Sequence record: NC_062582.1
Length of the DNA: 64,000 nucleotides
Reading direction: 5' to 3' (one strand)
Shown here: one piece after another, positions 1 through 64,000 of the stretch
How positions within the stretch are numbered: the stretch's first letter is position 1
Layout of the letters: each line of letters opens with the position of its first letter
Program-made: the position numbers and the translations under genes
The notes under the pieces: generated by a model
The model's input: the letters and a program-made list of their open reading frames with translations, nothing else
The model's database searches: none
Told to the model about the DNA's origin: nothing

Positions 1-127
1 TGACTTCTACCACAGGAACTTCAGTAATTACAGGGTTAACAGCTACAGGTAAAGCAGAGGCGGTACCTTCAATAAATTCTTCAATTGAAGCTTGTTCCGA
101 AAAGCGGTCCATCAGTCTAGATTTCAT
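1..127 (-). CDS. Partial hypothetical protein (MKSRLMDRFSEQASIEEF...), runs off the window; possibly a head protein
   Basis: ATG at 127 with AGGA upstream; frame stays open to the window edge; contains an SIE motif. Confidence 0.5.
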   Translation of the reverse strand, partial: MKSRLMDRFSEQASIEEFIEGTASALPVAVNPVITEVPVVEV

Positions 128-149
128 GTTGCGTTCCTAGGAATTTTTG

Positions 150-1244
150 TTAATGTTTTCTTACCAAACGACTAAAGAGTCGGTCAGTGCCACGAGTGAT
201 ATCAGTCACGTGTTTAATAATAAATTCAGCCAGTTCCATAAGAGGAGCGGCGCGACGATTGAGGGCAGATTTATTCGACTCATCTACCTTTGAGAAAAGA
301 GAAACAAGTTCGTCAACGTGTTTACACAAGTCGTCTATATTATCTTCCATACCTTCGACATATCGAATGAATCTATGGATATCACTAAGTTTGTTTTCCA
401 CCTTGGCACTATTACCTTTAGGGGTTTGAAAATTACGTGCAACGGCATTTCCAAACGGACCCATAAAAATATTACCTAGAACAATAATTAGGTTTTGTTT
501 CCAGTTCATAAACTTCTTGGGCATACCCACTTTAATATCTTTGTGGTCTAGCTGTCCTTCAAGGATAGAAATACGACGATTGAACATCAAGAACAAACGC
601 TCGATATTAGGTAAGTCTTTAGCATTTCTTTCTAACTTACCATCCTTACCCAAATCCATTACATCTCGTTTGATGCGCGATACCGCTGTACCGAATACAG
701 TAACCATTCGTTGGATATTAACATCTTCTTTACGGATAGTTTCTAAAGACTTCTCACCTTTAAACTCTTCCTTAACATGAAACATAGCGTAGACTTGTGT
801 ATGGTTTACCGAAACAGTCTTTTTATCAGGTGACTCTATGTCAGCGTCGGTAGTCTTTAGTTTGGTCAATACCTTGTCATAAGTCTTTAAACCATCACCG
901 ATATCTTCTTTGATATCACTTACATAATCCTCAAGCCCTGTCTGTAACTCTTCTGTTAGAGCGGTGTGAGCGGTCCTTAGTTCTTTTATGATGGCATTCT
1001 TACGTGTAATGGTACCCACATGACCTTCAAGCGAAATAGTAGATATTTCTTTATCTGTCATTAAAGCTTCTAGCGAAAACTTATCACGTGTAACTGCTGT
1101 TTTATCAATAAGTTCTTTTAAATGTACAGTACGGGCCTCAAGATCTAATAAGCCTTCTAGAGTCACATTAAGTGTACTCTCTTCCCAATCATTTTCTTCT
1201 GCTGGTGGATCGTTTGCCAGCGTCATATCCGTTACAATACCCAT
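150..1244 (-). CDS. Putative inner-head protein with an acidic propeptide
   Basis: 364-aa ORF; acidic N-terminus with TLE/SLE/SLE motifs like phiKZ prohead-protease cleavage sites. Confidence 0.55.
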   Translation of the reverse strand: MGIVTDMTLANDPPAEENDWEESTLNVTLEGLLDLEARTVHLKELIDKTAVTRDKFSLEALMTDKEISTISLEGHVGTITRKNAIIKELRTAHTALTEELQTGLEDYVSDIKEDIGDGLKTYDKVLTKLKTTDADIESPDKKTVSVNHTQVYAMFHVKEEFKGEKSLETIRKEDVNIQRMVTVFGTAVSRIKRDVMDLGKDGKLERNAKDLPNIERLFLMFNRRISILEGQLDHKDIKVGMPKKFMNWKQNLIIVLGNIFMGPFGNAVARNFQTPKGNSAKVENKLSDIHRFIRYVEGMEDNIDDLCKHVDELVSLFSKVDESNKSALNRRAAPLMELAEFIIKHVTDITRGTDRLFSRLVRKH

Positions 1245-1283
1245 GGTAGCTCTCGTTTAATAATAGATAACATACTATTGATT

Positions 1284-1316
1284 ACGGCATAAAGCCCTCC
1301 CGCAGGAGGGCCTTAT
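1284..1316. terminator. GC hairpin with conserved ACGGCATAA flank
   Basis: acggcataaagccctcc-cgca-ggagggccttat. Confidence 0.7.
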
Positions 1317-1675
1317 TAGTAACCATCTTCTACGGCACTTGTGGTTGGTTTCCACTCAAAGAACAACTTGGTGTATTTCTCTACATCCTGTTCTAGGAAA
1401 GGTTGAAGTGTACATGGTTGACGCCAGCACACTTCAACCATGATACCAAAACGAAAGTAAAGAGTTTGGTTAGCTGTTTTGAAAGTATTGTAAGAATAGT
1501 TAATAGGTTGCAACCAACCTTCAATCTCTGCTACAAGATCAATGATCCCGTTATGAATAAGATCAACAGTCTCTGGAGCCACAAAGGCTCCAATGAAAGA
1601 CGATTGGCGGTTACGAGTACAGAACCTAACGTGATCAACAAGACGTTGATGTAACGGTGTTGTACAGTCTGACAT
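1316..1675 (-). CDS. Hypothetical protein, 119 aa
   Basis: ORF with GAGG RBS, co-oriented directly downstream of the helicase. Confidence 0.6.
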   Translation of the reverse strand: MSDCTTPLHQRLVDHVRFCTRNRQSSFIGAFVAPETVDLIHNGIIDLVAEIEGWLQPINYSYNTFKTANQTLYFRFGIMVEVCWRQPCTLQPFLEQDVEKYTKLFFEWKPTTSAVEDGY

Positions 1676-1688
1676 GAGATACCTCTAA

Positions 1689-3221
1689 TTAGTTAGCCCA
1701 TGCATCATCATCGTCACCACCCAGGTTAGTACCCGGCAGAACTTTGAGAGCATAGTCTTCTTCTTTGTCGATGTCCCATGGGATTACACCAACAGTGGAG
1801 AATGGTAGCAAGCAGTACATATCGTCGTTGTGAGGATTGTTACGGTGCTTACCGCGTTGAATAGCCAGATAGGCTTTGCCTTTAACTCGGATAATGTGGT
1901 GGAACAATTCCAAGTCTGGTTCTTGACCTAGTCGTTTACAACCATCATAGTAACCACGGTTAGCTACAACCTTAACAAAGTCTTCAGTGTTCTCACGCAT
2001 CAGCATCAATGCATCGGAACCCAACTGGTGCGGAGACAAGAATGTAATACCACGCGGTGCTGTGTAGTTACGCATCCGACGGAATAGAAGACGAATATCA
2101 TCACCGGCTACTTTTGCATCCAAACCTGTTTTAGGAAGCATGTTCAAATAGTCAACGGACAAGTATTGTAGTTCAAACCCTTGTGATTGCAAACCATCCA
2201 AGTAGTTAACAAAACCGCCAATGGTAAATTCTGTAGGGTCAAAGCGAATCATCTTAACTTTAAAGCCGTTCTCTTCAAGTCGTCCACAGACATAAGCTGC
2301 TGCTTCTTTCTTGTTGATATCGGCTGTTACAACTTCTTCACCTGTTTCGTTTTCACGGATGTATTTGTAGATAGTCAAAAGGTTATCTGTGATTTCGTTC
2401 TCAAGTGTTACGAACAGAATCAAAGGCTTCTTAGACTTATCTCGCATGTGTGGTTTGTTGAACAGACATACGTGAACAAAAACAAACATAGCAAAGAATG
2501 ATTTAAAGTTGTGTTGCAATGCTGCTGTAGTAATGAACTCACCACGACGCAAAGCGCCCAATGTACCCAGTACACGGTTCAAACCTTTCCAACCCAATCG
2601 GAATGCACCTTCTGCACTCAAACTGGTTTGCACGGCTTCAAACATCTCTTCAACCATGTCTGGACTATCAAAGTCAATACAACCCATTTCAGCAGGGTGG
2701 CGTGCTTCTGCACGAGCTTTAACCAAAGGATCTAACTTTACACCCATCTCGTTAATGATAGCTGCAACGTCTTGGTTGCCCGGACCACTAAAGAAAATCT
2801 TCTGGGAATATTCCCGCATAATCTGTTTGATACCAACATCACCCAGATAACTATTCAGTGTTGCACGACGACTATTAATAGAACGCATAATAGACATCCC
2901 ATCCGGGAACATCTCATTAACGCCTTCAGATACCGCATCGTATAGGTAAGATTCCTCACGGCAACTTACACGTACATCCTGCAAGACTTCCGACATACTA
3001 GGAAAGTCATTCGCAGATTTCTTATTAAGTGCTACAACAAGGTTACGTAATTCAAGGAATGTTTGTCGCCCTTGGTCATGATCTGCTGTCGTTTCTTTTA
3101 CTTCAAGTGTCCCGATAATCTTCTCAACCAACTCCGATGAAGGAGATGCTGGAGAATCAGGACGGTGTTCTAAGCACAATAGAGTAATACATTGTACCAG
3201 GAGTTGCTTTGGAGCCGCCAT
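1689..3221 (-). CDS. dnaB: DnaB-like replicative helicase (phiKZ gp118-like)
   Basis: RRGEFITTAALQHNFKS (variant Walker A), LFVTLEN, SVDYLNM, LSPHQL and RGKHR motifs; adjacent to MCP as in phiKZ. Confidence 0.85.
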   Translation of the reverse strand: MAAPKQLLVQCITLLCLEHRPDSPASPSSELVEKIIGTLEVKETTADHDQGRQTFLELRNLVVALNKKSANDFPSMSEVLQDVRVSCREESYLYDAVSEGVNEMFPDGMSIMRSINSRRATLNSYLGDVGIKQIMREYSQKIFFSGPGNQDVAAIINEMGVKLDPLVKARAEARHPAEMGCIDFDSPDMVEEMFEAVQTSLSAEGAFRLGWKGLNRVLGTLGALRRGEFITTAALQHNFKSFFAMFVFVHVCLFNKPHMRDKSKKPLILFVTLENEITDNLLTIYKYIRENETGEEVVTADINKKEAAAYVCGRLEENGFKVKMIRFDPTEFTIGGFVNYLDGLQSQGFELQYLSVDYLNMLPKTGLDAKVAGDDIRLLFRRMRNYTAPRGITFLSPHQLGSDALMLMRENTEDFVKVVANRGYYDGCKRLGQEPDLELFHHIIRVKGKAYLAIQRGKHRNNPHNDDMYCLLPFSTVGVIPWDIDKEEDYALKVLPGTNLGGDDDDAWAN

Positions 3222-3312
3222 TTAATAACCCTTAAAAATGTGAAGTTTATGAGGACGTAATTCTTATCATGAATCTTCTCAGTATAGTTATTCTCAGGTT
3301 ATCTGCCTATTC

Positions 3313-3322
3313 CTATGTAGAC
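3313..3322 (+). promoter_or_regulatory. Putative late promoter (TATG core), CTATGTAGAC
   Basis: Identical 10-mer at 32608-32617; both precede structural genes; phiKZ late promoters have a TATG core. Confidence 0.5.
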
Positions 3323-3356
3323 AAATTTACCTTGGTCCATCAATAGGTCCTAACCC

Positions 3357-3893
3357 ATGATCAAGCTTCTTGTAATTCCTAGTCCTGTTTTCGAACAGTA
3401 CCAAGCAGACGGTGTTTCATTTAACAGTTTGCTAGATACCAACTATATAGCTTCAGTTAGCAGTGTTGCAGACCTTGCGTCTATTGATAGTGCTATCAAT
3501 GAATTCCAATTTACCTTCTGTCAGGGTACTGGCATTGAGCTGGCGGATAGCCCTCGTGTCGGTATTGCATTAGCTAGTCAGTCCGACGACCTTAATCGAT
3601 TCAAGATGCAAGATTTGCATAATGTTTTAGAGGCACGTATTGAAACACTAGCGTTGCGTAAAGTTAATGAACAACCATCAGTTGGTGTTTATGTGCTATA
3701 TCCTGTAGATGAGAATCTTTGGGTTGCGGTGCAGAAGAGTCTGCCTAACCAAAATAGCGATCCTACACGACTGTCACTCGTTAATAACCATAACTTCTTT
3801 GATAGTATGATTAATGAGTTAAATCGCACATGCGATCTACAACAAATTGCTTCGACTAACCTATTCACTTATTATCTGAATTCCCGTAACTAA
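3357..3893 (+). CDS. Conserved hypothetical virion protein (phiKZ gp119 position)
   Basis: 178-aa ORF between helicase and MCP. Confidence 0.6.
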   Translation: MIKLLVIPSPVFEQYQADGVSFNSLLDTNYIASVSSVADLASIDSAINEFQFTFCQGTGIELADSPRVGIALASQSDDLNRFKMQDLHNVLEARIETLALRKVNEQPSVGVYVLYPVDENLWVAVQKSLPNQNSDPTRLSLVNNHNFFDSMINELNRTCDLQQIASTNLFTYYLNSRN

Positions 3894-3968
3894 ATCCGGT
3901 AAAAATAGATACGTGAAGAATTCAGTTATTGTTACATCAAAAAATCCATCCTACGTAGGAAATAAAAA

Positions 3969-6197
3969 ATGTCTTATTTGAAATCGCTGTTGAAAGCTAA
4001 TGCTGATCAAGCTCCAACTACCTTCTCTATGGAGAACTTCCTGGGTCTTCTGGCCGAAGGTCAAGATCTGAGTGGTAGTGTATTTAACGCAGCTCATGGT
4101 CTGACCAAGTCTGTTGGCCTGGAATCCTTTGGTGATGCCAAGCACGAAGAAACCGTTACCATTAGTGCTATGTACAAGAACCTGCAAGGTCTGTTGACTC
4201 GTTCGGGTTTCGAATCGTTCCTGAGTGAAAACAGCCGTGTAGCTGAGAACCAAATCGTTGCTGCTACTACCGCTGCCATCGCTGCTGAAAACCCTAAAGA
4301 GTACATCAAGGCTCTGCGTAACCTGACCAAGGCTCTGCCATCGACCGAAAGCATCCGTACCGTTGAACAATCGTTCGCTGGTCCACACGGTTCGCTGCAA
4401 GTATTCCAAGGTGATGCCGCTAAGAACATCGGCCTGGAAAACTACAACGAGAAATCGCAGCGTGACTTCCGTGTTGTTACCGTTGGTTATAACCTGGCTG
4501 CTAGCCGTCAGGATGAGTTCGCTGAACGTATCTACCCAACTACCGTAATCAACCCGATTGAAGGTGGTGTTGTTCAAGTTCTTCCTTACATCGCTGTACT
4601 GAAAGACGTTCATCACTCGGTTACTGGTGCCCTGTGGGATACCAAAGAAGTAAACATGGTTGAAGCATACCGTGACCCATCCATCCTGGATGATAACGCT
4701 ACCGACCTGATCCCAGCTATCGCTCCTGGTGGCGAGAACCTGAAATACTTCGTAGACCCAGCTCTGATCGCTCCTGAGACTGTAGTTAACGAACAAAACA
4801 TGTCGATCGAAACTGCCCCACTGAAACCAGGTATCAAAGTTGACCTGATGGGTATCTCGAACGCCAACTTGCTGATCAACGCTAACATGCTCGACGTGTC
4901 TGACACCATCGACCCTGCTGGCCGTCTGAAAGCTCTGTACGTTAAATTCGAAGGCGAAGTAATCCGCTTTAAAGTTGACCGCATGCCACGCGCTGTGTTC
5001 CAACCTGACCTGATCGGTGATACCCGTGGTGCTAAGGTTGACTTCTGGACTGACGACCTGTCGGTTTCGGCAATCACCCGTACTATCGGTGGCGCTGCTA
5101 CTTCTGTTATCACTGAACTCGAAACCCGTAAATGGGTACTGCGTATCAGCGTTCAATTCTCCGGCGTTGTTAGCCTGAGCAAAGGCGAATCCCGCTTCAC
5201 CGTTGGTGAGTGCTCGGTTGCTCGCATCCTGAACGAAGATCGTCGTGATATCGATATCACTGCTGGTCCTGGTGCTGCTTTGGTAGCTAAACTGGCTGAT
5301 CTGGAAATCATCGGTTTCGACCTTGATTGCCGCTTCACCAACACCAACCGTCGTCAGCGTGGTCACCTGCTGCAAACTCGTGCCCTGCAATTCCGTCACC
5401 CTATCCCAATGCACGCGCCAGTAACCCTGCCGTTGAGCACCATGGATGAAGAAGGTCCAGGCGAAGTTGTTAAAGCACTGACTGTTAACACCAACATCCG
5501 TAACAGCAACAACGCTGTTAAGACCCTGCTGAACTACCTGGCACAACTGCGTGAACTGACTGGTAGCGGTTTCAACCGTCCATCGATCAACGTTTACGAA
5601 GGTGCTCTGGCTTCGGTAATGCGTCCTACCTACGTTTACGGTAATCTGCACCTGCCAGACGTAATCGATACCCTGAAGTCGAAAGACCGTTGGGACGACG
5701 TTTGCTCGGCGATCCTGAACTACGTCAAAGGTCAACTGTTCCCTGCATACCGGAACTCTAACATTGAAGCTGCTTTCCGTGTTATCTCTGGTAACCAAGA
5801 CGAACGTCCAATCTTCCTGTTCTGCTCGGACAAAGAGATTGCTAACTACCTGATGACCAAAGGCGATGACCGTACCCTGGGTGCTTACCTGGAATACGAT
5901 ATCGTATCGACCAACAACGAACTGTTTGACGGTAAGCTGGTAGTAGTACCGACCCGTAAGAACCCAACCGAGAACGACATCCTGTCCTTCGGTCAGTTCT
6001 TCTACGTATCGACTATCGTAGCCGACCTGCCAATCAGCCGTGGCGGTAACCAGATCACTCGCGAAATCGCAGCGATCCCATTCAACCTGCACATCAACAA
6101 CATTCCTTTCGCTCTGGAATTCGACATCTCCGGCTTCGCCGACGTGATGGGTACTTCTCAGTGGAACAAGCCGTTGATTGACGCTGTTAAGGCTTGA
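3969..6197 (+). CDS. Major capsid protein precursor (phiKZ gp120-like)
   Basis: 742 aa; strongly biased codon usage; SME/GLE/GLE cleavage-type sites in the first 160 aa; size and gene order match phiKZ MCP. Confidence 0.9.
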   Translation: MSYLKSLLKANADQAPTTFSMENFLGLLAEGQDLSGSVFNAAHGLTKSVGLESFGDAKHEETVTISAMYKNLQGLLTRSGFESFLSENSRVAENQIVAATTAAIAAENPKEYIKALRNLTKALPSTESIRTVEQSFAGPHGSLQVFQGDAAKNIGLENYNEKSQRDFRVVTVGYNLAASRQDEFAERIYPTTVINPIEGGVVQVLPYIAVLKDVHHSVTGALWDTKEVNMVEAYRDPSILDDNATDLIPAIAPGGENLKYFVDPALIAPETVVNEQNMSIETAPLKPGIKVDLMGISNANLLINANMLDVSDTIDPAGRLKALYVKFEGEVIRFKVDRMPRAVFQPDLIGDTRGAKVDFWTDDLSVSAITRTIGGAATSVITELETRKWVLRISVQFSGVVSLSKGESRFTVGECSVARILNEDRRDIDITAGPGAALVAKLADLEIIGFDLDCRFTNTNRRQRGHLLQTRALQFRHPIPMHAPVTLPLSTMDEEGPGEVVKALTVNTNIRNSNNAVKTLLNYLAQLRELTGSGFNRPSINVYEGALASVMRPTYVYGNLHLPDVIDTLKSKDRWDDVCSAILNYVKGQLFPAYRNSNIEAAFRVISGNQDERPIFLFCSDKEIANYLMTKGDDRTLGAYLEYDIVSTNNELFDGKLVVVPTRKNPTENDILSFGQFFYVSTIVADLPISRGGNQITREIAAIPFNLHINNIPFALEFDISGFADVMGTSQWNKPLIDAVKA

Positions 6198-6278
6198 ACT
6201 GGAAAGGGAACCTTCCGTACTTTGGAAGATGGCACTCGCCGGACTTTACAGGACGGACAGGCCCGCCTCTTAGAGTAA
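6198..6278 (+). other. In-frame 26-codon extension after the MCP TGA (TGKGTFRTLEDGTRRTLQDGQARLLE*), candidate read-through tail
   Basis: In frame with MCP, no in-frame ATG, 54% GC, lies before the terminator; matches the C-terminus of the 32658-33191 protein. Confidence 0.6.
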
Positions 6279-6291
6279 AGAGGTAAAAGCT

Positions 6292-6332
6292 CGACATTTA
6301 GCCCAGCTCTTCGGAGTTGGGCTTTATGCCGT
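6292..6332 (+). terminator. Terminator hairpin of the MCP transcript
   Basis: agcccagctc-TTCG-gagttgggct followed by ttatgccgt. Confidence 0.8.
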
Positions 6333-6344
6333 CAATAGAAAAAG

Positions 6345-6375
6345 TTCTAAATCTATATTACGTATCTGAATGTAA
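6345..6375 (+). promoter_or_regulatory. Early promoter (TATATTAC)
   Basis: TATATTAC at 6354-6361 matches the phiKZ early consensus; 28/29-nt copy at 55801. Confidence 0.75.
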
Positions 6376-6399
6376 ACTCACTCTTCTAGGATATCTCCG

Positions 6400-6807
6400 A
6401 TGAACTTCTTTGAATCTTATGCTGACCTAGTCATGCTAGAGCTAAATGAAGATGGTTCCAACATCGGCGATATCGTCGTTGATTGGGAACAGCTTTGCAA
6501 GAAAGAAAGTACTACCAATAGTAATGATACATCTAACGCTGCACCAACTACCAAACATAATAACCGTCCATTTAAGGATGGTAATATGCCCGGTCGTACT
6601 AACCCTGCATTCAAACCTAACGAAGCAGAAGAAACAATCAAGTTGAGAAAGATATGGCGCAACAACACTACTACGAAACTGAGTCGTTCGGAACCCGTGC
6701 ATTTAAACAACCATCATCTCAAAGGCGAACACGTAATTGTGAGGAAGGTGGATACGACGTTCAGACGAAAACAACTAGGAAACAAGTCAGGACCCGTGGT
6801 AAAGTAA
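6400..6807 (+). CDS. Hypothetical protein, acidic N-terminus and basic C-terminus
   Basis: TAGGA RBS; first ORF after the early promoter. Confidence 0.55.
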   Translation: MNFFESYADLVMLELNEDGSNIGDIVVDWEQLCKKESTTNSNDTSNAAPTTKHNNRPFKDGNMPGRTNPAFKPNEAEETIKLRKIWRNNTTTKLSRSEPVHLNNHHLKGEHVIVRKVDTTFRRKQLGNKSGPVVK

Positions 6808-6831
6808 GAATGGATGTGGTTGAGGAAAGTT

Positions 6832-7842
6832 ATGTTGAACAAGCATCTCAAGATCAGTGGCACGAGCATTGATCTGACGCCAACATTCGATAATCCTTTT
6901 GAAGGCTATAAAGACCATAATCACCCTCTGACAAATCTAGGTAGAACCAATACGGTAAAGGAATCGTTTCAGTATGTTAATGAATCGATTTATCCGGTAT
7001 GCATTACAGGTACTAACGGTTTACAAATGGAGATCAGGGGAGGACTTAGAAATCTTAATCGTTTAGTTGTAATCAGAACAATCACATTTGGTTCCGATAT
7101 TGGAATCGATCTTAGTAATAGTAGTCGCATTCTCGGTGAAGGAGGTGATGAGTTCGTTAGTTATGTTTCCAATGTCATTGAACGTGAAGTTGGGAATCGT
7201 GATCGAACTATCGTACTGTATTACGTTGTTGACACAACCAATCTTTGGGGAGAACCAGACGGCGTTTATATTAATCAAATCGGTATTACTGTTTATTCCC
7301 CAGTACATGCTTCTAATGTGTCCATGGTGAATGAGCGTAGACCTGTTACGATTGATGATGACGGCGAACCCGAAAGAACCTGGGGCGCAAATATTCAGCT
7401 CTTGCATATACCGGAGAGTAATGTAAATACCAAACCAGCTTATGTTGCAGTTGGTAATCAACTAGTTGAAGTAGATAGCGTACAGATCCCTGGGATGAAG
7501 CCTGGGATGCATTTGATCACTCATGGCAATGCACGTATAGCCGGTAATAGTGCGAACCACTATTCGACGCACATAAAGCCTGAGGACTATAAGCAGAATG
7601 GTATTTATGAAAGTTATCAACAATTGATGGAGGGGATAGGTGGTAAGGATCGAGCAGCAGAAGTAGCTTCGTTATTGAAAAGCCAGGATAACAGCAAACC
7701 TGGTCAAGCTCCACCTTCGTTAAGTATTCTCGATGAGGTAACAATCGGAGGCCATTCTTTGAGAACTTATGCAGCTACCATCGGAGAAACAATTGGCGTA
7801 TTTAATAAAGTGAAAGATGATGTTAAGAATGTTGGTAAGTAG
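6832..7842 (+). CDS. Conserved hypothetical protein (phiKZ gp122 position)
   Basis: Long ORF; ATG 6832 has a GAGGA RBS (track start is 6814). Confidence 0.65.
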   Translation: MLNKHLKISGTSIDLTPTFDNPFEGYKDHNHPLTNLGRTNTVKESFQYVNESIYPVCITGTNGLQMEIRGGLRNLNRLVVIRTITFGSDIGIDLSNSSRILGEGGDEFVSYVSNVIEREVGNRDRTIVLYYVVDTTNLWGEPDGVYINQIGITVYSPVHASNVSMVNERRPVTIDDDGEPERTWGANIQLLHIPESNVNTKPAYVAVGNQLVEVDSVQIPGMKPGMHLITHGNARIAGNSANHYSTHIKPEDYKQNGIYESYQQLMEGIGGKDRAAEVASLLKSQDNSKPGQAPPSLSILDEVTIGGHSLRTYAATIGETIGVFNKVKDDVKNVGK

Positions 7843-7851
7843 AGGTGAGTG

Positions 7852-9477
7852 ATGGCAGATAGTTATCTGATGGGTAAAATCCGAGAACGTACTGAACCTT
7901 TCAATATGTCCTTGGCTAACGGCATTGCGCATGAACAGTTAATGGCGGTAAGTGACGCCGGTAAATCTGCACGGGAAGCTGCGGTTGATCAGATGTTTGC
8001 AATCAACTCTGCAATGTTTCCAGAAGGTTTCAAATATCATGGTTGTCACATCAGTCGACCTGAGAAACACTTTGAAGAGATTACACGAGAGTATAGTAGT
8101 AAGCGTATCGCGAACATCGCTAAAAACACCAACACCATGTTTACATTGAAGACCAGCTTCAAAGGTGAACCTTGTTTCGATCGCCACATTCTTATTCCAT
8201 ATCTCCTGCAAGGTTCCACCAGCTTTATTAACGGAGCTTGTTATAACTATTCGCCAGTTCTAGCTGACGTTGGTTATTCCGTATTGAGTAACAGTATCTT
8301 CATTCCGTTTGCACGTGCGAAGCTGACCTTTAAACAAAACGATCATCATTACAAATGTAATGGCGAACGAAAGATCATGCACGTGATCTGGTCTCAGGTT
8401 CACAACGAAATGAGCAAGCGTAACAAACGTGACTTGGATAATCGTCAACAGATTGAGTCTTGTCTAGCACATTACTTCTTCTGTGAGTTTGGTGTAACCG
8501 ATACATTCAAGCAGTGGGCTAACGCGGATATTAAGATCGGGAAGAAGTCTGAGTTCCCTGAATCGGAATACCCACGTGATCAATGGAACATCTACGAGTC
8601 TGCATATTTGGTAGGTACTCACCCAACTGGTGAAATCGTACTGGCAATGCTCAAGGAACAAGAGACAGACTTCGCCAAACGTCTTGTGGCGGGTTTCTTC
8701 TATGTAGTCGATACTTTCCCTGGTCGGTTCGTTGAACCGTCTTATATGGACAATAAGCGTGTCTGGCGCGTATTGCTTGGTTTGATGGTGTTCGGTGACT
8801 TTGAGCACATCGGTAAGATTACCGAGAACATTGATAACCACATGGAAAGTTTTAATAACTATCTTGATGAAATGACAATCAAGAACCTAAGTCGGGTTGA
8901 TGTAAAAGTCAGAACGATCTGGGAACTGTTGTATTGCATCATGACGCAACTCTCTCATCACCTGTATGACACAGACATCGATGAGACCAGTATGTACCAC
9001 AAACAGTTCTCTGTGATGCGGTATGTAATGGATGATCTTAACCGAGCTGTTACAATGTTTGCCTTTGGTTTTCAATCCCGAAAAGATAAGGAATGGACCA
9101 AGAAGGATATTGATGACGCGCTCAAACGACAATTCAAACTAAACACGTGTATGCGTAAGATGAACGTAGAACACGGTGAAGTTGATATTGTCAGTTATCC
9201 TGGTGATAACAAAGCAATCAAATTGACAAGCATGGTTGTTCCACAAGACCGTGCACGTTCTAGTAAGTCCCGTAACAAATCCATCATTGGCGACTCCAGT
9301 CGGTTGATTCACGTTTCTCTGTCTGAAGTATGTCAATATAAGAATCAACCAAAGAACAACCCAGACGGTCGTGGCCGTGTGAGTCTCTGGTGTGATATCG
9401 ATTATGACGGGATGGTAAAACGTAATCAGGAAGATAAACCCTTCCTCGACGAAGTTCAAAAGAAATTCAAACGTTAA
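7852..9477 (+). CDS. Non-virion RNA polymerase beta-like subunit, N-terminal part (phiKZ gp123-like)
   Basis: About 541 aa; IPYL, YSPVLAD and NNPDGRGR motifs; size and position as in phiKZ. Confidence 0.8.
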   Translation: MADSYLMGKIRERTEPFNMSLANGIAHEQLMAVSDAGKSAREAAVDQMFAINSAMFPEGFKYHGCHISRPEKHFEEITREYSSKRIANIAKNTNTMFTLKTSFKGEPCFDRHILIPYLLQGSTSFINGACYNYSPVLADVGYSVLSNSIFIPFARAKLTFKQNDHHYKCNGERKIMHVIWSQVHNEMSKRNKRDLDNRQQIESCLAHYFFCEFGVTDTFKQWANADIKIGKKSEFPESEYPRDQWNIYESAYLVGTHPTGEIVLAMLKEQETDFAKRLVAGFFYVVDTFPGRFVEPSYMDNKRVWRVLLGLMVFGDFEHIGKITENIDNHMESFNNYLDEMTIKNLSRVDVKVRTIWELLYCIMTQLSHHLYDTDIDETSMYHKQFSVMRYVMDDLNRAVTMFAFGFQSRKDKEWTKKDIDDALKRQFKLNTCMRKMNVEHGEVDIVSYPGDNKAIKLTSMVVPQDRARSSKSRNKSIIGDSSRLIHVSLSEVCQYKNQPKNNPDGRGRVSLWCDIDYDGMVKRNQEDKPFLDEVQKKFKR

Positions 9478-9493
9478 CTAAATAGGTATCAAA

Positions 9494-11587
9494 ATGTTCA
9501 ACTCGCAACTGCCAGTTCCTTTTAACCAATTGGATCAGTCTACCTTTAATGGTAATCTGCCAAACGGGAATGACAAGGTCCCTCAGATCCAGCTCTCCCA
9601 GCAAATGATGCAGAACCAACAGATCGCTCTGCAAGCAATTGGTTACTTCCGAGCTATCGCGCAGTCGACTGCACAGAAGACCCCATTGCATGTGTTCTGT
9701 TATAACCTGTTGTCTCAGAATGGTTTCCAGAACCAAGTGTGGGCGCAATGGTGTCAGCACCTTGTAGTCTTCACCGAACTGTTGATCATGGCCAAGGGTT
9801 ATAACACCCAAGACGCAATCAAGATGGCATGTACTCGTTTGTATGAGGCATTCCTGTCGGGTGCATTCAAAGAGTATCATCAAGCTGGCCTGAACCAAGT
9901 TGTTCCACAACAAATGTGGCCTAGCTTGGAACAGGGCGTGATGCTGTATCAACAAATCCTGGCTGATAACCAAAAGTATATCCAAGGTGGCGTTGCAGCT
10001 TTCCAACAGCAACAACAGTTCAGTGGCTTTGGTGGAGGCGGTAGCTTCAATAACAACAGCTTCGCCGTAAACAACAGTGGTAGTGGTAACCTGCCACGTA
10101 TTAATGCCGGTGCGGTTACTAGTACCTTTGGACAACCACAACGCGGTACTGGTGGTATGCCTTTGTCTAACAGCTACGAAGCCACTCAAACAACTGCTGC
10201 GGACGGTGGTCTGTATGACGAACCAATCGTAGCCAAACCACTTCAACCGGTAGAGGAAATCAGTTCTGATATTTATTCCCAATACCCGGATACAAACGAG
10301 TATATCCCAATGAACAATAACGGTACTGCACCAACCAGTAACAACAACTTCACTCAGGTGAATACCGCAGCTTCGTTTGAAGATACCGAACTGCATATCC
10401 CACTGAACGTTGAAGAAGTTATTATCGATCCGCTGTATTATCAGCCAACCGGTTTCCAATTCAACAGCGAAGATCCTTATGGTTTGATCTTCAACCCTGG
10501 TGGTATCGAGATCCGTCCGGCACATCAATCGAACTGGGATGTAACTCCAGGCGATGACATGCCTTATCTGATCGCTATCGATCCAAACCAACTGGTGATG
10601 TTCCATGTTAAATTCCCAGATGGAACCGTCAAAGAAAAAGCTATTGAATGGAATGCCGATATGGATTACATGCGTCATGAACTGAATACCGAACTGCGTC
10701 GTCGTGCACAGCGTCCGAACGGTATTGTTGTAGAAACAAAGATCCCTGTTAGTAGTCTGGGTAAAGATCCACAGACTGAAGACGAGATCAAGATGTTGCA
10801 AGAACAAGCTGGTCTGAAAGGTAACGTAGAAGGTCCTGTGATCCTCTCTGCGCCGTTCAATGGTTCTACTGACATGGAAATCCGTGCGGCAGTTAGCGAA
10901 GCTATGTCTTCGTTGCTGGGCGTGGAATTCAATGCTGAGAACCCAATGCCTCCATGCGAGTATGTATCTATCGCAACGCATTATCTGAACCTGACCGAAG
11001 AAGAGTTCCAGACCATCAAGGATCTGTCTGAGTGTGGCGATATCCCACGTGTTGCAACAGATCTGTATGAACTGGGTCAACATGGTTTCGATACCAGCTA
11101 CTACCGTTTCCTGAATTCTCGTCTGACCAAATCGATCAACCGTTTCATGCGTGAGAACATGTCTCTGACTATTGAGATTGATGACTTCGTATCTGAAGCT
11201 GTTGAACTGATGGATTATTTGGCCGTCAAGAAAGGTGAACGTTATCTGAACATCCTGCGTGCTGGTTCTCAAGAGATCCTGCGTAAGGCTATTTCGGTAG
11301 AGCAAACCGACGGTGGTACCTGTGTCATCGACTACAACGTAAACTTCCAACTGGGTTGGTACCTGGATGAACTGACTGCTCTGGGTATCCATAGTGGTAA
11401 GCCTGTTCTGGTATCCACTACATCTCACCCAGTAATCCTGGAAACCCTGCGTGGTATGATCAAGCGTGCTGGTGCGGAGAATATCAATTCTCGTAACCTG
11501 CGTCTGATTACTGCCGATGGTGCAGTGTTGGAACTGATCCGCGGTTATCTTGTTGACAAGGCCATGTTGCTGAAACTGGTTAAGTAA
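9494..11587 (+). CDS. Conserved hypothetical protein with a Q/N/G-rich low-complexity linker
   Basis: 697-aa ORF with highly biased codons, directly after the RNAP subunit. Confidence 0.75.
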   Translation: MFNSQLPVPFNQLDQSTFNGNLPNGNDKVPQIQLSQQMMQNQQIALQAIGYFRAIAQSTAQKTPLHVFCYNLLSQNGFQNQVWAQWCQHLVVFTELLIMAKGYNTQDAIKMACTRLYEAFLSGAFKEYHQAGLNQVVPQQMWPSLEQGVMLYQQILADNQKYIQGGVAAFQQQQQFSGFGGGGSFNNNSFAVNNSGSGNLPRINAGAVTSTFGQPQRGTGGMPLSNSYEATQTTAADGGLYDEPIVAKPLQPVEEISSDIYSQYPDTNEYIPMNNNGTAPTSNNNFTQVNTAASFEDTELHIPLNVEEVIIDPLYYQPTGFQFNSEDPYGLIFNPGGIEIRPAHQSNWDVTPGDDMPYLIAIDPNQLVMFHVKFPDGTVKEKAIEWNADMDYMRHELNTELRRRAQRPNGIVVETKIPVSSLGKDPQTEDEIKMLQEQAGLKGNVEGPVILSAPFNGSTDMEIRAAVSEAMSSLLGVEFNAENPMPPCEYVSIATHYLNLTEEEFQTIKDLSECGDIPRVATDLYELGQHGFDTSYYRFLNSRLTKSINRFMRENMSLTIEIDDFVSEAVELMDYLAVKKGERYLNILRAGSQEILRKAISVEQTDGGTCVIDYNVNFQLGWYLDELTALGIHSGKPVLVSTTSHPVILETLRGMIKRAGAENINSRNLRLITADGAVLELIRGYLVDKAMLLKLVK

Positions 11588-11625
11588 ACGACATAAAGCC
11601 CCTACCTTCGGGTAGGGGTTTATAT
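11588..11625. terminator. Hairpin; 26-nt core identical to 14041-14066
   Basis: ATAAAGCCCCTACC-TTCG-GGTAGGGG at 11593-11618. Confidence 0.8.
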
Positions 11626-11641
11626 CAACTAGGGGAAATGA

Positions 11642-12061
11642 ATGAAACTCGATCGCCTATTTGCAATGATCAACCGTATTGAAATCTTTCAGGATACTGG
11701 GTATTATTCAGGCAACCCTACCCATGGATTTACACCAGATCACCAATACTTCACAATTGATCTAAAGAACATTGATGATAAACAGGCATACATAATGAAC
11801 AACATTAAGATTGCTCTGTTTGTTAACTACCGTAAATCACGAGTAGAAGCCAAAGTGGGAAAACCTGATTATATATTGTTTACTGATAACCGTCTAGGCG
11901 AGTTACTAGAGCAAGAAGAAAAGGTTATGGGGTCGTATCTCAAGTACGATGTTGAGAAGCGTGAAGAACCTTATTTTACCAATACCGTTTTGGTGGTTCC
12001 CGTACTCCCCGATAAGCCTGAAGTTGAAATCCCCAACGTATTAGAGTTTGGTATTAAATAA
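11642..12061 (+). CDS. Free-standing paralogue of the MCP C-terminal region
   Basis: Hand alignment to MCP aa ~553-675 in this window, e.g. YIMNNIKIALFVNYRKSRVEA vs AILNYVKGQLFPAYRNSNIEA and MGSYLKYD vs LGAYLEYD. Confidence 0.8.
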   Translation: MKLDRLFAMINRIEIFQDTGYYSGNPTHGFTPDHQYFTIDLKNIDDKQAYIMNNIKIALFVNYRKSRVEAKVGKPDYILFTDNRLGELLEQEEKVMGSYLKYDVEKREEPYFTNTVLVVPVLPDKPEVEIPNVLEFGIK

Positions 12062-12071
12062 GGAAGTATGT

Positions 12072-12485
12072 ATGCTCATCCCAGTCAATAAAGTAACCGA
12101 TAATCTTTATCGTTTTACAATTGATTTGAATCTAACTCCAGAAGGCTTCGAAAATAACCTGGAACATTCTAACTGGCGCCGTCTATTGTTAACCGGTAAT
12201 AGTTATGCCGAGCTAGGTTGCCCAACAGTGGATGATCATATTGATCCACGTATTGCTTTAATGCGATTGCGACAAATTTATCCTGAACGTACCTGTGGTC
12301 ATATTAGTGTGAGTGGTAATGATAAGGATCGTATGTATTGCGATCTTAAACCACATGGCCCGCACGCACATATTTTGAAATACCTTGATTCCATCCGAAA
12401 GCTGTTCGTCTCGCCACGTCTTATCTTTAATGAAGATAGCGAGATTGTAAATATCATTACCTTCGATGTAGTAGAAGTAAATTAA
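12072..12485 (+). CDS. Prohead-protease-like protein (phiKZ gp175/T4 gp21 fold), probably inactive
   Basis: YAELGCP, RLRQI-TCGHI, KPHGP, VSPR and TFDVVE follow the remembered protease motifs in order; His of ELGHP appears as Cys; ATG 12072 has an AAGGA RBS. Confidence 0.6.
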   Translation: MLIPVNKVTDNLYRFTIDLNLTPEGFENNLEHSNWRRLLLTGNSYAELGCPTVDDHIDPRIALMRLRQIYPERTCGHISVSGNDKDRMYCDLKPHGPHAHILKYLDSIRKLFVSPRLIFNEDSEIVNIITFDVVEVN

Positions 12486-12509
12486 CCACTATATCACTAG
12501 TTGGATATT
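12485..12509 (+). promoter_or_regulatory. Early-type promoter variant (TATATCAC)
   Basis: ACCACTATATCACTAGTTGGATATT; 23/25-nt copy at 61420-61444. Confidence 0.6.
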
Positions 12510-12540
12510 CTAACCCAAACTGGTAAAGAGGAACTTCCAA

Positions 12541-13269
12541 ATGATGGCAATTCAAAACCTGCTGCAAAAGACTGGCGTTGCTAAACTCCTGCATCGCGAG
12601 CAGTATCCTGAAATCGAATTTGATTTCAGTAATAGTGATCTCGTAGAGGCTGATGACTTCTACGATGTACCCACTAAACGTGAACTTCCAATTAAAGGTA
12701 AGTCTAACCTGACTTACCGTACCCTGGACGACATGTCTCTGTGGACGTGGAAACGTAATGCGTACGTAGAACATAACCCGTATGCTTTCGGTATCACTCA
12801 ACAATACAACACTGTTACTCCAGAGCAGTTCGAACAGACTGTTATAGCAGCAACTGACGAATCTCACAATCGTTTGGTTCTGGAAGATCCTCGTCATCTT
12901 CCGTCGATCAGTATTGACGAAGTTCGTGATGGCGCTGATCCACGTATGGCGATGCTGTACAACCTGCTGGCATTGCGCGAAGACCTGCGTACGATCAATG
13001 ACCTGAAGATTCCATTCGCCTCTATGGTCAAAGGGAATCTTCCTACGCCGTATCTGCGTAACAGTGCTAAGCAGAACGTATTGGATAACTGGTTCTTCCA
13101 GAGCCATACTGCCTTTAGTCTGTTGTTGCGTAGCGCATGTAAAAGTGAAAAGTCTGTTATCCAGAACTCGATCGCAGACGTACTGTTCACGAAGGGTGCA
13201 CATCTGCACTGGAACAAAGAACGCGGTAACGCTGTATTCAAAGACGGTGAGTTCGAGGTGAATCTGTAA
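12541..13269 (+). CDS. Hypothetical protein, 242 aa
   Basis: GAGGA RBS, biased codons; family not recognised. Confidence 0.7.
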   Translation: MMAIQNLLQKTGVAKLLHREQYPEIEFDFSNSDLVEADDFYDVPTKRELPIKGKSNLTYRTLDDMSLWTWKRNAYVEHNPYAFGITQQYNTVTPEQFEQTVIAATDESHNRLVLEDPRHLPSISIDEVRDGADPRMAMLYNLLALREDLRTINDLKIPFASMVKGNLPTPYLRNSAKQNVLDNWFFQSHTAFSLLLRSACKSEKSVIQNSIADVLFTKGAHLHWNKERGNAVFKDGEFEVNL

Positions 13270-13484
13270 TGCCTTACAAGCATAACGGCGTGTACCTAAA
13301 CAAAGCTGGGTACGATCCCTTTATAATCGTGCGTGATTATCATGCAGGTTTTGAAGCCTTGCGTATGCAGTTGCAAAAGCATACTGGTGATTGCCCTATT
13401 GATCATGGGGAACGCACCAACAAGAAACTTAAAGACCAACCCTACCACATGCGTGGTCCTAACGGTAAAATGAGGAAGTGGTGA
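13269..13484 (+). CDS. Small basic protein A with a GERTN-K-KDQP motif
   Basis: TAATG coupling to the upstream gene; C-terminal 25 aa paralogous to the next ORF. Confidence 0.7.
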   Translation: MPYKHNGVYLNKAGYDPFIIVRDYHAGFEALRMQLQKHTGDCPIDHGERTNKKLKDQPYHMRGPNGKMRKW

Positions 13485-13684
13485 TGTTCGGACTATCGAA
13501 TATGTTTAACTTTAACCCACCCGAATCCACAGGTAAAGAAAAGCTGGAAGAACTCTGTGGTATTCACTGGGGTTCCTCTTACAAAGGCGAAATGAAAAAC
13601 GATAAGGGCGAACGCACTAATCGTAAAATTAAAGACCAGCCGTTCTATCATCGTCGTAATGACGGTAAAATGAAAAACTACTAA
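13484..13684 (+). CDS. Small basic protein B with a GERTN-K-KDQP motif
   Basis: TGATG coupling, GAGGA RBS; paralogue of the previous ORF. Confidence 0.7.
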   Translation: MFGLSNMFNFNPPESTGKEKLEELCGIHWGSSYKGEMKNDKGERTNRKIKDQPFYHRRNDGKMKNY

Positions 13685-13693
13685 GGAGTTTAA

Positions 13694-14035
13694 ATGTCTC
13701 GTCGTCTATTCCAAATTACTGCTGCTGGTACTGTAGTTGGTCCTCGCGATTACTACGCAAAGATTGCTGGTCGCCAAGGTGTTAAGCCTCGACTGGCAAA
13801 GAAAGCGAACAAGTATATCGATATCGCTGAAAATGCGTGGCGTGAAGGCTTGCGCATGAAAGACATGGTTATCAACGGTGAACTCACTTTCGATCTGTGG
13901 AACAAACAACGTCGTAAGATTGAAGCTCTGAGTAGTACCTTCTTCCGCCGTCGTTCTTTCAGCCAAGGTTTGAAAGAAGGCTATCGTGTAACAGTTGAAT
14001 ACTACGAGTTCCAAAAGGCTCAAGGTTACAACTAA
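13694..14035 (+). CDS. Basic hypothetical protein, 113 aa
   Basis: TAAGGAG RBS; Arg/Lys-rich. Confidence 0.7.
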   Translation: MSRRLFQITAAGTVVGPRDYYAKIAGRQGVKPRLAKKANKYIDIAENAWREGLRMKDMVINGELTFDLWNKQRRKIEALSSTFFRRRSFSQGLKEGYRVTVEYYEFQKAQGYN

Positions 14036-14088
14036 GCGGTATAAAGCCCCTACCTTCGGGTAGGGGCACTATGCCTTATTTTTTTTTA
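14036..14088. terminator. Bidirectional terminator between convergent genes
   Basis: gcccctacc-TTCG-ggtagggg plus T-run. Confidence 0.8.
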
Positions 14089-14520
14089 TGTTTCTGCGAA
14101 GTTTAATGTGACTGAACTAGTAGGCAAATATGCCATGCAGATAGTGGTGGGCTGTATTGTAACTGGACCACTGACAGGCAAAGGCAGATCTAAGAAATCT
14201 GCTACATCTAAAGGAATACCGCATTTATCGTGCAGTGCCTTGATAACTGATTTCAAACCAGTGTAATCAGAGCGCTTTCCTGGAATGACCTGTCCTATTA
14301 GATCTTTACCGATATCACGACGGTTGAAATAGATTTCACGTCTACCTTCGTAATCATTGTTACTATCAAGTGCTACAACCGTTGCACGCGAGTTACAATC
14401 ACCTTGTAACCAAATCTCAACATTAACCCAAACAACTTCAGATAATTGTAGGTAGGGTTTTAACTTGTTAGCCTTATTAAAGCTTTTCACTAGAGCAGCT
14501 TTGATATTGTTAATTAACAT
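14086..14520 (-). CDS. Virion structural protein, Y/F-x-R-x-D/N-L/I family
   Basis: 144 aa; IYFNRRDIG motif; end of a structural operon. Confidence 0.6.
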   Translation of the reverse strand: MLINNIKAALVKSFNKANKLKPYLQLSEVVWVNVEIWLQGDCNSRATVVALDSNNDYEGRREIYFNRRDIGKDLIGQVIPGKRSDYTGLKSVIKALHDKCGIPLDVADFLDLPLPVSGPVTIQPTTICMAYLPTSSVTLNFAET

Positions 14521-14527
14521 ACTTACC

Positions 14528-15406
14528 TCAGTTGTAATGGAATAGCAGGAAACCAGATACGTTTGTACAGAGCGTATTAGATAGTTCCAATACCATCACG
14601 TAAGACATGTCTGTTCGACTCGTGAATGCCGGATCAATAACACCGTTGTAAACAACACGTACTCGTTTCTCACCTTCGTAGATTGAATAACATAGGTTGT
14701 TATCTTCTGGATTACCAGAGAGAATCCAATCCTGTTTGGTGATGTGTTTGATCATACCACGTAAAGAGTTAGTATCAACAAAGAGATGGTTCGATTTAGC
14801 TGGAATTAGTTCATCACGATAGTGAGTAAAGTCATAAGCCGTGAACAGATAGTTACCTGTAATTTTTGTACCGTCATTACCGAACTGCCATGTATTGGCC
14901 TTTGGTAATTCTGTAGTCAGTACAATGGAACTAAGATCATAGCGTAAGGTGTTCTCAAAACTAAAAGGGATCTCACCAACAAACCGTAGTGATTGAGCAC
15001 CAGCTACCAATTTGTAAGGTTCATCAAAACGATCAAACTGATCAGGAACTAAGTCGGTATAACTAAATACAACATCATTCTTCTTATCAAGCATTCCCAT
15101 AATCTGGAAAGTTGACATAGGCATTCGAACATTGTCCATCACGTAAATAGGACCACCTTTAAACAAAGTGGCTAAGTCAATACGATCATAGAAAAAGTAT
15201 TCGGGTAGTTCAGGTTTCGGTTGAGTGTCGTCAGGAGATTTCCCCCAGTTTACACGCAACTTAAGTTTGGTCTTGGTACCACCAAGTGATTCGAGAGAAA
15301 CAAGGGAAGTAGAGGATGGATTTAACTCCACCCCGTACTCATTGTTAATCATCTCGATTACAGCGGACCATGGATCGACCTTTAGATAATCGCGAGTCAT
15401 GTACAT
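14528..15406 (-). CDS. Virion structural protein (phiKZ gp127 region)
   Basis: 292 aa; FFYDRIDLATLF motif. Confidence 0.6.
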   Translation of the reverse strand: MYMTRDYLKVDPWSAVIEMINNEYGVELNPSSTSLVSLESLGGTKTKLKLRVNWGKSPDDTQPKPELPEYFFYDRIDLATLFKGGPIYVMDNVRMPMSTFQIMGMLDKKNDVVFSYTDLVPDQFDRFDEPYKLVAGAQSLRFVGEIPFSFENTLRYDLSSIVLTTELPKANTWQFGNDGTKITGNYLFTAYDFTHYRDELIPAKSNHLFVDTNSLRGMIKHITKQDWILSGNPEDNNLCYSIYEGEKRVRVVYNGVIDPAFTSRTDMSYVMVLELSNTLCTNVSGFLLFHYN

Positions 15407-17581
15407 TTAAGGGGCCTCAAATTCAGGTTTGTCGTTTTCAGGGATAGGTTGGTATTGATCCAGATTACCAGAAGGATCAGGGTTGATTAGGTTCTCAGCT
15501 TTATAGCCAACAAGACCGATGTTTCCAGCTGGGATAATGTAGTTACCATTATTAAAGCTAGTCTCGCGAATGTCGACACAGCAATTGATACGCCATCTAC
15601 CATATTGATCATAGTGGTAAGATACTTCAGGACCAACGATCACATCGTTTACAAGAATCAAAGAACTTGCTGAAGACGATACGCGTTTAACACCGATGTT
15701 AACAGCAGGCACAATAAGGTTACCAGAACCGTCAACAGAGATATCACCGATCCGTGGCATTACCATACCCAACACGTTAAAGTTGGTGTAAGCAACGTTC
15801 CTGAGGAACTGGAGCGGGTAAGAGCAAAGCCCTTCCATCATCTTCAATAACTCACGTTGGATTTCACCGATTGTAATAACCCGTACTAAGTTAGCGCCTG
15901 TTGCAATATTAACAGTATCTACGCACAGTTGTTCTAGTTCGATCTCGGTTAGATCCTTAAGACTAAAACCTAAGGTCTTAAAGTAATCGTCCCATGTAAT
16001 ATTACCTTCAACCAATTTACACATGCGATTCATGTAGTGCATCTTGGTAATCTGTTCACAGTAACCACGACCGATCATGTTTTCTTGTAAACTGTACAGT
16101 TCCCATTGTTTCAGATAGTTCTGATGCATGGTGGCAGTAGCATGATAGAAGTTCTCGGTAGAGATGTAGTTAGTCATTGGTTCAAACAGATCTTGGATAG
16201 CCGTAATGATCTTGTTAGGGATAATCCGTTTAGGAGACATCCAGCGAAGTTCTTCAAAGGTTGGTAACTTAGGTAACAACACTTCATAAGCAGTACAACT
16301 TGGAATGAACTCTGACAATTGATCACGTGCTTTCATCCAGCAATAGATAGTGATGATGTAGGCATCCTTTACAGACACTGTCATCTGTTCACCAGTACGT
16401 GGATTGTTCAAGGTAACATAGGCGCGGTACTTATCTGTACTCGCTAACTGTAACCATTCGTTCAACAGGCAATTCATTAAGGTACGGACGTTCGAGTTAG
16501 AACGGTCAATTACTTCTGAATCCAGTACACGAGTAGACAGAGAACTGTAAGCACTCATAGACATCTTATCGGTGATCCACTGTTCGGAATCATGCTTAAC
16601 TGCAATGTTGTCACGAGCCAAGTCTTCTTCACGATCTAGCAGTTCTTCAACAGAAATCTTGTTCAAACCTTCAACCACGATATTACGGTTGATGTCATGT
16701 TTCTCAAGTTCTACCGATGGTCGGAAGTTAGTAAGGATATCTTTTGAGTTCTGTTCAAGGGTGTATCGAATCAAAGGAATGCCACGAGGGGTCAAGATGT
16801 TCTTAACCAGTCGATCGAAGGTATCTTTCTTACCGGCATTACGCTGGATGAAGTTAATGTTACGATACAGCCAAAGACGTTGTCGAGTATCCAGGTAAGG
16901 AAGGTAATCATCTAGGTGACCATGGGATGCAAGGTACTCACGAATGTGATAACTATGTGCACGGTTAGTTTTAGCCTGGGCTAAACGAAGGTTCATGATA
17001 CCTGGTACAAGTGTAATGAAAAGGTTACCCCAGAACGCAGGTAAATACATTTCATCAGTTAAAGCAAAGTTTGGGTTCCACCAACGAATAATGTAAACAG
17101 TTATCCAATCTTGCAGATCGTATAGGAACGTATCTTCGTGAGCCTCAACCAGAGACTCATCGTAATAAAGGATTTGTCCGTCAGGTGCATTGATAGCACG
17201 GTCGATATCAATAGGGTGTAAGATACCGTTAATAAGGGCAGACTGATCAGGGTATTGTCGAACTAAGTTCTCATACATCACTGAACCAGGGGCATACTCA
17301 CGAGCTGTAGCTCTATGGTATAATAGATTTTCTTTCGTGAACTCGATCGTTTCCAATGTATCCGCTGAGCGAACGTACATCATCTGATCGGTTACATGAT
17401 ACTCTCCGTTCATGTTCATGTAGTATTTCCAGGTCTCTGGGGCATCTTCATCCGCAATGACCTTTAGATCCCGTGCAATCCACAAATTCATTTGTGTGGC
17501 AATAGGACTAAACTTAATAACTACCGACCTGACCAATTTAATAGTATCAGCACGATAAACATCAAAATATACGCTACTCAT
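15407..17581 (-). CDS. Baseplate-associated structural protein (phiKZ gp128-like)
   Basis: 724 aa; WKYYMNMNGEYH and LYRNI motifs; divergent from the portal gene. Confidence 0.7.
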   Translation of the reverse strand: MSSVYFDVYRADTIKLVRSVVIKFSPIATQMNLWIARDLKVIADEDAPETWKYYMNMNGEYHVTDQMMYVRSADTLETIEFTKENLLYHRATAREYAPGSVMYENLVRQYPDQSALINGILHPIDIDRAINAPDGQILYYDESLVEAHEDTFLYDLQDWITVYIIRWWNPNFALTDEMYLPAFWGNLFITLVPGIMNLRLAQAKTNRAHSYHIREYLASHGHLDDYLPYLDTRQRLWLYRNINFIQRNAGKKDTFDRLVKNILTPRGIPLIRYTLEQNSKDILTNFRPSVELEKHDINRNIVVEGLNKISVEELLDREEDLARDNIAVKHDSEQWITDKMSMSAYSSLSTRVLDSEVIDRSNSNVRTLMNCLLNEWLQLASTDKYRAYVTLNNPRTGEQMTVSVKDAYIITIYCWMKARDQLSEFIPSCTAYEVLLPKLPTFEELRWMSPKRIIPNKIITAIQDLFEPMTNYISTENFYHATATMHQNYLKQWELYSLQENMIGRGYCEQITKMHYMNRMCKLVEGNITWDDYFKTLGFSLKDLTEIELEQLCVDTVNIATGANLVRVITIGEIQRELLKMMEGLCSYPLQFLRNVAYTNFNVLGMVMPRIGDISVDGSGNLIVPAVNIGVKRVSSSASSLILVNDVIVGPEVSYHYDQYGRWRINCCVDIRETSFNNGNYIIPAGNIGLVGYKAENLINPDPSGNLDQYQPIPENDKPEFEAP

Positions 17582-17617
17582 TGTAACATTCTCACTTGTT
17601 TAATTTGGAGTTTCAAA

Positions 17618-20302
17618 ATGGCTCAAAAATTACCGGTGATTACTTATCCGAAACTAGCCGCTCAGCAACTCGGTTCTAAAGCTACACCCACTAACGCATT
17701 GTTAAACCAACTACGGAAAGATCCGTCGGCTGGTAGTGGTGAAGGCTCAAGGCCGCGTGTTGATATCAACCGCTTTACAATGGATAAGGTATCACGTAAT
17801 ACATCCCAAGAGATTACGGACAGCGATGCCGTAATGCAAACATTACCAGACTTGGAACTGGTAGAAACTGTGGTGGTTGGTTCTACCATCGACCCTAAGT
17901 CTTTGAACGAACCTAACCTGCTATTTACAGTTGACCAGTCTTTGTTTGATAGTGAACTGGGTGCTCTTCTTCTGGAGCCAATCGAGACATACTTTAAGAA
18001 GGACTATAAGATTGACGACCGACTGGATTTGATCCTTCGTGACTGTCTCTTCTATAAAGGTTCTTCTATTCTTTGTGTCCTCCCTGAGAACGTCCTTGAC
18101 AACCTTATTAACGGTCGTCGACAAGTAACCATGGAGAACTTCAAACAGGCTGACAAAATCGTACGTGCGAAAGCAGGCGAGTCTCTGGGTATGCTGGGTT
18201 CCCCTAAAGAAGGTGATACGGTATCTCTCGAAGGTTATGGCAATGATGAGACCTTACGACACATTAACGGTTGCAAATACCTGACCGTTACAGATAACCC
18301 TGAAGTATTGAAGCTTCCAGGTATTAGTGATGTTACTCGTGCAACTCGGATTAAATCTAAGTTGAGTCGTTATCGCGTATCGATGGAAGAAGAAGTCCAT
18401 AAGTTTGATAACGCGCAGATTGAAAACTTGTACAATGCGACAATGGCTGGTTCTGAGAACACACAAATCATCACCTCACCGAAGTTCATGAACAGACCTT
18501 CTGTAGGGCACCCTCTGGTAATGCCATTCCCTAGTGAATCCATTATCCCGGTATTTGTTCAAGGCCGTCCATACGAGCACGTAGGCTATTTCTTGTTGGT
18601 AGACCAAAACGGTTATCCGGTATCGAAAGACTCTACTCGTGACTTCTACGGTGAACTACAATCTGGTTGGAAGTCTGGTACAGGCGGCAATAGTAACTCT
18701 GAAGTTTTGCGTTTGACTCGTGAAGCGATGGGTGATAATGCTAACAAGTCTGACTATGAAGTTGATCACATTCAAAACGCATACAACGCTATCATTGTTA
18801 ACGACCTTAACAACCGTCTGCGTAACGGCATGTACGATCAAGAACTTGAAGTGGGTCTGACCCAAGAAGTTCAACGAATCATGTTGTACCGTAACTGGAA
18901 AGCTAAATCTACCCAGTTGGTTTTCATTCCACAAGAACTGTTAACCTATATTGCTTTTGACTACAATGCTAACGGTATTGGTGAAACACTCATTAGTCGT
19001 ACCAAGATCCTTTCTACTATCCGTACTACTCTGCTCTTTGCAGAAACCATGGGCGGTATTAAGAACGCCATGGGTCGTAAGAAAGTAAGTATCACAACTG
19101 ATGCTCATGACCCTGACCCAGAAGCAACAATTGACGGTATCCAAAGTTTGATCTTGGAACAAGGTCAACGGGCTTTCCCGCTAGCTGCTCCAGACCCTGC
19201 ACAAACAATGGATGCATTGGTACGTTCGGGCTATGACTTTGAGATTAACTCCAACGGCGCGGCTTATGCTGAAACGAAAGTTCAGTATGATGACTACAAT
19301 ACCACAATCAATGCCGGTAACCCTGAGCTACAGGATCGTATTCGTCGCATGCATATCTCTGCATTCGGTATTCCTCCTGAGAAAGTAGACCCAATGTCTA
19401 GCCCTGACTTTGCAACCTCGATCGTACAAAACGACTTGGTAGCTTCGCGTAAAGTTAAGGAACGTCAGAAAGCATTCTGTGCACACCTGACTAAGTTCAT
19501 CCGTACCTTTACTGATCACAGTTCTATCCTTCGTAATCGGATGTACGAGATTGCTCGTGATAACATCGCGATGATCACTGCACCCGAATTGAAGTCGCTC
19601 GATCTGGCTGAAATCGTTGACCAATTTATTCTGGCTGTTGAAGTAGGCTTGCCTGCTCCAGATAACACCCAGCACGAACGTCAATTGGAAGCTTTGGAAG
19701 TTTACGAACGACTGCTGGATAAAGGTTTGGAATCGTGGGTATCTTCGGACCTGTTCCCTGAGGAATTCACACAAGTTCCTGGTCTGGCTGAAGATGTATT
19801 AGCGCAGATCAAAGCAGCAATGATGCGTAAGAACATGGCAGCTAACAACATCCTTCCTGAATTGGATATCTTTACAGAGATGGATGGTGATAAACCTGCA
19901 TTTAGTATCTTGGACTTTGTAGGTCAGAAACAAGCTACTATGACCAAAGCTTTTCTTGAATACGCTAAACACTCACAGCTGTTTAAGAAACGTCTGTCCG
20001 AACTCTATGCGAAAGTATTTGAGACCGCAGCTGATGGCGACAACATGGACGCTGGTAGTGACTATGGTGATGATTCCAGCAGTGAAGGCGATGACGACTT
20101 CGGCGGTAGTAGTTTTGACTCCATGGATGACTTACAAGCATCTGATGATAGCGGGTTCAATATGGACGAACCTGGTAACTCTACACCAGAAGAAACAACA
20201 GATGGTGAACCTAACCTTGATGGTCTGGAAGATCCAATGCAAGCAGAAGAAGCAGAGCAAGAAGCTGACGTTGCTGAAGAACCACCTGAAAACGTGGCAT
20301 GA
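17618..20302 (+). CDS. Portal protein (phiKZ gp129-like) with an acidic C-terminal tail
   Basis: About 894 aa from ATG 17618 (GGAG RBS); position and size as in phiKZ; TME/SLE/SME motifs. Confidence 0.7.
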   Translation: MAQKLPVITYPKLAAQQLGSKATPTNALLNQLRKDPSAGSGEGSRPRVDINRFTMDKVSRNTSQEITDSDAVMQTLPDLELVETVVVGSTIDPKSLNEPNLLFTVDQSLFDSELGALLLEPIETYFKKDYKIDDRLDLILRDCLFYKGSSILCVLPENVLDNLINGRRQVTMENFKQADKIVRAKAGESLGMLGSPKEGDTVSLEGYGNDETLRHINGCKYLTVTDNPEVLKLPGISDVTRATRIKSKLSRYRVSMEEEVHKFDNAQIENLYNATMAGSENTQIITSPKFMNRPSVGHPLVMPFPSESIIPVFVQGRPYEHVGYFLLVDQNGYPVSKDSTRDFYGELQSGWKSGTGGNSNSEVLRLTREAMGDNANKSDYEVDHIQNAYNAIIVNDLNNRLRNGMYDQELEVGLTQEVQRIMLYRNWKAKSTQLVFIPQELLTYIAFDYNANGIGETLISRTKILSTIRTTLLFAETMGGIKNAMGRKKVSITTDAHDPDPEATIDGIQSLILEQGQRAFPLAAPDPAQTMDALVRSGYDFEINSNGAAYAETKVQYDDYNTTINAGNPELQDRIRRMHISAFGIPPEKVDPMSSPDFATSIVQNDLVASRKVKERQKAFCAHLTKFIRTFTDHSSILRNRMYEIARDNIAMITAPELKSLDLAEIVDQFILAVEVGLPAPDNTQHERQLEALEVYERLLDKGLESWVSSDLFPEEFTQVPGLAEDVLAQIKAAMMRKNMAANNILPELDIFTEMDGDKPAFSILDFVGQKQATMTKAFLEYAKHSQLFKKRLSELYAKVFETAADGDNMDAGSDYGDDSSSEGDDDFGGSSFDSMDDLQASDDSGFNMDEPGNSTPEETTDGEPNLDGLEDPMQAEEAEQEADVAEEPPENVA

Positions 20303-20352
20303 CAACATAACGCCCTCCCCAATCGGGGAGGGCTTATGCCGTATATTTTTTT
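20303..20352. terminator. Bidirectional terminator
   Basis: gccctcccc-aatc-ggggagggc with conserved flanks and T-run. Confidence 0.8.
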
Positions 20353-21630
20353 TTATCCTTCTACACCAAGGAATCTGTAGTAAGCTGTTTCATGTCGCAG
20401 TGGGTGAGCTGGGTAACGACCACCATCTACAAGTTTAGCGTCTGTCCAATTGATCTTGTTCGCATCGTAGTTATAACGAATATTGTTAGTTGCACAATAA
20501 ACGAAATACTGTTCGATTGGAATATCTGGGTTATGTACACCTGGTTCTCGAATGTTGTGGTAATCAAGCATCCGACCATAAGCACCAATCAATGGCATCT
20601 GTTTAGCGGTAATATCTACAAAACGTCCAGGAGCCTTGAGACTCTGTACAGGTTCGTAGTACTGAAAGAATGAAGCACTATCAACTACGACAAAGAATGT
20701 CTGAGACAGTTTCAGGTAAGCTCGTACACACTCATCTGATTTCAACTTGGCTACGTTGATTAAGGTTGGATCTTTAGGATCAATATCTAAACCCAGTGAA
20801 CTCAAATCCAAATCACGGATAGAACTAATGATTCGATCTAAGAACATCATGTTACCAAAGTTAATGCGCCATGTACGGTCAGAGGTTCGAACATAAACAT
20901 TTGATAACACATTCAAGAATCCACCAGAGACAAACAGAACTGTCTTATTCTCAAGGTCAACATCTGCTGGCATGGTTAGATAAGTGCCATTCCATAAATC
21001 GGAATCAACACCACGTGAGATCATCTCGTCCTTAATAGGAACATACTTAAGTTTACCAATCGTTTCAAAAGAGTATTGACCAATTTGATTGTCGTTACAT
21101 TTTCGAACAGTGGTATTACCATCGTAAATCCGTACACCTTCGTCAGTCCAGTCAGTTAAGTGATAGTAACCATTAACAGTTGTCATGGAATGATCACGGA
21201 TAAATTCTGGTGTGAATTTAGGGTGGGTCATCAACAGATCTTCTTTAACAAACTTAGAAGCTGTTGAATTGATATTTGCATTACGTCCAATAGGGCGAAT
21301 GTTATAGCCACTATGCCAAGCTTGGGCATACTTAACTAAACGTACATTTTCGTTCGGTAGTTCTTTATCAAATGGAAGTGTTTTATTACCAACACTTGTT
21401 AACCATTCTTGTACCGTCATGACTGGAGATACACCCACAATCAAATTGGTAACATTAACCCAATGAAGGGCTTTCAATATAGGTTTGCCTGGACCTGGGT
21501 ATTCGACATAAAGGTAGATGTCACCATAAGTTGCAGATAGTGTGGACACTAACGCATTGGATAAATCTGCTTCAGCCCAACGGCCAGATCTGCGGTCTAG
21601 TCGATAACGACTACGTACTAATTGGTACAT
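20353..21630 (-). CDS. Virion structural protein (phiKZ gp130-like)
   Basis: 425-aa ORF with GGAGG RBS; position between portal and fibre genes. Confidence 0.65.
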   Translation of the reverse strand: MYQLVRSRYRLDRRSGRWAEADLSNALVSTLSATYGDIYLYVEYPGPGKPILKALHWVNVTNLIVGVSPVMTVQEWLTSVGNKTLPFDKELPNENVRLVKYAQAWHSGYNIRPIGRNANINSTASKFVKEDLLMTHPKFTPEFIRDHSMTTVNGYYHLTDWTDEGVRIYDGNTTVRKCNDNQIGQYSFETIGKLKYVPIKDEMISRGVDSDLWNGTYLTMPADVDLENKTVLFVSGGFLNVLSNVYVRTSDRTWRINFGNMMFLDRIISSIRDLDLSSLGLDIDPKDPTLINVAKLKSDECVRAYLKLSQTFFVVVDSASFFQYYEPVQSLKAPGRFVDITAKQMPLIGAYGRMLDYHNIREPGVHNPDIPIEQYFVYCATNNIRYNYDANKINWTDAKLVDGGRYPAHPLRHETAYYRFLGVEG

Positions 21631-21723
21631 AAATACCTCCGTAATAAAGTATTGGTCAATCCTATGTGAAATTCACATCATTACGCTAACAACGGCGCAC
21701 CAGCGCTACAACAGGAGGGCGCA

Positions 21724-24006
21724 ATGGCTTACAGTACAACTAATCTGTACCCAGAAGACCTTAACGGAACAAATCCGCTCAATTTAATTACAAATGAAAT
21801 TCATAATCTTCAACCACCTGGTCCTAAAGATTTCTATTTCATTATTCCATTCGCTGCGCCTTTCTTTGTAGATTCGCTTGAAGTATATAACGTTGCCACT
21901 GGTGCGAAGTATGTCGAAGGCGACGATTACTTAGTAGGTCACCGTTTCATTGAAGCGATGGATTCTATTGGTCGACCAATTGCTGGTAGTATTCGATTCC
22001 TTCGGTTTGACATTGTTGGTCAAGTTCGTTTGCGCTATCGTACTATTGGTGGACAGTGGGGTTTCAGTGATCAAGCGATCCTGGCTGAATTGGCACGTGT
22101 GCATCTTAACCCGCTACGTCGTAGTTGGGGCGACATTGATGTCTTGCCGTATTCGTTCCCACCATTTGAACATGATCAGAGTTTGGATACTCTGGTAGGC
22201 TCTAAAGAACTCAAAGCAGCTCTGGATCACATTGCTGCCATTATGGAAGCAACTGCATCCGGTACAACCGAAAGTCACCTTGTTGATTACAATAACCCTC
22301 ACCGGGTAACTAAACAACAGGTAATGTTGGGTAATGTACCAAACTTCTCAATGGCTACTGACGAACAAGCGATCGCATCGCTGCGTAACGACTTGTTTAT
22401 GAACCCACGTGGTACTTTGTTATCCATTCAAGAACACGCATTGAAACCACTTAATGCACACATCAATGCAACTGGTAACGTCCACAACATGGTTCCTGCT
22501 GATATCGGTCTGGGCAATGTCCCTAACTATCCAGCAGCTACTCCAGCACAAGCGATTGACCCAACCAACACAACTACATTGCTGACACCATACACTGGCG
22601 CACTGCTTGTACAGAAGTTGGCTAACGACCCGCGACTTGATCAACTGATCATCGACTTTAACAATCACCTTACTGCTCATAACCCGCATGGTATTACACC
22701 TGCTATGATCGGTACTTTAACCACACAAGAAATCGAACAGCGTATCGCTCAAGGTTCTGGTGGTGGCGGTGGTGATGCGGATACTTTTGGCGGATTGACT
22801 CCTTCGCAATGGGAAGCTAAGTTCCCTGTGAATGCTGACATCAATCAGATGCTGACTGAGACTGGTGATATTTACCTAGACAAGTTAACCGCGATTAACG
22901 CTGTTGATATGACAGACCCAATTACCCCTGAGATCATTGCCCGTCGTAATGCAACTAAAGTAAGTTGGGCATTTGGTGGTTATGCAGCGTACGGTATTTA
23001 TAACTCTCTTGCCGAAGGGCGGATTGTTTCAAGTAGCAGTACGATTGTTGGCGATGATAGTTTCAGTAAAGAAACATTCGCTGATGCCGCTAACCGTTGG
23101 TCGTCTGACAAGAATGCTAACTACTTCATTGAAGGTAATGGTTCTCTGCAAGTTTGGGGTAGCGAAGCAGTTAAACCTCCAGCAGGTTATCTGTCTGAAA
23201 GTTTCAACCCAGCTAATGCCAGTAAGATTGTTAAAGCTTCTAAGGATTACGTGTGGCTTGTTAACGCCTCTAACAAACTGTTCCGGTTTGATCGCGCAGG
23301 TACTACTACCCCTGAACTTCCATCTGACGAAATCTTAGATTTGATCATTGGTAACGGTCTGGTAGATCCACGTCCAGTGGGCGTAGCTGAAACAGGTACC
23401 GACTGGAATAACGTTACAATCAAACCGATTGGTGACGCTAGTTGGATCTCAGCTTTTAACGTAGCTATGGTAAACTTGCCTGTCGGTCAGAAGTATCATG
23501 ACTCGCGTATCGCTAGTGAGTACATCAACCTGATTACTTACACTGGTAACGTACCTGATCCTAACGACCCTAATGCTGTTGACAACCGTGTCTACTTCTT
23601 GCATATCTACAAAATCAATTATAATGCGGCGATTACTCTTACTGAAGTTACTAATCAGATAGATATCAAAAACCACACTACTAATGAAATTGTTAAAGCA
23701 GATACCATTCGCGGTGTTACACAAGTAGCAGGTAGTTATACTCACTTCGTGTTTACAAAACCACGTCCTAACTCCACCCTGTGTGACTTGTTGTCTTACG
23801 GTGATAATAGTCAGGGTCAATTGGAAATGCTGCCTACCTCGGCCCCGTTCCTTTCGATTGCTGCTGGTTATCAATACACCGTAACGATTAACCGTCAGAA
23901 CTTTGTTGAATTCTGGGGTAACTCTGAAGACAACTCATTGTTCTATCGTGGTGGCGCTTTCATTCCATCACCGGGAACGGTAGTGGCTAGGCCAGGAGCT
24001 AACTAA
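21724..24006 (+). CDS. Tail fibre/tail-tip protein (phiKZ gp131-like)
   Basis: H-x-N-P-H..GLGNVPN..AT repeats, poly-Gly linker, RCC1-like C-terminal motifs (YGDNSQGQL, IAAGYQYT). Confidence 0.75.
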   Translation: MAYSTTNLYPEDLNGTNPLNLITNEIHNLQPPGPKDFYFIIPFAAPFFVDSLEVYNVATGAKYVEGDDYLVGHRFIEAMDSIGRPIAGSIRFLRFDIVGQVRLRYRTIGGQWGFSDQAILAELARVHLNPLRRSWGDIDVLPYSFPPFEHDQSLDTLVGSKELKAALDHIAAIMEATASGTTESHLVDYNNPHRVTKQQVMLGNVPNFSMATDEQAIASLRNDLFMNPRGTLLSIQEHALKPLNAHINATGNVHNMVPADIGLGNVPNYPAATPAQAIDPTNTTTLLTPYTGALLVQKLANDPRLDQLIIDFNNHLTAHNPHGITPAMIGTLTTQEIEQRIAQGSGGGGGDADTFGGLTPSQWEAKFPVNADINQMLTETGDIYLDKLTAINAVDMTDPITPEIIARRNATKVSWAFGGYAAYGIYNSLAEGRIVSSSSTIVGDDSFSKETFADAANRWSSDKNANYFIEGNGSLQVWGSEAVKPPAGYLSESFNPANASKIVKASKDYVWLVNASNKLFRFDRAGTTTPELPSDEILDLIIGNGLVDPRPVGVAETGTDWNNVTIKPIGDASWISAFNVAMVNLPVGQKYHDSRIASEYINLITYTGNVPDPNDPNAVDNRVYFLHIYKINYNAAITLTEVTNQIDIKNHTTNEIVKADTIRGVTQVAGSYTHFVFTKPRPNSTLCDLLSYGDNSQGQLEMLPTSAPFLSIAAGYQYTVTINRQNFVEFWGNSEDNSLFYRGGAFIPSPGTVVARPGAN

Positions 24007-24330
24007 ATGGCAATGTCTAACTTCACAGCGGCGTTCAACCGTTTCAAAGCCTTGCTCAATCAATACAGCAATGCCACGATCGATATGATGAAAGTCGTAC
24101 GAGATCGTTTGAACTCCCACACTGATGCGGTAGGTAACGTCCATGACCTGGAGCCTGCTGACATCGGTTTAGGTAACGTACCAGATTGGTTACCAGCTAC
24201 AACAGACCAAGCTAAGAGCGCATTGTCTAACTCTGCGTTCATGACCCCACGACGTACCAACGACTACGCGAATGAAAATATCTTTGCGGTTATTGGTGGT
24301 TCGTTCAAAGCTGCGGCTGATAAACTTTAA
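24007..24330 (+). CDS. Small fibre-associated protein with one GNVH..GLGNVP repeat (gp132-like)
   Basis: Same repeat unit as the upstream gene; own AGGAG RBS. Confidence 0.7.
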   Translation: MAMSNFTAAFNRFKALLNQYSNATIDMMKVVRDRLNSHTDAVGNVHDLEPADIGLGNVPDWLPATTDQAKSALSNSAFMTPRRTNDYANENIFAVIGGSFKAAADKL

Positions 24331-24340
24331 CCGATATGGT

Positions 24341-24391
24341 GACGGAAGGGGCTCTGTGTTTTTTACACGGGAGTCCCTTCTGTTATTTTTT
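24341..24391 (+). terminator. Long imperfect hairpin plus T-run inside the fibre cluster
   Basis: gacggaaggggctctgtgt...acacgggagtcccttctgtt followed by T-rich tract. Confidence 0.55.
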
Positions 24392-24405
24392 ATATGGAGA
24401 AAACT

Positions 24406-25779
24406 ATGTCCGATGTAATCGTACAATTACCATTAGATAGAACTGGACGAAGTCCGGATAACCTTATCTCTGGTGAAGAGCATACGCTCGAAGTTACTCC
24501 CGGTTTCCCTTACCGGATTATTACCCTCGAACACGGTGGGTTCTATGTAAAAGGTCTGCGTGTATATGACGCTAACTACAAACAGCTGAAAGCTAACACC
24601 GATTACATTGTGACTTACGTTTATAAGAATGCAAGTGAATCTACAGGGCTTGATATCTGTGGTGCCATTGTGTTCCTCGATCAACAACGAACAGGTACTG
24701 TATTCACATCAGCACAAATGGTCGGAGGTGATCTTTGTTACAGCTTTACAGTAGTAGAAGACTACGTTAAATACTTTAAATCGCAACCAATTAACTACAT
24801 TCCATTCTGGATGGACTATGTTGGCAATGAACCACTCTGGAAGCCCGGTGAACTCGCTCAAGAGCGTTGGCATCTTGATACCTATCAACCCTTCAACAAC
24901 GCAGTTGAAGAGCTGACAGTGACCGTAGAAGGTGGGGATGGTACAGAGGAAGATGAACTGCGTAAGAAGATTGACGAAGATTATAAGAAGTTCTTAGAAC
25001 TGTTTAACGATCGTCTAGACTTACACATCCAAGACATGAGTAACCCTCACGTTGACGTTAAGAGTCATCAGGCTATTGGTTTGAACCTGTTAGAAAACTA
25101 TCGGGTTGCAACGGAAGCAGAAGCAATCGAAGCAGTAAAGAATGATGTTTATCTAACGCCATATCTTAGTGGTTTGACAATGGACGAATGGGCATTGAAA
25201 CCTTTGCGTCTACACATTGCTAGAACTGATAACCCGCATAACGTTACTATCGAACAAACTGGTTCGAATACAAAGCTACAAGTTAATCAGTTAGCTGAAT
25301 CGAAATACGGTGTTGAGGAAACAGTAGCTAACGCAACATACGGATGGTGGAATGACCAAGAATGGTCTTATGAAAGACTGTACGAATATATCCGTCGCGA
25401 TATCCCTGCACAGAACTTCTCTGTGGGTGGTCAGAATGGTTATATGAATCCACTGCGTTTAGGCTACGGTCAACCAAGCGATAAGAAAGTATTGCTCTCT
25501 AACCAAGTTTGGACTGATTTTGATTCATTGACTACAACATTCGTAGACACTGTTTCTCCACAGATAAACGTATTAGATGCAAAGATCTTTGCTAACCAAA
25601 CCGAAGCACATAACCTTGTATTAGTTCAGCCTTGGGCATGGACGGTACCCACAGGTTCCATGGCATTCTATCGCTGCAATTATAGCGCGTGGTGGGGACT
25701 TGGTAACGGTGCAACCGTTTATACTTGGGCAATGACTTACTGTTCAATCAAGACCGATGCTGGTTGGGTAGCGGTGTAA
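24406..25779 (+). CDS. Tail fibre protein paralogue 1 (gp133-135 family)
   Basis: LPLDRTG N-terminus, NPH repeats. Confidence 0.75.
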   Translation: MSDVIVQLPLDRTGRSPDNLISGEEHTLEVTPGFPYRIITLEHGGFYVKGLRVYDANYKQLKANTDYIVTYVYKNASESTGLDICGAIVFLDQQRTGTVFTSAQMVGGDLCYSFTVVEDYVKYFKSQPINYIPFWMDYVGNEPLWKPGELAQERWHLDTYQPFNNAVEELTVTVEGGDGTEEDELRKKIDEDYKKFLELFNDRLDLHIQDMSNPHVDVKSHQAIGLNLLENYRVATEAEAIEAVKNDVYLTPYLSGLTMDEWALKPLRLHIARTDNPHNVTIEQTGSNTKLQVNQLAESKYGVEETVANATYGWWNDQEWSYERLYEYIRRDIPAQNFSVGGQNGYMNPLRLGYGQPSDKKVLLSNQVWTDFDSLTTTFVDTVSPQINVLDAKIFANQTEAHNLVLVQPWAWTVPTGSMAFYRCNYSAWWGLGNGATVYTWAMTYCSIKTDAGWVAV

Positions 25780-25789
25780 GGAGTTTAAA

Positions 25790-27148
25790 ATGGTACCAAT
25801 TTTACATCCCCTTCCACTAGACTGGACCGGGCAAGCGACATCAAACGTAGTAACGATGGATTCGTATGACATTATGGATCAGGCAGATGAACCTTACAAA
25901 GTCGTTGTACTGGACAAAGGTTATTTTTATCTTCATGATCTGGTTGTTATGAATCACTTACAGAAGCCTCTCCTTTATGGGGAGGATTACCAGTGCATCG
26001 CGATGAATAAAGACGTTGTCACTAAAACAGGTTTTAATGCTTGTGCTGTTATCGTCATTAAGAATCCACAGGTTAATAACAAAGTATTTGTAACTGCCCG
26101 TATGGTCGGTGGTGAGTACTGTGCATTGACTGATGCTGTAATCGATATGGCTAACGGTCTCTTGGCTGGTGGTAAGCGTAAAGTTTACTGGAAGAACATT
26201 TATGGTAAACCAAATGACTATCGTCCTAACGGTCACCAACATGCTTGGTGGGAATTGTTTGGTTTTACAGAAGCTACAAAGACCATTAAAAGAATGCGTG
26301 TTGCACAACAGATAAGTACTGCGAAAGACTTCCAAGGCGTCTACGATAGCTGGCGAGCACAGTACAACAACATGTCTAACCTGTTGAAAGATATTGAAGC
26401 ACGACTCACCACACACATCAATGACACGTTTGACCCACATGTTGTAACTAAGACACAGATTGGTTTATCGCTTGTATTTAATGGTGCTCCAGCAACCTTT
26501 GATGAAACGCGTGCTGGTAGTGGTACATTAAACAACAGTTACGCAACTCCTTTGCGGGCGAAACAATCCTTTGAATATAACTTCCTGCCACAATTGGAAC
26601 AACACGAGAACGATTTCAATAACCCACACCGAGACAGCTATCAGTCTCTGAATACTTATTCTGTTACACAGTTGCAACAGAAAGGTACCCTTTACTACAA
26701 TAAAGGTTCTACTGTTAAATATACTGCTCGTTATGGTGGACATCCTTGGGATGATATCTATACAGGCATTCGGAACCTGGTACCAATTGGTAATATCACC
26801 AGCGGTGTATTAAAGATGGACCAGTTCAGCGATATGTTGAACCCGCCCGTAGACTACATCCTATCGCCAACTGTTTCAGGTACTCCGAACTGGCGTTCAA
26901 TTCGTGAGGTACTTACACAACACGTTAAGAAAGGTAACCAAGTGTTTTATGTAGCGGGTACCTTTGGATACGATCTCAACGGTATTGCAAACATTTTTAA
27001 CCAGATTATCGGTCCTAAGCCAGCAGGATCAATCGGGGTATTTAGATATCAATATGGACACGGTACTAGTTCTGGTAATGGTGGTATCACCGTGTACCTT
27101 CCGAACATTTCATTCGTACGTTGCAATGGTTCAACGTGGACTACTTAA
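25790..27148 (+). CDS. Tail fibre protein paralogue 2
   Basis: LPLDWTG N-terminus, DPH/NPH repeats. Confidence 0.75.
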   Translation: MVPILHPLPLDWTGQATSNVVTMDSYDIMDQADEPYKVVVLDKGYFYLHDLVVMNHLQKPLLYGEDYQCIAMNKDVVTKTGFNACAVIVIKNPQVNNKVFVTARMVGGEYCALTDAVIDMANGLLAGGKRKVYWKNIYGKPNDYRPNGHQHAWWELFGFTEATKTIKRMRVAQQISTAKDFQGVYDSWRAQYNNMSNLLKDIEARLTTHINDTFDPHVVTKTQIGLSLVFNGAPATFDETRAGSGTLNNSYATPLRAKQSFEYNFLPQLEQHENDFNNPHRDSYQSLNTYSVTQLQQKGTLYYNKGSTVKYTARYGGHPWDDIYTGIRNLVPIGNITSGVLKMDQFSDMLNPPVDYILSPTVSGTPNWRSIREVLTQHVKKGNQVFYVAGTFGYDLNGIANIFNQIIGPKPAGSIGVFRYQYGHGTSSGNGGITVYLPNISFVRCNGSTWTT

Positions 27149-27163
27149 ACTAGAGGACTAACC

Positions 27164-28498
27164 ATGTCAATTAAGAAAATACCTCTCGACCTTGAGGGGA
27201 ATTTACCGTCTAACTATTTTGTCTCGGAAGAACACTCTGTTACAACTGCACGTAATAAAGTTAACCGTGTGATTGTTCCGGAACATGGCGCTTTCTTTAA
27301 TGACAGTGTTGAAGTCCGTGATGCTAACGGAGTTGTAGTTACGCGGCGTGAAGGTCTCGAACTTACGTATCACTACGAACTGTTCTCTGAACTGACAGGT
27401 AAAGGTGTGTCAGCGCTGATGATCATTACAGACCCGGCGCGCCCATCCCCTTTCAAAATTACGTATCGTGCTGTGGGCGGTAGCTTTAGCCTTTCTGTTA
27501 AAGAACTAAAAGACGTCATCGATTTTGCATCTAACAACACTGAGAAGATCAAGTGGGATGACATTATCGACAAACCTTCAGCATACGTGCCTAGTCCACA
27601 CTTTAACAAATACTGGCAGCTGTATGGCCTTGATAGTATCGTTACTAACTTACGTCGATTTGCAGATGCTTGGGCTGTAGGTCGTAAAGGGATGATTGAA
27701 GCAACGACTGAATATTACCAGGATTACATCAAAGAGATTGAAGCAGCGGTAGAAGCTTATACTGCACGAGTAATGGCTCACATTACAGATCGTAGTAACC
27801 CTCATAAAACCGATAAGTTCAAAGTTAACTTAGGTGAGATCAATAACTGGCCGCTGGCTGACTATGTTACTGGTGTAAGTCTTACCGATAATGAACGCTA
27901 TCAATCGATGGGCGGTATATATAACCAACTGGTTACCAATGCCGTACCGGTATTGAATAGTCACGTTACAGACTACGCTGTTGCTGGACGCCCTACACCA
28001 CACAACCTGACACTTGCACAACTAAACATTTACAGTCGTGCGGAGATTGATGAAATCTTTACTCATCGTCTTTTGACAACGTCAGTTGCATACAACACCA
28101 ATAACTTGGTGGGTGTCGATTGGGTAACGTTCTACAACACACTTCGTTCTAATCTCGATGTGTCTAACGTAGCTCGTGCAACACGATTTAACCAGAACCA
28201 GTTAGGTGAAATTCCAGCAGGGGCGGACCCAACACAATACGCTTTGTTAGGTAATGGAAAATACGCTCTGTATAAAGACTTGATGAAAACCTACAACGAT
28301 ACTCAAGGCAGTATCTATTACATCGGTTATTATGGTAGCGTTGCTGCGGCTATGGCTGCGGCTGATGCAATGCCCGGTCTTTCTCCTGGTACTTATTTTG
28401 TGGGGAGTATTCCTAAGGGTTACCACGACCTTACGCTTTACGGTGCAGCTCTGTACAAACGTGATGCTAACAACAAAACACAATTTATTATGGGATAG
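27164..28498 (+). CDS. Tail fibre protein paralogue 3
   Basis: IPLDLEG N-terminus, NPH repeat. Confidence 0.75.
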   Translation: MSIKKIPLDLEGNLPSNYFVSEEHSVTTARNKVNRVIVPEHGAFFNDSVEVRDANGVVVTRREGLELTYHYELFSELTGKGVSALMIITDPARPSPFKITYRAVGGSFSLSVKELKDVIDFASNNTEKIKWDDIIDKPSAYVPSPHFNKYWQLYGLDSIVTNLRRFADAWAVGRKGMIEATTEYYQDYIKEIEAAVEAYTARVMAHITDRSNPHKTDKFKVNLGEINNWPLADYVTGVSLTDNERYQSMGGIYNQLVTNAVPVLNSHVTDYAVAGRPTPHNLTLAQLNIYSRAEIDEIFTHRLLTTSVAYNTNNLVGVDWVTFYNTLRSNLDVSNVARATRFNQNQLGEIPAGADPTQYALLGNGKYALYKDLMKTYNDTQGSIYYIGYYGSVAAAMAAADAMPGLSPGTYFVGSIPKGYHDLTLYGAALYKRDANNKTQFIMG

Positions 28499-28508
28499 GT
28501 AACTACCA

Positions 28509-29093
28509 ATGTCTGAAGAAAACGAAATTTATCGTGAGTCTTATGCTCACTTGTTTAACAAACTGAATGGCCTTCATGTGTACTCTATTCAGGGCGACGA
28601 GAACTCTATCGATCTTTACGATCCGCGGTTGTTCCACGTACGTTATGCTCCGATGAGTATTCAGTACGAGATCCTTGAAGGACAGCTACATATTGCTGAA
28701 GATGGTACTATCACCGACGATTGGAAAATTGTTCTACTGACTGATCGTAAACAAATGGTATTGGAACGCTCGCTTAATATGGCAGCGGAAACCAAAATCA
28801 CCAGTGTTTATCCGATTGCTACACAGATCAACATACTGAGTCGCACCATTAAGAAAATTGCTGAAGCAGCTGGTATCGAAACCGAAGAACTCGATGAGAT
28901 GGTTTCGTATATCGATCACTGTATCACAACTAACCAGATTCATAAGGAGTTCTACCGTGGAAGCGAAGATGTTGAATACATCACTGACGAAGCTGTTGCA
29001 GCTCACAAGTCCCGAGCAATGGAAGGCGGTATCCATGAGTGGCTTGGCGCAAGACCTATTAATGGTGGACGCATTTTCGGGTCAGATAGCTAA
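28509..29093 (+). CDS. Hypothetical protein, possibly a fibre assembly factor
   Basis: 194 aa directly after the last fibre gene; TAGG RBS. Confidence 0.55.
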   Translation: MSEENEIYRESYAHLFNKLNGLHVYSIQGDENSIDLYDPRLFHVRYAPMSIQYEILEGQLHIAEDGTITDDWKIVLLTDRKQMVLERSLNMAAETKITSVYPIATQINILSRTIKKIAEAAGIETEELDEMVSYIDHCITTNQIHKEFYRGSEDVEYITDEAVAAHKSRAMEGGIHEWLGARPINGGRIFGSDS

Positions 29094-29517
29094 GTTAATC
29101 GTAGAGTACCTTGAAACCCTACCGGAGCCTTACTGGTTTCATCGCGACAAGATAAACAGCAAACCTACAGCGGGTACAAATAAAGCCGATTACTATTTCA
29201 TGGGTAATCGGCAGATGCCTGCTGAACTTAGAGATGTACTTATGGCTCTGGCTCCAACGATCGATAAGTACAAGCCTAAAGAGATCTGTTTAAACCGCTA
29301 TGAGATCGGTACAGGGATGCCTGAGCATGTAGACATCGCGATGTACCGCCACAACATGGTATTACCTCTGTGTGACCTTGGAGATGGCTTGCTGGTAGGC
29401 GATAAGTTCTACAAAGACAATCCTGGCTCCGGCTTAATCATGCCCTTCAAATCACCGCCCCATCAGGTACCCCCTGTAAAACACAGGCGCTATACTTTAA
29501 TCTATCTTTATGAGTAA
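29062..29517 (+). CDS. 2OG-Fe(II) dioxygenase (AlkB/prolyl-hydroxylase-type DSBH fold)
   Basis: LNRY..G..PEHVD (HxD), distal H in PPHQV, R in RRYTL; start uncertain (track start 28858). Confidence 0.8.
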   Translation: MVDAFSGQIAKLIVEYLETLPEPYWFHRDKINSKPTAGTNKADYYFMGNRQMPAELRDVLMALAPTIDKYKPKEICLNRYEIGTGMPEHVDIAMYRHNMVLPLCDLGDGLLVGDKFYKDNPGSGLIMPFKSPPHQVPPVKHRRYTLIYLYE

Positions 29518-29523
29518 ATAACC

Positions 29524-30012
29524 ATGTATAAAAGATACGATAAACTTACAACTGAAGAATTTGAGAGTCTTGTAGCCTTAAGTAAAGAAGTAACATTCAA
29601 AGAAGCTAAAGGCTCTCGTGTACGTGTTGGTGCTAATGCTCCAAAGATAATGAGCGTATACAACTATTCTAAATGGTTTACGTGGAAAGCAAAACAGCGT
29701 GATCTATTTAAAACATTCTTTCCTGCACAGGCCATTGAGAAAGCTACCCAAGGTTGGTTTCTTGAAATCCCTGAGAATAAAGGTTTTCTAGACACGATGA
29801 CATATTGGGTAGGTAAACCTACTAGCGGTCGTGTTATTGCTACAGCACTTAAAACACAAAGTATCATAATTGATGATGAATCTGTCCGTGTAAAGAAAGG
29901 CGAACAGATCGGCTTCAGTTTGGAAAGTGTCCATTCAATCAAACCTTCGGCTGAAGGTCAGCTTTGGGCTTGTGTGATGATTCGCGGTTGCTACAACAAA
30001 GTAAGCGATTAA
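29524..30012 (+). CDS. Degenerate 2OG-Fe(II)/cupin-fold protein
   Basis: WFLEIP..GFLDTM..FSLESVHSI layout parallels the upstream gene; first His of HxD absent. Confidence 0.5.
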   Translation: MYKRYDKLTTEEFESLVALSKEVTFKEAKGSRVRVGANAPKIMSVYNYSKWFTWKAKQRDLFKTFFPAQAIEKATQGWFLEIPENKGFLDTMTYWVGKPTSGRVIATALKTQSIIIDDESVRVKKGEQIGFSLESVHSIKPSAEGQLWACVMIRGCYNKVSD

Positions 30013-30061
30013 CTGCACAATCTTACAATGGTATTTGTAAACCCTCCCTAAGGAAATTGAC

Positions 30062-30967
30062 ATGGCTGATCCAGTTCCAAATCCAATTGACCAACAACTT
30101 ATCAACGTTGTTCGGACTTGCTATTCCGCAGCACTGCAAACAACTAAGTATCTCGGACTTACACCGTTCGTTATGCTTGAGAACACAACCCTTAACCAAA
30201 AGTACGGTATTCAAAATGGCGTAGCTCCAGCTGCTGGCGAGATGCCAAACGTACGATACATGGTTATTGGTAACATGGGTCACTACACCATCAAAGCTTC
30301 TGATGGTTCTGATGAAACAGCAAACGTACTGCATCGCTCTAATGACGCTGCTTTGTATAACGGTATTCCTTTCGTGGTTCGTGAACCAACTAATGATTTA
30401 CCTGCTGATCGTCGTGACCTGTATTGCCTGCGTACACAAGAAACTTATTTCGGTAAACCTTACATCGTTTATTATGGTCGTCGTATTTCGATGACTGGTG
30501 TTCGTCCACAACTGTTGGAAATCACCGTAGTAGATGGTGTAATCCAAACCGATACTTACACCCCGACCGTTAACGACTTGAACCCTAAGCCACCAGCTAT
30601 TCCAAATACTGGTACTGTAATCGGTTCTAACAAAACTATCTCAGCTTCTGCTATCGTTAAGGTTAACTTGACTGCTGAAGAAATCCGTGAGATTACTAAC
30701 GGTCACCGTATCCGTACTAACTCTAACCGTTCTCCGATCATCTCGGAAATTGGTTTGTGTTCTGGTGTAGACAAGCGTGTCAACGCACCTAGTTCGGGCG
30801 GCCCTGCTTTCCAATACCTGGAAGTTATCGCTTGCCAAGTGAACGTGTTCATCTCTACTAACCATCCAATCGGTTACAACTCGAACGGTCTTAACCTGAC
30901 CTTTGATATCGGTGGTGTGGAACCTACCTTGGGCTCCAATGCGGTGAACCAAGCTAAGTTTGTATAA
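30062..30967 (+). CDS. Baseplate structural protein (phiKZ gp139-like)
   Basis: [20 protein letters not shown] and [12 protein letters not shown] motifs. Confidence 0.7.
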
Positions 30968-30978
30968 GGACATGAATT

Positions 30979-31542
30979 ATGTTGGTGATGCCTAAAAGTA
31001 AACAAGCTTTTAGAGTCGCTGGATTTGACCCTGGGTCTTCAAACCTGGGGTTTAGTTTAGTAGAGGATACTCTAGACGGAAAACCTTCAATCGTAAAAGA
31101 ATCATTTACCGTAAAGTTGAAGGACACCCAGTTTGGGTATGCAAACATCGGAGACCAACATGGTAGTCGCGTAGTCAGATTAATGATCATGCATGACGAG
31201 GTGTTGAATCTGCTTCGTAAGCATAGACCACACGCAGTTGTAATCGAATCTAACTACTTAGGTAAGTTCGCAACTAGTTTCGCAGCGCTTGTAGAATGTG
31301 TGTTTATCATACGACAAGCAGTTTATACCTACGATCCTTACATGCAGCTTTACATGGTAGATCCTACCACAGTGAAACTGAATACAGGGATGAAGAAGGT
31401 CAAAGGTACTGACAAAGAAGACGTTAGACGTCACCTCAGAGCTTGTGAGGATCTAGAATGGGAAGTAGATATCGATACGTTAGATGAACACAGTGTCGAT
31501 GCTTCGGCCATCGCTTATTACTATATCAAACAACTCTTGTAG
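30979..31542 (+). CDS. ruvC: RuvC-like Holliday junction resolvase
   Basis: GFDPGSSNLG, VVIES, PTTVK..G..KEDV, EHSVDASAIA acidic catalytic motifs. Confidence 0.85.
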   Translation: MLVMPKSKQAFRVAGFDPGSSNLGFSLVEDTLDGKPSIVKESFTVKLKDTQFGYANIGDQHGSRVVRLMIMHDEVLNLLRKHRPHAVVIESNYLGKFATSFAALVECVFIIRQAVYTYDPYMQLYMVDPTTVKLNTGMKKVKGTDKEDVRRHLRACEDLEWEVDIDTLDEHSVDASAIAYYYIKQLL

Positions 31543-31547
31543 AGGCT

Positions 31548-31988
31548 ATGATGCTTAACATCAAAATATGGCTCTTCTTAGGTATACTCGCTATTGGCTT
31601 GGGAGGTTTTGCTTTCCACCAATATAAATCTACGTTGATCGAGAATGGCAGTTTAACTAATCAGAATGTAACTCTAACTGAAAACTCAGAGTACAAAGAT
31701 TGGTCAGCTGCCATTACTGATAAGGTGGTGAAAGAATATGTTCAAGAAAAGACCCAAACAACAATAGAAAACGAACATGTCCGTAAAGAGGCTATCGATG
31801 AGTTTATTAAAGATAGTGAAACAAAAGGTCCTACTGGTAAAGTCATCTCTGATGATGATGACCTTGCTCGTGTTGCTAAGCTCGCTAAGCGCATGCACGA
31901 CTACTACTGTAGTGCCAGCCCCGAAGACGTACGATGCAATACCGTCAACACTTCTCCTCCCGTGTCTAAAGTCTTACCCTCCAACTGA
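31548..31988 (+). CDS. Inner-membrane spanin (Rz-like)
   Basis: N-terminal TM helix plus helical periplasmic domain with C-terminal Cys; overlapped by a lipoprotein gene. Confidence 0.75.
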   Translation: MMLNIKIWLFLGILAIGLGGFAFHQYKSTLIENGSLTNQNVTLTENSEYKDWSAAITDKVVKEYVQEKTQTTIENEHVRKEAIDEFIKDSETKGPTGKVISDDDDLARVAKLAKRMHDYYCSASPEDVRCNTVNTSPPVSKVLPSN

Positions 31989-32184
31989 AGAAGAACTGAA
32001 GAGTGCCCTTACGGTTTATCCAACTGCGAGAGATGACAAGGAAGCCCGATTATTGATGATGGCCGATGCATGGTTTGTACAAACTGGCAATGTCATTAAC
32101 TGTAATAAACAGATAAAGAAAATCTTTGAATGGAACTCTCAACATTTGGAGAATCGACATGACACTGGAAGACACTCTAACTGA
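31816..32184 (+). CDS. Outer-membrane spanin lipoprotein (Rz1-like)
   Basis: Lipobox LLSSLSA-C; overlaps the i-spanin 3' half in another frame; start GTG 31816 or ATG 31852. Confidence 0.75.
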   Translation: MKQKVLLVKSSLMMMTLLVLLSSLSACTTTTVVPAPKTYDAIPSTLLLPCLKSYPPTEEELKSALTVYPTARDDKEARLLMMADAWFVQTGNVINCNKQIKKIFEWNSQHLENRHDTGRHSN

Positions 32185-32563
32185 TTTAGGTAATGCTACC
32201 TTTTCAACCGTGTTGAACTATCGTGCCGTTTTAGCATACGTGAATGCCTGCTTTACAAAAGCGGGTTTGCCACACGTAACTGGAGATACGCCAAGCGATC
32301 AGGTCTTAGAACAGATCTATGCAATGGCGGATGTAGACTTACAAACAGCTTTGCTCGCTAGGCCCCTGAAGGATCAGAAACCCGATAACAAATTTAAGAA
32401 AGTACTGGTTACATCCGGTATCTTGATTAGTGTCTTGCTCACTGTTGTTGTCCTATTGAGTATACTAGGTCACGGAATGATTACACCCGAAGTAATGGAA
32501 ATTTTAAAAGAAGTTGCTAGTGGTGTATTCGAAGTGATTAAATTGCTGATTGGTAAAACCTAA
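32159..32563 (+). CDS. Holin candidate (membrane protein)
   Basis: TM segment VLVTSGILISVLLTVVVLLSIL plus amphipathic tail; between spanins and endolysin. Confidence 0.5.
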   Translation: MTLEDTLTDLGNATFSTVLNYRAVLAYVNACFTKAGLPHVTGDTPSDQVLEQIYAMADVDLQTALLARPLKDQKPDNKFKKVLVTSGILISVLLTVVVLLSILGHGMITPEVMEILKEVASGVFEVIKLLIGKT

Positions 32564-32607
32564 AAACAAACATACTTCCTCTCCTAACAAGGAGAGGATT
32601 TATAATG

Positions 32608-32617
32608 CTATGTAGAC
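32608..32617 (+). promoter_or_regulatory. Putative late promoter CTATGTAGAC
   Basis: Identical to 3313-3322; follows a cctctcct/aggagagg hairpin. Confidence 0.5.
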
Positions 32618-32657
32618 TAAGTAAGTTTTTTACATAAGTCATAACAGAGGACTTAAC

Positions 32658-33191
32658 ATGAGCGATCGTTTTCCGTACAACATGCCCTCACGGGCAGCGC
32701 TTGTAAAATTGGTTCGCGAAGATCAAAACAAACCTGAGTTGAAAGACCAAGACGTTACGTTTGAAGACATTTTCTTTTCACCGACCGAATTAGAACCTGG
32801 TCGTACCTTTATTGAGATGATTGATCGGATTACACAAATCAAAGATTGGTTTGTTTATCGCCGTTTGAATTTGTCAGACCCTGCTTGCTTGGGTCCACTC
32901 GTATCGATTAAAATTATTGGTGATCCATCTCCAGCAGCCATTGCAAAAGAGATCAACCGTTCCTTTGGGATGACGTTCGGCCCAGATGACGTTTCGTTCT
33001 CTGATGAATACATCCCGGTAAGTAACGGCGAGTTTGAATACGAACTACGTGCCTTGACTGGTAGCTATGCTTACTTCGGTAAGACCAGAGTTATGGTAAA
33101 GGTTATACAGAGTTCCCGTTGGACGCGATTCCTTGAAGATGGACGAATTCGTTATCTCGAAGATGGTATTCCTCGTGAACTGGAACATTGA
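32658..33191 (+). CDS. Virion structural protein with a C-terminal RxLEDG repeat
   Basis: FVYRRLNL motif; ends RFLEDGRIRYLEDGIPRELEH. Confidence 0.7.
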   Translation: MSDRFPYNMPSRAALVKLVREDQNKPELKDQDVTFEDIFFSPTELEPGRTFIEMIDRITQIKDWFVYRRLNLSDPACLGPLVSIKIIGDPSPAAIAKEINRSFGMTFGPDDVSFSDEYIPVSNGEFEYELRALTGSYAYFGKTRVMVKVIQSSRWTRFLEDGRIRYLEDGIPRELEH

Positions 33192-33201
33192 TAGGTGACA
33201 T

Positions 33202-34014
33202 ATGTCGACACTACTCTTAAAAGGATCAAAAGGTCCTGAAGTACTAGCTTTACAGAATAAACTGGTGAAGCTCGGCTACGACCTTAAACCAGATGGAGAC
33301 TTTGGTAAGATTACTTACGACGCGATTGTGGATTTCCAAACTAAGGCAGGTATTGGTATTGATGGTAAAGTAGGCAACGGTACCATGGGTGCAATTGATG
33401 CTAAACTGAATACGCAGTCTGGTCCAGTTGTAGATACACAATCTAAATTAACAGAAGCTGATTATGTCTGGGCTGCCCAACAATTAAATGTTGAAGTAGC
33501 TGCCATCAAAGCAGTTAGTGAAGTTGAATCTCCTAAAGGTGCATTCCTTGCAGATGGTCGACCACCTATTCTGTACGAACGCCACATTATGCGTCGTAGA
33601 TTGTTACTAAGAAATATCGATCCTGTACCATTTATTGCCAAGTACCCTGATCTAGTTAATACTGCAACAGGTGGTTATCTTGGAGGTACAAAAGAATATG
33701 AGCGTTTAGATAGAGCCATCACAATTGATCGTGACTCGGCGCTAGAATCTTGTTCATGGGGAGCTTACCAGATTCTTGGACAACATTGGAAAGCCATTGG
33801 TTATAACAATGTTTCTGAATTCGTTACAGCTATGTCCACTTCTGCACGTGGACAATTAGAAGTGTTTGTACGCTTTATCAAAATAGACCCAGGTTTGAAC
33901 AAGGCTTTACGCAATAAAGACTGGACCGACTTCGCTGCTCGTTATAACGGGCCAAATTACGCTATAAACAAATACGACGCGAAATTAAATACCGCGTATC
34001 TTAAATATAGCTGA
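33202..34014 (+). CDS. Modular endolysin: peptidoglycan-binding domain plus N-acetylmuramidase (DUF3380-type)
   Basis: PG_binding_1-like LQNKL..DGDFG..T..FQ..DGKVG; AVSEVES, ILYERH, SWGAYQILG, FAARYNGP. Confidence 0.9.
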   Translation: MSTLLLKGSKGPEVLALQNKLVKLGYDLKPDGDFGKITYDAIVDFQTKAGIGIDGKVGNGTMGAIDAKLNTQSGPVVDTQSKLTEADYVWAAQQLNVEVAAIKAVSEVESPKGAFLADGRPPILYERHIMRRRLLLRNIDPVPFIAKYPDLVNTATGGYLGGTKEYERLDRAITIDRDSALESCSWGAYQILGQHWKAIGYNNVSEFVTAMSTSARGQLEVFVRFIKIDPGLNKALRNKDWTDFAARYNGPNYAINKYDAKLNTAYLKYS

Positions 34015-34100
34015 GTCATAGTAGAGTACATTACTCTATGAGTCTTAAAATAGTAAGACACACCGGTGTGTAACATTACTTTTAAAAAAGGAATACAAAG

Positions 34101-37100
34101 ATGGCTGATCCAGTCGATCCTAAAGATGCAGGTAAAATTTCCCACTTACCACCACTGTCGATTGTGACAGGTGATGAGTTGATGGAAGTTGTTGCTCGCG
34201 ACCAATTTGGTGTTCTTAAGAACTACCGTTTATTGATTAGCAAAATCCGTACGAACCAAGGTTTGTCTGCTTATGAAGTAGCAGTTAAGAATGGTTTCCA
34301 AGGCACCGAAACAGAATGGCTTGCTTCCCTGCATGGTCAATCAGCTTATCAGCTGGCTGTGTCTCTTGGCTTCGTTGGTACAGAACAAGAATTCCTGGAT
34401 TCGTTAGTTGGTCCAGGTGCTTATGAAACTGCTGTAGAGTTGGGTTTCACAGGTACTAAACAAGAATGGCTGGATTCGATGAAAGGTCAGTCCTCTTATC
34501 AACTGGCTAAACAACTGGGTTTCGAAGGTACTGAAGCCGAGTTCATTGAATCCCTGCATGGTGAGTCCGCTTACCAAACTTGGTTGAAACTCCCAGGCAA
34601 CGCTGGCAAAACCGAAGCACAATTCATTGCGTCCATTAAGGGCGAGAAAGGTGATAAAGGTGAAGTTGGTGAACAAGGCCCTCCTGGCGCCAAAGGCGAT
34701 AAAGGAGACAAGGGTGATACCGGCGCAGCTGGTGAACAAGGTATCCAAGGCGTAAAAGGTGATACCGGCGCCAAAGGCGATAAGGGTGACAAAGGGGATA
34801 CTGGCGATGCTGGTCCTCAAGGCATTCAGGGCCTTAAAGGAGACAAAGGCGATAAGGGTGACACCGGTGAAGAAGGCCCAGAGGGTCCTCAAGGTGTGAA
34901 AGGGGATAAGGGCGACAAAGGCGATATCGGTGCACCCGGTAAATTCGTTAACGTCATCGACACCGTAACCCGTGAAGACTTTGAAGAAAACATCTTCCCA
35001 CTCACTACCCACAAAATCGGCGATGCTTGGTTTGTAACCGATAACGAATCCACTGTATTGTGGATGTGGACTTACGGTGAAGGTGGTATCGGTGGTCGTT
35101 GGGAAAGCTCTGACAACCTGCGCGGACCATCGGGTACCGGTCTTGTTATCAAAGGTAAGTGGCCTGATGCCATTGCTCTTCCAGTTAGTAACGCCCTGAA
35201 AGGTGATACCTACGCTTGGAAGAACGCTCTTTGGACTTACATGCTCAAAGAAGGTCAGACCGAAGAAATCCCTGCTAACATGGCATATTTCCAGATCGTA
35301 CCAGAAGGTCCTAAAGGCGATCAGGGTATCCAAGGTATTCAGGGTCCTAAAGGTGACAAGGGCGATACTGGTGCAACCGGTCCTGCTCGCGCGGCTTACT
35401 CCGTCGTTGGTGAACTGGCTAGCCCAGATGACTTGCCTTCTATCGCCAACGCCAAACCGGATGAAGCTTACGTTGTAACCGTTCTTGATGGTTCGAAGCA
35501 TCTCTACGTGTTTAAAGCTAGTGCTCCACAAGCTTGGATCGACACTGGTCCTATCACCGGTCCTAAAGGTGATAAAGGGGATCGTGGCGAACAAGGTATT
35601 CAGGGTCTGCAAGGTGCACCTGGTGCAAAAGGCGACACTGGTGAGAAAGGCGAAGAAGGTCCAGCTGGCCCTAAAGGGGACAAGGGAGACCAAGGCGAAC
35701 AGGGTGAGAAGGGCGATCCTGGTAAAGACGGTACTAACGTTGAAATCGCTGACGCATACGATACCTTAGCTCTGCTTGAAGCAGCCACTCTTACTGTAGG
35801 TAAAGCCTATGGTGTTCGTGACACTAGTACTCTGTACTACGTTAAAGCATTGCCCGCTACTGTACTCAACGGTAACCTGATTGACCTTGGCGAGTTCAAG
35901 GGTGAGAAAGGTGCTGATGGTGCGCAGGGTCCTGAAGGACCAAAAGGCGAACAGGGCGAGAAAGGTGACACTGGCGCCGGTCTCGTAATCAGTGGTACTA
36001 AAGCTAACCAAGCTGAAATCGAAGCCATTGTTGGTCCGGTTGAACAAGAAGCATGGGAAGCACTGGATACTAGCCATGTATTCATCTTCGTTAAAGGCGC
36101 GTGGGTTGACTTAGGTCCTCTGCGTGGCGAAAAGGGTGAACAAGGCGAACAGGGTCCTGAAGGACCAAAAGGCGATAAGGGTGATACTGGTTCTCAAGGT
36201 ATCCAAGGTCTTGCCGGCGCCAAAGGCGATAAAGGAGACAAGGGTGATACTGGTCCTCAAGGACCAAAAGGTGACACTGGTGAGAAAGGCGACCAGGGTG
36301 ATCCAGGTGCTGGTCTTGAAACCATTGGTAGTTACCCAACCATCTCCAATGCTCCTGCTGCCTCCGCCGCTAACAAAGGCAAAGCCGTTAACACTGATGA
36401 CCAAGGTCTCTACATTAACATCTCAGGTACCGAGTGGGTAAACATCGGCCCTGCTGGTGCTCCAGGTCCTCGTGGTCCTAAGGGTGATCGTGGTTCGGAG
36501 TGGTTGATCTGGCTGGACGGCATGACTGATCCAAACAGCAACCCTAACTTCGGTCAAGCTGGTGACTGGGTAATGGACCCTACTGGTTGGGCATGGAACA
36601 AACAATCCACTACCTGGACTAAGGTGTATCAGTACTTCGCTGCTGGTGTACAAGAAGTTCCTACCGAAGACCTGAACAAGAAGATGGTTCGGTTCAATGG
36701 TGGTTGGATCGTATTGCCTGTTGATGCTCCAGTAGCTAACGCTGCTGCTGTCGGCAAGAAATACGTTTGGTCTGTTACCGCTGTTGACGTTGGTGGCTGG
36801 GTAGAACAAGCTGACACTACTTTCCCAGAACCTCCTGCCGATGGCAAGCGTTACGGTCGTCTTCGTGCGGTCGATGCCACTGTTGGTGGTTGGTCGGAAA
36901 TCCCAGCTGCCGGCATCGCTGATCTGACTGGTGCTACTGTTGCTAAGTTCTATGTACGTGAAGCCTTAACGGCAACATCTGGTAAGTGGACTGAGTTCAC
37001 TCCAGGTATCGCTGCTCCGACTGACCCTACTGGTCTGAAGAAGTACATCCGTACTGCTACTGCATGGGAAGAGTTTAACGTCTACACCCTGTCGGTGCAA

Positions 37101-37442
37101 GCAGTTCCTGTAGCTGCTGGTACTACCGCAGTTGACCTGCGAACTAACCAAGTTGTTCTGGTTGACCACACTACTAACACTAACAAAGTTATCAACTTTA
37201 CTAACCCACCAGCTACTGGCCGGGCACAGACTGTTGTAGCTATTGTACGTGGTAATGGTGCTGCTGCTGGTACAATCACATTCCAACTTAACGGTGCTGC
37301 CGTAGAGTGGAACGGTGATACTGCTCCGACAATGGGCGTTGGTAAGAACGTCATCACTTTCCTGGTTACAACTACTGGATCGGGTGGTACTCTTGCATCG
37401 TTTGCTATCGGTTCTGTTGGTGCACAAACTGGTACTGCTTAA
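34101..37442 (+). CDS. Collagen-like fibre protein
   Basis: Five SAY-type repeats, several Gly-X-Y tracts separated by ~50-aa globular repeats, foldon-like repeats, fibre-type C-terminal domain. Confidence 0.9.
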   Translation: MADPVDPKDAGKISHLPPLSIVTGDELMEVVARDQFGVLKNYRLLISKIRTNQGLSAYEVAVKNGFQGTETEWLASLHGQSAYQLAVSLGFVGTEQEFLDSLVGPGAYETAVELGFTGTKQEWLDSMKGQSSYQLAKQLGFEGTEAEFIESLHGESAYQTWLKLPGNAGKTEAQFIASIKGEKGDKGEVGEQGPPGAKGDKGDKGDTGAAGEQGIQGVKGDTGAKGDKGDKGDTGDAGPQGIQGLKGDKGDKGDTGEEGPEGPQGVKGDKGDKGDIGAPGKFVNVIDTVTREDFEENIFPLTTHKIGDAWFVTDNESTVLWMWTYGEGGIGGRWESSDNLRGPSGTGLVIKGKWPDAIALPVSNALKGDTYAWKNALWTYMLKEGQTEEIPANMAYFQIVPEGPKGDQGIQGIQGPKGDKGDTGATGPARAAYSVVGELASPDDLPSIANAKPDEAYVVTVLDGSKHLYVFKASAPQAWIDTGPITGPKGDKGDRGEQGIQGLQGAPGAKGDTGEKGEEGPAGPKGDKGDQGEQGEKGDPGKDGTNVEIADAYDTLALLEAATLTVGKAYGVRDTSTLYYVKALPATVLNGNLIDLGEFKGEKGADGAQGPEGPKGEQGEKGDTGAGLVISGTKANQAEIEAIVGPVEQEAWEALDTSHVFIFVKGAWVDLGPLRGEKGEQGEQGPEGPKGDKGDTGSQGIQGLAGAKGDKGDKGDTGPQGPKGDTGEKGDQGDPGAGLETIGSYPTISNAPAASAANKGKAVNTDDQGLYINISGTEWVNIGPAGAPGPRGPKGDRGSEWLIWLDGMTDPNSNPNFGQAGDWVMDPTGWAWNKQSTTWTKVYQYFAAGVQEVPTEDLNKKMVRFNGGWIVLPVDAPVANAAAVGKKYVWSVTAVDVGGWVEQADTTFPEPPADGKRYGRLRAVDATVGGWSEIPAAGIADLTGATVAKFYVREALTATSGKWTEFTPGIAAPTDPTGLKKYIRTATAWEEFNVYTLSVQAVPVAAGTTAVDLRTNQVVLVDHTTNTNKVINFTNPPATGRAQTVVAIVRGNGAAAGTITFQLNGAAVEWNGDTAPTMGVGKNVITFLVTTTGSGGTLASFAIGSVGAQTGTA
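34686..34720 (+). repeat. Exact 35-nt intragenic repeat, second copy at 36216-36250
   Basis: ggcgccaaaggcgataaaggagacaagggtgatac occurs twice in the collagen gene. Confidence 0.8.
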
Positions 37443-37449
37443 TAGCTAA

Positions 37450-37490
37450 ACGGCATAAACGCCTCTCCTTCGGGAGAGGCTTTATGTTGT
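37450..37490. terminator. Bidirectional terminator
   Basis: acggcataaac-gcctctcc-TTCG-ggagaggc-tttatgttgt. Confidence 0.8.
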
Positions 37491-38216
37491 CTATTGCTTT
37501 AAAGCTAATTTAGCCATACTGAAATAACGTGCATCAATAAATTCAAAATCCATATGAATTAATTTAAATGCACGGAATACATCGATCTCGGTTTTCTTTT
37601 CATCAATGCTGGCTTTAGATACATCGTGCTCAAAGATACGTGGACTGATGAAGTTAAAGTCATTCATACGCGCTTGCGCTAATGCTTCGTTATGCATCTT
37701 AATCCAGTCAATGAAACTGTAGGTAATAATAGCTGCAAAGTGTTTATCCAAGAACATGGGAGTAATTTCTTCCATGGGGACGTTTACAACTTCAATGTGC
37801 GTACTGCTACCAAATAAATATTCTGCGATATCACGCATGTCTTCTATTTCGTCAAGGCTTAATGCATAAGGCCATGTATTAACAGTAACACCTACGTCAT
37901 CAAGTTCTTCGCCCATCAGGTTAGCGCGGTTGACTAAGTCCTCTGCAAGGATACGCATAACGAAAGGATAGATACCCGAGATAACAGAACCATTCAATAC
38001 GTCGGCAGAGTTATTACCTCCACGAGATTTCCAGGCTTCTGTAAATTGTTCTTGGGTAATCAGGCCATCGGTTAAGACATCCCAGAAATCGTTCTCACGT
38101 TCCCAGTATCTTTCAGACGAGATAAGACGCTTAGCCGCTTCAGGTGAGATAGTGTTAATAACTCCCAGACGTGTATCTAGAAGTGTATCTAGGTCAATGA
38201 AAATACGTTTAAGCAT
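37491..38216 (-). CDS. Conserved hypothetical protein with an N-terminal HAD-like DxD motif
   Basis: MLKRIFIDLDTLLDTR; GGAG RBS before ATG 38216. Confidence 0.6.
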   Translation of the reverse strand: MLKRIFIDLDTLLDTRLGVINTISPEAAKRLISSERYWERENDFWDVLTDGLITQEQFTEAWKSRGGNNSADVLNGSVISGIYPFVMRILAEDLVNRANLMGEELDDVGVTVNTWPYALSLDEIEDMRDIAEYLFGSSTHIEVVNVPMEEITPMFLDKHFAAIITYSFIDWIKMHNEALAQARMNDFNFISPRIFEHDVSKASIDEKKTEIDVFRAFKLIHMDFEFIDARYFSMAKLALKQ

Positions 38217-38676
38217 TCTTCTTCGGCTCCACTGGAATATACATGATCCCAACCTGATTGATCAGATAAAGATGTGTAGAACAGAATAGGAGAAAGAACA
38301 ACCAATGGTTATTTGTAAGGATGCCTTCAAGATCTTTCTGTTCCACAGACTTACCCATTAGGTCATCGTCTACAATAACAGACTTCTTAGTAAAGCATAC
38401 AGCTTTGTTTGCAAAGAGTTTAATAGCTCCAGGCAGGTCATCAATACACATACTGAAATTAGCAACACCATGAAGTATCGATTTCATCAGGATGGTATCT
38501 TTACGAACCAATCCCCATACATGTTGTTTTACGTATTCATCGGTCATGTACGTCAGAACCATTTCTTCACGTATTGTTTTAACCACGTCAATAAATGATG
38601 CCAGGGTAGCTGTATCGCTAGAGGCAGCGATTTCATGCACTGCCCCTACCATAGCCTCTCTTAAAGTTTCAATCAT
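38209..38676 (-). CDS. Conserved hypothetical protein
   Basis: 155-aa ORF coupled to its neighbours. Confidence 0.6.
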   Translation of the reverse strand: MIETLREAMVGAVHEIAASSDTATLASFIDVVKTIREEMVLTYMTDEYVKQHVWGLVRKDTILMKSILHGVANFSMCIDDLPGAIKLFANKAVCFTKKSVIVDDDLMGKSVEQKDLEGILTNNHWLFFLLFCSTHLYLINQVGIMYIPVEPKKNA

Positions 38677-38677
38677 G

Positions 38678-39355
38678 TTAAGATACCAAGTTGTTATCCA
38701 AATGCATAGACTTCAAATATACAGATAGAGTTTTGTTAGACTTAACAAGTGTGTTGGAATCAGCCATGATGGAGTCCATGGAAACATCACCTGTCTCAAT
38801 AATAGACCGGTTCATCGCATCGTAAGCTTTGCTGTCACCACCACGGAATTTAATCCACTCTAGGATCATCTTAGTCACGCCCTTAGAGGCGTTAACTTGA
38901 ATCTCTGGTGCTGATAGCCTTGCGCCTTTAGAATCGCCTGTAGGCTGTCCTGTGCGTTCGTCGATGATGTGGTTAGAGTCAGGGATAGAAGCTTTCTTAA
39001 CGAGCATCTGTACTTGACGTCGGAATGGAACCATACCGATCATGTGTTTGTTTTGAGTGCGGTACACTTGACCAGTTTGTTGGTCAGTTAGAATCACATG
39101 TTGGAACAGTTCAAACTCTAGCTCATCAGCAACTTTAAAGATCTGACGGAGGTTAAGTTGCGGACCCACGAGATTAGGCGCGTAGAGCGCCATGATTTCT
39201 TCACCACTTTCGAGCTTTTCAATCCACTCTCCAAATTCTTTATCAGACATTCTTTCGAACATCTCTTCATAAATCTTTTTATTGTCACTGCCTGGGAGAA
39301 AGAGTTCGATGAAATACAACGCCTCTTTCTCAGCAGCCTTACGTTCTGGTGACAT
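38678..39355 (-). CDS. Virion RNA polymerase beta-like C-terminal subunit (phiKZ gp149-like)
   Basis: DQQTGQVY, IGMVPFRRQVQML, TGQPTGDSKGARLSAPE (RpoB C-terminal-type motifs). Confidence 0.8.
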   Translation of the reverse strand: MSPERKAAEKEALYFIELFLPGSDNKKIYEEMFERMSDKEFGEWIEKLESGEEIMALYAPNLVGPQLNLRQIFKVADELEFELFQHVILTDQQTGQVYRTQNKHMIGMVPFRRQVQMLVKKASIPDSNHIIDERTGQPTGDSKGARLSAPEIQVNASKGVTKMILEWIKFRGGDSKAYDAMNRSIIETGDVSMDSIMADSNTLVKSNKTLSVYLKSMHLDNNLVS

Positions 39356-39384
39356 GTTATCACTCCACTGTTATTAACATACGA

Positions 39385-39696
39385 TTATAAACAACTGGAT
39401 ACGCATGCATAAGCAGGGGTTGCAGCTTTATCGGTACAGGTCGGTAGACGTGATTCGATAATGTGTGGTAATACGTTAGCCTTGAAGTTAGTTAGCCAAC
39501 TGTTAAAGTTTTCATCAGCTACTAAACTGGAACGCAGATCTAGTGTACAGTGTTTATGCTGTGCTAGAATACCATGGAAGAAACCGTTAAGTTCTCCCAC
39601 TGATTGAATCTCTGGAATACGTCGATATAGATCTTCACTTAACTCTACATCTTGTGCACGGATAGCTTGAATAAATTGTTTCTTGATTTCAGACAT
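39385..39696 (-). CDS. Hypothetical protein, 103 aa
   Basis: AAGG RBS; co-oriented operon. Confidence 0.6.
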   Translation of the reverse strand: MSEIKKQFIQAIRAQDVELSEDLYRRIPEIQSVGELNGFFHGILAQHKHCTLDLRSSLVADENFNSWLTNFKANVLPHIIESRLPTCTDKAATPAYACVSSCL

Positions 39697-39706
39697 GTAA
39701 TAACCT

Positions 39707-40054
39707 TTATTTTATTTCACCGCATTTCTCAACCTCTGTGATTCCTTCAAAGAATTTAACGAGTAGGTGACGGTGGCAGAATTTTCCTGGACGACAGTAA
39801 CACCCGAAGGCGACCATCTTCTTATCTAATATAGCTTGAAAGTACTTTGGTTCTTTTTCGTAACGTTCTTTAAGTAGGGCATTATAAACGACGGTGTATT
39901 GTTCATCTGTGATATCGCCGTTCTTGTAACCCATTAACAACGTCCATGTGGGAGCGAGTCTCCATTCACCAGACTTAATAGACGTATCCAAATAAGGAAT
40001 ACCAAGTTCTTTCACTGATCTCCAACGGGAGAGTTGAAACGTATAAACACGCAT
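39707..40054 (-). CDS. DUF488/YeaO-like protein
   Basis: LAPTWTLL, Y..LL..R and VAFGCYC..GKFCHRHLL motifs. Confidence 0.65.
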   Translation of the reverse strand: MRVYTFQLSRWRSVKELGIPYLDTSIKSGEWRLAPTWTLLMGYKNGDITDEQYTVVYNALLKERYEKEPKYFQAILDKKMVAFGCYCRPGKFCHRHLLVKFFEGITEVEKCGEIK

Positions 40055-40073
40055 AATACACCGTTGCTATAAA

Positions 40074-40093
40074 TGAACCCCCGGAGGGGTTCA
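40074..40093. terminator. Hairpin
   Basis: tgaacccc-cgga-ggggttca. Confidence 0.55.
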
Positions 40094-40095
40094 CA

Positions 40096-40974
40096 TTACC
40101 TACCGCGTGGTGGGTTCTTTGGTTCAGTCCACTCACCTTCTGTTACCGGTTGATAACCGGCTTGCATGACTAGTCCACGCTTACGTACTTCTGAATTAAC
40201 CTTATCCAGAAGCTTTAGCAGTTCGCGATCTTTGTAATGCTTAAGATTACGCGCAATATTTTTAACTGTACGGGATTCACGCAATGCGTCTTGATGTGTT
40301 TGAAGAGAAACCATGGCCGGTCCACCATCACGCATCCCATTGAACTCTACTTTAGGTAATGGATTATTAGATAGACTCGGTGGCTTCTCTTGTGCTCGCC
40401 CTTTACCGTTAATAAATAGATCTCCTTCTTTATGCGTAAAGGAACCATCGGTACCATGTACCGTTACATCAAACAAATGACGTACGTAAAGGGTATCGGT
40501 TTTATATACAGGAGCACCGTATTGGTTAAATACCTGTGTACCACGATGAGCTAGGATCTTTCCAGTAGACTTACCAAATTCATCATGTTCAAATACATCA
40601 CGTTTATGAATCTCGAAAATTGATTCAATGACGATTGGTTTTGGTTTATCATTTTTATCTTCTGACAATGCATAAGGATCTAACATATCTTTCACCACTG
40701 GTTTTAAAATCGCTCGATTAGCGTAGTTTAGTTTTAGATCGCCTTTACTACGAATAAGTTTCTTACGTAGCCCAAAGCAACTAAGTTCGTACCTATCTTC
40801 TTCATAACGCTCATGAAGTTCAGAACCAAGAGGTACTCGATTACCATTCGTATCAAGTACTTCATCTCCTTTCTTCACTCCATGTGGACCCCACAGTCCA
40901 TATTGGTGATATTCATAGCGGGTACGATTAAATGGGATCTCAATGATCCCAGCTGCACCAACCTCTAGTATCAT
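40096..40974 (-). CDS. Hypothetical protein with short G(D/T)xV..xxG repeats
   Basis: 292-aa ORF coupled to uvsX. Confidence 0.6.
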   Translation of the reverse strand: MILEVGAAGIIEIPFNRTRYEYHQYGLWGPHGVKKGDEVLDTNGNRVPLGSELHERYEEDRYELSCFGLRKKLIRSKGDLKLNYANRAILKPVVKDMLDPYALSEDKNDKPKPIVIESIFEIHKRDVFEHDEFGKSTGKILAHRGTQVFNQYGAPVYKTDTLYVRHLFDVTVHGTDGSFTHKEGDLFINGKGRAQEKPPSLSNNPLPKVEFNGMRDGGPAMVSLQTHQDALRESRTVKNIARNLKHYKDRELLKLLDKVNSEVRKRGLVMQAGYQPVTEGEWTEPKNPPRGR

Positions 40975-42408
40975 TTAAGCCGCCTTAGCGATCGCCAGTG
41001 GTGTGATCTTAGCCTTATCTGCATCAGACATCCAGTAAGGTTTATATTCGCCTGCACGCATTCTCAGGAGGTCGTAGGTAGACAGGTACTTCTTTGGTAC
41101 CAAAGTTTCATCTTCATCACAGATCCAGTAGCCACGAGTATTCAACAGGATATCATCCCAGTCATAACCCATTGCTTTCAGATCTTCATAAAGAACCTTA
41201 GGATCGCATACCTGATCAGCTGTCCAACGTTGGAACATAATCAGTTGCAGCATCTCAGATTGAATCTCTACTGCACGACGCAGTTTAGGATCTTCGTTCA
41301 GTTTCTTACGAACAGTAGTACGACCCAGTTTAACGTCAGGGCACAGTTCAACGAAATAGTTCTGGAGGTTACCACCGATTCCCCAGCCAGCTTCTTTACA
41401 GAAGTGGAACTCGGACAGTGCTGGCAACATACCTTCGGTCTGAGAAACAATCAGGTTAAATACCAGACCAGTAATACCACCTTTACCGCGCAGGTTCTTA
41501 ACTTCCAGAACACGCAGGTCAGAGTCACCTTGAATAGCAGTAGCGTTATCCAGTGGATAGATAGGCATCTTATCTTTGTTCAACAACGGTTTGTTCGACA
41601 TGATATCGAATACGTTGTTAGGCAGAGAATAGAAACCAGAAGACACACCTTTCAGTACGGTATCTTTCTTCATCTCAGACAAGTTACGTTTGTCAGTAGG
41701 ATACATTTCCATGTTAATGATGTCACCAACGTGAGCAGTCAGAATCATGTAAGTACCAGACTTAGCACATACTTGTGGGAGCTGGTTAAACAATTGGTTC
41801 TTAGCTTTACCATTAGCCATTGCGTCCATGTTCAGACCACCAGAACCAATAGCGTTCTTAGCGTACATTTCAGCTACAGCAGTAACGTTGAATTTGGAGA
41901 AGCTATCGATCAGACCCATAGTTGGATACAGGCAACGACGTTTGTTACCATTCATATCCAGGAAAGGAGAAGTACGGAGATAATCTTTCTCTGCCTTTTC
42001 TTTCTCGATCAGAGCATCACGGAAGATCTTAAAGAACTCGTCACCAGAGTAACGGGACAAGTCAGTAAAGTGGAACTGTTCGTCAGTATGCCAGTCAATA
42101 TCTTTCAGTTCTTCAAAGGCTACAGCCAATGATGTGAAGCGCGCTTCTGGATTGAGCGTACCTTCGGTATCGTAGATCATTGCCGAGGCCCCTGGAAGAG
42201 CACGGCGCGTCATAGCTAGCATGTAGATAGCTAGAGCAGTTTTAAAGTTGTTCGGACGTGAAGCAATACCAGTCAACGAGCCCAAGCCACCATTGAGAAT
42301 CATCTCTCCGTGTTTACCCAGTTCATATTTACCAGTAGAAATGTCAAGCATACAACCGATGTTGATAGCTGGACGGAAAGCAGGTTTTTCAAAGTGTTTG
42401 CCAAACAT
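40975..42408 (-). CDS. uvsX: UvsX/RecA-like recombinase (phiKZ gp152-like)
   Basis: GIASRPNNFKT variant Walker A, IYDTEG, LIDSFS, ILTAH, KNLRGKGG. Confidence 0.85.
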   Translation of the reverse strand: MFGKHFEKPAFRPAINIGCMLDISTGKYELGKHGEMILNGGLGSLTGIASRPNNFKTALAIYMLAMTRRALPGASAMIYDTEGTLNPEARFTSLAVAFEELKDIDWHTDEQFHFTDLSRYSGDEFFKIFRDALIEKEKAEKDYLRTSPFLDMNGNKRRCLYPTMGLIDSFSKFNVTAVAEMYAKNAIGSGGLNMDAMANGKAKNQLFNQLPQVCAKSGTYMILTAHVGDIINMEMYPTDKRNLSEMKKDTVLKGVSSGFYSLPNNVFDIMSNKPLLNKDKMPIYPLDNATAIQGDSDLRVLEVKNLRGKGGITGLVFNLIVSQTEGMLPALSEFHFCKEAGWGIGGNLQNYFVELCPDVKLGRTTVRKKLNEDPKLRRAVEIQSEMLQLIMFQRWTADQVCDPKVLYEDLKAMGYDWDDILLNTRGYWICDEDETLVPKKYLSTYDLLRMRAGEYKPYWMSDADKAKITPLAIAKAA

Positions 42409-42513
42409 TGACGTTTCCTTTTGTGTGAGTTAGTATCAATAAATAAGGTTTGAGAGTAATTTTATGTTTAACAGTGTCGCGACTGTCCTATTAATTTGAA
42501 AGGTCCTTTTAAA

Positions 42514-43491
42514 ATGAGTACTAGTTTATTTAAGAAATATGGTGTCAAGATCTCTACTGAAGATTCTGATATCCAACAAGATGACGTTCATTACGATCCA
42601 GTGATGAATAAGTTCTTTAGTGCGGGTGATCCAGCAGCAGCTGAACAAACCCCAGAGACTGAGATTCTGTCTATTGACCCAACTCCTGTAACTGCTCTGT
42701 TCGATCAGATGGAAGTTGTTTCTACTGAAGCAGCAATTACCGGTAACCTGGTAAACTACTTTAGTCGTAAAGCGGATAAGATCAACATGTCTATCCGTGA
42801 AGGTTTCAAATATATCACCACCATGAACTACCAACCGATGGAACAACTGCATCCAATGCAATTAGAATCGTTCCTGTCGACTTTGGTATTTGATGAACAT
42901 GAATCCCTGAAGGTATCTCAACCAGCCGGCTTTAAAGGTGAACTAGCTCCTTACACTACCGGTCTTCTGGCTCGTGCTCGTGTAATGGCTCAAGTAATGA
43001 ATGATGTTATCCGCCCAGCTGCTTCCCGTTTTGGTCATTATCTATCGATCCCTATGGATCGTGCAGAACGCCGTGACTTTGAAGGTGGTATCGTTACTGA
43101 CCTATCAATCGATCAACTGATTAAAGACGATGCCCAGTTCTTTGCACAGAACCGTAGTGCTACTGCATCTTTGGGTTCTCTGTTTGGTAGTTTCCGTGAA
43201 GTAGTTGAAGCAGAGAATAACATGCTGGCTGTTCAGGCTATCCTAGATGGTGGCGCAGCTTCTAATGAAGTTAAGCGTGCTGTTGATTCGCTTAGTGTAG
43301 TAGCTACCGCATTGATCACTCGTCTGGGTGAAGATACCAAGAATAAACCATCTCGTGAATTCTCTGTAATGATTGCTGATCAACTGACTGAAGTTGCTAA
43401 GTGGGTAGAATGGTACGCCATGCAAATGACTCGTATCATCGAAACCAACAACGTTCTGTACTCGATTGAGAAAGAACTGCGTAAGCTATAA
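42514..43491 (+). CDS. Inner-head/virion protein (phiKZ gp153-like)
   Basis: Acidic N-terminus with STE motifs; TTTTATGTT late-type motif upstream. Confidence 0.65.
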   Translation: MSTSLFKKYGVKISTEDSDIQQDDVHYDPVMNKFFSAGDPAAAEQTPETEILSIDPTPVTALFDQMEVVSTEAAITGNLVNYFSRKADKINMSIREGFKYITTMNYQPMEQLHPMQLESFLSTLVFDEHESLKVSQPAGFKGELAPYTTGLLARARVMAQVMNDVIRPAASRFGHYLSIPMDRAERRDFEGGIVTDLSIDQLIKDDAQFFAQNRSATASLGSLFGSFREVVEAENNMLAVQAILDGGAASNEVKRAVDSLSVVATALITRLGEDTKNKPSREFSVMIADQLTEVAKWVEWYAMQMTRIIETNNVLYSIEKELRKL

Positions 43492-43531
43492 ACGACATAA
43501 GTGCCTCCCGTAATGGGAGGCTTTATGCCGT
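43492..43531. terminator. Bidirectional terminator
   Basis: acgacataagt-gcctccc-gtaat-gggaggc-tttatgccgt. Confidence 0.8.
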
Positions 43532-43947
43532 TACATACTAACCTGCAAGTCATACTCTTCAACACAGTAACCAACCATTTGTTTTAAGTCTTGTATAAAT
43601 GATTGTTTGTCTGTATAAAGTAACCAGCAAGGGGTCATACGTACCAACCGTTCAAAATAACGGTCATTCAATACTGCCATCTTAGCTAGTGGCTTAACTC
43701 CTCTCCAAATCTTAGGTGCAAAGAGAGTTGGTAAACGCATTGCATCAACATCACTTACCAGGTTAAGTCTGGTATTCAGCTTATGCATCTTGTCGCATTC
43801 ACCATCGGTGCAAGCGACGAGTTGAGCGTGCAAAGAGGACATAACACACATCCTTCTGAAGTCCACGTCTAGTTTACTCCAGCACCAACGCCAGAAGGTG
43901 CCAGGGAGATTAAACACAGACTTCATGAATCTGCCAATTAGACTCAT
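43531..43947 (-). CDS. Conserved hypothetical protein
   Basis: ORF downstream of RNase H; start uncertain (track start 44013). Confidence 0.55.
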   Translation of the reverse strand: MSLIGRFMKSVFNLPGTFWRWCWSKLDVDFRRMCVMSSLHAQLVACTDGECDKMHKLNTRLNLVSDVDAMRLPTLFAPKIWRGVKPLAKMAVLNDRYFERLVRMTPCWLLYTDKQSFIQDLKQMVGYCVEEYDLQVSM

Positions 43948-43963
43948 GTGATTACCCGCATTG

Positions 43964-45409
43964 TTATTTAAGGATAAACTGTGTATATGGCGAACCATAG
44001 ATAGCAGCGCCATCTTCGGTTACTATCACAGTCGAATATGCATAGGACATAGCACCCAGAGAAGTCACGAGAAGCTCCATCTTAATATCATCGCAAGCGC
44101 ACCGATTCAATTGGTTACGCGAGAGGATATCCAAAGCCAGACAAAGTTTAAGCTTAACATCTTTCCCTTTGAATTTAATTGGAATATCTAAATGTCCGGT
44201 GTTCTGTGTAATGGACTTCTTAAGCTGAGTAATAGTCTTTTTGCCCGATGTTACTTTCTCGTAGAAAAGATCCGTAATATCCACTTTAGTGACATTATCG
44301 CCTAACGTCCCATCCAGGTAACTCTTAAGACGCCCTTCAAGAATATTAAACTCGAAGAATGCATCGTTCGCCATCCGTGGTGGATTAAGAGTCTTGCTGA
44401 TCAATCCCATTTCAGGCGTGGCTAGTACGTGAATATCATCATACTTCATCAACCCTTCTACCCCTAAGGATTCGATGCGTTGACGTTGCTTAGCATTACA
44501 TGCGTTTGCCAAGTTGATAATACCCAGTTCTGGGTTATCCGTTCCCAGTGCCTCTGTATGCATTTTAATTAACGATTCAAAATACTCGTCTAGTTCTTTG
44601 GCTTTGTAAACACAGAAGGTTGCTTCTGAGATACGACGACCTAACAACAAATCGGCTTTCGCCAACTTATCTTTAGCTGTATCTCTTGGACGTGCCCCTG
44701 CGTTGTGCATGCGACCTAGGTTATACGAATAATAGAAACCGTCTGCTTCTACGCCCGAATTAATGCCGAACAACAAACGAGTTTCTAAAACCAATGGAGT
44801 TACTGGCTTTTTCTTTAGTTTGTTAATTTCGACCGCTTCCACATTAACCTGTACAGGTTTTGCAGAATTTGCGCCGCCGCCACGCAAAGCGTTGACGTCA
44901 GCTTTATCATTACCCATGTCGCCAGAGTGTCCTTCAACCCAAGCCATATCCAGAAAGCGGCCAGTGCTGGTCCACTTCTCCTTCTCGGCCAGGAGTTCAA
45001 TCCATAGATCTTTGTTCGCCACAGGTGACTGGTCCGCTTTGGTCCAGTTGTTCTTAATCCATTTCCCAATCCATTGGGTAAGGCCCTTACGAACATACTC
45101 AGAGTCGAGATACATCCGTAAGACCTTAGCATCCGTACCTTGAGCGATTTTGAAACCCTCAAGGCAAGCTTGTAGCTCTGCGGTATTGTTTGTGGCCTTG
45201 CCTTCAACTTTACCAAATGCGTCGATGTAATCGATAACTGTACACGTTTCATCGGCGCTTACATCTTTATAGCCTTGCGAAGTTGGTTGCTGTTTAGTAG
45301 CTGCCTTCGCTTTCATTGGTGAGTCGTTAAAGGTATACCCATGCACTCCCCAACCGGCTAAATTTTGACGAAAAGATCCGTCGGTGTATAACACAATACC
45401 ATCACACAT
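43964..45409 (-). CDS. rnhA: RNase HI with a ~290-aa C-terminal extension (phiKZ gp155-like)
   Basis: YTDGS, NNTAELQA, LDSEYV, WVEGHSGDMGNDKAD. Confidence 0.9.
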   Translation of the reverse strand: MCDGIVLYTDGSFRQNLAGWGVHGYTFNDSPMKAKAATKQQPTSQGYKDVSADETCTVIDYIDAFGKVEGKATNNTAELQACLEGFKIAQGTDAKVLRMYLDSEYVRKGLTQWIGKWIKNNWTKADQSPVANKDLWIELLAEKEKWTSTGRFLDMAWVEGHSGDMGNDKADVNALRGGGANSAKPVQVNVEAVEINKLKKKPVTPLVLETRLLFGINSGVEADGFYYSYNLGRMHNAGARPRDTAKDKLAKADLLLGRRISEATFCVYKAKELDEYFESLIKMHTEALGTDNPELGIINLANACNAKQRQRIESLGVEGLMKYDDIHVLATPEMGLISKTLNPPRMANDAFFEFNILEGRLKSYLDGTLGDNVTKVDITDLFYEKVTSGKKTITQLKKSITQNTGHLDIPIKFKGKDVKLKLCLALDILSRNQLNRCACDDIKMELLVTSLGAMSYAYSTVIVTEDGAAIYGSPYTQFILK

Positions 45410-45450
45410 TATTTAATTCCTCTATCTCGACAGACTATCTAGATGATAAC

Positions 45451-45879
45451 TCATTCAAGTAATTTCTGTTGACAGGATTCCAACCACTTTTGGTGGGCTT
45501 GCTCAATTTTGGAATGCACGGAATCGACGTGTGTTCGATATTCTTTTATCTTAGCCACTAAAAGCTGGTCAAAGGCTTTCAGGGTCCTGGGACCTAACAG
45601 ATCTTCATCTTTTAGTTCCTTAGGTTTTAGAACATCACGGGGAAGGGTAAAAGGTTTGCAATCAGCTAACGAGCGCTGTGTACTGGTATGCTTCTCTTGC
45701 ACTACCCGTTTCGATACCTCGTTCGTTATTGTTTTCTCTGGAGCGTTAACAACAGAGGAGGTAGTTACGCTATGAACCACCGTCGAGTAAGTTACGTTCT
45801 CCGTAGGTGTGTAAATCACACACGCAGAAAGCAAAGAACAAAGCACGATTACAATGGTTAATTTAGACATGTGGTCCAT
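45451..45879 (-). CDS. Putative lipoprotein
   Basis: MSKLTIVIVLCSLLSA-C lipobox. Confidence 0.65.
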   Translation of the reverse strand: MDHMSKLTIVIVLCSLLSACVIYTPTENVTYSTVVHSVTTSSVVNAPEKTITNEVSKRVVQEKHTSTQRSLADCKPFTLPRDVLKPKELKDEDLLGPRTLKAFDQLLVAKIKEYRTHVDSVHSKIEQAHQKWLESCQQKLLE

Positions 45880-45894
45880 CCCTTTCTTCAGGTA

Positions 45895-46176
45895 TTATTT
45901 CAAGAGTTCACCAAGCGCTGCACGTCTTTCAAGGAGAGTTTCCTCTTGGACTTTACACACTTGAGTCAGTTCGAAACGCAAACTGATATTCTCTGATTTT
46001 ACATTCTCATAGCTAACATAGAGAGTGCAGGTTACTGCCACCATAAGGAGGAAGCAGCCGTACAAGATCACCATGTAGATATTTTCCACCAGAACCTGAC
46101 GTACGCTTTTGTTGCCAAAAACAGCTACGCGTAGGAATGGCCATAATAGGAGCAAGGCTTTTACCAATAAACTCAC
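45895..46176 (-). CDS. Small membrane protein with a C-terminal coiled coil
   Basis: Hydrophobic segments; GTG start with GAGG RBS. Confidence 0.6.
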   Translation of the reverse strand: MSLLVKALLLLWPFLRVAVFGNKSVRQVLVENIYMVILYGCFLLMVAVTCTLYVSYENVKSENISLRFELTQVCKVQEETLLERRAALGELLK

Positions 46177-46368
46177 CGGGGAATCCTCTGGTCAGTTAGT
46201 AAATGAAGCCTACCCAAGAACACCTTTTATCAAGGCTACAGCTAGACCAGTAATAACGAAATAATTAACTTTACAAGCTAACTATAACAGATGTTTTATG
46301 TTAACACAAGTAGGGTGACTGATTTTATAGATGGAAGACCATCCACTCCCCACTCATGAGGATAGTAC

Positions 46369-47676
46369 ATGTACAATTTAAAAGGCTTTTATGAATACCT
46401 GCCGCTGGTAAATAATAGCCCAGACCAAGTAGCGGTGCTGGGTGAAATTTCCGGCAACAGTTTAACCTATGCAAAAGACAAGACTGTCCACATCGGACCA
46501 TCCCAACCGAATACAACGTTTATTGCGTTTCATAGTGTTAGGGATGATATTCGCACTGACGTCCCAGTTAACTATGTTGACACCGTTGTAAAGCTCGGTG
46601 AATACATTTATAACCAGTCGGTAGCAGGGGTTATCACAAACAATACTGCACAGCTTCGTCAGATGGTTATGGCTGAGTTCAACGGTATCATCACTTCGTT
46701 CACCAGTGGGCGGATGTTAAATAATGGTTCTCTCTGGATGCCAGAGTGGATTGAATTCGGTATTAATGACACTGAACAAAACCGAATCAATATCTGGTTG
46801 GCGGACGAATCATTCCAAGCACAGTACGACGAATACATCATCGAGATTATTCACCCTGTATTGCCTTACGATGATTTCTTCAAAGATCCATTGGTTGTAA
46901 AAGAGATCCTGGCTAATTACAACATCGTTGAGAAACTGGAACAAGTACAAGCTCGTCGTGAGCAGTATCCATACACGTATCAACAAGCGTTGCAATTTGA
47001 CTACGTTAATCCACGTGATCCTACCATGCGCTTCCCAGCAACTTGGATTGCAATCATCTATGGTGAAGCAGGTAACAACCCTGACTTGATCAAAGACAAG
47101 ATTGTTTCTGATCTGTTAAGTGATACAACCCACCCACGTTCGGATTGGGAAGCTATTCTTCCTGACCTGTTCATGACCACAGAGTTTATCTTCACCCCAT
47201 TGTGGAACCAGTACTCTGTACCAAATTCTGATTTTCGTGCTGGTCTCTACAGCCCGATTTTTGATCCTCGTAAACGTCAAGCGTTGTTCCGAGCTACAGC
47301 TAATGGTCCAGCGTACACTCCCGTCTACGTGGATAATAACTACGAAGAATCCGTGAACATTTACAAGTCTCTGGCTTTCGGTGTAATCGGTAACCCACAG
47401 AACCGTAATGGCATTAACAAGTTTAGCTTACAGTTTAAGGACTACATCGTAACTGAAACTAACTCAGCTGATGCACAACGTATCTCCCCACTCACTTTAG
47501 AGTGGATGATGATTTTCTCTCGGCTGATCGTAGCTGCTGAAACAATGACCGCTTATACTTCTGTACCTAAGGGTGTTGCGCGGATGAACCGTAATGGTGT
47601 TATCTATGCTTCTGCATTCTTTAAGAATGTAAACTACTTGGTTGTATCTAAAGGTTCGGTAGAAGCTATTGGTTAA
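46369..47676 (+). CDS. Virion structural protein (phiKZ gp157-like)
   Basis: 435 aa; GAGGA RBS; TTTTATGTTAACA late-type motif upstream. Confidence 0.7.
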   Translation: MYNLKGFYEYLPLVNNSPDQVAVLGEISGNSLTYAKDKTVHIGPSQPNTTFIAFHSVRDDIRTDVPVNYVDTVVKLGEYIYNQSVAGVITNNTAQLRQMVMAEFNGIITSFTSGRMLNNGSLWMPEWIEFGINDTEQNRINIWLADESFQAQYDEYIIEIIHPVLPYDDFFKDPLVVKEILANYNIVEKLEQVQARREQYPYTYQQALQFDYVNPRDPTMRFPATWIAIIYGEAGNNPDLIKDKIVSDLLSDTTHPRSDWEAILPDLFMTTEFIFTPLWNQYSVPNSDFRAGLYSPIFDPRKRQALFRATANGPAYTPVYVDNNYEESVNIYKSLAFGVIGNPQNRNGINKFSLQFKDYIVTETNSADAQRISPLTLEWMMIFSRLIVAAETMTAYTSVPKGVARMNRNGVIYASAFFKNVNYLVVSKGSVEAIG

Positions 47677-47683
47677 ATTAATC

Positions 47684-47709
47684 GGGGAGGGAAACCTCCC
47701 CTTTTATAT
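47684..47709 (+). terminator. Intrinsic terminator
   Basis: ggggagg-gaaa-cctcccc-ttttat. Confidence 0.7.
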
Positions 47710-47719
47710 CGAGGTGTAC

Positions 47720-48205
47720 ATGCAAATTATTCACCCAGAGGTAGAGGATAACCCACGTGGGGCAAATCCAGAAACCAGTATCTACATTGCTATTAATAAG
47801 CTTTACCCACAATACGAACTAACACAAGAGAACTCAGTTATCCTTGATACACAGCCATGGGTGTCCCCTGTATTGCTTCATGGTAAGCGTGTGTTTATTC
47901 AGAAGGGTCAAGATCCTAATGATACTTATCAGTTCTTTTATGAGTGTTACAATGTCCCACAGATCTTTCCAGCAATGGTATTTACTGACGAGCAGTTAAC
48001 AGAAGCTTTGAAGTTACGTACTTCTGCTGAACTCATTGAGTACATTGGCTTAGTTAATAACCTGAATCTACGGAAAGAAGATTGGTGGTGTAGTGACAAC
48101 AGTATTGATTTTGCTGGTGGTGAGAATCGCCCTAACTTTGTTCTAGAAGCTAAGTCTAATGCCCAGTGGTATACTGGTTGGCGCATCATTAATCTGTGGA
48201 AATAA
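47720..48205 (+). CDS. Virion structural protein, distantly like the YxRxDL family
   Basis: GAGGTG RBS before ATG 47720; QFFYECYNV motif. Confidence 0.55.
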   Translation: MQIIHPEVEDNPRGANPETSIYIAINKLYPQYELTQENSVILDTQPWVSPVLLHGKRVFIQKGQDPNDTYQFFYECYNVPQIFPAMVFTDEQLTEALKLRTSAELIEYIGLVNNLNLRKEDWWCSDNSIDFAGGENRPNFVLEAKSNAQWYTGWRIINLWK

Positions 48206-48253
48206 AGATTAACTTTATTTTCCTGTTCAATCTGATGACTTCTAATATGGACA

Positions 48254-48883
48254 ATGACAATGGATAATAACCTGATTCCATCAATTGGTAAAAAAGGTGT
48301 ATATAAGCTAGACGATCCGTTTGGCGCAGCCTTACAACCATTGGAGATTTATGAACTATCCGCCATTCGGTATTTCGATGATATCGAGAACAATGGTGGT
48401 AATGTTTTTGATCTCTATTACAAACCGTTTGGTCTTACCGAAGCTGACGTACAGACCGACCGTCAAAACCGTGTAGCAATCCTTACTTTACTCACACCAA
48501 AGTATCCTCCTTTATATGTACCAACTAGTTATGTTGTGGCTTATCCAAACATGGATTCCAAGCCCTATAGCCAGTTCGTTCTTACTTTGTCCTTGGGTCC
48601 TCTCCCTAATGATGTAATTCTGGAACCAGCAAAGATTGCTGTGGCCAATGCTGTGAGTGATTTCCTCGGGGTAACCCCTGAAGTATTTGTAGGTGTGATG
48701 CCGTTATCGGATGTAGTCACTCCTGAAGACGATGAGAACCGCGAGGTTACTCGTCAAGCTGCTATCTTAAATCGCACTACCGATTACGCAAGACTGCGTG
48801 AAGCTAATGCTACGATCGCAACTTTAAATCAACAGATTAAGATCTATGAAAAGATCTGCACGGATAATGGTTACATTCCGTAA
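48254..48883 (+). CDS. Conserved hypothetical/virion protein
   Basis: 209-aa ORF in the structural operon. Confidence 0.65.
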   Translation: MTMDNNLIPSIGKKGVYKLDDPFGAALQPLEIYELSAIRYFDDIENNGGNVFDLYYKPFGLTEADVQTDRQNRVAILTLLTPKYPPLYVPTSYVVAYPNMDSKPYSQFVLTLSLGPLPNDVILEPAKIAVANAVSDFLGVTPEVFVGVMPLSDVVTPEDDENREVTRQAAILNRTTDYARLREANATIATLNQQIKIYEKICTDNGYIP

Positions 48884-48936
48884 CTACTTTATGAAACTTA
48901 CCACCCCCTATTCGCAAACAAGTTGGAGTTTAACCA

Positions 48937-50718
48937 ATGGCACGTATTAACGTATATGACTTCGTAAAAAGCATCAGTAAAGAAAGTATCTCTCATCCTG
49001 ATGACACCGCCGTTAAAGTAAACGGTAAAGAAGATCTACCAAAGAACGTACAAGAAGACACCCGTCAAGAAGATCCTACTGATGACGTGGATGCTGAAGT
49101 AAAAGATACTAAAACTACCGAACCTGGTCCTGCCAATGGTGGTGGTGACGGTACTGCTGAATTCAATTCGGCTGAGAAAGCAAAGACTCACGTCAATGTA
49201 AAAGATCTGCACTTTGATGGTGACCAAAACGGCGGTCGTGAACGCGATCAAGCTCCTAACCAAGTAAAAGCTAAAGATGGTCTGTCCGCATCTGACGTAC
49301 GTACTTCTGTTGAAGAACATACTCAGTCCGCGGAAGTTGCTGAACTCGAAACCATTGAAACCGGTGGTGCCGAACAAGTTGAAGCAGCTGACGATCTGGT
49401 TATGGACATTGATAACGAAGCAGAAGAATCCACTGCTGCTGGTATCCTGTCGCAGTCTGAAATTGACAGCGAAGTAATGGGTAAGATCCTGAAAGACGTT
49501 GGTGAACTGGAAAAGGCTAAAGCTTCGGTTGAAGGTTATCTGGGTATTCTGGCAAGCATGCGTAAGCGTGGTGTAGAAATGTCCCCTGAACTTCGTACCA
49601 GTATGGCTATCGGTCTGGAAAGTATTTCCCAAGAACTGTTTCAAACTGAAATCATCACTCTCGAAGATTTCAAATTTTCTAATGAAGCAGAAGGCGGTGA
49701 ATTTGTAGAAGATGACACTGGTTTTGATGGTACTCGCGATAAGACAGAGAAAGGTCTGAGTGCCCGTCTTAAACAGATCTGGGAAGCTATCAAACGTGCT
49801 TACCACCGGAGCCTCAGTGCACTGATCGATCTGTACCGTTCACTTACTACCGATACCGCTAAACTGTCAGAACACCTTAAAGGTCTGCGTAAGCGTGTAG
49901 GTAAATTGGAAGGCGGTAAAGAAATCCAACTGAAGAACTCCACCCGTTTGACTATGGGCGATGAGTTTGTCGGTAACTCCGCAGTCGCTGTTAAACGTAT
50001 TACCAGTGTTGGTAAAGAACTGTTGATTAACTTCCCTAGTCAACTGGTTAAAGTATTCCAGTCCATGGAAAAAGGCACAGGTAATTCGGAAGATAATTTT
50101 GGAGAAACTCTCGATGAGTTCGAGAACGCTATCGAACGTTCGTTTACTTCTCTGCGTCAGTTGTCTAAGAATGATCGTGATAAAGCACCTAGTGGTTTCT
50201 TGGACGTATCTGAACTGAAATGGTCGGAAGCTTTACCTGGTAATCGCGCACTGTATGTTGGTACCAAACGCGCTACTGGTCCAACCAAGGAAATTACCGA
50301 AAGTTCTGACTTTGCTAATACAGTACGTATCAATTTCTCTGCAATGCCAAACGAAAGTACTCATTCCGGTGAACGCACTATCGTTAGTCCAGATGCTGCT
50401 GAGGCAACTGAAGTTATTCGCGCTCTTGAAGATCTGATCTATCAAGTAGCTGCTCGTCGCGAAGGCCAAGATGCTATTAAGAAACTGGTATCGATTACAA
50501 AGTCTAAGACTTGGAATGACATCTTTAGTAGTAAAGGTGCTAACAAATCAACTATCACATCGATGATCATGGCTCAAGGTCTGGCAAGCGCCACCACTTC
50601 TAGTGAACACGCTTTCATTGGTTATGTAATCTCTACCGTTAAGGCTTACATCGGTTTCCTCGAAGGCTCTATCAAAACCGAAATGGGTGGCGATAAAGGC
50701 GAAACCATCGACGCTTAA
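48937..50718 (+). CDS. Inner-head protein precursor (phiKZ gp162 family)
   Basis: Long acidic propeptide, GLE/TLE/SNE sites, W..IKR helical motif. Confidence 0.7.
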   Translation: MARINVYDFVKSISKESISHPDDTAVKVNGKEDLPKNVQEDTRQEDPTDDVDAEVKDTKTTEPGPANGGGDGTAEFNSAEKAKTHVNVKDLHFDGDQNGGRERDQAPNQVKAKDGLSASDVRTSVEEHTQSAEVAELETIETGGAEQVEAADDLVMDIDNEAEESTAAGILSQSEIDSEVMGKILKDVGELEKAKASVEGYLGILASMRKRGVEMSPELRTSMAIGLESISQELFQTEIITLEDFKFSNEAEGGEFVEDDTGFDGTRDKTEKGLSARLKQIWEAIKRAYHRSLSALIDLYRSLTTDTAKLSEHLKGLRKRVGKLEGGKEIQLKNSTRLTMGDEFVGNSAVAVKRITSVGKELLINFPSQLVKVFQSMEKGTGNSEDNFGETLDEFENAIERSFTSLRQLSKNDRDKAPSGFLDVSELKWSEALPGNRALYVGTKRATGPTKEITESSDFANTVRINFSAMPNESTHSGERTIVSPDAAEATEVIRALEDLIYQVAARREGQDAIKKLVSITKSKTWNDIFSSKGANKSTITSMIMAQGLASATTSSEHAFIGYVISTVKAYIGFLEGSIKTEMGGDKGETIDA

Positions 50719-50728
50719 GGAGCGCAGC

Positions 50729-51919
50729 ATGTCCGCAATCGAAAACTTTAACCAAGCTATCACAGACTACGACCAAGTTCAACGTCTGCGCTTAAGCATG
50801 GAACGTTACGCGGATGCTCTTAATGGACGTACTGAGTATAAGGGGGCAGTAGCTGATGTAATTCAGCTCTCCCTCGAATCGATTGACCCTGAATTGAATA
50901 TCAAGGAAGGGTCTGCTATTACTTTGCGTGCACTGAAGGAAGCTGTCAAGGTAGCTGCGAAAGCGGCGGCCGAGATTATTGCTTACATTTGGAATACACT
51001 CAAAGCACTGTACATTAAGTTTACAGGTAGCATTCGACAAGTACGACGTAACCAAGTAGGGATCTCTAAACGTATTGGTGCACTTGGTTCTAAAACAACC
51101 TATGAGAAGATGGCTGTAGCGGGTGTACAACGTTTATCACTTGACGGTGAATTCGTTGGTACTGAAGTTACCAACCTCGATCATATTCGCAGTACCACTG
51201 ACTACATCTTGAATATTTACCCTAAGTCGATTATTAAGATCTCCCGTGAAACATCACGTGGTTTCTTAAATACCTTTGACAATATGGAAGGCGCTTCTAC
51301 AAGAGAAGTAGCTGAAGCTTGTTTAGAACAAGTAGCTGATATTCTGCAACGTAGTTTCCGTCCACCTCCTGGACATCGTCCCGCTAGTCCACGTGAACTC
51401 CCTAGTGGTGAGCGTGATCTTAACCGTGGTGAAATTCTTCCAGGTAACGTGGCATTCTTATTCACCACCCCTGAGACAGTAGCTCGTCAATTACGTGGAA
51501 ACCCCAAAGATCCAGCAGAAGTGTTGGAGAAAGGTTTTGTAATGCAGTTCTCTGAATTGCAGTTAAACGTAGCTGACCGTTCTGAACGCGAAATCGAAGT
51601 ACCATCTGTTGAGAAACTCAAAGAACTCAATGACATGATCTCACGTATTCTCAACCTAGCTGAACGTGGTGAGGATGGTATCAAAGACTTCAGTTCTGTA
51701 AAAACTGTTGTTGATGATGCTATTCGTCAGATCGCTGATCGCACTACAGAACAAGATAGTAAGCCAGCAGCAGATACCGTGTTGCACTTGATTGGTGTTA
51801 TCTCCAAGAAGCTTGCTGAACCAATGGGTCACTACACTCATTGGCTTGCCGTAACACTGAACGTATACCTTACTTTCATTGGTCACTGCATCGATCATTA
51901 CGAACGCCAAGGCGTTTAA
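50729..51919 (+). CDS. Inner-head protein (phiKZ gp163 family)
   Basis: SME/SLE sites; IW..LK motif paralogous to the upstream gene. Confidence 0.7.
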   Translation: MSAIENFNQAITDYDQVQRLRLSMERYADALNGRTEYKGAVADVIQLSLESIDPELNIKEGSAITLRALKEAVKVAAKAAAEIIAYIWNTLKALYIKFTGSIRQVRRNQVGISKRIGALGSKTTYEKMAVAGVQRLSLDGEFVGTEVTNLDHIRSTTDYILNIYPKSIIKISRETSRGFLNTFDNMEGASTREVAEACLEQVADILQRSFRPPPGHRPASPRELPSGERDLNRGEILPGNVAFLFTTPETVARQLRGNPKDPAEVLEKGFVMQFSELQLNVADRSEREIEVPSVEKLKELNDMISRILNLAERGEDGIKDFSSVKTVVDDAIRQIADRTTEQDSKPAADTVLHLIGVISKKLAEPMGHYTHWLAVTLNVYLTFIGHCIDHYERQGV

Positions 51920-51960
51920 CGACATAATCGCCTTCCCCACAAGGGAAGGCTTTATGCTGT
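51919..51960. terminator. Bidirectional terminator
   Basis: acgacataatc-gccttccc-caca-agggaaggc-tttatgctgt. Confidence 0.8.
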
Positions 51961-51961
51961 C

Positions 51962-52222
51962 TCAGCTACTAATCATGAAATCAGGACGACCTGTTGCAGT
52001 GTCATCACAACTTGCTCTACATCCGGCGAACACTACAGCTATGCCATCAATATTCATCTTAACGGAACCTTGTACCATTACAGCCCTTAGGTGAGAACCG
52101 TGAGGAGCTACAGGCGATCCAATGGTTGCAGCAGGTTGTCCACGATAAAAGAATTTGGATTGGGTACCTGGTAGGATTAACCCACCGGCTGTATCCATAT
52201 TACAAATAGATATTCCTGGCAT
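51962..52222 (-). CDS. PAAR-type spike-tip protein
   Basis: [31 protein letters not shown]; TAATG-coupled to the spike gene. Confidence 0.8.
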
Positions 52223-53055
52223 TAGATAAAGTTCCACCTAGTTGCAGTGTTGTTATAAGTAGTAGACTTATCATTGATAGTCGTACCGTTTCGATTAACC
52301 GTTGTAGCTGTCTTCGTATCCGTCTCAGTTTTAGAATCGATTGCACTTGGCGTCAAGGACATCTTAGTACCACCCACAGTAAAATGAATAGCTGAATCTG
52401 CAATCAAGTCAATGATTTGTTTTTCTGCTCTGATGATACTACCAGCAGCGTTCTTAAACATACAACGGCCAGCAGCAGAGTTGATCTCCATGTAGTTACC
52501 AACATCATCTGTTAATCCAGCAAAACTATCTTTGGCATTAATCTGGAAGGTATACCTAAATTCCTCGCCATTAGCTTTACTGGTACTGAACGTAATGTGG
52601 CCATCCATTGGAGACCAGATACTGTAATAACAATTGCTAAAGTCTAAACCACAACCAGAGATATTTGGTGTAGCCCCATACATGGTGATAACGGATTCCA
52701 GTGTACGCAGATGGTTACGTAAACCCATGCATGTCCAGAAGTATTGTGACGTATCACCTAGACGATAGATCATCACCAACTCACCACGTTGTACATCCGG
52801 CGGTGTTACACGGTTACCTTCCATTGGTAGCCACTCACATTCGATGTCACGTGCAGATGTTGATTTAACTTGGTACTCTGTCCCATCCTCATTAAAGCCT
52901 TTTAGGATGTCTTCTTGTGGGGCGTGTGTAACTTCCCCATCAGTACCGGAAGCAATCTCTACTGGTAGCGCATTAATAAAACGAGACTTACGATCTTTAG
53001 GAATTGTTACTTGACCGATGGAATAAGGATGAAAGATAGATGGAACTTGTGCCAT
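52222..53055 (-). CDS. Central tail spike (gp5/VgrG-like OB fold plus beta-helix; phiKZ gp164-like)
   Basis: WLP..NR.TPPDV..GE.V.IY..GD..YW motif; beta-strand-rich C-terminus; adjacent PAAR gene. Confidence 0.75.
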
Positions 53056-53114
53056 AGTAGAACCTTTTTACTCAAGTGAATATAAGTATAGTTAATTAAT
53101 TGCGAGTTATTGAA

Positions 53115-55610
53115 ATGTACATTACTCTATTTCGTTTGTCCAAGTATAAACGCTTGATGATGTCTAACATTCAATCTTTTGAATGGACACCAACAAAGAA
53201 CCTGTTGATCATGATTGGATCTAACGGTTCCGGTAAATCGTCTATTATGGATGAGTTGTCGCCTATACCATCACGTCACACAAACTTTGAAAAAGGCGGC
53301 GAGAAAGAATTTCATTGTACGCATAACGGTTCTCGTTATCTGTTGTTATCCAAATATGGTCATGGTACCGGTTCACATAGTTTCCAACGTGACAATCAAG
53401 AACTCAATCCAGGCGGTACTTTTAAAGTACAGGAAGATTTGTGTTACCAAGAGTTTGGGCTTACTAAAGAACTCCATGACATCTGTACAGGTCGTATTAA
53501 GTTCACCCAGTTGTCCACAGCTAAGCGTCGTGAAATCCTTACACGTATGTCAGTTGTTAACCTGGATGAAACCTTTGATCTGTTCAGAGCATTGAAGAAT
53601 GAGCACCGTTCTCAGAAAGGGGTAGTGGATACTATTACCAAACGTCTGGTGAATGACAATGGTGATATTCCTTCTGATTCTGAAATGAATCTGATGAAGC
53701 AAGAAACTCTGCGAATGAACAATCGCTTGAACATGTTGTTTCAAGAGAAAGGTCAACCAAAGAAAAGTTTCTTTAGTAACCTTGGTGAAGCACAAGCTGA
53801 ATTGGAAGGGATCATTCGGTCAGCTAAAGATGTTCTGTATCGTTATCCGTACATGCCTAAGAAACTGATTGTAAAAGATCATACCGAGTATCAAGCTGAA
53901 TATGCATTGGCTCGTGAACAGTACAGTGCGATTAAAGCTGTTATCAACCGCATGGCGGAAGAACTGGACAACTTACGCAGTACGACTCCAGATCAGATTG
54001 AAATCGCCCCAGAGACAATCACAGAGCTTTCTGATGCAGTTGCAGTATTGGAGAAAGAGATCCGTGAACTGGAACCACAACTCCGTACTTATAACGAAGC
54101 GGAATCATTCCCTCTGGTGTCTTTCGATTTGATGGGGGACAGTAGTCGTAAGCTCGATACATTGTTCGAACGTCTTTATGAAGCTATGAATGCATTCCCA
54201 GAGAACGCCTCTGGTGAAATGAACAAAGGTACAGCTGCTACTCGTTCTGAACGATTGAAAGCTTTGAAGGTAATGCGTAATCAACTCGATAGCAAATACA
54301 CACAGATATCACAACGTGTAGCTAGACTAAAAGGTTGTGAGTCGGTTGTATGTCCTAAGTGTGAACATGATTTCAAACCGGGTGTTGATCCTAACGAAGC
54401 AGGGAATCTAGAAAAGGTTTTAGAGAGTCTGTCTGATCAACTAGATGAATTGGATACCGAAGCAAAAGGTCACGAAGAATATCTTGAACGTTTCCAAGAG
54501 TATTGTGGTCATGTACACAACTATACTCAGATCACTCGTGAATACCGTGAGTTCGATAAGCTTTGGGAATTCATTGGTAGTCGGTCTATCATGTATCGTA
54601 CACCAGCCGCCCATAAAGGTAAGTTGTTGGAATGGTATCACATGATGGAGCTTCACGTAGCAATGCGTCTGAAGACCCAAACATTGAACGTTAAGTCTAA
54701 ACGACTAGCTGAGCTTAAGGCAATCGATAAAGACGCTGTAGCGTACACACGTGAACGCTGTGAGGCTTTGGAACACGAGATCAACACTAAGTATACATCT
54801 GCACAGGACTTGAGTTCCTTTCTGTCTGAAATGCAACAATGTGAAACAGAGATCTTGCGTAATATCAACGAAATCGAAGACATTGTACGCAAGTATACCG
54901 ATTGGCGTAACCGTGTACAGCAACACGCTGAATGGTGTTTGGAACAGGCTTATACCGCAGAGATCTCCTCGATCCACGTAAAGCTTGCCGAGACAACTCG
55001 TACACTACATCAAATGGAACAACGTGAAACTACAATCAGGGCACTGGAGAATGAAGTAACTAACTCTACAACGATCATGGATGACTTGGGTATTCTCATT
55101 AAAGGGATTTCCCCTAATGGTGGTTTGCTGGGTCGTTACCTGATGGGATTCATGCAAGGTGTAGTTACAATCGTTAACGCATATATCGATGAAGTCTGGA
55201 CTTACCCAATGGAGGTATTGCCTTCTAAAGTAGATCGTGATGAACTCGACTATAACTTCCCACTCAAGGTTGCAGGTGGTAAAGTTATTGCTGCGGATAT
55301 CTCTAACGGTTCTGATAGTCAGTTGGAGATCGTTAACTTTGGTTTCTGTATGGCAATGCGTAAGTTCTTCCATCTGGATGAATTCCCATTGTTCCTAGAT
55401 GAAACTGGTCGTACCTTTGACGAACAACATCGTGAGAATTTTATCCCGTTTGTAAACCGTTTGATTGAGAATGGTCAGTTCCGTCAAGTGTTCTTTATTA
55501 GTCACTTCAGTTCTCAACATGGTGCATTCAACCAAGCCGAGATCATGGTACTTGATCCTACCAACGTAACTGTTCCCGAAGTCTACAATAAGAACGTTTT
55601 GATTAAGTGA
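53115..55610 (+). CDS. sbcC: SbcC/Rad50-like SMC ATPase (phiKZ gp165-like)
   Basis: GSNGSGKS Walker A, coiled coils, CPKC zinc hook, SNGSDSQ signature, FLDE Walker B, ISH. Confidence 0.9.
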   Translation: MYITLFRLSKYKRLMMSNIQSFEWTPTKNLLIMIGSNGSGKSSIMDELSPIPSRHTNFEKGGEKEFHCTHNGSRYLLLSKYGHGTGSHSFQRDNQELNPGGTFKVQEDLCYQEFGLTKELHDICTGRIKFTQLSTAKRREILTRMSVVNLDETFDLFRALKNEHRSQKGVVDTITKRLVNDNGDIPSDSEMNLMKQETLRMNNRLNMLFQEKGQPKKSFFSNLGEAQAELEGIIRSAKDVLYRYPYMPKKLIVKDHTEYQAEYALAREQYSAIKAVINRMAEELDNLRSTTPDQIEIAPETITELSDAVAVLEKEIRELEPQLRTYNEAESFPLVSFDLMGDSSRKLDTLFERLYEAMNAFPENASGEMNKGTAATRSERLKALKVMRNQLDSKYTQISQRVARLKGCESVVCPKCEHDFKPGVDPNEAGNLEKVLESLSDQLDELDTEAKGHEEYLERFQEYCGHVHNYTQITREYREFDKLWEFIGSRSIMYRTPAAHKGKLLEWYHMMELHVAMRLKTQTLNVKSKRLAELKAIDKDAVAYTRERCEALEHEINTKYTSAQDLSSFLSEMQQCETEILRNINEIEDIVRKYTDWRNRVQQHAEWCLEQAYTAEISSIHVKLAETTRTLHQMEQRETTIRALENEVTNSTTIMDDLGILIKGISPNGGLLGRYLMGFMQGVVTIVNAYIDEVWTYPMEVLPSKVDRDELDYNFPLKVAGGKVIAADISNGSDSQLEIVNFGFCMAMRKFFHLDEFPLFLDETGRTFDEQHRENFIPFVNRLIENGQFRQVFFISHFSSQHGAFNQAEIMVLDPTNVTVPEVYNKNVLIK

Positions 55611-55617
55611 GGTTAAT

Positions 55618-55752
55618 ATGTTTCCAGATGTACCTGTAAGTCCGTGGGAAATTGCTATAGTCGCATCCTTCATCGTACCTTACGTTGTGTTTGCACTTTG
55701 GAATATCTTAGCAATGAATTCACCCGAATATAAAAACCGTAAGATCTTCTAA
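55618..55752 (+). CDS. 44-aa single-pass membrane peptide (below track cutoff)
   Basis: GAGG RBS; MFPDVPVSPWEIAIVASFIVPYVVFALWNILAM... Confidence 0.6.
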   Translation: MFPDVPVSPWEIAIVASFIVPYVVFALWNILAMNSPEYKNRKIF

Positions 55753-55756
55753 ATTA

Positions 55757-55800
55757 AGGTCCTCTCTTCGGAGAGGGCTTTATGTCGTTAATAGATTTTT
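55757..55800 (+). terminator. Terminator hairpin
   Basis: cctctc-TTCG-gagagg-gctttatgtcgt. Confidence 0.75.
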
Positions 55801-55832
55801 TTCTAAATCTATATTACCTATCTGAATGTTAA
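55801..55832 (+). promoter_or_regulatory. Early promoter (TATATTAC)
   Basis: TATATTAC at 55810-55817; near-identical to 6345-6375. Confidence 0.75.
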
Positions 55833-55845
55833 TCGAGACTATGTC

Positions 55846-56037
55846 ATGCGAATACTGGAACTTATTCAAAACAAAGAAACATTAAAGGAGCGTTACTATT
55901 ACGAAGAACGTTTCAATATGGTTCGTGACGGTAAAGGTAGGGATTCAAATCGTTTTGATCGTTGTGCACAGCCAGACCGTAAGCTTTCGGCTGAATCAGG
56001 TAATCGCGAACTAACCGCAATGAAACCACGTATGTAA
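55846..56037 (+). CDS. Small early protein, 63 aa
   Basis: First ORF after the promoter; GAG RBS. Confidence 0.5.
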   Translation: MRILELIQNKETLKERYYYEERFNMVRDGKGRDSNRFDRCAQPDRKLSAESGNRELTAMKPRM

Positions 56038-56047
56038 GGAACAAGTA

Positions 56048-56248
56048 ATGACTGAAGAAAGTACCGATGACACTTGGAAGCTAAGTCCTAAAGGTGTAGA
56101 CGTAGTCCGCAGCGGTGTCCCACGCGGCGCGCAGTCAGATAACTTTATTGTTTCTCGCCCGGATGAATTATCCAAAGAACAGTTCTATACTCGTAGGACT
56201 TATGAAACAGCCATGGGCCATTATGTCGCTGGCCGCCATCAAGATTAA
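56048..56248 (+). CDS. Small early protein, 66 aa
   Basis: TAAGGA RBS. Confidence 0.6.
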   Translation: MTEESTDDTWKLSPKGVDVVRSGVPRGAQSDNFIVSRPDELSKEQFYTRRTYETAMGHYVAGRHQD

Positions 56249-56262
56249 AAAGGAAACGTAAC

Positions 56263-56397
56263 ATGATTAAGAAAGTACTGCTAGCAGCTTCTGTAGTAAC
56301 CGCTATTGCAATTGGTGGGGCTTATGCATTCTACCGTACACCTGAAACAGATCCATCCTCACAAGAGGCTGAACGCCCTATCAACCTCGACGACTAA
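56263..56397 (+). CDS. 44-aa peptide with a signal/anchor helix (below track cutoff)
   Basis: AAGGA RBS; MIKKVLLAASVVTAIAIGGAYAFY... Confidence 0.6.
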   Translation: MIKKVLLAASVVTAIAIGGAYAFYRTPETDPSSQEAERPINLDD

Positions 56398-56398
56398 T

Positions 56399-56869
56399 AT
56401 GTTTAAACGTTTTGTCGATTTGAAAAAGCATTATGGCACAGAGACCATGATCGAAGTTGTTCTTGATGCTGATCGACGAAGCGAATTAACTGATCGACCG
56501 TTGTATAAGAACGGTAGAGTTATTCGTATGTTTTTCAGCAAAAGGGATGGGTTAGTAGCTTACGATTATAACACAATGGGAGTTGGTGTGATCAGAAAGG
56601 TTGATGAACGATACCTTGAAGCTCTTGTCATCTCTGCTGTTGACTTTGCTGCCATCACTGGTAAGTTTGCTAGGGATCGCGTTAGAGTAGACGTAGACGC
56701 GATTATAGACGGTATTGAGGATAATAACAAAGATACTTTGAAAGACAACATTGTTGGTATTTCCATTGTAGTTGGATTTACTATTTTATCTATTGCTGGA
56801 GCTATGTTACGTAATGGTAGCCCTAGTTCTCCAGTACCCACTCCTAAGCCTAAAACAACGAGGAGATAA
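56399..56869 (+). CDS. Hypothetical protein with a C-terminal TM helix
   Basis: ATG 1 nt after the upstream stop (track start 56306). Confidence 0.6.
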   Translation: MFKRFVDLKKHYGTETMIEVVLDADRRSELTDRPLYKNGRVIRMFFSKRDGLVAYDYNTMGVGVIRKVDERYLEALVISAVDFAAITGKFARDRVRVDVDAIIDGIEDNNKDTLKDNIVGISIVVGFTILSIAGAMLRNGSPSSPVPTPKPKTTRR

Positions 56870-56944
56870 CTTCTACTTGACGCTATAAAGATGTACTAGA
56901 CTAAGAGCAACTGAGGGAGGCTCTTTATGCTTTTAATCTATATA

Positions 56945-56978
56945 ACAGCATATAGCCTTCCCGTAGGAAGGCGTATAT
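56945..56978. terminator. Hairpin between convergent genes
   Basis: gccttcc-cgta-ggaaggc. Confidence 0.7.
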
Positions 56979-56983
56979 TCATT

Positions 56984-57496
56984 TCATGTAATACCTAATT
57001 CTTCTTCTTCAGCACGACGTGCAGCTTCAGCAATTGGGTCCATACGTTTATTGAAAGCATCAACCGTTTCATTCTCAACACCGATGAAACCAATACCTTC
57101 GTTGTGAGTGAATTCACCTAAGGCTTCAATTGGAATCTCTTCGTGAGTGTTACGACTAACCACAGGTTCCTTGGACATCAATGGGTTACTGTTACCATTC
57201 TGAATAGCGACCAAAGTAAGTGCTTTAAGGATATCAGCGTTAGACCCACCATTCTGTTCCTCAACAGCGTTACGCTTGTTGGTGAGAGTAGTACGATCCA
57301 TGGAGTCAGCAACCTTCAGTAATAGTTCAACACTATCTTTGTCTGTAGGTACACCGCCATCCACTTGGCTTGTTGAAAGTTTATGCAAAATACGCGCTTT
57401 AATACGTTGGGTATGTTGGATCTGCTGATCGTAATCCAACGTGGCGTAATCGATGTCCGGTTCGACTGGGATAAAAACTGCAACTGGTTTGTCCAT
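56984..57496 (-). CDS. Conserved hypothetical protein
   Basis: ATG 57496 with CAGGT RBS (track start 57553). Confidence 0.6.
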   Translation of the reverse strand: MDKPVAVFIPVEPDIDYATLDYDQQIQHTQRIKARILHKLSTSQVDGGVPTDKDSVELLLKVADSMDRTTLTNKRNAVEEQNGGSNADILKALTLVAIQNGNSNPLMSKEPVVSRNTHEEIPIEALGEFTHNEGIGFIGVENETVDAFNKRMDPIAEAARRAEEEELGIT

Positions 57497-57552
57497 AATT
57501 AAATACCTGACAGGATAAAATATGTTGTGAAAAACTAAAAGGGGTATATACA

Positions 57553-58083
57553 ATGTGGGCTAAGCTTCAACGTTACTTTGAAAGAAAGACTAATGGATTC
57601 AAAAAGAAACAATATTTGAACCTATTGTCTGAACTGGAACATCCTCATGTAACACTTGAACACCTGCCATTAATGCTGGTATCGTTCTGGAATCAATTCG
57701 ATATCAAGACATTGGATAGCATCAGTGCACAAGAGTGGATGTACATTACAACAACGTTAAACCACAACAACATTGCTGAACTAATCTATGCTACGCAAGA
57801 CTTCACCAACGCGATCGCACAGGACGATTACGGGGTAATTGAACTTGCAGCACAAGAACGATTCAAGGTGGCAACCTATCTGGATATGGATACATACCTG
57901 TCTGGACTTAATGGCGAAGTCATTGATGCAATGTATGCATTCAAGTCACTAAAAGATAACATTCATCGACATGGGGAGATTATTGAAAACGTAGAGCAAT
58001 TGGCATACCGTCGATTCCTACACCGTTACTACAAAGATCTACAAACCCTAACGATTCTACTGGTAAACAACATTAAGGTGTAA
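57553..58083 (+). CDS. Conserved hypothetical protein
   Basis: AAGGGG RBS; 176 aa. Confidence 0.65.
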   Translation: MWAKLQRYFERKTNGFKKKQYLNLLSELEHPHVTLEHLPLMLVSFWNQFDIKTLDSISAQEWMYITTTLNHNNIAELIYATQDFTNAIAQDDYGVIELAAQERFKVATYLDMDTYLSGLNGEVIDAMYAFKSLKDNIHRHGEIIENVEQLAYRRFLHRYYKDLQTLTILLVNNIKV

Positions 58084-58142
58084 TTATACCCAAGTCTCTT
58101 TAAAGCTCTATCAATCTTTGTTTAATCACCGTAGGTGTAAAA

Positions 58143-58898
58143 ATGGATTCCATTAAAGATCTTTTATCCGACCCGATGAAGGGTACCAAGCAAGCTAACG
58201 GCGTTTTGTGTTATCTCTTTCGAGAAGTATTGTTGTGGCGTAAAGTAAACCAGTTCTCTTGGAATCGAATGTCCAGGAACTATTTTGCTAAACCTCATAA
58301 CCAAATCAATCCCGATAAAGGTAACTTGCATAAAGTGCTGAAAGCGGATGACATGCGTTGGGAAGGATTTAAGAAAGCGGTAGACTTTCTCAGTCCCGTT
58401 AAAACCACGATGGAGGTGAAACTTACATGGGTTGACTATTCCGAGTCGACTTATGTTGTCAACGTTGATCCTCTTGATGATGACTCTAATCCGGTAGCGA
58501 ATGATCTGCCTTGGCGCGATTGTGAACTGTTCGAAGGACGAGACAAAGCTTCTACATTGATGGCACATCTGTTCCGTCACATCGTGGCTGTAGAAGGGGC
58601 TAAGCAAAAAGACATCAAGCTGTGGTGGGCTAAGTTGTTTGACGACTATACCAAGAACCCAGTCAACGTAGTCGGGTTACCACAGAAAGAAATCAACACC
58701 AATGCAAACAACCTAAAGCGACAACTGCTCGATCCAAACTTGAGTTGGAATAACTTTCGACGTGGATTGTATTTGCTGCATCCCCGCAGTGAAGAATACA
58801 CGTTGAAAATGAAATGGACAGAAGACCCAACCCTGGCTCGATCCCTGCCAGATTCTGTTCATAGCGCAACGATTACCGATCCGTATTTCGTGGAGTAA
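58143..58898 (+). CDS. Hypothetical protein with two internal homologous domains
   Basis: YLFR..W..Y..P.N..NL..L..W..F..L.P..W pattern occurs twice. Confidence 0.7.
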   Translation: MDSIKDLLSDPMKGTKQANGVLCYLFREVLLWRKVNQFSWNRMSRNYFAKPHNQINPDKGNLHKVLKADDMRWEGFKKAVDFLSPVKTTMEVKLTWVDYSESTYVVNVDPLDDDSNPVANDLPWRDCELFEGRDKASTLMAHLFRHIVAVEGAKQKDIKLWWAKLFDDYTKNPVNVVGLPQKEINTNANNLKRQLLDPNLSWNNFRRGLYLLHPRSEEYTLKMKWTEDPTLARSLPDSVHSATITDPYFVE

Positions 58899-58902
58899 GA
58901 GA

Positions 58903-59298
58903 ATGTCGAAGAAACAAATTGATCTGTCTACCCTACCAAGTGTAGCCATTCCGCCTTATGATCATTTGAACTTCTATAGCGATCTCCCTAAACGAACGGG
59001 AACAGGTTTGCACTTCTGTTCCTATTACGGATTGAGGTTGTACTTGATCACTGGTAAGAAAGAGAGCCGTTTCCTGCAAGGCTCATGTCAATACATTACC
59101 GAACAAATGAAATACGAGTACGTACCTGATCTGCATAGCCAACTTGAAGAAGCTTTACGTTTAAATTTATCTCGTTTCCCACTCATGGTCTCGATGCTCA
59201 AGAAAGCCAAACCAGAATTCATCTGGGGTGCATTCGGTATTCGAGACTGTGAAGAGGAATGGGTTAAAATCGTACGTAAGGTAGTTAGTAGCCTGTAA
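58903..59298 (+). CDS. Hypothetical protein, weak NADAR/T4 30.3-like pattern
   Basis: DHLNFYS..HFCSYYG..YL.TG..; GGAG RBS. Confidence 0.5.
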   Translation: MSKKQIDLSTLPSVAIPPYDHLNFYSDLPKRTGTGLHFCSYYGLRLYLITGKKESRFLQGSCQYITEQMKYEYVPDLHSQLEEALRLNLSRFPLMVSMLKKAKPEFIWGAFGIRDCEEEWVKIVRKVVSSL

Positions 59299-59351
59299 CA
59301 AATCGATCCTTCGGGATATATCTGAAACATCACTCAATTGAGATTATAGAA

Positions 59352-60227
59352 ATGAACGATACTATTCGTCAAGAACATACCAAAATTATGCAGGAAATGA
59401 AATTAGTTGAAACCTTCGTAGTATCAAATTACGCGAACCGTATACGTACTACTTTAGAACAACTGGCAAAAGTTACGCATACCGATAAAGATGGTACTAT
59501 TCGGGCAATTAATCAATGGCTTGATCATTTACCCTTCGGTTCAACTACAATCGGATCTATCACTAGCAAGTTGGCAATTTTCTTTACAGACTTCGGAAAA
59601 CCAGATTGGTTCGGTGAATTGAAGTTGAACAACATGCAACGTGTTGGCGTCCATGCCGCACACAACCAATTTGATTTTCCTGGTCACGCACACATCAAGC
59701 TTTTCCAAAAGTTACATGTTAGCGATGAAAAAGATGCGTGGAAGGTGGATAACACTCAAACTAACAACCTTCAGTTTGTGGAAACATATCTACGTTGTAA
59801 AGGTATGCTCACTGAAGAAAGCTATCGTTCTGAGGGACAAAGTAATCATTCTATTGTAAGTCAGAAAATACGTAGTTACGATAGCATGTGGATCAGTGCT
59901 GATTGGGGTCGTCAAACGTATGCCTTCATGGACGGTGTACGCGAAGGGAAATTTAAAGACAAAGAAGTAGTTGCTATCGGATTTACAAATGAAAATGATG
60001 TAATGAAAGAAAAGCGCAAAGAACTTCAATCGGTACTTAGTGAGTTTGCCAAGTACATGACCGGTGCAAGTTATCATCTCATCCGAGTCACGAATGTAAA
60101 GAGAATGGAGGGTAAGCATAAAATCTCTATTCCTTCGATGACCTTTATTAAGGACGATGATTTGATGTCTCAAGTAACTGTTCAGTTTAACATGTACCCA
60201 GATGTTGCTCGATTCATTCTGAACTAA
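59352..60227 (+). CDS. Hypothetical protein, 291 aa
   Basis: Long ORF; family not recognised. Confidence 0.65.
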   Translation: MNDTIRQEHTKIMQEMKLVETFVVSNYANRIRTTLEQLAKVTHTDKDGTIRAINQWLDHLPFGSTTIGSITSKLAIFFTDFGKPDWFGELKLNNMQRVGVHAAHNQFDFPGHAHIKLFQKLHVSDEKDAWKVDNTQTNNLQFVETYLRCKGMLTEESYRSEGQSNHSIVSQKIRSYDSMWISADWGRQTYAFMDGVREGKFKDKEVVAIGFTNENDVMKEKRKELQSVLSEFAKYMTGASYHLIRVTNVKRMEGKHKISIPSMTFIKDDDLMSQVTVQFNMYPDVARFILN

Positions 60228-60292
60228 ACGATAGAGACACTGCATTCCTTCGGGGGTGTGGTGTCTCATCTTATGAACTTATTTTTTTTTGT
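60228..60292 (+). terminator. Intrinsic terminator
   Basis: gagacactgcattcc-TTCG-ggggtgtggtgtctc followed by a T-run. Confidence 0.7.
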
Positions 60293-60302
60293 TGGTGAAT
60301 CC

Positions 60303-61409
60303 ATGTTACCATTAGCTCCCCCGTCATTCATTGGTGATCCGTCAGCACCTGTAAAACAAATTGACCCATATGGGAAAATCAATCCCGAAGTACAAACTAA
60401 TATCGCGTCAAAGTTAACTGCCTTTGATTTAAGCTTTGACTCTATCCTGGCTAAGTCCGTGGATATGACAAAGCGTATTGGTGCTACACTGGCAGATGGA
60501 TCTTTATCCCTACCAGAAGCTAAGCGTCGCCTACAAGATGCAATGGGTGGTTCTCGTCAAGGTATCTCTGCATTAGCTGAAGGGCTTGAGAACCTGATGC
60601 TTGGAGACATGACAGGTAAAGATCCAGGTACTGGTTATGTGCGTACAGCCAACGACATGATCGACGGTGTTCAGTTGGTAATCAACGGAAAGAAGTCTAC
60701 CTTTACAAAAGGAGATTTCCCAAACGTTGGAGCTATTGTAGGTTTCATTGGAGACCTATCTAATAACCCTTTGATTAATGCATTCGACCTTGGTGCAGAA
60801 GCAGCGTTGGTTAAAGGTATCCTCACCCAGGTTACACAATGGGGTGTTCCAGAAATCATCGATGAAACATTCGGTGCAAAATGGGACGATACTAATAAAC
60901 GTTATAACTACGACTATGACGCAGACTTTAGGTTCTCAGTTGTAAAGCGTACTTCTGAAGATCTTTCTCCTGGTACAGACCTAGCAACGATTCGACAGTT
61001 GATGTTACATGGTGGCGATACAGCACTTATTGCAGCTAACCCTAGTTTCCCAGAACAGCTATTAGAACAATACAATTTCCCGTTGGGTATCGTTCCATCG
61101 AAAGATGATAAGCGTCCTGATTTACATACCTACGGAGAAGAACTGAAACTGCTGGAAGAGATCCTGGATATCTTGAAACCAGATTGGTATCAGATCAAAC
61201 GAATGGTATTTGATCCAGCAGGTAACCCGGCGTATAAACCGGAGTTGGTATGGAACTTACGTTTCATTTCTAAAGCTTCGATTGACGCCGTTAAATTGAT
61301 CAGTTATGATACCAAATATATCCCTGCACTATTAACAGCACCGTTCTACAGTGTGGATAGTGGTAAACAACTGTTAACACGTATGTATCCGTACATCGTG
61401 CTACAATAG
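60303..61409 (+). CDS. Putative virion structural protein
   Basis: MLPLAPP start after the terminator; phiKZ-family-like KQIDPY/DLGAE motifs. Confidence 0.55.
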   Translation: MLPLAPPSFIGDPSAPVKQIDPYGKINPEVQTNIASKLTAFDLSFDSILAKSVDMTKRIGATLADGSLSLPEAKRRLQDAMGGSRQGISALAEGLENLMLGDMTGKDPGTGYVRTANDMIDGVQLVINGKKSTFTKGDFPNVGAIVGFIGDLSNNPLINAFDLGAEAALVKGILTQVTQWGVPEIIDETFGAKWDDTNKRYNYDYDADFRFSVVKRTSEDLSPGTDLATIRQLMLHGGDTALIAANPSFPEQLLEQYNFPLGIVPSKDDKRPDLHTYGEELKLLEEILDILKPDWYQIKRMVFDPAGNPAYKPELVWNLRFISKASIDAVKLISYDTKYIPALLTAPFYSVDSGKQLLTRMYPYIVLQ

Positions 61410-61419
61410 AAGCGTTTTT

Positions 61420-61444
61420 ACCACTATATAACTAATTGGATATT
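61420..61444 (+). promoter_or_regulatory. Early-type promoter variant (TATATAAC)
   Basis: 23/25 identical to 12485-12509; precedes a run of small co-oriented genes. Confidence 0.6.
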
Positions 61445-61460
61445 AACCTAACAGTTCTAA

Positions 61461-61491
61461 ACATAAAGCCTTCCTACGGGAAGGCTTTATG
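61461..61491. terminator. Perfect hairpin of the conserved family
   Basis: cataaagccttcc-tacg-ggaaggctttatg. Confidence 0.75.
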
Positions 61492-61510
61492 ACGCGCTAA
61501 GGATTATCGC

Positions 61511-61660
61511 ATGGTTCAGGAAATTGAAGCAATCATAAAAGAAGCAGAACAACTCTGCCGCTGCGCTGAAAGACTTACCAACCAATCAAAATTTGCAGTA
61601 CGTTTAAAGAACCAACACCCATCACTCAAATCGCTTTATGAAAAGCAAACAACCAAATAG
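61511..61660 (+). CDS. 49-aa peptide (below track cutoff)
   Basis: TAAGGA RBS; MVQEIEAIIKEAEQLCRCAERL... Confidence 0.55.
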   Translation: MVQEIEAIIKEAEQLCRCAERLTNQSKFAVRLKNQHPSLKSLYEKQTTK

Positions 61661-61669
61661 GATATTAAA

Positions 61670-61981
61670 ATGAAAAGTTCTCCCGAGTTCCAACACTTCT
61701 GGAAATTCATCAATGCAGTTGATCTCCTGGATGCACTCAAAAACGAAGTCATGGTTTGGGTTACCGATGAAGGTAAGTTCGAAGTTGATTTCCATGTCAT
61801 CGGTAAAGGTGCTCGTGCACGCATGCGTCTCAACGAAAATGACAAGTGCGCTATAACCCTGTTCGACGCCTTGCAACAAGACGATGGTCAAATCATCATC
61901 GACTGTGAAGATGACGAAGCTTACATCAAACAAGCTAAGCGTGTCATTGCTTATCTGAACAACCCACATGACGTTTGCTAA
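61670..61981 (+). CDS. Small early protein, FIxxxxxLD family
   Basis: TAGGA RBS; 103 aa. Confidence 0.65.
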   Translation: MKSSPEFQHFWKFINAVDLLDALKNEVMVWVTDEGKFEVDFHVIGKGARARMRLNENDKCAITLFDALQQDDGQIIIDCEDDEAYIKQAKRVIAYLNNPHDVC

Positions 61982-62004
61982 TTAATTGTAATCAGGAGAT
62001 TCAA

Positions 62005-62292
62005 ATGAAAGTACCTAGCGCCGTAGTACTGATGAACAAGTTCATCGAGGCTGTAGTTAAACTGGACGATTCCGGTAAACTAAAGCTGACGGTCGGTTCG
62101 TCATTGTCTACGTATCTTTACGAGATTAATGGTCCGGACAAGGATGACGGTCACTACGTCTATTGCGATAATATTTATTGCACCGTAGAGTACCGCCACT
62201 TCACGAAAGACATTCGCGATGTGTTCACCCTGACCGAAGAGAATCTGAGCGACTGCGCTCAGGAACTCTACATCACTCTGATCGGCGCGTAA
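62005..62292 (+). CDS. Small early protein, FIxxxxxLD family
   Basis: AGGAG RBS; 95 aa. Confidence 0.7.
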   Translation: MKVPSAVVLMNKFIEAVVKLDDSGKLKLTVGSSLSTYLYEINGPDKDDGHYVYCDNIYCTVEYRHFTKDIRDVFTLTEENLSDCAQELYITLIGA

Positions 62293-62332
62293 TCCGCGCC
62301 AACATCCCACAAACACCAATAGGAAAGTTTAA

Positions 62333-62806
62333 ATGTTTATGAAATCTGTGATCCTCGCTGTACTGGCTCTGACTTCCGTTTCTGCATTCGCTGTTAAAGA
62401 CGTACAGAAACCAGAATACGAAATCCTACCCAATGCTCCTTACGTACCTGTGCACATCACAAAAGACGTATGTAAAGAAGTCGGTAAGTTGGGTGCATGG
62501 ATCAGTACCGGCATCACTAACGGTCTGTCTAATGGCATGATCAATAATAACGTTATCAATGAAGCTGTTGATAATCTGGGTAATCAGAATCTTGTGATCG
62601 CGGCAGTGTTGGTTGCACCGGAGAGTGTAATCGACGGTATGCGTGAGTACGATCAACAGCAGGATTACAAAGACGCATCACGTCTGTTCCCTAACTACAA
62701 CCGTCATAACCTGCACGGTTCGGTAATCCAATTCCGCTGCTCCAAGCGTATTGGTGAAACCATCGAGATCCCAAAGATCACCCGTGTTAAGAAGGTTTCG
62801 ATGTAA
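62333..62806 (+). CDS. Exported protein with a Sec signal peptide
   Basis: MKSVILAVLALTSVSAFA; two Cys in the mature part. Confidence 0.7.
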   Translation: MFMKSVILAVLALTSVSAFAVKDVQKPEYEILPNAPYVPVHITKDVCKEVGKLGAWISTGITNGLSNGMINNNVINEAVDNLGNQNLVIAAVLVAPESVIDGMREYDQQQDYKDASRLFPNYNRHNLHGSVIQFRCSKRIGETIEIPKITRVKKVSM

Positions 62807-62991
62807 TGGCAGACATCGAAATGCCATGGGGCGTTGCTATGCGACTATTCAAAAGGCAGATCGTGCAACGTCTACAGAAAGAACACAAGCTCTCTCCCAA
62901 GGAAGCAGTCGCTCTTTGGGAGGAGAGTATTAAACAAGAAGACTCCCGTATTCGGGCCATTTTAGAGGACCTAACAAATGCAGATTCCTGA
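62806..62991 (+). CDS. Free-standing RNAP beta' dock-domain-like peptide
   Basis: MPWGVAMRLFKRQIVQRL..KEA..ILEDL resembles RpoC [26 protein letters not shown]; TAATG coupling. Confidence 0.6.
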   Translation: MADIEMPWGVAMRLFKRQIVQRLQKEHKLSPKEAVALWEESIKQEDSRIRAILEDLTNADS

Positions 62992-63265
62992 TACGCTGGT
63001 ACAGTTTAATGAGTTCATTAAGGAACTCGCCCGTCTGGATGAAATGAACATTTTAGAGTTGATTCCACATGCCCACATTAAAGGCGTGTATGTGGTGGCA
63101 GTTAAAGATACTACCCGTGGTGTACAATTGTGGTTGGACCGTGATGACATGGTACTCGACTACATGACTGTCATGGGCAGTAAACAGGTCAAGGTATCCT
63201 TTGATATCAAAGGTCTTGCAAGCCGTGCATTCCTCTTCCTTCAGAACTATCGACACGAGATCTAA
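62978..63265 (+). CDS. Small early protein, FIxxxxxLD family
   Basis: GAGGA RBS; 95 aa. Confidence 0.65.
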   Translation: MQIPDTLVQFNEFIKELARLDEMNILELIPHAHIKGVYVVAVKDTTRGVQLWLDRDDMVLDYMTVMGSKQVKVSFDIKGLASRAFLFLQNYRHEI

Positions 63266-63267
63266 TC

Positions 63268-63729
63268 ATGAAACTTAAACACCGTGAAAAGTTGGTAACC
63301 GGTTTGCTTGATTCGTATGCCATGTCTGTGCGCCAGTGTTACCCAGGCGAGACTAACCGTCAACTGGTTCGACGTCTGGTTAATGTTCTATATAAAGCCA
63401 ACAAAGGTATGTTCCTTGCTCGTGATGACTCGCGTCATTTCATTGCCAGGTTAAAACATGGTGAAGGTTCATTGACAGTACTGACTGTCTTTGATAACAA
63501 CTGTGTCGACCTGAGCCTACCAGTTGAATTCACTGACGAGATGCAGGAAGACATGTTCATGATGCTCTTCGGCGTGCTGACCCTTGCTGTAAGTGTTACA
63601 GTGAGTCAAGGTATCTCGGATATGAACTCCCGTGCTGCTACTGCTATACAGCGTAATAGCGGGAACTTCTGGAACACCCAACAGCAAGGTACCTTTAGCA
63701 GTCCTGCTCAACAATCCTCACCGCTTTAA
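63268..63729 (+). CDS. Hypothetical protein with a Q/S/N-rich tail
   Basis: 153 aa, coupled to the upstream gene. Confidence 0.6.
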   Translation: MKLKHREKLVTGLLDSYAMSVRQCYPGETNRQLVRRLVNVLYKANKGMFLARDDSRHFIARLKHGEGSLTVLTVFDNNCVDLSLPVEFTDEMQEDMFMMLFGVLTLAVSVTVSQGISDMNSRAATAIQRNSGNFWNTQQQGTFSSPAQQSSPL

Positions 63730-63738
63730 GGACTAACC

Positions 63739-64000
63739 ATGAAAGTAGAAATTACACCACAGCATGGCAAGAACCCTGGTATCAATATCAATGGTCCGCA
63801 GATAACGGACATTGTCTGGCAGATCTTCAACTACTCTATTGGTTCTAACCGTTATGAATGTCCTTGGTATAAAGCTCGTCAAGAAGCGGGGGCGTTCTTC
63901 CAGGGAGGTTCGGGAGAGAATACCGGTTGGATTTTCATTGAGCTTGGGCAGCCTGCCCATGGTTTCAAATACCTGAACATGATTAATCGTGCTCTGGCAT
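63739..64000 (+). CDS. Partial hypothetical protein (MKVEITPQHGKNPG...)
   Basis: TAAGGA RBS; frame stays open to the window end. Confidence 0.6.
   Translation, partial: MKVEITPQHGKNPGININGPQITDIVWQIFNYSIGSNRYECPWYKARQEAGAFFQGGSGENTGWIFIELGQPAHGFKYLNMINRALA

What the first reader, a model, noticed from the sequence alone, without database searches (positions are those of the whole stretch)
6195..6278. Hidden read-through tail on the major capsid protein with an RxLEDG repeat
Seen: after the MCP stop (GCT TGA A) the same frame stays open for 26 codons, TGKGTFRTLEDGTRRTLQDGQARLLE-TAA, ending just before the terminator. The stretch is 54% GC (44/81), unlike the AT-rich spacers elsewhere, and has no in-frame ATG. 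It matches the C-terminus of the 32658-33191 protein: FRTLEDGTRRTLQDGQARLLE vs TRFLEDGRIRYLEDGIPRELE, three R-x-L-[EQ] units at 8-aa spacing. A small hairpin (CTTCC-gtacttt-GGAAG) follows the stop. Established: UGA followed by A is among the leakier bacterial stop contexts, and some phages make extended capsid proteins by recoding. Inference: a minority of capsid subunits carry a C-terminal docking peptide.
Basis: partly seen in the sequence, partly recalled or inferred. Interest (0 to 1): 0.85.

Follow-up and report, generated by a model that had tools for sequence, protein, structure and literature searches.

The report
Read-through tail on jumbo-phage capsid protein
Just past the UGA stop of the major capsid gene of Pseudomonas phage Phabio lies a 26-codon in-frame stretch, conserved in phiKZ and its close relatives, that encodes a peptide tag also found at the ends of many phage tail proteins, so a small share of capsid subunits is probably lengthened by stop-codon read-through.

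Summary
The window is Pseudomonas phage Phabio, a phiKZ-like jumbo phage. Its major capsid gene (3969-6197) ends in TGA, and the frame stays open for 26 codons (6198-6275) to a TAA, just before a terminator hairpin.

The evidence that this tail is coding and read through:
- In 24 of 24 relatives that carry the tail (phiKZ, PhiPA3, 201phi2-1, Psa21, Noxifer and others), the capsid stop is TGA and the tail is in frame. Length differences are whole codons.
- The tail's own stop and the next gene's stop vary freely among the three stop codons.
- Invariant Arg, Glu and Gly residues are written with many synonymous codons. The other two frames are closed in 18 of 21 sequences.
- No start codon is conserved, and three tails have none at all.
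- Codon usage drops sharply after the stop.
- Relatives without the tail end in TAA.

The tail is a true instance of a three-unit tag. That tag ends a baseplate-like virion protein of the same phage and many tail proteins of unrelated phages, and it has no Pfam model or solved structure.

Low-level UGA read-through giving a minor extended capsid subunit is the best explanation. It is inferred, because no protein data exist. What the tag does is unknown. I found no paper that describes it.

The parts
3969..6197 (+). Major capsid protein gene (PHABIO_187, 742 aa), including its TGA stop
   Evidence: ORF list. Annotation of MF042360.1. phrog_3231 major head protein, E 1e-253. PDB 8y6v phiKZ gp120, E 0.
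6195..6197 (+). TGA stop of the MCP, the proposed read-through site
   Evidence: TGA in 24 of 24 tail-bearing loci. The window's gene-like ORFs use TAA 45, TGA 10, TAG 5.
6198..6215 (+). Linker of the tail: 6 codons between the stop and the first unit
   Evidence: Linker length varies from 4 to 7 codons among relatives, always by whole codons.
6216..6239 (+). Tag unit 1 (8 codons, starts with the conserved Arg)
   Evidence: Arg 21/21, Glu 21/21 and Gly 21/21 in the aligned columns, each written with several synonymous codons.
6240..6263 (+). Tag unit 2 (8 codons)
   Evidence: Arg 20/21 (codons from both the CGN and AGR families), Glu 20/21, Gly 21/21.
6264..6275 (+). Tag unit 3: a half unit of 4 codons that ends the peptide
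   Evidence: Aligned with the C-ends of tag-bearing proteins of other phages, which end 0-3 residues after this unit.
6276..6278 (+). TAA, second stop, end of the extended product
   Evidence: Varies among relatives: TAA 13, TGA 5, TAG 3.
6212..6228 (+). GGAAG); probably incidental
   Evidence: Present in the window. No conserved structure in 19 relatives: consensus energy -0.43 kcal/mol, 3 pairs.
6300..6328 (+). Terminator-like hairpin (10-bp stem, TTCG loop) plus TTTAT; 3' end of the MCP transcript unit
   Evidence: Fold of 6186-6340, z = -2.97. In 21 relatives the stem sequences differ, a hairpin can still be read at the same place in each, and GCTTTATG follows.
6352..6361 (+). Conserved TCTATATTAC motif, a promoter-like element for the next gene
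   Evidence: Conserved in Phabio, HPP-Temi, phiKZ-type and many metagenomic relatives. That it is a phage late promoter is my inference from memory and was not tested.
32658..33191 (+). PHABIO_216, a 177-aa virion structural protein (phiKZ gp143 homolog, DUF7941/phrog_2935). The only other tag carrier in the genome; the tag lies at about 33126-33188.
   Evidence: The model resembles a chain of the phiKZ outer baseplate entry 9xqd.

Best explanation
The 26 codons after the capsid gene's UGA are protein-coding and have no start of their own. Most ribosomes terminate at the UGA and make the normal 742-residue capsid protein. I infer that a small fraction insert an amino acid there through a near-cognate host tRNA, most likely tRNA-Trp as known from E. 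coli. Those ribosomes continue to the TAA at 6276 and add about 2.9 kDa. The extended subunits would co-assemble with normal ones. By homology with the solved phiKZ capsid, the extension would start at the last residue of the C-terminal arm. That residue sits in the six-helix bundle at the centre of each hexamer and, in pentamers, touches the outer decoration protein. The added peptide is a short linker plus a three-unit, 8-residue-period tag. The same tag ends a baseplate-like virion protein of this phage and many tail tube, tail tip and distal tail proteins of unrelated phages. I take it to be a small surface-exposed interaction module for adhesion or docking. Making it by read-through keeps its dose low at a site where six C-termini converge. 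Shown: the anatomy, the conservation, protein-level selection, and membership of the tag family. Inferred: that read-through happens, its rate, which residue is inserted, exposure on the capsid, and the function.
For: 1. TGA plus an in-frame tail of 24-30 codons is present in every relative with MCP identity of 77% or more. It is also present in L021 (69%) and Noxifer (62%). The set includes phiKZ/KTN4, HPP-Temi, 201phi2-1, PhiPA3, Psa21 and Viktualia.
2. In all, 24 of 24 tag-bearing loci have TGA, and 13 of 14 tag-less loci have TAA.
3. Other stops turn over in the same genomes: the tail's own stop is TAA 13, TGA 5, TAG 3, and the next gene's stop is TAA 9, TAG 7, TGA 5.
4. Frame 0 is open in 21 of 21 distinct tails, while frames +1 and +2 hold stops in 18 of 21 each. 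pN/pS is 0.62 in frame 0 (pN below pS in 204 of 210 pairs) against 0.83 and 1.04 in the shifted frames. Third-position entropy is highest.
5. Invariant Arg, Glu and Gly columns use up to five synonymous codons, including both Arg codon families.
6. All indels are whole codons, starting right at the stop.
7. No conserved start codon exists, and three tails contain no ATG, GTG or TTG at all (L047, L052, L060).
8. None of 120 MCP clusters in the 5.8-billion-protein set has the tag fused, so the stop is always kept.
9. The codon adaptation index, scored on each genome's own MCP, falls from about 0.81 to about 0.26 at the stop. In all 21 genomes no MCP window scores as low as the tail. This fits rare translation.
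10. The tail lies inside the MCP transcript unit, upstream of a hairpin that all relatives keep at the same place although its stem sequences differ.
11. The tail is a bona fide tag.
12. Two more distant MCPs have a Big_2 Ig-like domain in frame right after their stop, one of them ending with the tag.
13. The phage has no suppressor tRNA. ARAGORN finds Ser, Leu and Asn only (PMC5543642).
14. The phiKZ capsid model shows the C-terminal arm built to the last residue, 747, at the hexamer centre, and contacting outer gp244 in pentamers (PMC11297242).
Against: 1. There is no direct evidence of translation past the UGA. I found no proteomic, ribosome-profiling or structural report of an extended MCP.
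2. No conserved stimulatory RNA structure follows the stop, and the base after it varies, so the rate may be only the basal leak.
3. pN/pS of 0.62 is only moderate, and synonymous sites are near saturation.
4. One close relative (L085, MCP C-part 99% identical to a tag-bearing one) has lost most of the tail by a single deletion. The tail may therefore be dispensable.
5. One distant relative (L030) has its in-frame Big_2-plus-tag extension behind TAA, a stop that is normally tight.
6. The 3.5-A phiKZ capsid map reports nothing beyond residue 747, although icosahedral averaging would hide a rare, flexible extension.
7. The MCP windows in the codon test are scored on a table built from the MCP itself, which inflates the contrast.
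Confidence: 0.75

Rival explanations
1. The tail is a separate small gene. Ribosomes start on their own, or restart after terminating at the UGA, and make a free peptide of about 20-26 residues that is not attached to the capsid protein.
For: Phabio has an in-frame TTG at 6222, and a purine-rich GGAAAGGGA lies 13 nt upstream. Free-standing tag ORFs of 45-86 codons exist in other phages.
Against: The TTG is not conserved: the same column reads CTT, CTA, ATG, GAT and others. Starting there would drop the first Arg, which is invariant in 21 of 21. Three tails have no ATG, GTG or TTG at all. The linker directly after the stop changes only by whole codons and keeps Gly-rich residues, so it is read as codons from the stop onward. 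The frame relative to the MCP and the TGA would have no reason to be conserved.
Confidence: 0.07
2. The stretch is not translated. It is conserved as RNA or DNA, for example as part of the 3' untranslated region, a binding site, or a decaying relic of a once longer capsid gene.
For: It lies in a 3' untranslated position next to a terminator. No protein evidence exists. One relative has lost it.
Against: There is no conserved secondary structure and no Rfam match. Variation is concentrated at third positions. Invariant residues use many synonymous codons, including CGN and AGR for Arg. The peptide matches a tag found in real proteins of unrelated phages at E 2.6e-9. A relic would have accumulated stops and frameshifts across genera whose MCPs differ by up to 38%.
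Confidence: 0.1
3. The UGA is specifically recoded, as selenocysteine through a SECIS hairpin or through a dedicated suppressor tRNA, rather than read by near-cognate leak.
For: UGA is the selenocysteine codon, and a small hairpin follows it in Phabio.
Against: No SECIS or other Rfam family matches even at E up to 10. The hairpin is not conserved. The phage's only tRNAs are Ser(tga), Leu(taa) and Asn(gtt). Noxifer's are Lys, Asn, Asp and Tyr (PMC5543642).
Confidence: 0.03
4. The extension is reached by a frameshift or ribosome hop near the end of the capsid gene rather than by reading the stop.
For: Frameshifting is the known route to extended capsid proteins in T7, T3, A2, A118, A500 and PSA (PMC5009743).
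Against: The tail is in the same frame as the MCP in all 24 loci and starts directly after the stop, so no change of frame is needed. A hop over the stop cannot be told from read-through by sequence alone.
Confidence: 0.03

Closest known systems
Minor coat protein A1 of RNA phage Qbeta (read-through of the coat gene's UGA; from my own knowledge of the classical literature, not a tool result)
   Same: [quoted passage not shown] This gives a C-terminally extended coat protein present in a few copies per particle.
   Different: Qbeta is a small ssRNA phage with an unrelated coat fold, and its extension is a large folded domain. Here the phage is a 309-kb dsDNA jumbo phage with an HK97-fold capsid protein, and the extension is 26 residues. 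No sequence relation exists.
Capsid protein extensions made by programmed frameshifting in tailed phages (T7 10A/10B, T3, Lactobacillus A2, Listeria A118, A500, PSA; reviewed in PMC5009743)
   Same: In tailed dsDNA phages, a set fraction of major capsid subunits receives a C-terminal extension by recoding. The extension is often an Ig-like domain, as in relatives L027 and L030 here.
   Different: Those use -1 or +1 frameshifts at slippery sites with stimulators. Here the extension is in frame behind a stop, and no stimulatory structure is conserved.
Coat-protein read-through domains of plant RNA viruses (luteoviruses, benyviruses, pomoviruses; PMC3542737)
   Same: Stop-codon read-through appends an interaction domain to a proportion of coat proteins.
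   Different: These are eukaryotic viruses with other stop contexts and large domains whose known role is in vector transmission.
T4 Hoc and other Ig-like decoration proteins that sit at hexamer centres (PMC10385173, PMC5292684)
   Same: A non-essential, surface-exposed appendage at the centre of capsid hexamers, at less than one copy per subunit.
   Different: Hoc and pb10 are separate proteins that bind after assembly. Here the appendage would be covalently part of the capsid protein and is a 20-residue tag, not an Ig domain.

Membership tests
Programmed stop-codon read-through giving an extended coat protein | An open frame continues in frame 0 past a leaky stop (UGA) to a second stop | tested here: met
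   TGA at 6195, 26 codons, TAA at 6276.
Programmed stop-codon read-through giving an extended coat protein | Stop identity and downstream frame are conserved in relatives while other stops vary | tested here: met
   TGA in 24/24 tail-bearing loci. Tail stop is TAA13/TGA5/TAG3 and the next gene's stop is TAA9/TAG7/TGA5.
Programmed stop-codon read-through giving an extended coat protein | The extension evolves under protein-level constraint | tested here: met
   pN/pS is 0.62 against 0.83 and 1.04 in the shifted frames. The other frames are closed in 18/21. Invariant residues show synonymous codon diversity.
Programmed stop-codon read-through giving an extended coat protein | No independent translation start for the extension | tested here: met
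   No conserved start codon. Three tails lack ATG, GTG and TTG.
Programmed stop-codon read-through giving an extended coat protein | The extended protein is detected in cells or particles at a set fraction | not testable with these tools
   No proteomic or ribosome-profiling report found.
Programmed stop-codon read-through giving an extended coat protein | A stimulatory context or structure 3' of the stop (present in many but not all known cases) | tested here: not met
   RNAalifold consensus -0.43 kcal/mol. Base +4 is A13/G7/C1/T0. The last MCP residue is mostly Pro, Ala or Gly. From my own knowledge, such residues can weaken termination in E. coli.
Selenocysteine recoding | SECIS hairpin directly 3' of the UGA | tested here: not met
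   No Rfam match at E up to 10. No conserved hairpin.
Frameshift-derived capsid extension (T7 10B type) | The extension lies in the -1 or +1 frame and is reached at a slippery site | tested here: not met
   The extension is in frame 0 in all loci.
Three-unit C-terminal tag of phage virion proteins (family defined here; no Pfam or PDB entry) | Two and a half units at 8-residue spacing with conserved Arg, Glu and Gly, ending 0-3 residues before the C-terminus | tested here: met
   Alignment A3: Arg, Glu and Gly invariant over 29 sequences. The HMM from non-jumbo instances gives 33.0 bits, E 2.6e-9 for the tail.
Ig-like (Big_2) capsid appendage | A Big_2 domain in the extension | tested here: not met
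   The Phabio tail is too short and has no Pfam hit. Big_2 is present only in the extensions of L027 and L030.
Independent small ORF | Start codon with a ribosome-binding site, conserved in relatives | tested here: not met

The most novel reading that the evidence does not exclude
The three-unit tag is a new, portable class of phage surface module: a mini-domain that phages append to capsid, tail tube, tail tip and baseplate proteins, in the same niche as Ig-like domains. On this reading, phiKZ-like phages dose it onto the capsid through the natural leakiness of UGA, because the six C-termini that meet at each hexamer centre leave room for only a rare extension. The model jumbo phages phiKZ, PhiPA3 and 201phi2-1 would then carry a hidden, functionally relevant capsid isoform that symmetric cryo-EM and standard proteomics have missed.
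Probability: 0.3. Interest if true: 0.85.

Novelty: new variant of a known kind. Interest (0 to 1): 0.75.

Why it matters
phiKZ and its relatives are the main models for nucleus-forming jumbo phages. Their capsid has been solved at 3.5 A and their virion proteomes catalogued, yet no record annotates this tail in the capsid gene's frame, and I found no paper that mentions it.

If the tail is translated, every particle would carry a second form of the major capsid protein with an exposed peptide. At a read-through rate of about 1-3%, that would be tens of the 1620 subunits; both the rate and the count are my estimates. This would be, to my knowledge, the first case of stop-codon read-through extending the capsid protein of a tailed dsDNA phage. 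The known cases in tailed phages use frameshifting.

The work also brings to light a short, widespread tag on phage structural proteins that has no family model and no structure. The claim is directly testable with existing kinds of data, such as re-searching virion proteomics with the tail peptides.

Tried and rejected
- **RNA families:** an Rfam search of 6100-6420 at E up to 10 gave only two chance-level hits and no SECIS.
- **Conserved RNA structure:** RNAalifold on 19 relatives found none after the stop.
- **Terminator scan:** the simple consensus scan did not flag the hairpin at 6300, because its T-run is short. Folding and its recurrence at the same place in the relatives show it.
- **Suppressor tRNA:** none in the window or in the rest of the genome.
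- **Fused natural variants:** none among 120 MCP clusters.
- **Solved structure or Pfam model of the tag:** none.
- **Literature:** searches for read-through in phiKZ-like phages, for the motif letters and for ribosome profiling of phiKZ found nothing relevant.
- **Representative-library search:** a single-sequence search of 1.84 billion representatives with the 30-residue C-end of PHABIO_216 gave only 5 hits. Three of them (P0199, P0201, P0203) show the tag, in several copies each. The other two (P0200, P0202) are other repeats that do not show it.
- **Upstream ORFs of small tag ORFs:** PHROG scans were uninformative.
- **Metagenome scan:** it returned only 14 loci.
- **Not attempted:** I did not fold or search the MCP joined to its tail.
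Full report
**What the window is.** The window is 100% identical to Pseudomonas phage Phabio (MF042360.1, 309,157 bp, host P. fluorescens SBW25). Window position equals record position minus 124,000. Phabio is a phiKZ-like jumbo phage. ORF 3969-6197 is its major capsid protein (MCP, PHABIO_187, 742 aa). It matches phrog_3231 at E 1e-253 and phiKZ gp120 in PDB 8y6v.

**Check of the observation.** The gene ends GCT TGA A. The same frame then runs for 26 codons (6198-6275) to TAA at 6276-6278. There is no in-frame ATG, and GC content is 44/81. A 10-bp hairpin with a TTCG loop and a TTTAT tail follows at 6300-6328. After it comes a conserved TCTATATTAC at 6352. The stretch is not annotated in the Phabio record, nor in the phiKZ RefSeq record, which has been re-annotated with many small ORFs.

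**Is it more than chance?** A single 26-codon open frame would not be remarkable. The comparison with relatives is what matters. I collected the 3' end of the MCP gene from three sources:
- annotated phages: HPP-Temi, KTN4/phiKZ, Noxifer and Viktualia;
- IMG/VR contigs, which include 201phi2-1, PhiPA3 and Psa21;
- metagenomes.

In every relative whose MCP C-terminal part is at least 77% identical, the MCP stop is TGA and is followed in frame by 24-30 codons carrying the same repeat. The same holds for L021 (69%) and Noxifer (62%). That makes 24 loci and 23 distinct tails.

- The second stop varies (TAA 13, TGA 5, TAG 3 among 21 tails), and so does the stop of the next gene in the same genomes (TAA 9, TAG 7, TGA 5).
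- In the window, gene-like ORFs use TAA 45, TGA 10 and TAG 5.
- So stops turn over freely on this tree, and TGA is the minority stop, yet the MCP's TGA never changes where a tail follows.
- Of 14 loci without a tail directly after the stop, 13 have TAA (Fisher p 2.6e-9, not corrected for relatedness).
- Four distant nucleus-forming phages (Ea35-70, SPN3US, RP12, Vibrio Yong XC31) have no tail.

**Coding signature.**
- Frame 0 is open in 21 of 21 distinct tails. Frames +1 and +2 carry stops in 18 of 21 each.
- All length differences are whole codons, including those in the linker directly after the stop.
- pN/pS by the Nei-Gojobori count is 0.62 in frame 0, with pN below pS in 204 of 210 pairs. 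The shifted frames give 0.83 and 1.04, and the last 50 MCP codons give 0.32.
- Third positions vary most.
- The invariant residues are written with many synonymous codons. The first Arg uses CGT, CGA, CGC, CGG and AGG. The second uses CGG, CGT, CGA, AGA and AGG. The Gly columns use all four codons. That pattern is expected for selection on a peptide, not on an RNA or DNA element.
- No secondary structure is conserved after the stop, and no Rfam family matches.

**Why read-through rather than a separate gene.**
- No start codon is conserved. The TTG at 6222 reads CTT, CTA, ATG or GAT elsewhere. Three tails contain no ATG, GTG or TTG at all.
- The codon-wise evolution begins at the stop itself.
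- The frame relative to the MCP and the identity of the stop are conserved, which only matters if ribosomes arrive from the MCP.
- None of 120 MCP clusters from the 5.8-billion-protein collection has the tail fused. The stop is therefore kept as strictly as the tail, as expected if the long form must stay rare.
- Codon usage supports rarity. Scored on each genome's own MCP codon table, the tail has an index of 0.18-0.37 against 0.75-0.87 for MCP windows of the same length. No MCP window in any of 21 genomes scores as low as the tail. The MCP is scored on its own table, which inflates the gap. The tail looks like an ordinary weakly expressed gene.
- The phage has no suppressor tRNA. ARAGORN on the whole genome finds Ser(tga), Leu(taa) and Asn(gtt) only, as the genome paper says (PMC5543642). 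Decoding of the UGA would have to rely on a host near-cognate tRNA. In E. coli that is mainly tRNA-Trp; this is established knowledge and was not tested here.
- The last MCP residue is mostly Pro, Ala or Gly, and the base after TGA is never T. Both are consistent with weak termination as described for E. coli, but this is a lead from memory and not a test.

**What the tail is.** The tail has a 6-residue linker, two 8-residue units and a final 4-residue half unit. The same arrangement ends PHABIO_216 (32658-33191, 177 aa) and all 78 of its homologs. These include phiKZ gp143 and its Noxifer counterpart.

A degenerate DNA pattern for two units found 45 loci in IMG/VR, where I expect about 0.1 by chance from the pattern's information content. 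Most come from contigs far smaller than a jumbo-phage genome. The motif is nearly always the very end of the protein, with 0-3 residues after the last unit. The carriers are:
- tail tube proteins (Phage_tail_2);
- gpJ-like tail proteins (phrog_1101);
- a distal-tail-protein relative;
- another tail protein family (phrog_376);
- proteins of unknown family.

Three hits from the 1.84-billion-protein library (P0199, P0201, P0203) show the tag in several copies, separated by Gly/Ser/Thr/Pro linkers, and in one case at the N-terminus. The tag therefore behaves as an autonomous small module.

An HMM built only from the 19 non-jumbo instances picks the MCP tail as the best of 2264 six-frame peptides in the window (33.0 bits, E 2.6e-9), with PHABIO_216 second. 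These two are the only hits in the whole Phabio genome. No Pfam model covers the tag, and no PDB chain contains it.

An AlphaFold2 model of PHABIO_216 (pLDDT 85.6) places the tag at pLDDT about 78-83, with short bridge residues flanking each conserved Arg at 8-residue spacing. Its N-terminal domain resembles a chain of the phiKZ outer-baseplate entry 9xqd (Foldseek E 2.9e-7). The published phiKZ atlas does not place gp143.

**Where the extension would sit.** In the 3.5-A phiKZ capsid, the C-terminal arm of gp120 is residues 728-747, which is the end of the protein. In hexamers the six arms form a central six-helix bundle with a 9-A pore. In pentamers they move outward and contact gp244, which sits on top of the pentamer (PMC11297242). 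An extension would therefore start at the hexamer centre. That it points outward is my inference from the pentamer contact. Six C-termini converging on one point gives a plausible reason why only a rare subunit should be extended.

Two more distant MCPs support the idea that this C-terminus is a display site. L027 has TGA followed in frame by a 203-codon ORF with a Big_2 domain. L030 has TAA followed in frame by a Big_2 domain that ends with the tag and has no early start codon. Other members of that clade end in Thr/Pro/Gly/Glu-rich linkers. Ig-like domains added to a fraction of capsid or tail subunits by frameshifting are well known (PMC5009743).

**Points against, and open points.**
- Nothing shows that the tail is translated. 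No paper in the library mentions it, and no ribosome-profiling data for phiKZ turned up.
- The rate is unknown. At 1-3% it would be roughly 16-50 of 1620 subunits; that is my arithmetic, not a measurement.
- One metagenomic relative (L085) has an MCP C-part 99% identical to that of the tag-bearing L017. It has lost most of the tail through one deletion whose length is not a multiple of three, and its MCP ends in TAA. If that genome is viable, the tail is dispensable.
- L030's TAA is unexplained.
- The function of the tag is unknown. Its carriers are all virion proteins, mostly at exposed C-termini, which suggests adhesion or docking. I rank this as inference only.

**Comparison with known systems and novelty.** In mechanism the closest case is the A1 protein of Qbeta, made by UGA read-through of the coat gene. 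That comparison rests on my own knowledge. Also close are the coat-protein read-through domains of plant RNA viruses (PMC3542737). In biology the closest cases are the frameshift-derived capsid extensions of T7, T3, A2, A118, A500 and PSA (PMC5009743), and Hoc-like appendages at hexamer centres.

The case here meets the sequence-level criteria of programmed read-through. It lacks a conserved stimulator and lacks protein evidence. It is not selenocysteine recoding, not a frameshift and not an independent ORF. I rate it a new variant of a known kind: stop-codon read-through on the capsid gene of a tailed dsDNA jumbo phage, delivering a tag that itself appears undescribed.

Noticed in passing
IMG/VR loci L037-L081 (e.g. 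L041:3378-3869, L046:9135-11180, L059:1800-2579, L081:5614-7527): The three-unit tag ends many structural proteins of unrelated, mostly non-jumbo phages: tail tube (Phage_tail_2), gpJ-like tail protein, a distal-tail-protein relative, and other tail proteins. It has no Pfam model and no solved structure.
   Followed up: partly
P0199, P0201, P0203 (from the 1.84-billion-protein library): These proteins carry the tag in several copies separated by Gly/Ser/Thr/Pro linkers, and in one case at the N-terminus. The tag therefore looks like an autonomous mini-module, not only a C-terminal peptide.
   Followed up: no
L067:4100-4204, L058, L061, L065, L076, L038, L045: Short tag ORFs of 34-86 codons sit right after ORFs of about 103-135 aa. 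The one in L067 has no start codon until its codon 32 of 34 and overlaps the upstream ORF in another frame, so it may be a tag reached by frameshift.
   Followed up: partly
L030:2440-2730 and L027:2425-3040: More distant MCP genes are followed in frame by a Big_2 Ig-like domain. L030 sits behind TAA, has no early start, and ends with the tag. L027 sits behind TGA with a Met at codon 3. The TAA case is unexplained.
   Followed up: partly
L085 (metagenome contig RCUK01000188.1), region after the MCP gene: This close relative (MCP C-part 99% identical to tag-bearing L017) has lost most of the tail through one deletion whose length is not a multiple of three. Its MCP ends in TAA.
   Followed up: yes
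window 32658-33191 (PHABIO_216) and 30062-30967 (PHABIO_211): The N-terminal domain of PHABIO_216 (phiKZ gp143 homolog) is predicted to resemble a chain of the phiKZ outer baseplate entry 9xqd. PHABIO_211 is the gp139 homolog found in that entry. The published phiKZ atlas does not place gp143.
   Followed up: partly
window 6352-6361 and 55808-55817: TCTATATTAC follows the MCP terminator and is conserved in most relatives. TATATTAC occurs only twice in the 64-kb window. It may be a phage late-promoter element.
   Followed up: no
L002:2052-2195 (HPP-Temi) and L033:2478-2576 (Viktualia): Both records annotate small hypothetical ORFs over the tail region in a frame other than the conserved one. 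These are probably gene-caller artefacts.
   Followed up: yes
P0106, P0107, P0111, P0116 (MCP homologs): One source names these capsid proteins 'virulence-associated protein VapD', which is evidently a mis-annotation.
   Followed up: no
P0141-P0198 (MCP homologs of the more distant clade): Many of these MCPs end in long Thr/Pro/Gly/Glu/Asp-rich low-complexity stretches, often with Pro as the last residue. The MCP C-terminus seems to be a hot spot for flexible appendages.
   Followed up: no
window 3951-6092, minus strand: A 713-codon open frame lies antisense to the MCP gene. It is most likely a by-product of the MCP's strong codon bias and not a gene.
   Followed up: no

Follow-up and report, generated by a model that had tools for sequence, protein, structure and literature searches.

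A small gene of jumbo phage Phabio probably derived from the A domain of the major capsid protein

Results

The gp192 locus and its surroundings

The stretch of DNA analysed here (the window, 64,000 nucleotides) corresponds to bases 124001-188000 of Pseudomonas phage Phabio (NC_062582 / MF042360), a 309-kb, phiKZ-like, nucleus-forming jumbo phage whose host is P. fluorescens SBW25. The gene under study, gp192, is annotated in the Phabio record as a 'hypothetical protein'; it lies in a head-gene neighbourhood and starts 5.4 kb downstream of, and in the same orientation as, the gene for gp187, the major capsid protein (MCP; Table 1). The MCP itself matches the solved structure of phiKZ gp120 (8Y6V) with 1032 bits, and its numbering runs approximately 5-6 residues lower than that of gp120. 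An intact frame and a ribosome-binding site (RBS) of its own had been predicted for gp192, and both were found: an uninterrupted open reading frame (ORF) opens with ATG and fills exactly the interval given in Table 1, with a Shine-Dalgarno-like element 6-10 nt in front of it. The gene is packed tightly between its neighbours, only one of the six frames at the locus is open while the other five are closed, and its GC content is 38%, compared to 51% for the MCP gene. A promoter scan near gp192 revealed no recognisable phiKZ-type motif and no recurring early-type motif; in such a scan, sigma-70 sequences are irrelevant to phiKZ-type RNA polymerases, and the 4-nt late motif TATG is uninformative.

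Table 1. Features of the gp192 locus and of the MCP gene (positions in the window)
Feature	Position	Strand	Product or length	Description
MCP gene, gp187	3969-6197	+	742 aa	Major capsid protein; Pfam PhiKZ_MCP, 6e-223
MCP A-domain segment matched by gp192	5592-5993	+		Encodes gp187 residues 542-675
Hairpin 1	11595-11621	+		GC-rich, terminator-type, AAAGCCCCTACC-TTCG-GGTAGGGGTTT; closes the gp191 transcription unit
gp192 leader	11622-11641	+		Shine-Dalgarno-like GGGGA, 6-10 nt before the ATG
gp192	11642-12061	+	139 aa	Probable diverged, free-standing paralogue of the MCP A domain
gp192-gp193 spacer	12062-12071	+	10 nt	GGAAGTATGT; contains the AGGAAG RBS for gp193; part of the inserted cassette
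gp193	12072-12485	+		Truncated prohead-protease paralogue, 10 nt downstream of gp192 and co-oriented
Hairpin 2	14043-14069	+		Near-identical copy of hairpin 1; end of the co-oriented gp192-gp197 block

Gene content is hypervariable in the slot that holds gp192, between the homologues of phiKZ gp124 (gp191 in Phabio) and gp125: phiKZ and Noxifer have no gene there, and 201phi2-1, HPP-Temi, and Psa21 have different small genes. The position of the hairpin that follows the gp191/phiKZ-gp124 homologue is conserved in all relatives. The gp193 family (phrog_7478), which has a weak match to Pfam S80, is the most regular occupant of the slot. It includes 201phi2-1 gp206 and PhiPA3 gp143 and was described by Ali et al. 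2017 (PMC5694885) as a diverged prohead-protease paralogue in which the C-terminal part for prohead targeting is missing. A tblastn search with the true 201phi2-1 protease, gp268, finds gp193 (E=0.002). In the alignment to gp268, the putative catalytic His/Ser positions, which were assigned from their spacing in analogy to the published triad of SPN3US gp245, read C/S in Phabio, Q/Q and P/A in two of the metagenomic relatives described below (L026 and L028, respectively), and E/K in gp206; among the putative catalytic positions of the family, the Asp alone is invariant. Since the His/Ser pair is not conserved, gp193 is probably a non-catalytic pseudo-protease. In the RefSeq notes, the 201phi2-1 slot genes gp205 and gp206 carry no flag for virion detection by mass spectrometry.

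gp192 is a remote homologue of the MCP

The original prediction aligned gp192 to the C-terminal region of the MCP with approximately 30 identities over about 115 positions, and both the matching blocks and the count agree with our Smith-Waterman alignment, in which gp192 residues 21-137 are paired with MCP residues 542-675. The score of this alignment is 106, compared to 34.4 +/- 4.9 for 2000 shuffles (z=14.5, Gumbel p ~5e-9). The other pairwise and profile methods bore the relationship out as well: BLASTP of gp192 against gp187 gave 29/103 identities (E=1e-9), BLAST against the 201phi2-1 MCP gave a longer alignment with 37/136 identities (E=4e-10), and hhalign against 24 diverse MCPs returned a probability of 96.6% (E=6.2e-10). 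Other small slot genes of relatives, which served as negative controls, had hhalign probabilities of 3%, 0.3%, and 0.1%. Slot occupants were also considered as cryptic MCP fragments in their own right; 201phi2-1 gp205 and Psa21 gp175 and gp176 were rejected by hhalign, which did not uphold a weak BLAST match of gp205 to MCP residues 512-568.

A hidden Markov model (HMM) built from the 24 MCPs, searched against all 2483 six-frame ORFs of the Phabio genome, matched only the MCP, gp274, and gp192; gp192 scored E=6.5e-8, and the next ORF E=0.62. Searches with gp192 in Pfam, PHROGs, the PDB, and by tblastn returned the phiKZ-type MCP as the sole or top match, in each case over the same C-terminal region. 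Against Pfam PhiKZ_MCP (PF25620), gp192 matches profile positions 482-583 of 635 with 19.6 bits (E=2.8e-4), a score below the gathering threshold of 27 bits. The full architecture of an MCP is absent, as gp192 is without a propeptide, N-arm, I domain, P domain, and C-arm. Taken together, these comparisons confirm gp192 as a true remote homologue of gp187; by its architecture, its score relative to the Pfam threshold, and its invariant residues (see below), it falls outside the MCP family proper, yet it is clearly homologous to one domain of these proteins.

The similarity maps to the A domain

In the cryo-EM structure of the phiKZ capsid, the A (axial) domain of gp120 comprises residues 540-679 plus 718-727, the P domain residues 485-539 plus 680-717, and the I (insertion) domain residues 248-472 (PMC11297242). 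These bounds, along with the alignment to MCP 542-675, support the assignment of gp192 residues ~21-137 to the main contiguous A-domain segment. In a MAFFT alignment, the INRIEI motif of gp192 (residues 10-15) pairs with FNRPSI of the MCP (residues 535-540), and it is possible that the similarity extends to the very start of the A domain. The pairing of gp192 residues 7-18 with the last A-domain strand (MCP 714-725), which would amount to a circular permutation, appears in a 10.8-bit BLAST fragment only, and the MAFFT pairing differs. Two loops of the MCP, residues 565-574 and 604-611, are deleted in gp192.

AlphaFold2 (AF2) models of gp192 were of low confidence, both from the single sequence (pLDDT 32) and from a shallow, 21-row alignment of MCP A-domain segments (pLDDT 46.6, pTM 0.42). 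Foldseek searches with these low-confidence models found no PDB match with E below 5, and in BFVD only gp192's own entry. Given the low confidence of the AF2 models, the fold of gp192 is deduced from its sequence only. The prediction that gp192 is probably the HK97 A-domain region therefore stands in part: it holds at the sequence level, where MCP 542-675 falls on the A domain of the gp120 map, but it gains no backing at the structure level (pLDDT 32 and 47).

gp192 is a one-gene insertion confined to a single lineage

gp192 is present only in Phabio and in two close metagenomic variants, L029 and L030, whose copies were recovered from public read assemblies, are >90% identical to it, and carry 6 and 2 amino acid changes, respectively; the gene order gp192-gp193-gp194 is kept in both. 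It is missing from five genus-level metagenomic relatives (L026, L028, L032, L033, and L034), the MCPs of which are 77-91% identical to that of Phabio. In four of these five genomes, the slot consists of a gp193 homologue alone, and L033 adds two unrelated small ORFs upstream. At the L026 junction, the hairpin and a homologous leader run straight into the gp193 homologue (MIVPV..., compared to MLIPV... in gp193), and this comparison indicates that the gp192 coding sequence and the 10-nt spacer with its new RBS (11642-12071) form a clean one-gene insertion in Phabio. Because all these relatives assemble capsids without gp192, the gene is dispensable for capsid building in them.

Wider searches gave the same picture. 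There is no second A-domain copy in 17 other MCP loci with 10-kb flanks, and no free-standing gp192 homologue outside its own cluster in 5.8 billion protein clusters or in an exhaustive phmmer search of 1.84 billion representative proteins. The sole non-self phmmer match was an artefact: an S-layer-type protein with a tandem repeat of 96 aa, at which weak matches had added up. A profile search for short A-domain-like proteins found only MCP fragments cut by contig ends; one candidate for a short A-domain protein, for example, begins at base 4 of its contig. gp192 thus has an accessory distribution in a variable region.

gp192 is strongly diverged and probably under purifying selection

The Nei-Gojobori dN/dS of gp192 among the three variants is 0.15-0.20. 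Between Phabio and L029, there are 10 synonymous and 6 non-synonymous differences, compared to approximately 1:3.7 under neutrality (binomial p=4e-4); the counts behind this evidence are small, namely 16 substitutions in one pairwise comparison. The divergence from the MCP is extreme. The A domains of the MCPs in the clade are 75-91% identical to one another, and gp192 is 25-32% identical to every one of them. Its branch in the tree is approximately 10 substitutions per site long, compared to an MCP median of 0.06, and is saturated; in the AU test, an origin from a Phabio-clade MCP was neither rejected nor proved (p=0.58). At the 45 alignment columns that are at least 95% conserved in 75 MCPs, gp192 keeps 13 residues, changes 28, and deletes 4. 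With 32 of the 45 near-invariant positions changed or deleted, gp192 does not qualify as a faithful subunit of the capsomer, and it is clearly released from the constraints that act on shell subunits.

The low dN/dS, which departs from the neutral evolution that would have spoken against the original prediction (0.15-0.20, p=4e-4, small counts), the difference in GC content (38% vs 51%), and the saturated branch also uphold its view that gp192 is not a recent broken duplicate. Collectively, these results make it very probable that the A domain of a phiKZ-type, HK97-fold MCP gave rise to gp192, a protein-coding gene on which purifying selection acts.

When Phabio is compared with L029, identity amounts to 96-100% for gp192 with its leader, to only 70-85% for the body of gp193, and to 85-95% for the remaining neighbours. 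In gp192, dS is a quarter of the value for the flanking genes (Fisher p<1e-7). The low dS relative to the neighbours indicates a recent recombinational exchange of the segment. The gp193 alleles that are paired with gp192 are of two kinds, with 85% amino acid identity between them, and the pairing of gp192 with two quite different alleles does not indicate a tight co-function of gp192 and gp193.

Phabio encodes other partial copies of head proteins

The second match of the MCP HMM, gp274 (315 aa), lies outside the window. Its residues 92-315 align with MCP 230-458, covering the I-domain linker and the I domain, and the alignment stops exactly at RFTN (hhalign 99.5%, E=4e-22; MCP HMM, 7e-31). 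Within the phage collection, the matches of gp274 are confined to itself and to full-length MCPs, as is true of gp192. Two diverged, syntenic orthologues of gp274 were found: Viktualia CDS0496 (1.8e-9 against the MCP HMM and 1.2e-8 against gp274) and 201phi2-1 gp282 (hhalign 95%, E=4e-8), which is not flagged by mass spectrometry. phiKZ gp185, which occupies the syntenic position, has no MCP similarity, and functional data from phiKZ are therefore not transferable. Like gp192, the proteins gp274, CDS0496, and gp282 are free-standing, single MCP domains of approximately 20-30% identity from the same phage clade; unlike gp192, they represent the I domain, reside at another locus, carry extra N-terminal sequence, and show no similarity to gp192. 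As the gp274 family is syntenic in at least three genera, it is older than gp192. Such pieces are very rare at the level that tblastn can detect, since a search with the MCP against 50,697 phage records hit 261 records at only 265 places.

The true protease of Phabio is gp258, and besides gp193 the phage encodes two further protease paralogues, gp341 and gp342. In all, three types of head-assembly module are represented in Phabio by copies that are disabled or partial.

Discussion

What gp192 may do

Capsid proteins are now known as major triggers of immunity, and several sensors bind specifically the A-domain face. Avs7, Avs8, and Avs10 are all reported to bind the capsomer-forming face of the MCP A domain (bioRxiv 10.64898/2026.01.04.697583), and the MCP and the prohead protease trigger CapRel, Thoeris, and CBASS (PMC13728456). 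In nucleus-forming phages, capsid proteins would be among the few phage components that are exposed in the cytoplasm. The accessory signature of gp192, in combination with the binding of the A-domain face by Avs7, Avs8, and Avs10, makes a decoy plausible. The mechanism that we prefer, tentatively and as a possibility rather than an expectation, is that gp192 acts as a soluble mimic of the A domain that engages an immune sensor. gp192 would be made as a soluble, cytoplasmic A-domain look-alike and would bind a partner whose normal target is the capsomer-forming face of freshly synthesised MCP. This partner would most likely be a host protein-sensing immune receptor, so that gp192 could dampen or postpone the immune response during capsid assembly, which takes place in the cytoplasm and not in the phage nucleus. 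We infer the fold and the solubility of gp192, as well as its binding partner and its role in anti-defence.

Several points weigh against this mechanism. The alteration of 32 of the 45 near-invariant MCP positions argues against faithful mimicry of a capsomer subunit, and the surface that a sensor or the MCP recognises may be gone from gp192, which keeps 13 of the 45 positions and lacks two loops. A fragment that binds a sensor could also activate it as readily as block it. In PADLOC and NCBIfam, gp192 matched no defence or anti-defence family.

The same idea may apply beyond gp192, as gp193, the two further protease paralogues, and the I-domain-like gp274 may likewise mimic other immune triggers. 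In its broadest form, which we regard as rather unlikely, Phabio and, less so, its relatives would carry a set of 'trigger mimics', soluble copies of head proteins recognised by bacterial sensors that are disabled in catalysis or structure (the MCP A domain in gp192, the MCP I domain in gp274, and the prohead-protease core in gp193, gp341, and gp342). These mimics would titrate or jam capsid- and protease-sensing systems such as Avs7/8/10, CapRel, Thoeris, and CBASS. If true, these would constitute a new class of anti-defence for nucleus-forming phages, in which the DNA is shielded and the capsid proteins are exposed to the cytoplasm.

Next in probability, and itself doubtful, is a re-use of the fold, whereby the A-domain scaffold was recruited to an activity unrelated to the capsid, e.g., the binding of a host or phage factor, and the likeness to the MCP is historical. 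A branch of approximately 10 substitutions per site, where the MCP median is 0.06, speaks for such a recruitment, as do the alteration of 32 of 45 conserved positions and the lack of any detectable constraint in common with shell-forming MCPs; purifying selection acts on the gene now despite its extreme divergence. On the other hand, the presence in one genome of an A-domain mimic, an I-domain mimic, and three protease mimics suggests a capsid theme and not a coincidence.

We consider it fairly unlikely that gp192 modulates the assembly of Phabio's own heads. It would then bind unassembled MCP through A-A contacts, or a partner of the A domain such as the protease, the scaffold or inner body, or gp193, and serve as a capping chaperone or timer against premature or aberrant capsomers. 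The A domain makes the centre of the capsomer, and the gene lies in the head-gene neighbourhood, 5.4 kb from the MCP gene and apparently co-transcribed with a protease paralogue. The diversification of head-protein paralogues is known in giant phages (PMC5694885), and the synteny of gp274, CDS0496, and gp282 across genera would suit a morphogenetic role. However, relatives with 88-91% identical MCPs lack gp192, which is hence dispensable; most invariant MCP residues are altered in it; and its low GC content, mosaicism, and presence/absence pattern are typical of accessory genes and not of morphogenetic ones.

It is very unlikely that gp192 is a weapon that co-assembles with and poisons the capsomers of co-infecting jumbo phages while sparing the Phabio MCP. 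A precedent exists in SaPIbov5 Ccm, an MCP homologue that redirects the capsid assembly of another element (PMC8569155), co-infecting phiKZ-like phages are reported to interfere with each other (PMC11620839), and the gene has the signature of an accessory gene. Yet the A domains in the clade are 75-91% identical, so that a discrimination between self and non-self is hard to envisage, most of the conserved interface candidates are lost from gp192, and it is without the N-arm, P domain, and I domain that make most of the inter-subunit contacts. Least probable, though by a narrow margin, is that gp192 is a non-functional relic, a decaying fragment left by an ancient duplication of the MCP or by horizontal transfer, with a frame still open by chance: it is an orphan with no homologues beyond one species-level cluster and a Pfam score under the gathering threshold, but its frame is intact in three variants with a synonymous to non-synonymous ratio of 10:6 instead of the expected ~1:3.7 (p=4e-4), and it has its own RBS and is packed between genes with the other five frames closed.

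gp192 shows that one domain of an HK97-fold protein can be cut out and kept as a gene in its own right. A stand-alone A domain under selection offers a natural experiment, which may uncover a decoy strategy against protein-sensing immunity or a new layer of control over the assembly of giant capsids. The occurrence of gp192 alongside I-domain and protease paralogues suggests that disabled copies of head-assembly proteins arise systematically in giant phages. Both gp192 and gp274 are small and clonable, and their phage grows on a harmless laboratory bacterium (P. fluorescens SBW25), so these hypotheses are directly testable.

Comparison with known systems

T4 gp24, the vertex protein, has the complete HK97 fold, forms the pentameric vertices, and is part of the virion. 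It is a paralogue of the MCP gp23 (PMC5694885) and resembles gp192 in that a large myovirus carries a further gene derived from its MCP; unlike gp24, gp192 is limited to the A-domain segment and is unable to serve as a shell subunit. SaPIbov5 Ccm is, like gp192, a diverged MCP homologue, and it interferes with or alters assembly (PMC8569155). Ccm is complete, satellite-encoded, and co-assembling, whereas gp192 is a single domain encoded by the phage itself, with neither a complete HK97-fold subunit nor a satellite or competitor origin. With anti-defence decoys and sponges, gp192 shares a small size, an accessory nature, a patchy distribution, and a location in a variable region; the known ones bind an immune component. 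In our literature searches, neither a stand-alone HK97 A domain nor a decoy derived from a capsid protein turned up.

The closest described systems are the protease paralogues SPN3US gp117, 201phi2-1 gp206, and PhiPA3 gp143 (PMC5694885), which, like gp192, are highly diverged, shortened extra copies of a head protein. In Phabio, a full-length counterpart and shorter, diverged copies occur in one genome both for gp187 (gp192) and for gp258 (gp193, gp341, and gp342), and the gp192 copy appears to be maintained by selection (dN/dS 0.15-0.20, small counts). The Phabio member of the protease-paralogue family, gp193, adjoins gp192 in the same slot. Unlike these paralogues, gp192 derives from the MCP and represents a single excised domain, not a C-terminally shortened protein, and it is confined to a single lineage at the species level; the protease paralogues, by contrast, occur widely.

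A second free-standing capsid fragment and truncated protease paralogues

With the major capsid protein (MCP) as the tblastn query, 265 places in 261 records of the phage collection were matched, and a second MCP-like place was present in the two Phabio records, in Viktualia, and in one more record. Phabio gp274 carries the RefSeq label "major head protein" and aligns by hhalign to MCP residues 230-458 (99.5%); judged by this alignment, gp274 is the I (insertion) domain plus linker of MCP in free-standing form. Diverged syntenic orthologues occur in Viktualia and 201phi2-1; no similarity to MCP was found for phiKZ gp185, which occupies the same position. Several clear phiKZ-type MCP homologues from JGI metagenome records (P0031, P0033, P0038, and P0040) are labelled "virulence-associated protein VapD", a misannotation at source.

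Phabio also encodes three truncated paralogues of its prohead protease, gp258, namely gp193, gp341, and gp342. Where the catalytic His and Ser fall in the alignment, orthologues of gp193 show no conservation (C/S, Q/Q, P/A, and E/K), which suggests from sequence that these proteins are pseudo-enzymes.

Coordinates of the features described in this section
Feature	Location	Strand
GC-rich hairpin, copy 1	window 11595-11621	
GC-rich hairpin, copy 2	window 14043-14069	
gp193, truncated protease paralogue	window 12072-12485	
gp341 and gp342, truncated protease paralogues	L040:32765-33537 (Phabio)	
gp258, true prohead protease	L036:416-1243 (Phabio)	
gp195 and gp196, adjacent small paralogues	window 13269-13484 and 13484-13684	
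Antisense ORF opposite the MCP gene, 713 aa	window 3951-6092	-
Antisense ORF opposite the gp191 gene, 653 aa	window 9467-11428	-
gp274, MCP fragment	L036:22664-23611 = NC_062582 210664-211611 (outside the window)	
gp274 orthologue, Viktualia	L043:33143-34264	
gp274 orthologue, 201phi2-1 gp282	L044:2491-3711	

A repeated hairpin and mosaicism around gp193

The gp192-gp197 block is flanked on both sides by copies of one GC-rich hairpin, AAAGCCCCTACCTTCGGGTAGGGG, and the breakpoint of both gp192-carrying Logan contigs is exactly this element. PhiPA3-like phages match a 32-nt stretch containing the hairpin with 100% identity and have no nucleotide similarity to the query beyond it. The record has four matching places. 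When Phabio is set beside L029, a relative, the mosaicism around the gp193 body is sharp: nucleotide identity is only 70-85% across the body (12086-12434; dS about 1.0, dN/dS 0.10) and 96-100% on its flanks (11595-12085 and 12435-12554), a pattern that looks like replacement of the gp193 allele via recombination.

Within the same block, gp195 and gp196 have a C-terminal motif in common (ERTNKKLKDQPYHMRGPNGKMRKW vs ERTNRKIKDQPFYHRRNDGKMKNY). The two long antisense ORFs in the window, both without annotation in the record, are most likely shadow ORFs arising from codon bias.

Differences in related contigs

Close to the helicase gene, the Phabio-like metagenomic contig L033 encodes a 310-aa Kelch/beta-propeller repeat protein (5950-6882), and none is found at the corresponding position in Phabio. 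In the relative L026 (5909-9250), the DnaB-like helicase gene lies in two divDNAB pieces (115 and 389 aa) separated by a 472-aa ORF, which has a faint NUMOD1 match and is probably a homing-endonuclease or intron-type insertion. In contrast to this split gene, gp185 of Phabio (510 aa, window 1689-3221) is unbroken.

Follow-up and report, generated by a model that had tools for sequence, protein, structure and literature searches.

The DNA analysed here is a stretch of 64,000 nucleotides, hereafter called the window, which corresponds to positions 124001-188000 of the genome of Pseudomonas phage Phabio (MF042360 / NC_062582), a phiKZ-like jumbo phage of 309 kb whose host is P. fluorescens SBW25. 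The locus of interest contains gp193, which encodes a short paralogue of the prohead protease (called here a mini protease, or mini), and the gene that precedes it, gp192. The features of the locus are the following, in window coordinates:

11599..11618, strand not assigned (scored on the - strand in a terminator scan): GC-rich hairpin just past the gp191 stop codon
11642..12061, + strand: gp192 (139 aa), diverged copy of a C-terminal portion of the major capsid protein (MCP), from Pfam and the MCP alignment
12061..12066, + strand: ribosome-binding site AGGAAG, 5 nt before the gp193 ATG, read from the sequence
12072..12485, + strand: gp193 (MZD05_gp193), a 137-aa prohead-protease mini paralogue of PHROG 7478, from the ORF, the RefSeq feature, homology and the AlphaFold2 model
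12219..12221, + strand: codon TGC, gp193 Cys50, at the catalytic-His position of the real prohead proteases, from alignments
12411..12413, + strand: codon TCG, gp193 Ser114, at the catalytic-Ser position (Ser153 of SPN3US gp245), from alignments
12417..12419, + strand: codon CGT, gp193 Arg116, invariant in the minis and in the real proteases, from alignment columns
12465..12467, + strand: codon GAT, gp193 Asp132, at the third triad position and invariant, from alignment columns

The gp193 ORF starts with the ATG at 12072 and ends with the TAA at 12483-12485 on the + strand. This ATG, and not the TTG at 12048, was taken as the start codon because the homologues begin with M-[LMI]-IPV. Both RefSeq and PHROG give the product as 'head maturation protease', and RefSeq uses the same label for gp342. 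A first-pass annotation of the sequence had proposed that gp193 is a probably inactive paralogue of the prohead protease, and the motifs it had quoted are all present where it placed them: YAELGCP (aa 45-51), RLRQIYPERTCGHI (aa 65-78), LKPHGP (aa 92-97), FVSPR (aa 112-116) and IITFDVVE (aa 128-135). The same annotation had listed a series of reference motifs from the active enzymes. Their order and their correspondence with gp193 hold, but the listed forms were only approximate, the actual S80 motifs being E[YF]KHPEP, RIRQIDDxRVCAHI, KP[YF]GPF, [CF]SVRSI and STWD.

Profile searches supported the assignment to the prohead proteases. PHROG 7478 (147 positions) matched gp193 over its full length with an E value of 4.7e-41, and PHROG 3014, which holds the full-length proteases, gave a weak match. 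The Pfam family Peptidase_S80, to which phiKZ gp175 belongs, was matched over profile positions 51-173 of 229 (E 5.4e-4); the score of 19.6 bits lies below the gathering cut-off of 23.4, so that gp193 is not a member of this family at the curated threshold. Moreover, when a profile of the 23-member mini family was compared by hhalign with one built from four bona fide proteases (phiKZ gp175, Phabio gp258, 201phi2-1 gp268 and PhiPA3 gp205), the two matched with a probability of 98.7% and an E value of 3.9e-16, aligning gp193 aa 30-134 with phiKZ gp175 aa 69-193. The resemblance is far beyond chance, and gp193 is homologous to the S80 prohead proteases. The core it shares with these enzymes (gp175, gp268, gp245 and gp258; MEROPS S80, PF20034, PHROG 3014) carries the common motifs E-x-x-[H]-P, R-[IL]-R-Q-I...R-V-C-[AG]-H-I, K-P-x-G-P, x-S-x-R and T-[FW]-D.

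The predicted structure agrees with this. The AlphaFold2 model of gp193, with 20 homologues in the alignment, had a mean pLDDT of 92.2 and a pTM of 0.84. In a Foldseek search of the PDB the protease gp21 of phage T4 (5JBL) ranked first and was the sole match with a probability of 1.0; VIA aligned the model with residues 10-173 of the 5JBL chain at a Z score of 11.8 and an rmsd of 2.7 A, covering 123 of the 137 residues. The next unrelated match had a Z score of 4.7, and the assemblin proteases of the herpesviruses (KSHV, HCMV) showed a more distant likeness in fold, with Z about 3.5. A structure search of the ESM Atlas connected gp193 to a Peptidase_S80 cluster with a TM score of 0.75. The fold of the gp193 model is thus of the T4 gp21, assemblin-like type. 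Note that T4 gp21 was reached by structure only: when gp193, the family profile or the four-protease profile served as query for a sequence search of the PDB, no meaningful match was obtained. Although the fold is the same, T4 gp21 (MEROPS S77) shares just 11-13% sequence identity with gp193, which in addition has no intact triad and does not lie beside scaffold genes. T4 gp68, a small prohead core protein encoded beside gene 21, was considered as an analogous dead paralogue and rejected, as it has no similarity by BLASTP, hhalign or Pfam.

Far from being a ragged fragment, gp193 is predicted to form a complete, compact protease core barrel. At its N-terminus the model has a short beta-hairpin, which replaces the N-terminal region of about 60 residues found in the S80 enzymes.

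As the first-pass annotation had anticipated, the real protease is encoded elsewhere in the genome. The bona fide Phabio protease is gp258, at genome positions 188416-189243, about 400 bp past the end of the window. It is 275 aa long, has 74% identity to 201phi2-1 gp268, matches Peptidase_S80 with an E value of 1.2e-95 and has its H, S and D all intact. The 137-aa product of gp193, a length that the ORF confirms, is therefore extra to a bona fide prohead protease of the same phage.

We next compared the catalytic positions. The triad of the SPN3US protease gp245 is H77/S153/D178 (PMC5694885), and its S153A mutant shows no auto-cleavage (PMC7411985). In the alignments, the general base of gp245, His77, corresponds to His89 of phiKZ gp175, to His85 of T4 gp21 and to Cys50 of gp193; the nucleophile Ser153 corresponds to Ser168 of gp175 and to Ser114 of gp193; and the third triad residue, Asp178, corresponds to Asp191 of gp175 and to Asp132 of gp193. 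Where the active enzymes have His-Ser-Asp, gp193 thus reads Cys50/Ser114/Asp132, and the cysteine that had been noticed at the position of the catalytic histidine was confirmed against gp175, gp245 and T4 gp21.

The 20 relatives of gp193 vary widely at both of the first two positions. At the His position they have C, C, N, H, R, H, H, N, P, P, S, T and E (x8), and at the Ser position S, S, A, A, S, A, A, A, A, A, T, A and K (x8), with His and Ser occurring together in none of the 20. In PhiPA3 gp143 the two former positions hold His paired with Gly. Within the Phabio-like clade (50-85% identity) the His column is C/C/N/H/R/H/H/N/P, which makes position 50 the sixth most variable of the 137 columns, although it sits between the invariant Glu47 and Pro51. 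In the 201phi2-1-like clade, Glu and Lys are fixed at the former His and Ser positions, and we infer that a Glu/Lys salt bridge may substitute there for the His-Ser contact. Consequently, the earlier statement that Ser and Asp are retained is true of Phabio and a few close relatives, but in the family as a whole the Ser column is S/A/T/K/G; since this column varies, the presence of Ser114 is no sign of a preserved active or substrate site. Glu47, Pro51, Arg65, Arg116 and Asp132 are invariant across the minis and the real enzymes, and Cys75 and Gly96 nearly so. Because Asp132 and Arg116 persist even where His and Ser have gone, they probably serve the structure, and little about catalysis can be read from their presence.

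The C-terminal part of the enzyme is also missing. gp193 stops 5 residues past Asp132, whereas the real enzymes run on for about 75-90 residues, and it has neither the conserved Gly-rich/ANK/SPALE segment nor the C-terminal propeptide. In SPN3US the propeptide of the protease is removed by auto-cleavage and, by inference, directs the enzyme into the prohead (PMC5694885). Compared with the S80 enzymes, then, gp193 lacks the catalytic His, has about half the length and has no propeptide of roughly 75 residues. To judge from these sequence features, gp193 is almost certainly unable to cut, and its interpretation as an inactive paralogue is supported. Ser114 and Asp132 are present in gp193, however, and several histidines (H56, H77, H98 and H100) lie in nearby loops, so that an unconventional catalytic arrangement would, for this one protein, still be conceivable.

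The idea of an inactive protease paralogue is already published, and gp193 is a further member of the group. Ali et al. [quoted passage not shown] Our literature search found no later paper that assigns a function to the cryptic prohead-protease paralogues. gp193 is the syntenic orthologue of 201phi2-1 gp206, with 32% identity (E 4e-14) and the same flanking genes, and it matches PhiPA3 gp143 by hhalign with an E value of 5.1e-12. Like gp193, the three published paralogues are second, short copies (about 125-170 aa) that exist beside a bona fide protease, have no C-terminal region and do not conserve the catalytic His. The residues of the dead triad differ among them: Cys/Ser in Phabio gp193, Glu/Lys in 201phi2-1 gp206 and His/Gly in PhiPA3 gp143. 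Moreover, the published copies were described as truncated, whereas the gp193 model is that of a complete core barrel.

Is gp193 still functional? In codon alignments with six metagenomic relatives, its dN/dS was 0.08-0.12 where dS was unsaturated; the flanking genes gave 0.05-0.15 (gp191) and, in comparable pairs, 0.08-0.13 (gp194). The ORF is intact in every relative and its length is constant within 1-8 residues. gp193 is thus functional and as strongly selected as its neighbours, and the purifying selection (dN/dS about 0.1) argues that it is a functional pseudo-enzyme and no relic. The N-terminal part of gp193 is more diverged from that of one metagenomic relative, L015; since dS is 1.6 there and omega 0.09, this divergence points to recombination rather than positive selection.

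The gene is nevertheless accessory: in phiKZ, the gp124-gp125 interval is an 80-nt spacer with no mini-protease gene. Where a mini-protease gene occupies this slot, it is flanked by genes like phiKZ gp124 and gp125, and the MCP gene and an nvRNAP subunit gene lie upstream of it. The slot is common to Phabio, 201phi2-1, Viktualia, PhiPA3 and seven metagenomic contigs, which represent six distinct genomes. In Phabio and 201phi2-1 the shared order is MCP, two small genes, nvRNAP subunit, gp124-like gene, mini protease and gp125-like gene. In 201phi2-1 the real protease gp268 carries a virion mass-spectrometry annotation, whereas gp206, the orthologue of gp193, has none.

The gene upstream of gp193 proved to be the capsid fragment that the first-pass annotation had taken it for. 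gp192 matches Pfam PhiKZ_MCP over positions 482-583 of 635 (E 2.8e-4) and aligns with aa 576-675 of the Phabio MCP with 28% identity (E 1e-9). In this respect Phabio differs from 201phi2-1, in which no capsid-fragment gene precedes the mini protease; the small gene occupying the gp192 slot there, gp205, was examined as a possible relative and is unrelated. The suggestion that gp193 is paired with this 139-aa protein, however, was not borne out. gp192 occurs in three of the seven distinct Phabio-like genomes (Phabio, L015 and L016) and is missing from the other four (L010, L017, L011/L012 and L018), in which the mini-protease gene comes straight after the gp191-like gene. No stand-alone homologue of gp192 was found in the other phages of the GenBank collection. 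In addition, gp192 has 96% amino acid identity between Phabio and L015, with a dS of 0.12, and the adjoining gp193 has a dS of 1.03, so the history of gp192 differs from that of the flanking genes. Since it is absent from most of the relatives examined, gp192 is a variable cassette and no obligate partner of gp193.

The mini-protease family is larger than previously reported. A structure search of viral proteins showed that Phabio has at least three mini copies, gp193 and the tandem pair gp341/gp342 at 247.7-248.4 kb of the genome. It also revealed 201phi2-1 gp210, PhiPA3 gp142, which is in tandem with gp143, and further minis in Psa21 and in Erwinia, Klebsiella and Yersinia jumbo phages. For gp341, gp342, gp210, gp142 and gp143, no PHROG scores better than PHROG 7478. 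An HMM scan of all ORFs of the window detected no second mini copy within it. Some of these copies have other surroundings: gp341/gp342 adjoin PRPS-like and NAMPT-like genes similar to the counter-defence pair NARP1, the D6 copy is downstream of NAMPT, between the genes for thymidylate synthase and RNA ligase, and the DT01 copy follows dCTP deaminase. A tblastn search with the DT01 copy gave no phiKZ homologue. Note that 201phi2-1 gp210, a distant mini paralogue, has His, Ser and Asp all present, so small size alone is no proof of inactivity. A maximum-likelihood tree of the mini and real proteases was largely unresolved; it recovered the real S80 clade with support of 100/97 and, more weakly, a clade of gp341, gp342, gp210 and the D6 copy (87/85), and it misplaced T4 gp21 through long-branch effects. 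Two other candidates were discarded: Phabio gp197 is unrelated to 201phi2-1 gp210, and P0011, a 1298-aa match from the search of representatives, is an artefact of low-complexity repeats.

With these data in hand, we favour the reading that gp193 is a pseudo-protease, a compact and complete copy of the core barrel that is kept as a second gene beside gp258; we consider this reasonably probable. Such a protein would cleave no peptide bond, would stay out of the heads unpackaged, and would act in the infected cell through binding and not through cutting. It might engage something that interacts with the protease core, be it the protease itself or the Glu-ending cleavage motifs, a step that we propose with considerable reserve. 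By analogy with other dead protease paralogues, this engagement would hold proteolysis outside the prohead in check, or buffer it. Of the specific mechanisms, the likeliest would be that gp193 modulates the true protease, or the Glu-ending motifs it cleaves, outside the prohead, and even this one is tentative. Dead protease paralogues are known to regulate active ones by binding, as in the cases of cFLIP/vFLIP versus caspase-8 and of the iRhoms. The parallel with gp193 would lie in a dead paralogue that is kept under selection beside an active enzyme, although the folds are unrelated.

Other roles have to be weighed against a pseudo-protease that acts by binding. One of them is that gp193 is a transient component of head assembly, which joins the scaffold or core during assembly, or acts as a chaperone for capsid or protease subunits, and is then degraded or expelled. 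Degradation or expulsion would account for its absence from mature virions, its fold is that of a prohead core component, and in Phabio, 201phi2-1, Viktualia and PhiPA3 it lies in synteny downstream of the MCP gene. Furthermore, G25 and F26 are invariant and the Glu27 after them is mostly conserved, which fits S/A/G/T-X-E, the cleavage motif reported for 201phi2-1 (PMC5694885). However, this GFE motif may be a coincidence, gp193 is without the C-terminal region thought to target the prohead, phiKZ builds its heads without a mini protease, and the paralogues are distant from the head genes. An assembly role therefore seems to us unlikely. The accessory distribution, together with the lost catalytic residues, might suggest a functionless remnant of an old duplication that is drifting towards loss. 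This we find very hard to reconcile with a dN/dS of about 0.1 over saturated synonymous divergence, with an ORF that is intact in every relative at nearly constant length, and with a compact domain that is predicted very confidently and keeps several invariant motifs. Scarcely credible, finally, is the function stated in the databases, that gp193 is the active head-maturation protease or a second active one. It has the RefSeq/PHROG label and the presence of Ser114 and Asp132 in its favour; against it, the general base is Cys in place of His, the orthologues show no constraint in the His and Ser columns, the post-Asp segment and the propeptide are missing, the Pfam score is under the gathering threshold, and a full-length enzyme with an intact triad is encoded in the same genome.

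A different possibility is that gp193 is a counter-defence decoy, which would bind host sensors of prohead-protease activity, for instance the protease-sensitive activation loop of CBASS CD-NTases, and so shield them from cleavage or in some other way mask the real protease from immunity. Cleavage of a CD-NTase loop by the prohead protease activates CBASS (2026 preprint PMC12991175), and prohead proteases are where escape mutations have been mapped (preprint 10.1101/2023.05.21.541620); both reports speak for such a decoy. The mini family is also accessory, occurs in several copies and diverges fast from paralogue to paralogue, close relatives are hypervariable at the position of the former active-site His, and other minis (gp341/gp342 by the NARP1-like pair, and the D6 copy) lie amid metabolic and possibly anti-defence genes. 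But these arguments amount to guilt by association, and gp193 itself lies in a conserved block between nvRNAP-subunit genes and virion genes, which is no anti-defence island. In addition, the orthologues are under ordinary purifying selection with omega about 0.1, and the N-terminal divergence from L015 looks recombinational. We thus regard a decoy role for gp193 as improbable, and any decoy or substrate-binding function as speculative. Extended to the whole of PHROG 7478, the same idea would make the minis a class of counter-measures, dead mimics of the head protease that occupy host sensors triggered by prohead-protease cleavage, such as the CD-NTase activation loops of CBASS, or cap the protease in the cytoplasm and so hide it until it has entered the prohead; to us this is a long shot. 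The extended idea draws on the three Phabio copies, on the tandem pairs of Phabio and PhiPA3 and on the copies beside NARP1-like NAD-salvage genes. Unrelated neofunctionalisation of gp193 would take up what probability remains.

On its own, the pseudo-protease reading of gp193 is mainly a correction of the annotation, the real enzyme being gp258. Its wider interest is that giant phages retain several small, fast-diverging copies of the capsid-protease fold, under selection and without the chemistry. Since prohead-protease activity has been reported as a trigger of CBASS, a conserved dead mimic of the protease is a testable candidate for protease regulation or immune evasion.

Finally, the public sequencing runs include no RNA-seq of Phabio infection, and related sequence appears in them in DNA metagenomes and in two wastewater RNA runs only. 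As for the GC-rich hairpin past gp191, it is kept in the relatives with compensatory changes in the stem, and it stands ahead of gp192 in genomes that have this gene and directly ahead of the mini-protease gene in the others.

Comparison with the contig L015, Phabio's closest metagenomic relative, revealed a mosaic allele of gp193, the gene encoding the 137-aa probable pseudo-protease. Most of the 3.8 kb around the gene shows 85-97% identity between the two. Over aa 1-103 (window 12072-12380), however, nucleotide identity falls to 75-79%, with a dS of 1.6 and an omega of 0.09, and the final 34 codons carry zero amino-acid changes at a dS of 0.32. A second dip in identity, to 71%, is located within the flanking gene gp194 (window 13095-13244). 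The divergent first three quarters of gp193 look like recombined sequence from a more distant allele, and not like the product of positive selection.

The gene upstream of gp193, gp192, was also analysed in the metagenomic Phabio-like contigs, where copies were detected in L015 and L016:

window 11642-12061, gp192 capsid-fragment gene of Phabio
L015:48-467, its copy in L015
L016:1704-2123, its copy in L016
window 11597-11625, GC-rich hairpin followed by TTTATA, immediately 3' of the gp191 stop

Among the seven distinct Phabio-like genomes examined, gp192 was found in three and is missing in four, and no stand-alone homologue was found in other GenBank phages. The Phabio and L015 proteins are 96% identical in amino acids with a dS of 0.12, compared to a dS of 0.7-1.0 for the genes flanking gp192 in the same two genomes. 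Between gp192 and the L016 copy, identity is just 49%, with a dN/dS of 0.37. By its behaviour, gp192 is like a mobile or variable cassette, whose insertion point lies just downstream of the gp191 hairpin. This hairpin is kept in all Phabio-like contigs, with compensatory changes in the stem in L010 and L011. The same 32 nt recurs in jumbo phages of P. aeruginosa, PS119XW, phiHQ and BRkr among them, with 97-100% identity. The hairpin is probably a terminator or RNA element that these phages have in common.

Two sets of residues in gp193 itself stand out as candidate sites:

window 12144-12152, G25-F26-E27, with the Gly-Phe invariant and the Glu mostly conserved
window 12231-12245 and 12363-12371, aa 54-58 and 98-100, in loops adjoining the former active site

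In these loops, Asp54, Asp55, His56, Asp58, His98 and His100 show little or no variation within the Phabio-like clade, while the 201phi2-1-like clade has other residues there; the six might form a clade-specific metal or ligand site. G25-F26-E27 agrees with S/A/G/T-X-E, the motif at which the 201phi2-1 protease cleaves; it might act as a pseudo-substrate or be genuinely cleaved, or the match might be due to chance.

Other mini paralogues of the prohead protease were identified in Phabio outside the window, and in related phages:

Phabio genome 247664-248436 (L021:3615-3989 and 4001-4387), gp341 (124 aa) and gp342 (128 aa), in tandem
L002:7824-8201, gp210 of 201phi2-1 (125 aa)
L014:8092-9026, gp142 and gp143 of PhiPA3, in tandem at the syntenic position

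Both gp341 and gp342 match PHROG 7478, and each lacks the His and the Ser of the triad. Directly downstream of them is the PRPS-like gp343, with the NAMPT-like gp347 nearby; the two together resemble the NARP1 counter-defence pathway of NAD reconstitution. In the alignment, the three triad positions of 201phi2-1 gp210 are all occupied by the catalytic residues (His, Ser and Asp), as in no member of the gp193 group; this could be coincidence, or gp210 could be an active protease of minimal size. PhiPA3 gp143, the published cryptic protease, has His/Gly at its triad positions, and the 169-aa gp142 upstream of it shares the fold (BFVD match; PHROG 7478, E 1e-3).

RefSeq gives the product name 'head maturation protease' to gp193 (window 12072-12485) and gp342 (NC_062582.1 for Phabio), to 201phi2-1 gp206 and gp210 and to the Viktualia homologues. 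This is an over-annotation inherited from the PHROG label: the functional head protease of Phabio is gp258, and that of 201phi2-1 is gp268.

Finally, two adjacent small genes were found to be paralogues of each other:

window 13269-13484, gp195 (71 aa)
window 13484-13684, gp196 (66 aa)

Both match PHROG 32646 (function unknown). Their C termini have a basic motif in common, GERTN-[KR]-K-[LI]-KDQP...GKM, and 34 aa align at 47% identity with E 4e-10.

Follow-up and report, generated by a model that had tools for sequence, protein, structure and literature searches.

The window analysed here is a 64,000-nt stretch corresponding to bases 124001–188000 of Pseudomonas phage Phabio (MF042360), a jumbo phage of the phiKZ-like type which infects P. 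fluorescens SBW25, has a genome of 309 kb and encodes 2 multisubunit RNA polymerases. Within it, at 62806..62991 on the + strand, lies PHABIO_254, an ATG-to-TGA open reading frame of 61 aa which is annotated in the record (MF042360) as a hypothetical protein and which we find to be a free-standing homologue of the dock hairpin of the non-virion RNA polymerase (nvRNAP) beta' N-terminal subunit. An earlier note on this DNA, made from the sequence alone, had claimed a 61-aa gene at this position; its coordinates and the peptide it quoted are exact. The ATG overlaps the TAA of the upstream gene PHABIO_253 (62333..62806, + strand; 157 aa) in the string TAATG, and a Shine-Dalgarno-like AGAAGG read from the sequence (62790..62795, + strand) is positioned 10 nt 5' of the ATG, within the end of gene 253. 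On the other side, PHABIO_255 (62978..63265, + strand; 95 aa) starts 14 nt ahead of the PHABIO_254 stop. PHABIO_254 is therefore translationally coupled to both neighbours, which bears out the coupling proposed in the note. The open reading frame is not embedded in a beta' chain: it encodes 61 aa and is flanked by unrelated genes.

These genes belong to a variable accessory island of small genes, PHABIO_250–257 (61511..64000 on the + strand, continuing past the window end), which occupies the interval from the phiKZ gp174 homologue to the head protease. Island genes number 0 in phiKZ, 2 in PhiPA3, 6 in 201phi2-1, 7 in Viktualia and 8 in Phabio, where PHABIO_254 is ~5–10 kb from the virion RNAP genes. 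PHABIO_253 has a typical Sec-type signal peptide, with cleavage after AFA, and is on that account predicted to be exported; with 19 variant sites across four metagenome runs, it is also the most variable gene among near-identical environmental Phabio-like phages. PHABIO_252 (62005–62292) and PHABIO_255 are 95-aa paralogues placed either side of the 253–254 pair, and 251, 252 and 255 resemble an array of related small, presumed early proteins. When window positions 62420–63260 are compared with the relative L005, gene 254 is 97% identical and the flanking genes 253 and 255 are 73% and 69% identical, respectively. The reverse mosaic is seen in the L007/L021 pair, in which the dock gene is the diverged one. 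Judged from these sequences, the dock gene appears to move as a module of its own, independently of its flanks. No conserved partner of the dock gene was found in the compared islands, and the downstream neighbour differs by lineage. A link to Imp7 (gp166, the nvRNAP import factor of phiKZ), which is encoded in the same larger block, was considered and dropped: no Imp7 homologue is detectable in the whole Phabio genome, in agreement with a preprint according to which Imp7 is confined to close phiKZ relatives, and nothing else supports the link.

Genes 250–257 are headed by a promoter-like motif (61407..61460, + strand) which sits directly after the gp174-like gene. The motif reads AATAGAA, about 12 nt, CTATATAAC, then TA..GATATTAA, and can also be written AATAGAA, ~12 nt, CTATAT[T/A]AC. 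Genome-wide, the short pattern TATAT[AT]AC has 28 matches on the + strand and 2 on the − strand; the extended motif, with its upstream [AT]AGAA-type box, accounts for ~20 of the + matches and has none on the − strand. One copy is found 38 nt upstream of PHABIO_104, the homologue of gp68, and the same motif occupies the same place at the island head in 8 relatives (six related contigs, 201phi2-1 and Viktualia). A literature search with the promoter octamer gave nothing useful. The early promoters of phiKZ-like phages are phage-specific, AT-rich and read by the virion polymerase (PMC7598289), and the island motif presumably belongs to this class. Because the motif fits that description, PHABIO_254 is predicted to be an early gene, co-expressed with the nvRNAP subunits. 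The early operon of the earlier note thus stands in part, in that an early-type promoter motif is present at the island head, with expression itself at the level of a prediction; a search for RNA runs that contain this sequence found none. Downstream of the motif in Phabio there is a GC-rich hairpin (61457–61483; AAAGCCTTCC-TACG-GGAAGGCTTT, then TATG). In the relatives an equivalent terminator-like hairpin is located upstream of the promoter, and a similar hairpin occurs at window positions 56950–56975.

A search against PHROGs aligns residues 2–57 of PHABIO_254 with positions 311–365 of 478 in phrog_2987 ('RNA polymerase beta subunit'; E 5.3e-8). Across the Phabio genome, phrog_2987 matches PHABIO_84 (E 4e-190) and the 61-aa open reading frame, and there is a weak match to the beta' N subunit of the virion RNAP. 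PHABIO_84, the gp55-type N-terminal subunit of the nvRNAP beta', carries the string ELHIPWG ~100 residues ahead of NADFDGD. Its dock segment (residues about 331–385) falls just before NADFDGD and inside the region spanned by Pfam PF00623 (Rpb1 domain 2; residues 309–448). A Pfam search with PHABIO_254 itself returned zero families at E up to 1, PF00623 included; this model spans 166 positions, of which the dock makes up one third, and its gathering score is not reached by PHABIO_254 alone. An HMM built from the stand-alone family described below aligned over its full length with the dock of every one of the ~100 beta' N homologues compared, with scores of up to 48 bits, and retrieved only PHABIO_254 itself and PHABIO_84 from the six-frame translated Phabio genome. 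In tblastn searches of 50,697 phage genomes with PHABIO_254 or a relative, every non-self match fell on the same segment of jumbo-phage beta' genes, in the order RVTF4 (36% identity), the PhiPA3 group, Psa21, D6, Noxifer, the phiKZ group, Serratia phages and AR9, and no stand-alone copy outside Phabio was found among these records. The best sequence match in the PDB is to phiKZ gp55 329–381, followed by AR9 beta' 286–339. The 'IPWG' start, which the earlier note gave as typical of phiKZ-family beta' subunits, indeed opens the dock of phiKZ gp55 (ELHIPWG, 329–335) and that of ~100 relatives.

Structural comparison leads to the same segment. AlphaFold2, run on the single sequence, returns a hairpin with a pLDDT of 92.6, composed of helices at residues 8–27 and 31–59 joined by the turn S30-P31-K32, and PHABIO_254 is therefore predicted to fold alone as a two-helix hairpin. 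The 10 structural neighbours listed from the ESM Atlas are all RNAP beta' families or jumbo-phage proteins of beta'-N size, with TM values by query of 0.71–0.88 over 57–61 residues. Foldseek against the PDB gave nothing at E ≤ 0.001. In its ranking the helical arms of HU/IHF (a generic match) come out on top, phiKZ gp55 appears 5th and 8th, and AR9 beta' is 37th. Similarity to the dock is thus found by both the profile and the structural route, and the resemblance to a detached dock that the earlier note had pointed out is confirmed as homology.

The E. coli RpoC string quoted in that note is also correct, and the family aligns to beta' residues 368–419, with the numbering fixed by the catalytic NADFDGD at 458–464. 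With the search space set to one sequence, the E. coli dock scores 7.9 bits with the free family, as against 21.8 bits with the phage enzyme docks. Since the free family is thus the more distant of the two from E. coli, PHABIO_254 derives from the phage's own nvRNAP beta' (gp55 type) and not from a host gene. The beta' dock thus stands as the source of the copy, with the phage nvRNAP beta' taking the place of the host enzyme to which it had originally been compared. Taking the sequence and structural comparisons together, PHABIO_254 is almost certainly a domesticated, free-standing copy of the phage nvRNAP beta' dock hairpin.

The protein is not confined to Phabio. In a search of 1.84 billion representative proteins we recovered 6 relatives of PHABIO_254, all of them small (61–87 aa); with cluster members counted in, there are 9 distinct stand-alone sequences, which fall into six 90% clusters. 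All family members are encoded on jumbo-phage contigs and in the same island, bounded by the phiKZ gp174 homologue on one side and by the genes for the head protease and virion RNAP on the other. The gp174 identities of the carriers are 99, 80 and 75% in the Phabio-like phages, and 46–48% in three lineages which are as distant as 201phi2-1. A pattern scan of IMG/VR with the PHABIO_254 alignment gave no confirmed locus. Residues P7, G9, A11, L23, S30, K32, A34 and L53 are invariant in the free family. Between P0004 and P0165 there are 12 synonymous and 6 non-synonymous changes (pN/pS 0.14); the Phabio/L005 pair shows 4 non-synonymous changes against 1 synonymous, numbers too small to interpret. 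Four metagenome runs with >99% identical phages contain 0 variants inside gene 254, where about 2 would be expected, too few for the difference to be informative. The nine stand-alone sequences in one syntenic island and the pN/pS of 0.14 argue that the family represents a real gene rather than a relic. A tree of the ~60-aa segments, which has too few columns to name a donor, groups 7 free proteins together at a weak 62% support (six of them at 87%) and places them outside the cluster of Pseudomonas-phage enzyme docks (96% SH-aLRT), so that the copy would be either old or fast-evolving.

A column-by-column comparison reveals how the free proteins differ from the enzyme docks. The core positions of the hairpin are conserved across both groups, but columns occupied by Y, V, L, Y, L, I and H in the enzyme docks hold E, R, S, E, R, T and Q in the free family, and the tip turn S-P-K-E-A is conserved more strictly in the free family than in the enzymes. 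Because the core is kept while hydrophobic columns have turned polar and the turn is strictly conserved, the free family appears to have lost the face that packs against the polymerase body and to have been resurfaced with polar residues for a solitary life, retaining the exposed tip. Conservation of the tip could be structural only, in the manner of a helix N-cap.

The nvRNAP beta' N subunit of Phabio has its own dock and NADFDGD intact. Scored with the family HMM, this resident dock gives 23 bits and those of 201phi2-1 and Viktualia 24.7 and 20.6 bits, respectively, compared with 35–48 bits for many other jumbo phages. In phiKZ, PhiPA3, 201phi2-1 and Viktualia there is no free gene, and the sole family match in each is the beta' N gene. 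Given that close relatives are without the gene and that the resident dock is intact, we conclude that PHABIO_254 is an accessory protein, presumably a regulator, and not a polymerase subunit; its absence from these four phages implies that its role is dispensable. A special divergence of the resident dock in carriers of the free gene was not upheld, as 201phi2-1 and Viktualia score equally low and have no such gene. We also dropped the idea that the virion RNAP beta' is without a dock and receives one in trans. In a profile alignment, the virion RNAP beta' N subunit of Phabio has a candidate dock start directly after GTRNVISS (249–256), with ~200 aa remaining before ADFDGD. The resident docks of the Phabio clade (PHABIO_84, genome 48620–50083) have a derived helix 2 containing three cysteines (..RKC..YC..EC..), a feature not seen in the PhiPA3 or phiKZ groups. 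Many of the beta' N open reading frames (415–430 aa; P0023, P0027, P0029–P0033 and others) end before NADFDGD, ~40–60 residues past the dock, a layout expected of genes split by introns, phiKZ gp55/gp56.1 among them, and this split site is near the segment that was copied out as the free dock.

What is known of the dock in working polymerases suggests what a soluble copy might do. Sigma region 4 of the bacterial holoenzyme touches both the flap tip and the beta' dock; the phage 21 Q protein and AlpA sit on the beta' dock at the mouth of the RNA exit channel, where T393 and K395 of E. coli beta' are contacts of phage 21 Q. In the phiKZ nvRNAP, the sigma-like gp68 takes the place of sigma, held on the beta subunit by an enlarged C-terminal domain that also touches gp55. 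We tentatively propose that PHABIO_254 is a soluble decoy of, or competitor for, the dock, a reading to which we give somewhat less than an even chance. The protein would be an early product, transcribed from promoters of the class that also serves the polymerase subunits, and would fold alone, with the core and the exposed tip S30-P31-K32 (the counterpart of T393–K395 of E. coli beta') kept and the side that faced the polymerase body made polar. It could then present the dock tip to a ligand (a protein, or possibly an RNA) whose usual landing site is the polymerase dock next to the RNA exit channel. Candidate targets would be the C-terminal domain of the gp68-type subunit, which is sigma4-like and serves as its anchor, or some other exit-channel factor, and competition by the dock copy might tune nvRNAP assembly or activity. 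Titration of factors near the RNA exit channel, or of a defence sensor, had been conjectured in the earlier note, and both stay conjectural here.

Of these candidates, gp68 is the only known protein neighbour of the gp55 dock region. Its interface with gp55 in phiKZ measures 446 Å2, against 1862 Å2 with the beta subunit, so any affinity of gp68 for a lone dock should be low, provided that the dock is the contact at all. A complex prediction for PHABIO_254 with the C-terminal domain of the gp68 homologue (residues 270–525) scored 0.00 without controls, a value that speaks neither for nor against binding. By acting as a decoy, the free dock would displace or pre-occupy the anchoring domain of the sigma-like subunit, or another ligand of the exit channel, and two outcomes can be envisaged. 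As a switch, it could move nvRNAP between promoter classes; as a weapon, it could poison the polymerases of co-infecting jumbo phages and spare the diverged resident dock. Purified phiKZ nvRNAP fails to use middle promoters, and another form of the enzyme has been proposed for them (PMC7598289); this middle-promoter form may be relevant to the dock copy and would be one candidate for the switch. That a polymerase-derived decoy constitutes a new kind of transcription control or weapon, whether as a promoter-class switch or as a dominant-negative agent against co-infecting jumbo phages, seems to us rather unlikely on present evidence.

Other explanations can be set against the decoy. The hairpin might be derived from polymerase and now perform an unrelated role, for example as an adaptor or inhibitor for another phage or host protein or as a dimeric helical bundle, in which case dock ancestry would be uninformative about function. 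The body-facing surface has been rewritten, the gene belongs to a shuffled accessory island with no conserved partner gene, and its distribution is patchy. Separation from the Pseudomonas-phage enzyme-dock cluster (96%, with the free branch at 62%) indicates long independent evolution, and a two-helix hairpin is a generic interaction module, for which Foldseek also returns the HU/IHF arms. All of this would suit such exaptation, but a phage-specific P-W-G start and a tip that are both conserved more strictly than in the enzyme docks, together with the promoter class common to PHABIO_254 and the polymerase genes, argue against it, and we regard a wholly unrelated role as a serious but minority possibility, about one we would expect to be wrong four times in five. 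A related proposal directs the free dock at the host, where it would bind sigma70 region 4 or another user of the beta' dock and so disable host RNA polymerase. Contact between sigma region 4 and the beta' dock in the bacterial holoenzyme makes this conceivable, as do the predicted early expression, the independence of phiKZ-type infection from host RNAP (according to published abstracts and PMC7598289) and the alignment of the hairpin to E. coli beta' 368–419 with equivalents of T393/K395. The family stems from the phage enzyme, however, with the E. coli dock at 7.9 bits against 21.8 for the phage docks and no PF00623 match even at E 1, and host shut-off is in our estimation unlikely.

Conflict between phages, or with the host, offers a different target: the protein could poison the polymerase of a co-infecting jumbo phage in a dominant-negative manner, or soak up a host defence sensor that recognises the phage dock. 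The family HMM scores many other jumbo-phage docks at 35–48 bits but the derived, Cys-rich dock of Phabio itself at 23 bits, which would be in keeping with this, and a fast-shuffling island with mosaic exchange independent of the flanks is typical of conflict genes. The docks of 201phi2-1 and Viktualia nevertheless score low too, yet these phages have no free gene, so there is no clear co-variation with the resident dock and a conflict role is improbable. More remote still is a role as an extra piece that one of the phage's two split polymerases would receive in trans. In jumbo phages, beta and beta' are already encoded in parts by several genes, and PHABIO_254 is ~5–10 kb from those of the virion RNAP, but the resident nvRNAP beta' N dock is intact, the virion RNAP beta' N has a candidate dock of its own, and the gene is missing in four cultured relatives that have both polymerases; we consider this very unlikely indeed. 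We give equally little credence to a non-functional remnant of a partial beta' duplication that is open by chance. Small size and the 4 non-synonymous against 1 synonymous changes in the closest pair could be read in that way; against this, six diverged clusters keep the gene intact, with boundaries that match the domain exactly, another pair has a pN/pS of 0.14, the resurfacing is directional, the translational coupling is tight and the fold is confidently predicted. A soluble dock decoy or competitor remains our working proposal, tentative as it is.

The dock domain itself is known, but the conserved, free-standing and resurfaced mini-protein family of jumbo phages is not annotated in the records examined. 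In all multisubunit polymerases the dock is where initiation and antitermination factors land, and natural free-standing copies of a single RNA polymerase surface domain have, to our knowledge, not been described. A conserved 7-kDa copy of the dock provides a ready bait, and whatever binds to it becomes a candidate dock ligand. If the decoy proposal is true, it would introduce a new principle, domain self-mimicry, into phage transcription control or inter-phage conflict; if the protein is unrelated to transcription, it would be a clear case of a domain cut out of an essential enzyme and given a new surface as a soluble mini-protein.

The closest known counterpart is the dock of nvRNAP beta' N (phiKZ gp55 329–381; PDB 7OGP chain A), which is homologous over the full 61 aa of PHABIO_254. 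The two have in common the P-W-G start, the helix-turn-helix hairpin, the S/T-x-x-E-A turn and the I..E-L end. The enzyme dock is embedded between the GRxVIT motif and NADFDGD, whereas PHABIO_254 is free-standing. Helix 2 of the nvRNAP dock has conserved aromatic and hydrophobic positions, which in the PHABIO_254 family have charged replacements, with S30 and K32 invariant. Identity between PHABIO_254 and Phabio's own dock is 21% over the 34 aa aligned by BLAST. The bacterial beta' dock (E. coli RpoC 368–419) has the same position and fold class, with E. coli beta' T393 and K395 aligning to S30 and K32, but differs in its very weak sequence similarity (7.9 bits) and in that PHABIO_254 has no Pfam match.

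Small proteins which capture sigma region 4 through its core-docking surface are known in T4 AsiA and E. coli Rsd, and isolated beta' coiled-coil fragments bind sigma in vitro. With AsiA and Rsd there may be a common principle, by analogy, in which a small soluble protein competes with a polymerase surface for the promoter-specificity subunit. These proteins are not homologous to the polymerase surface that they replace, however, whereas PHABIO_254 is a literal copy of a polymerase domain whose binding is conjectural. Split RNAP genes, such as the beta/beta' halves of jumbo phages and the split beta' of cyanobacteria and archaea, likewise present part of a polymerase as a separate small gene. 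Here, in contrast, the full-length subunit keeps its own copy of the dock and relatives are without the extra gene, and PHABIO_254 is for these reasons a duplicate rather than the product of a split.
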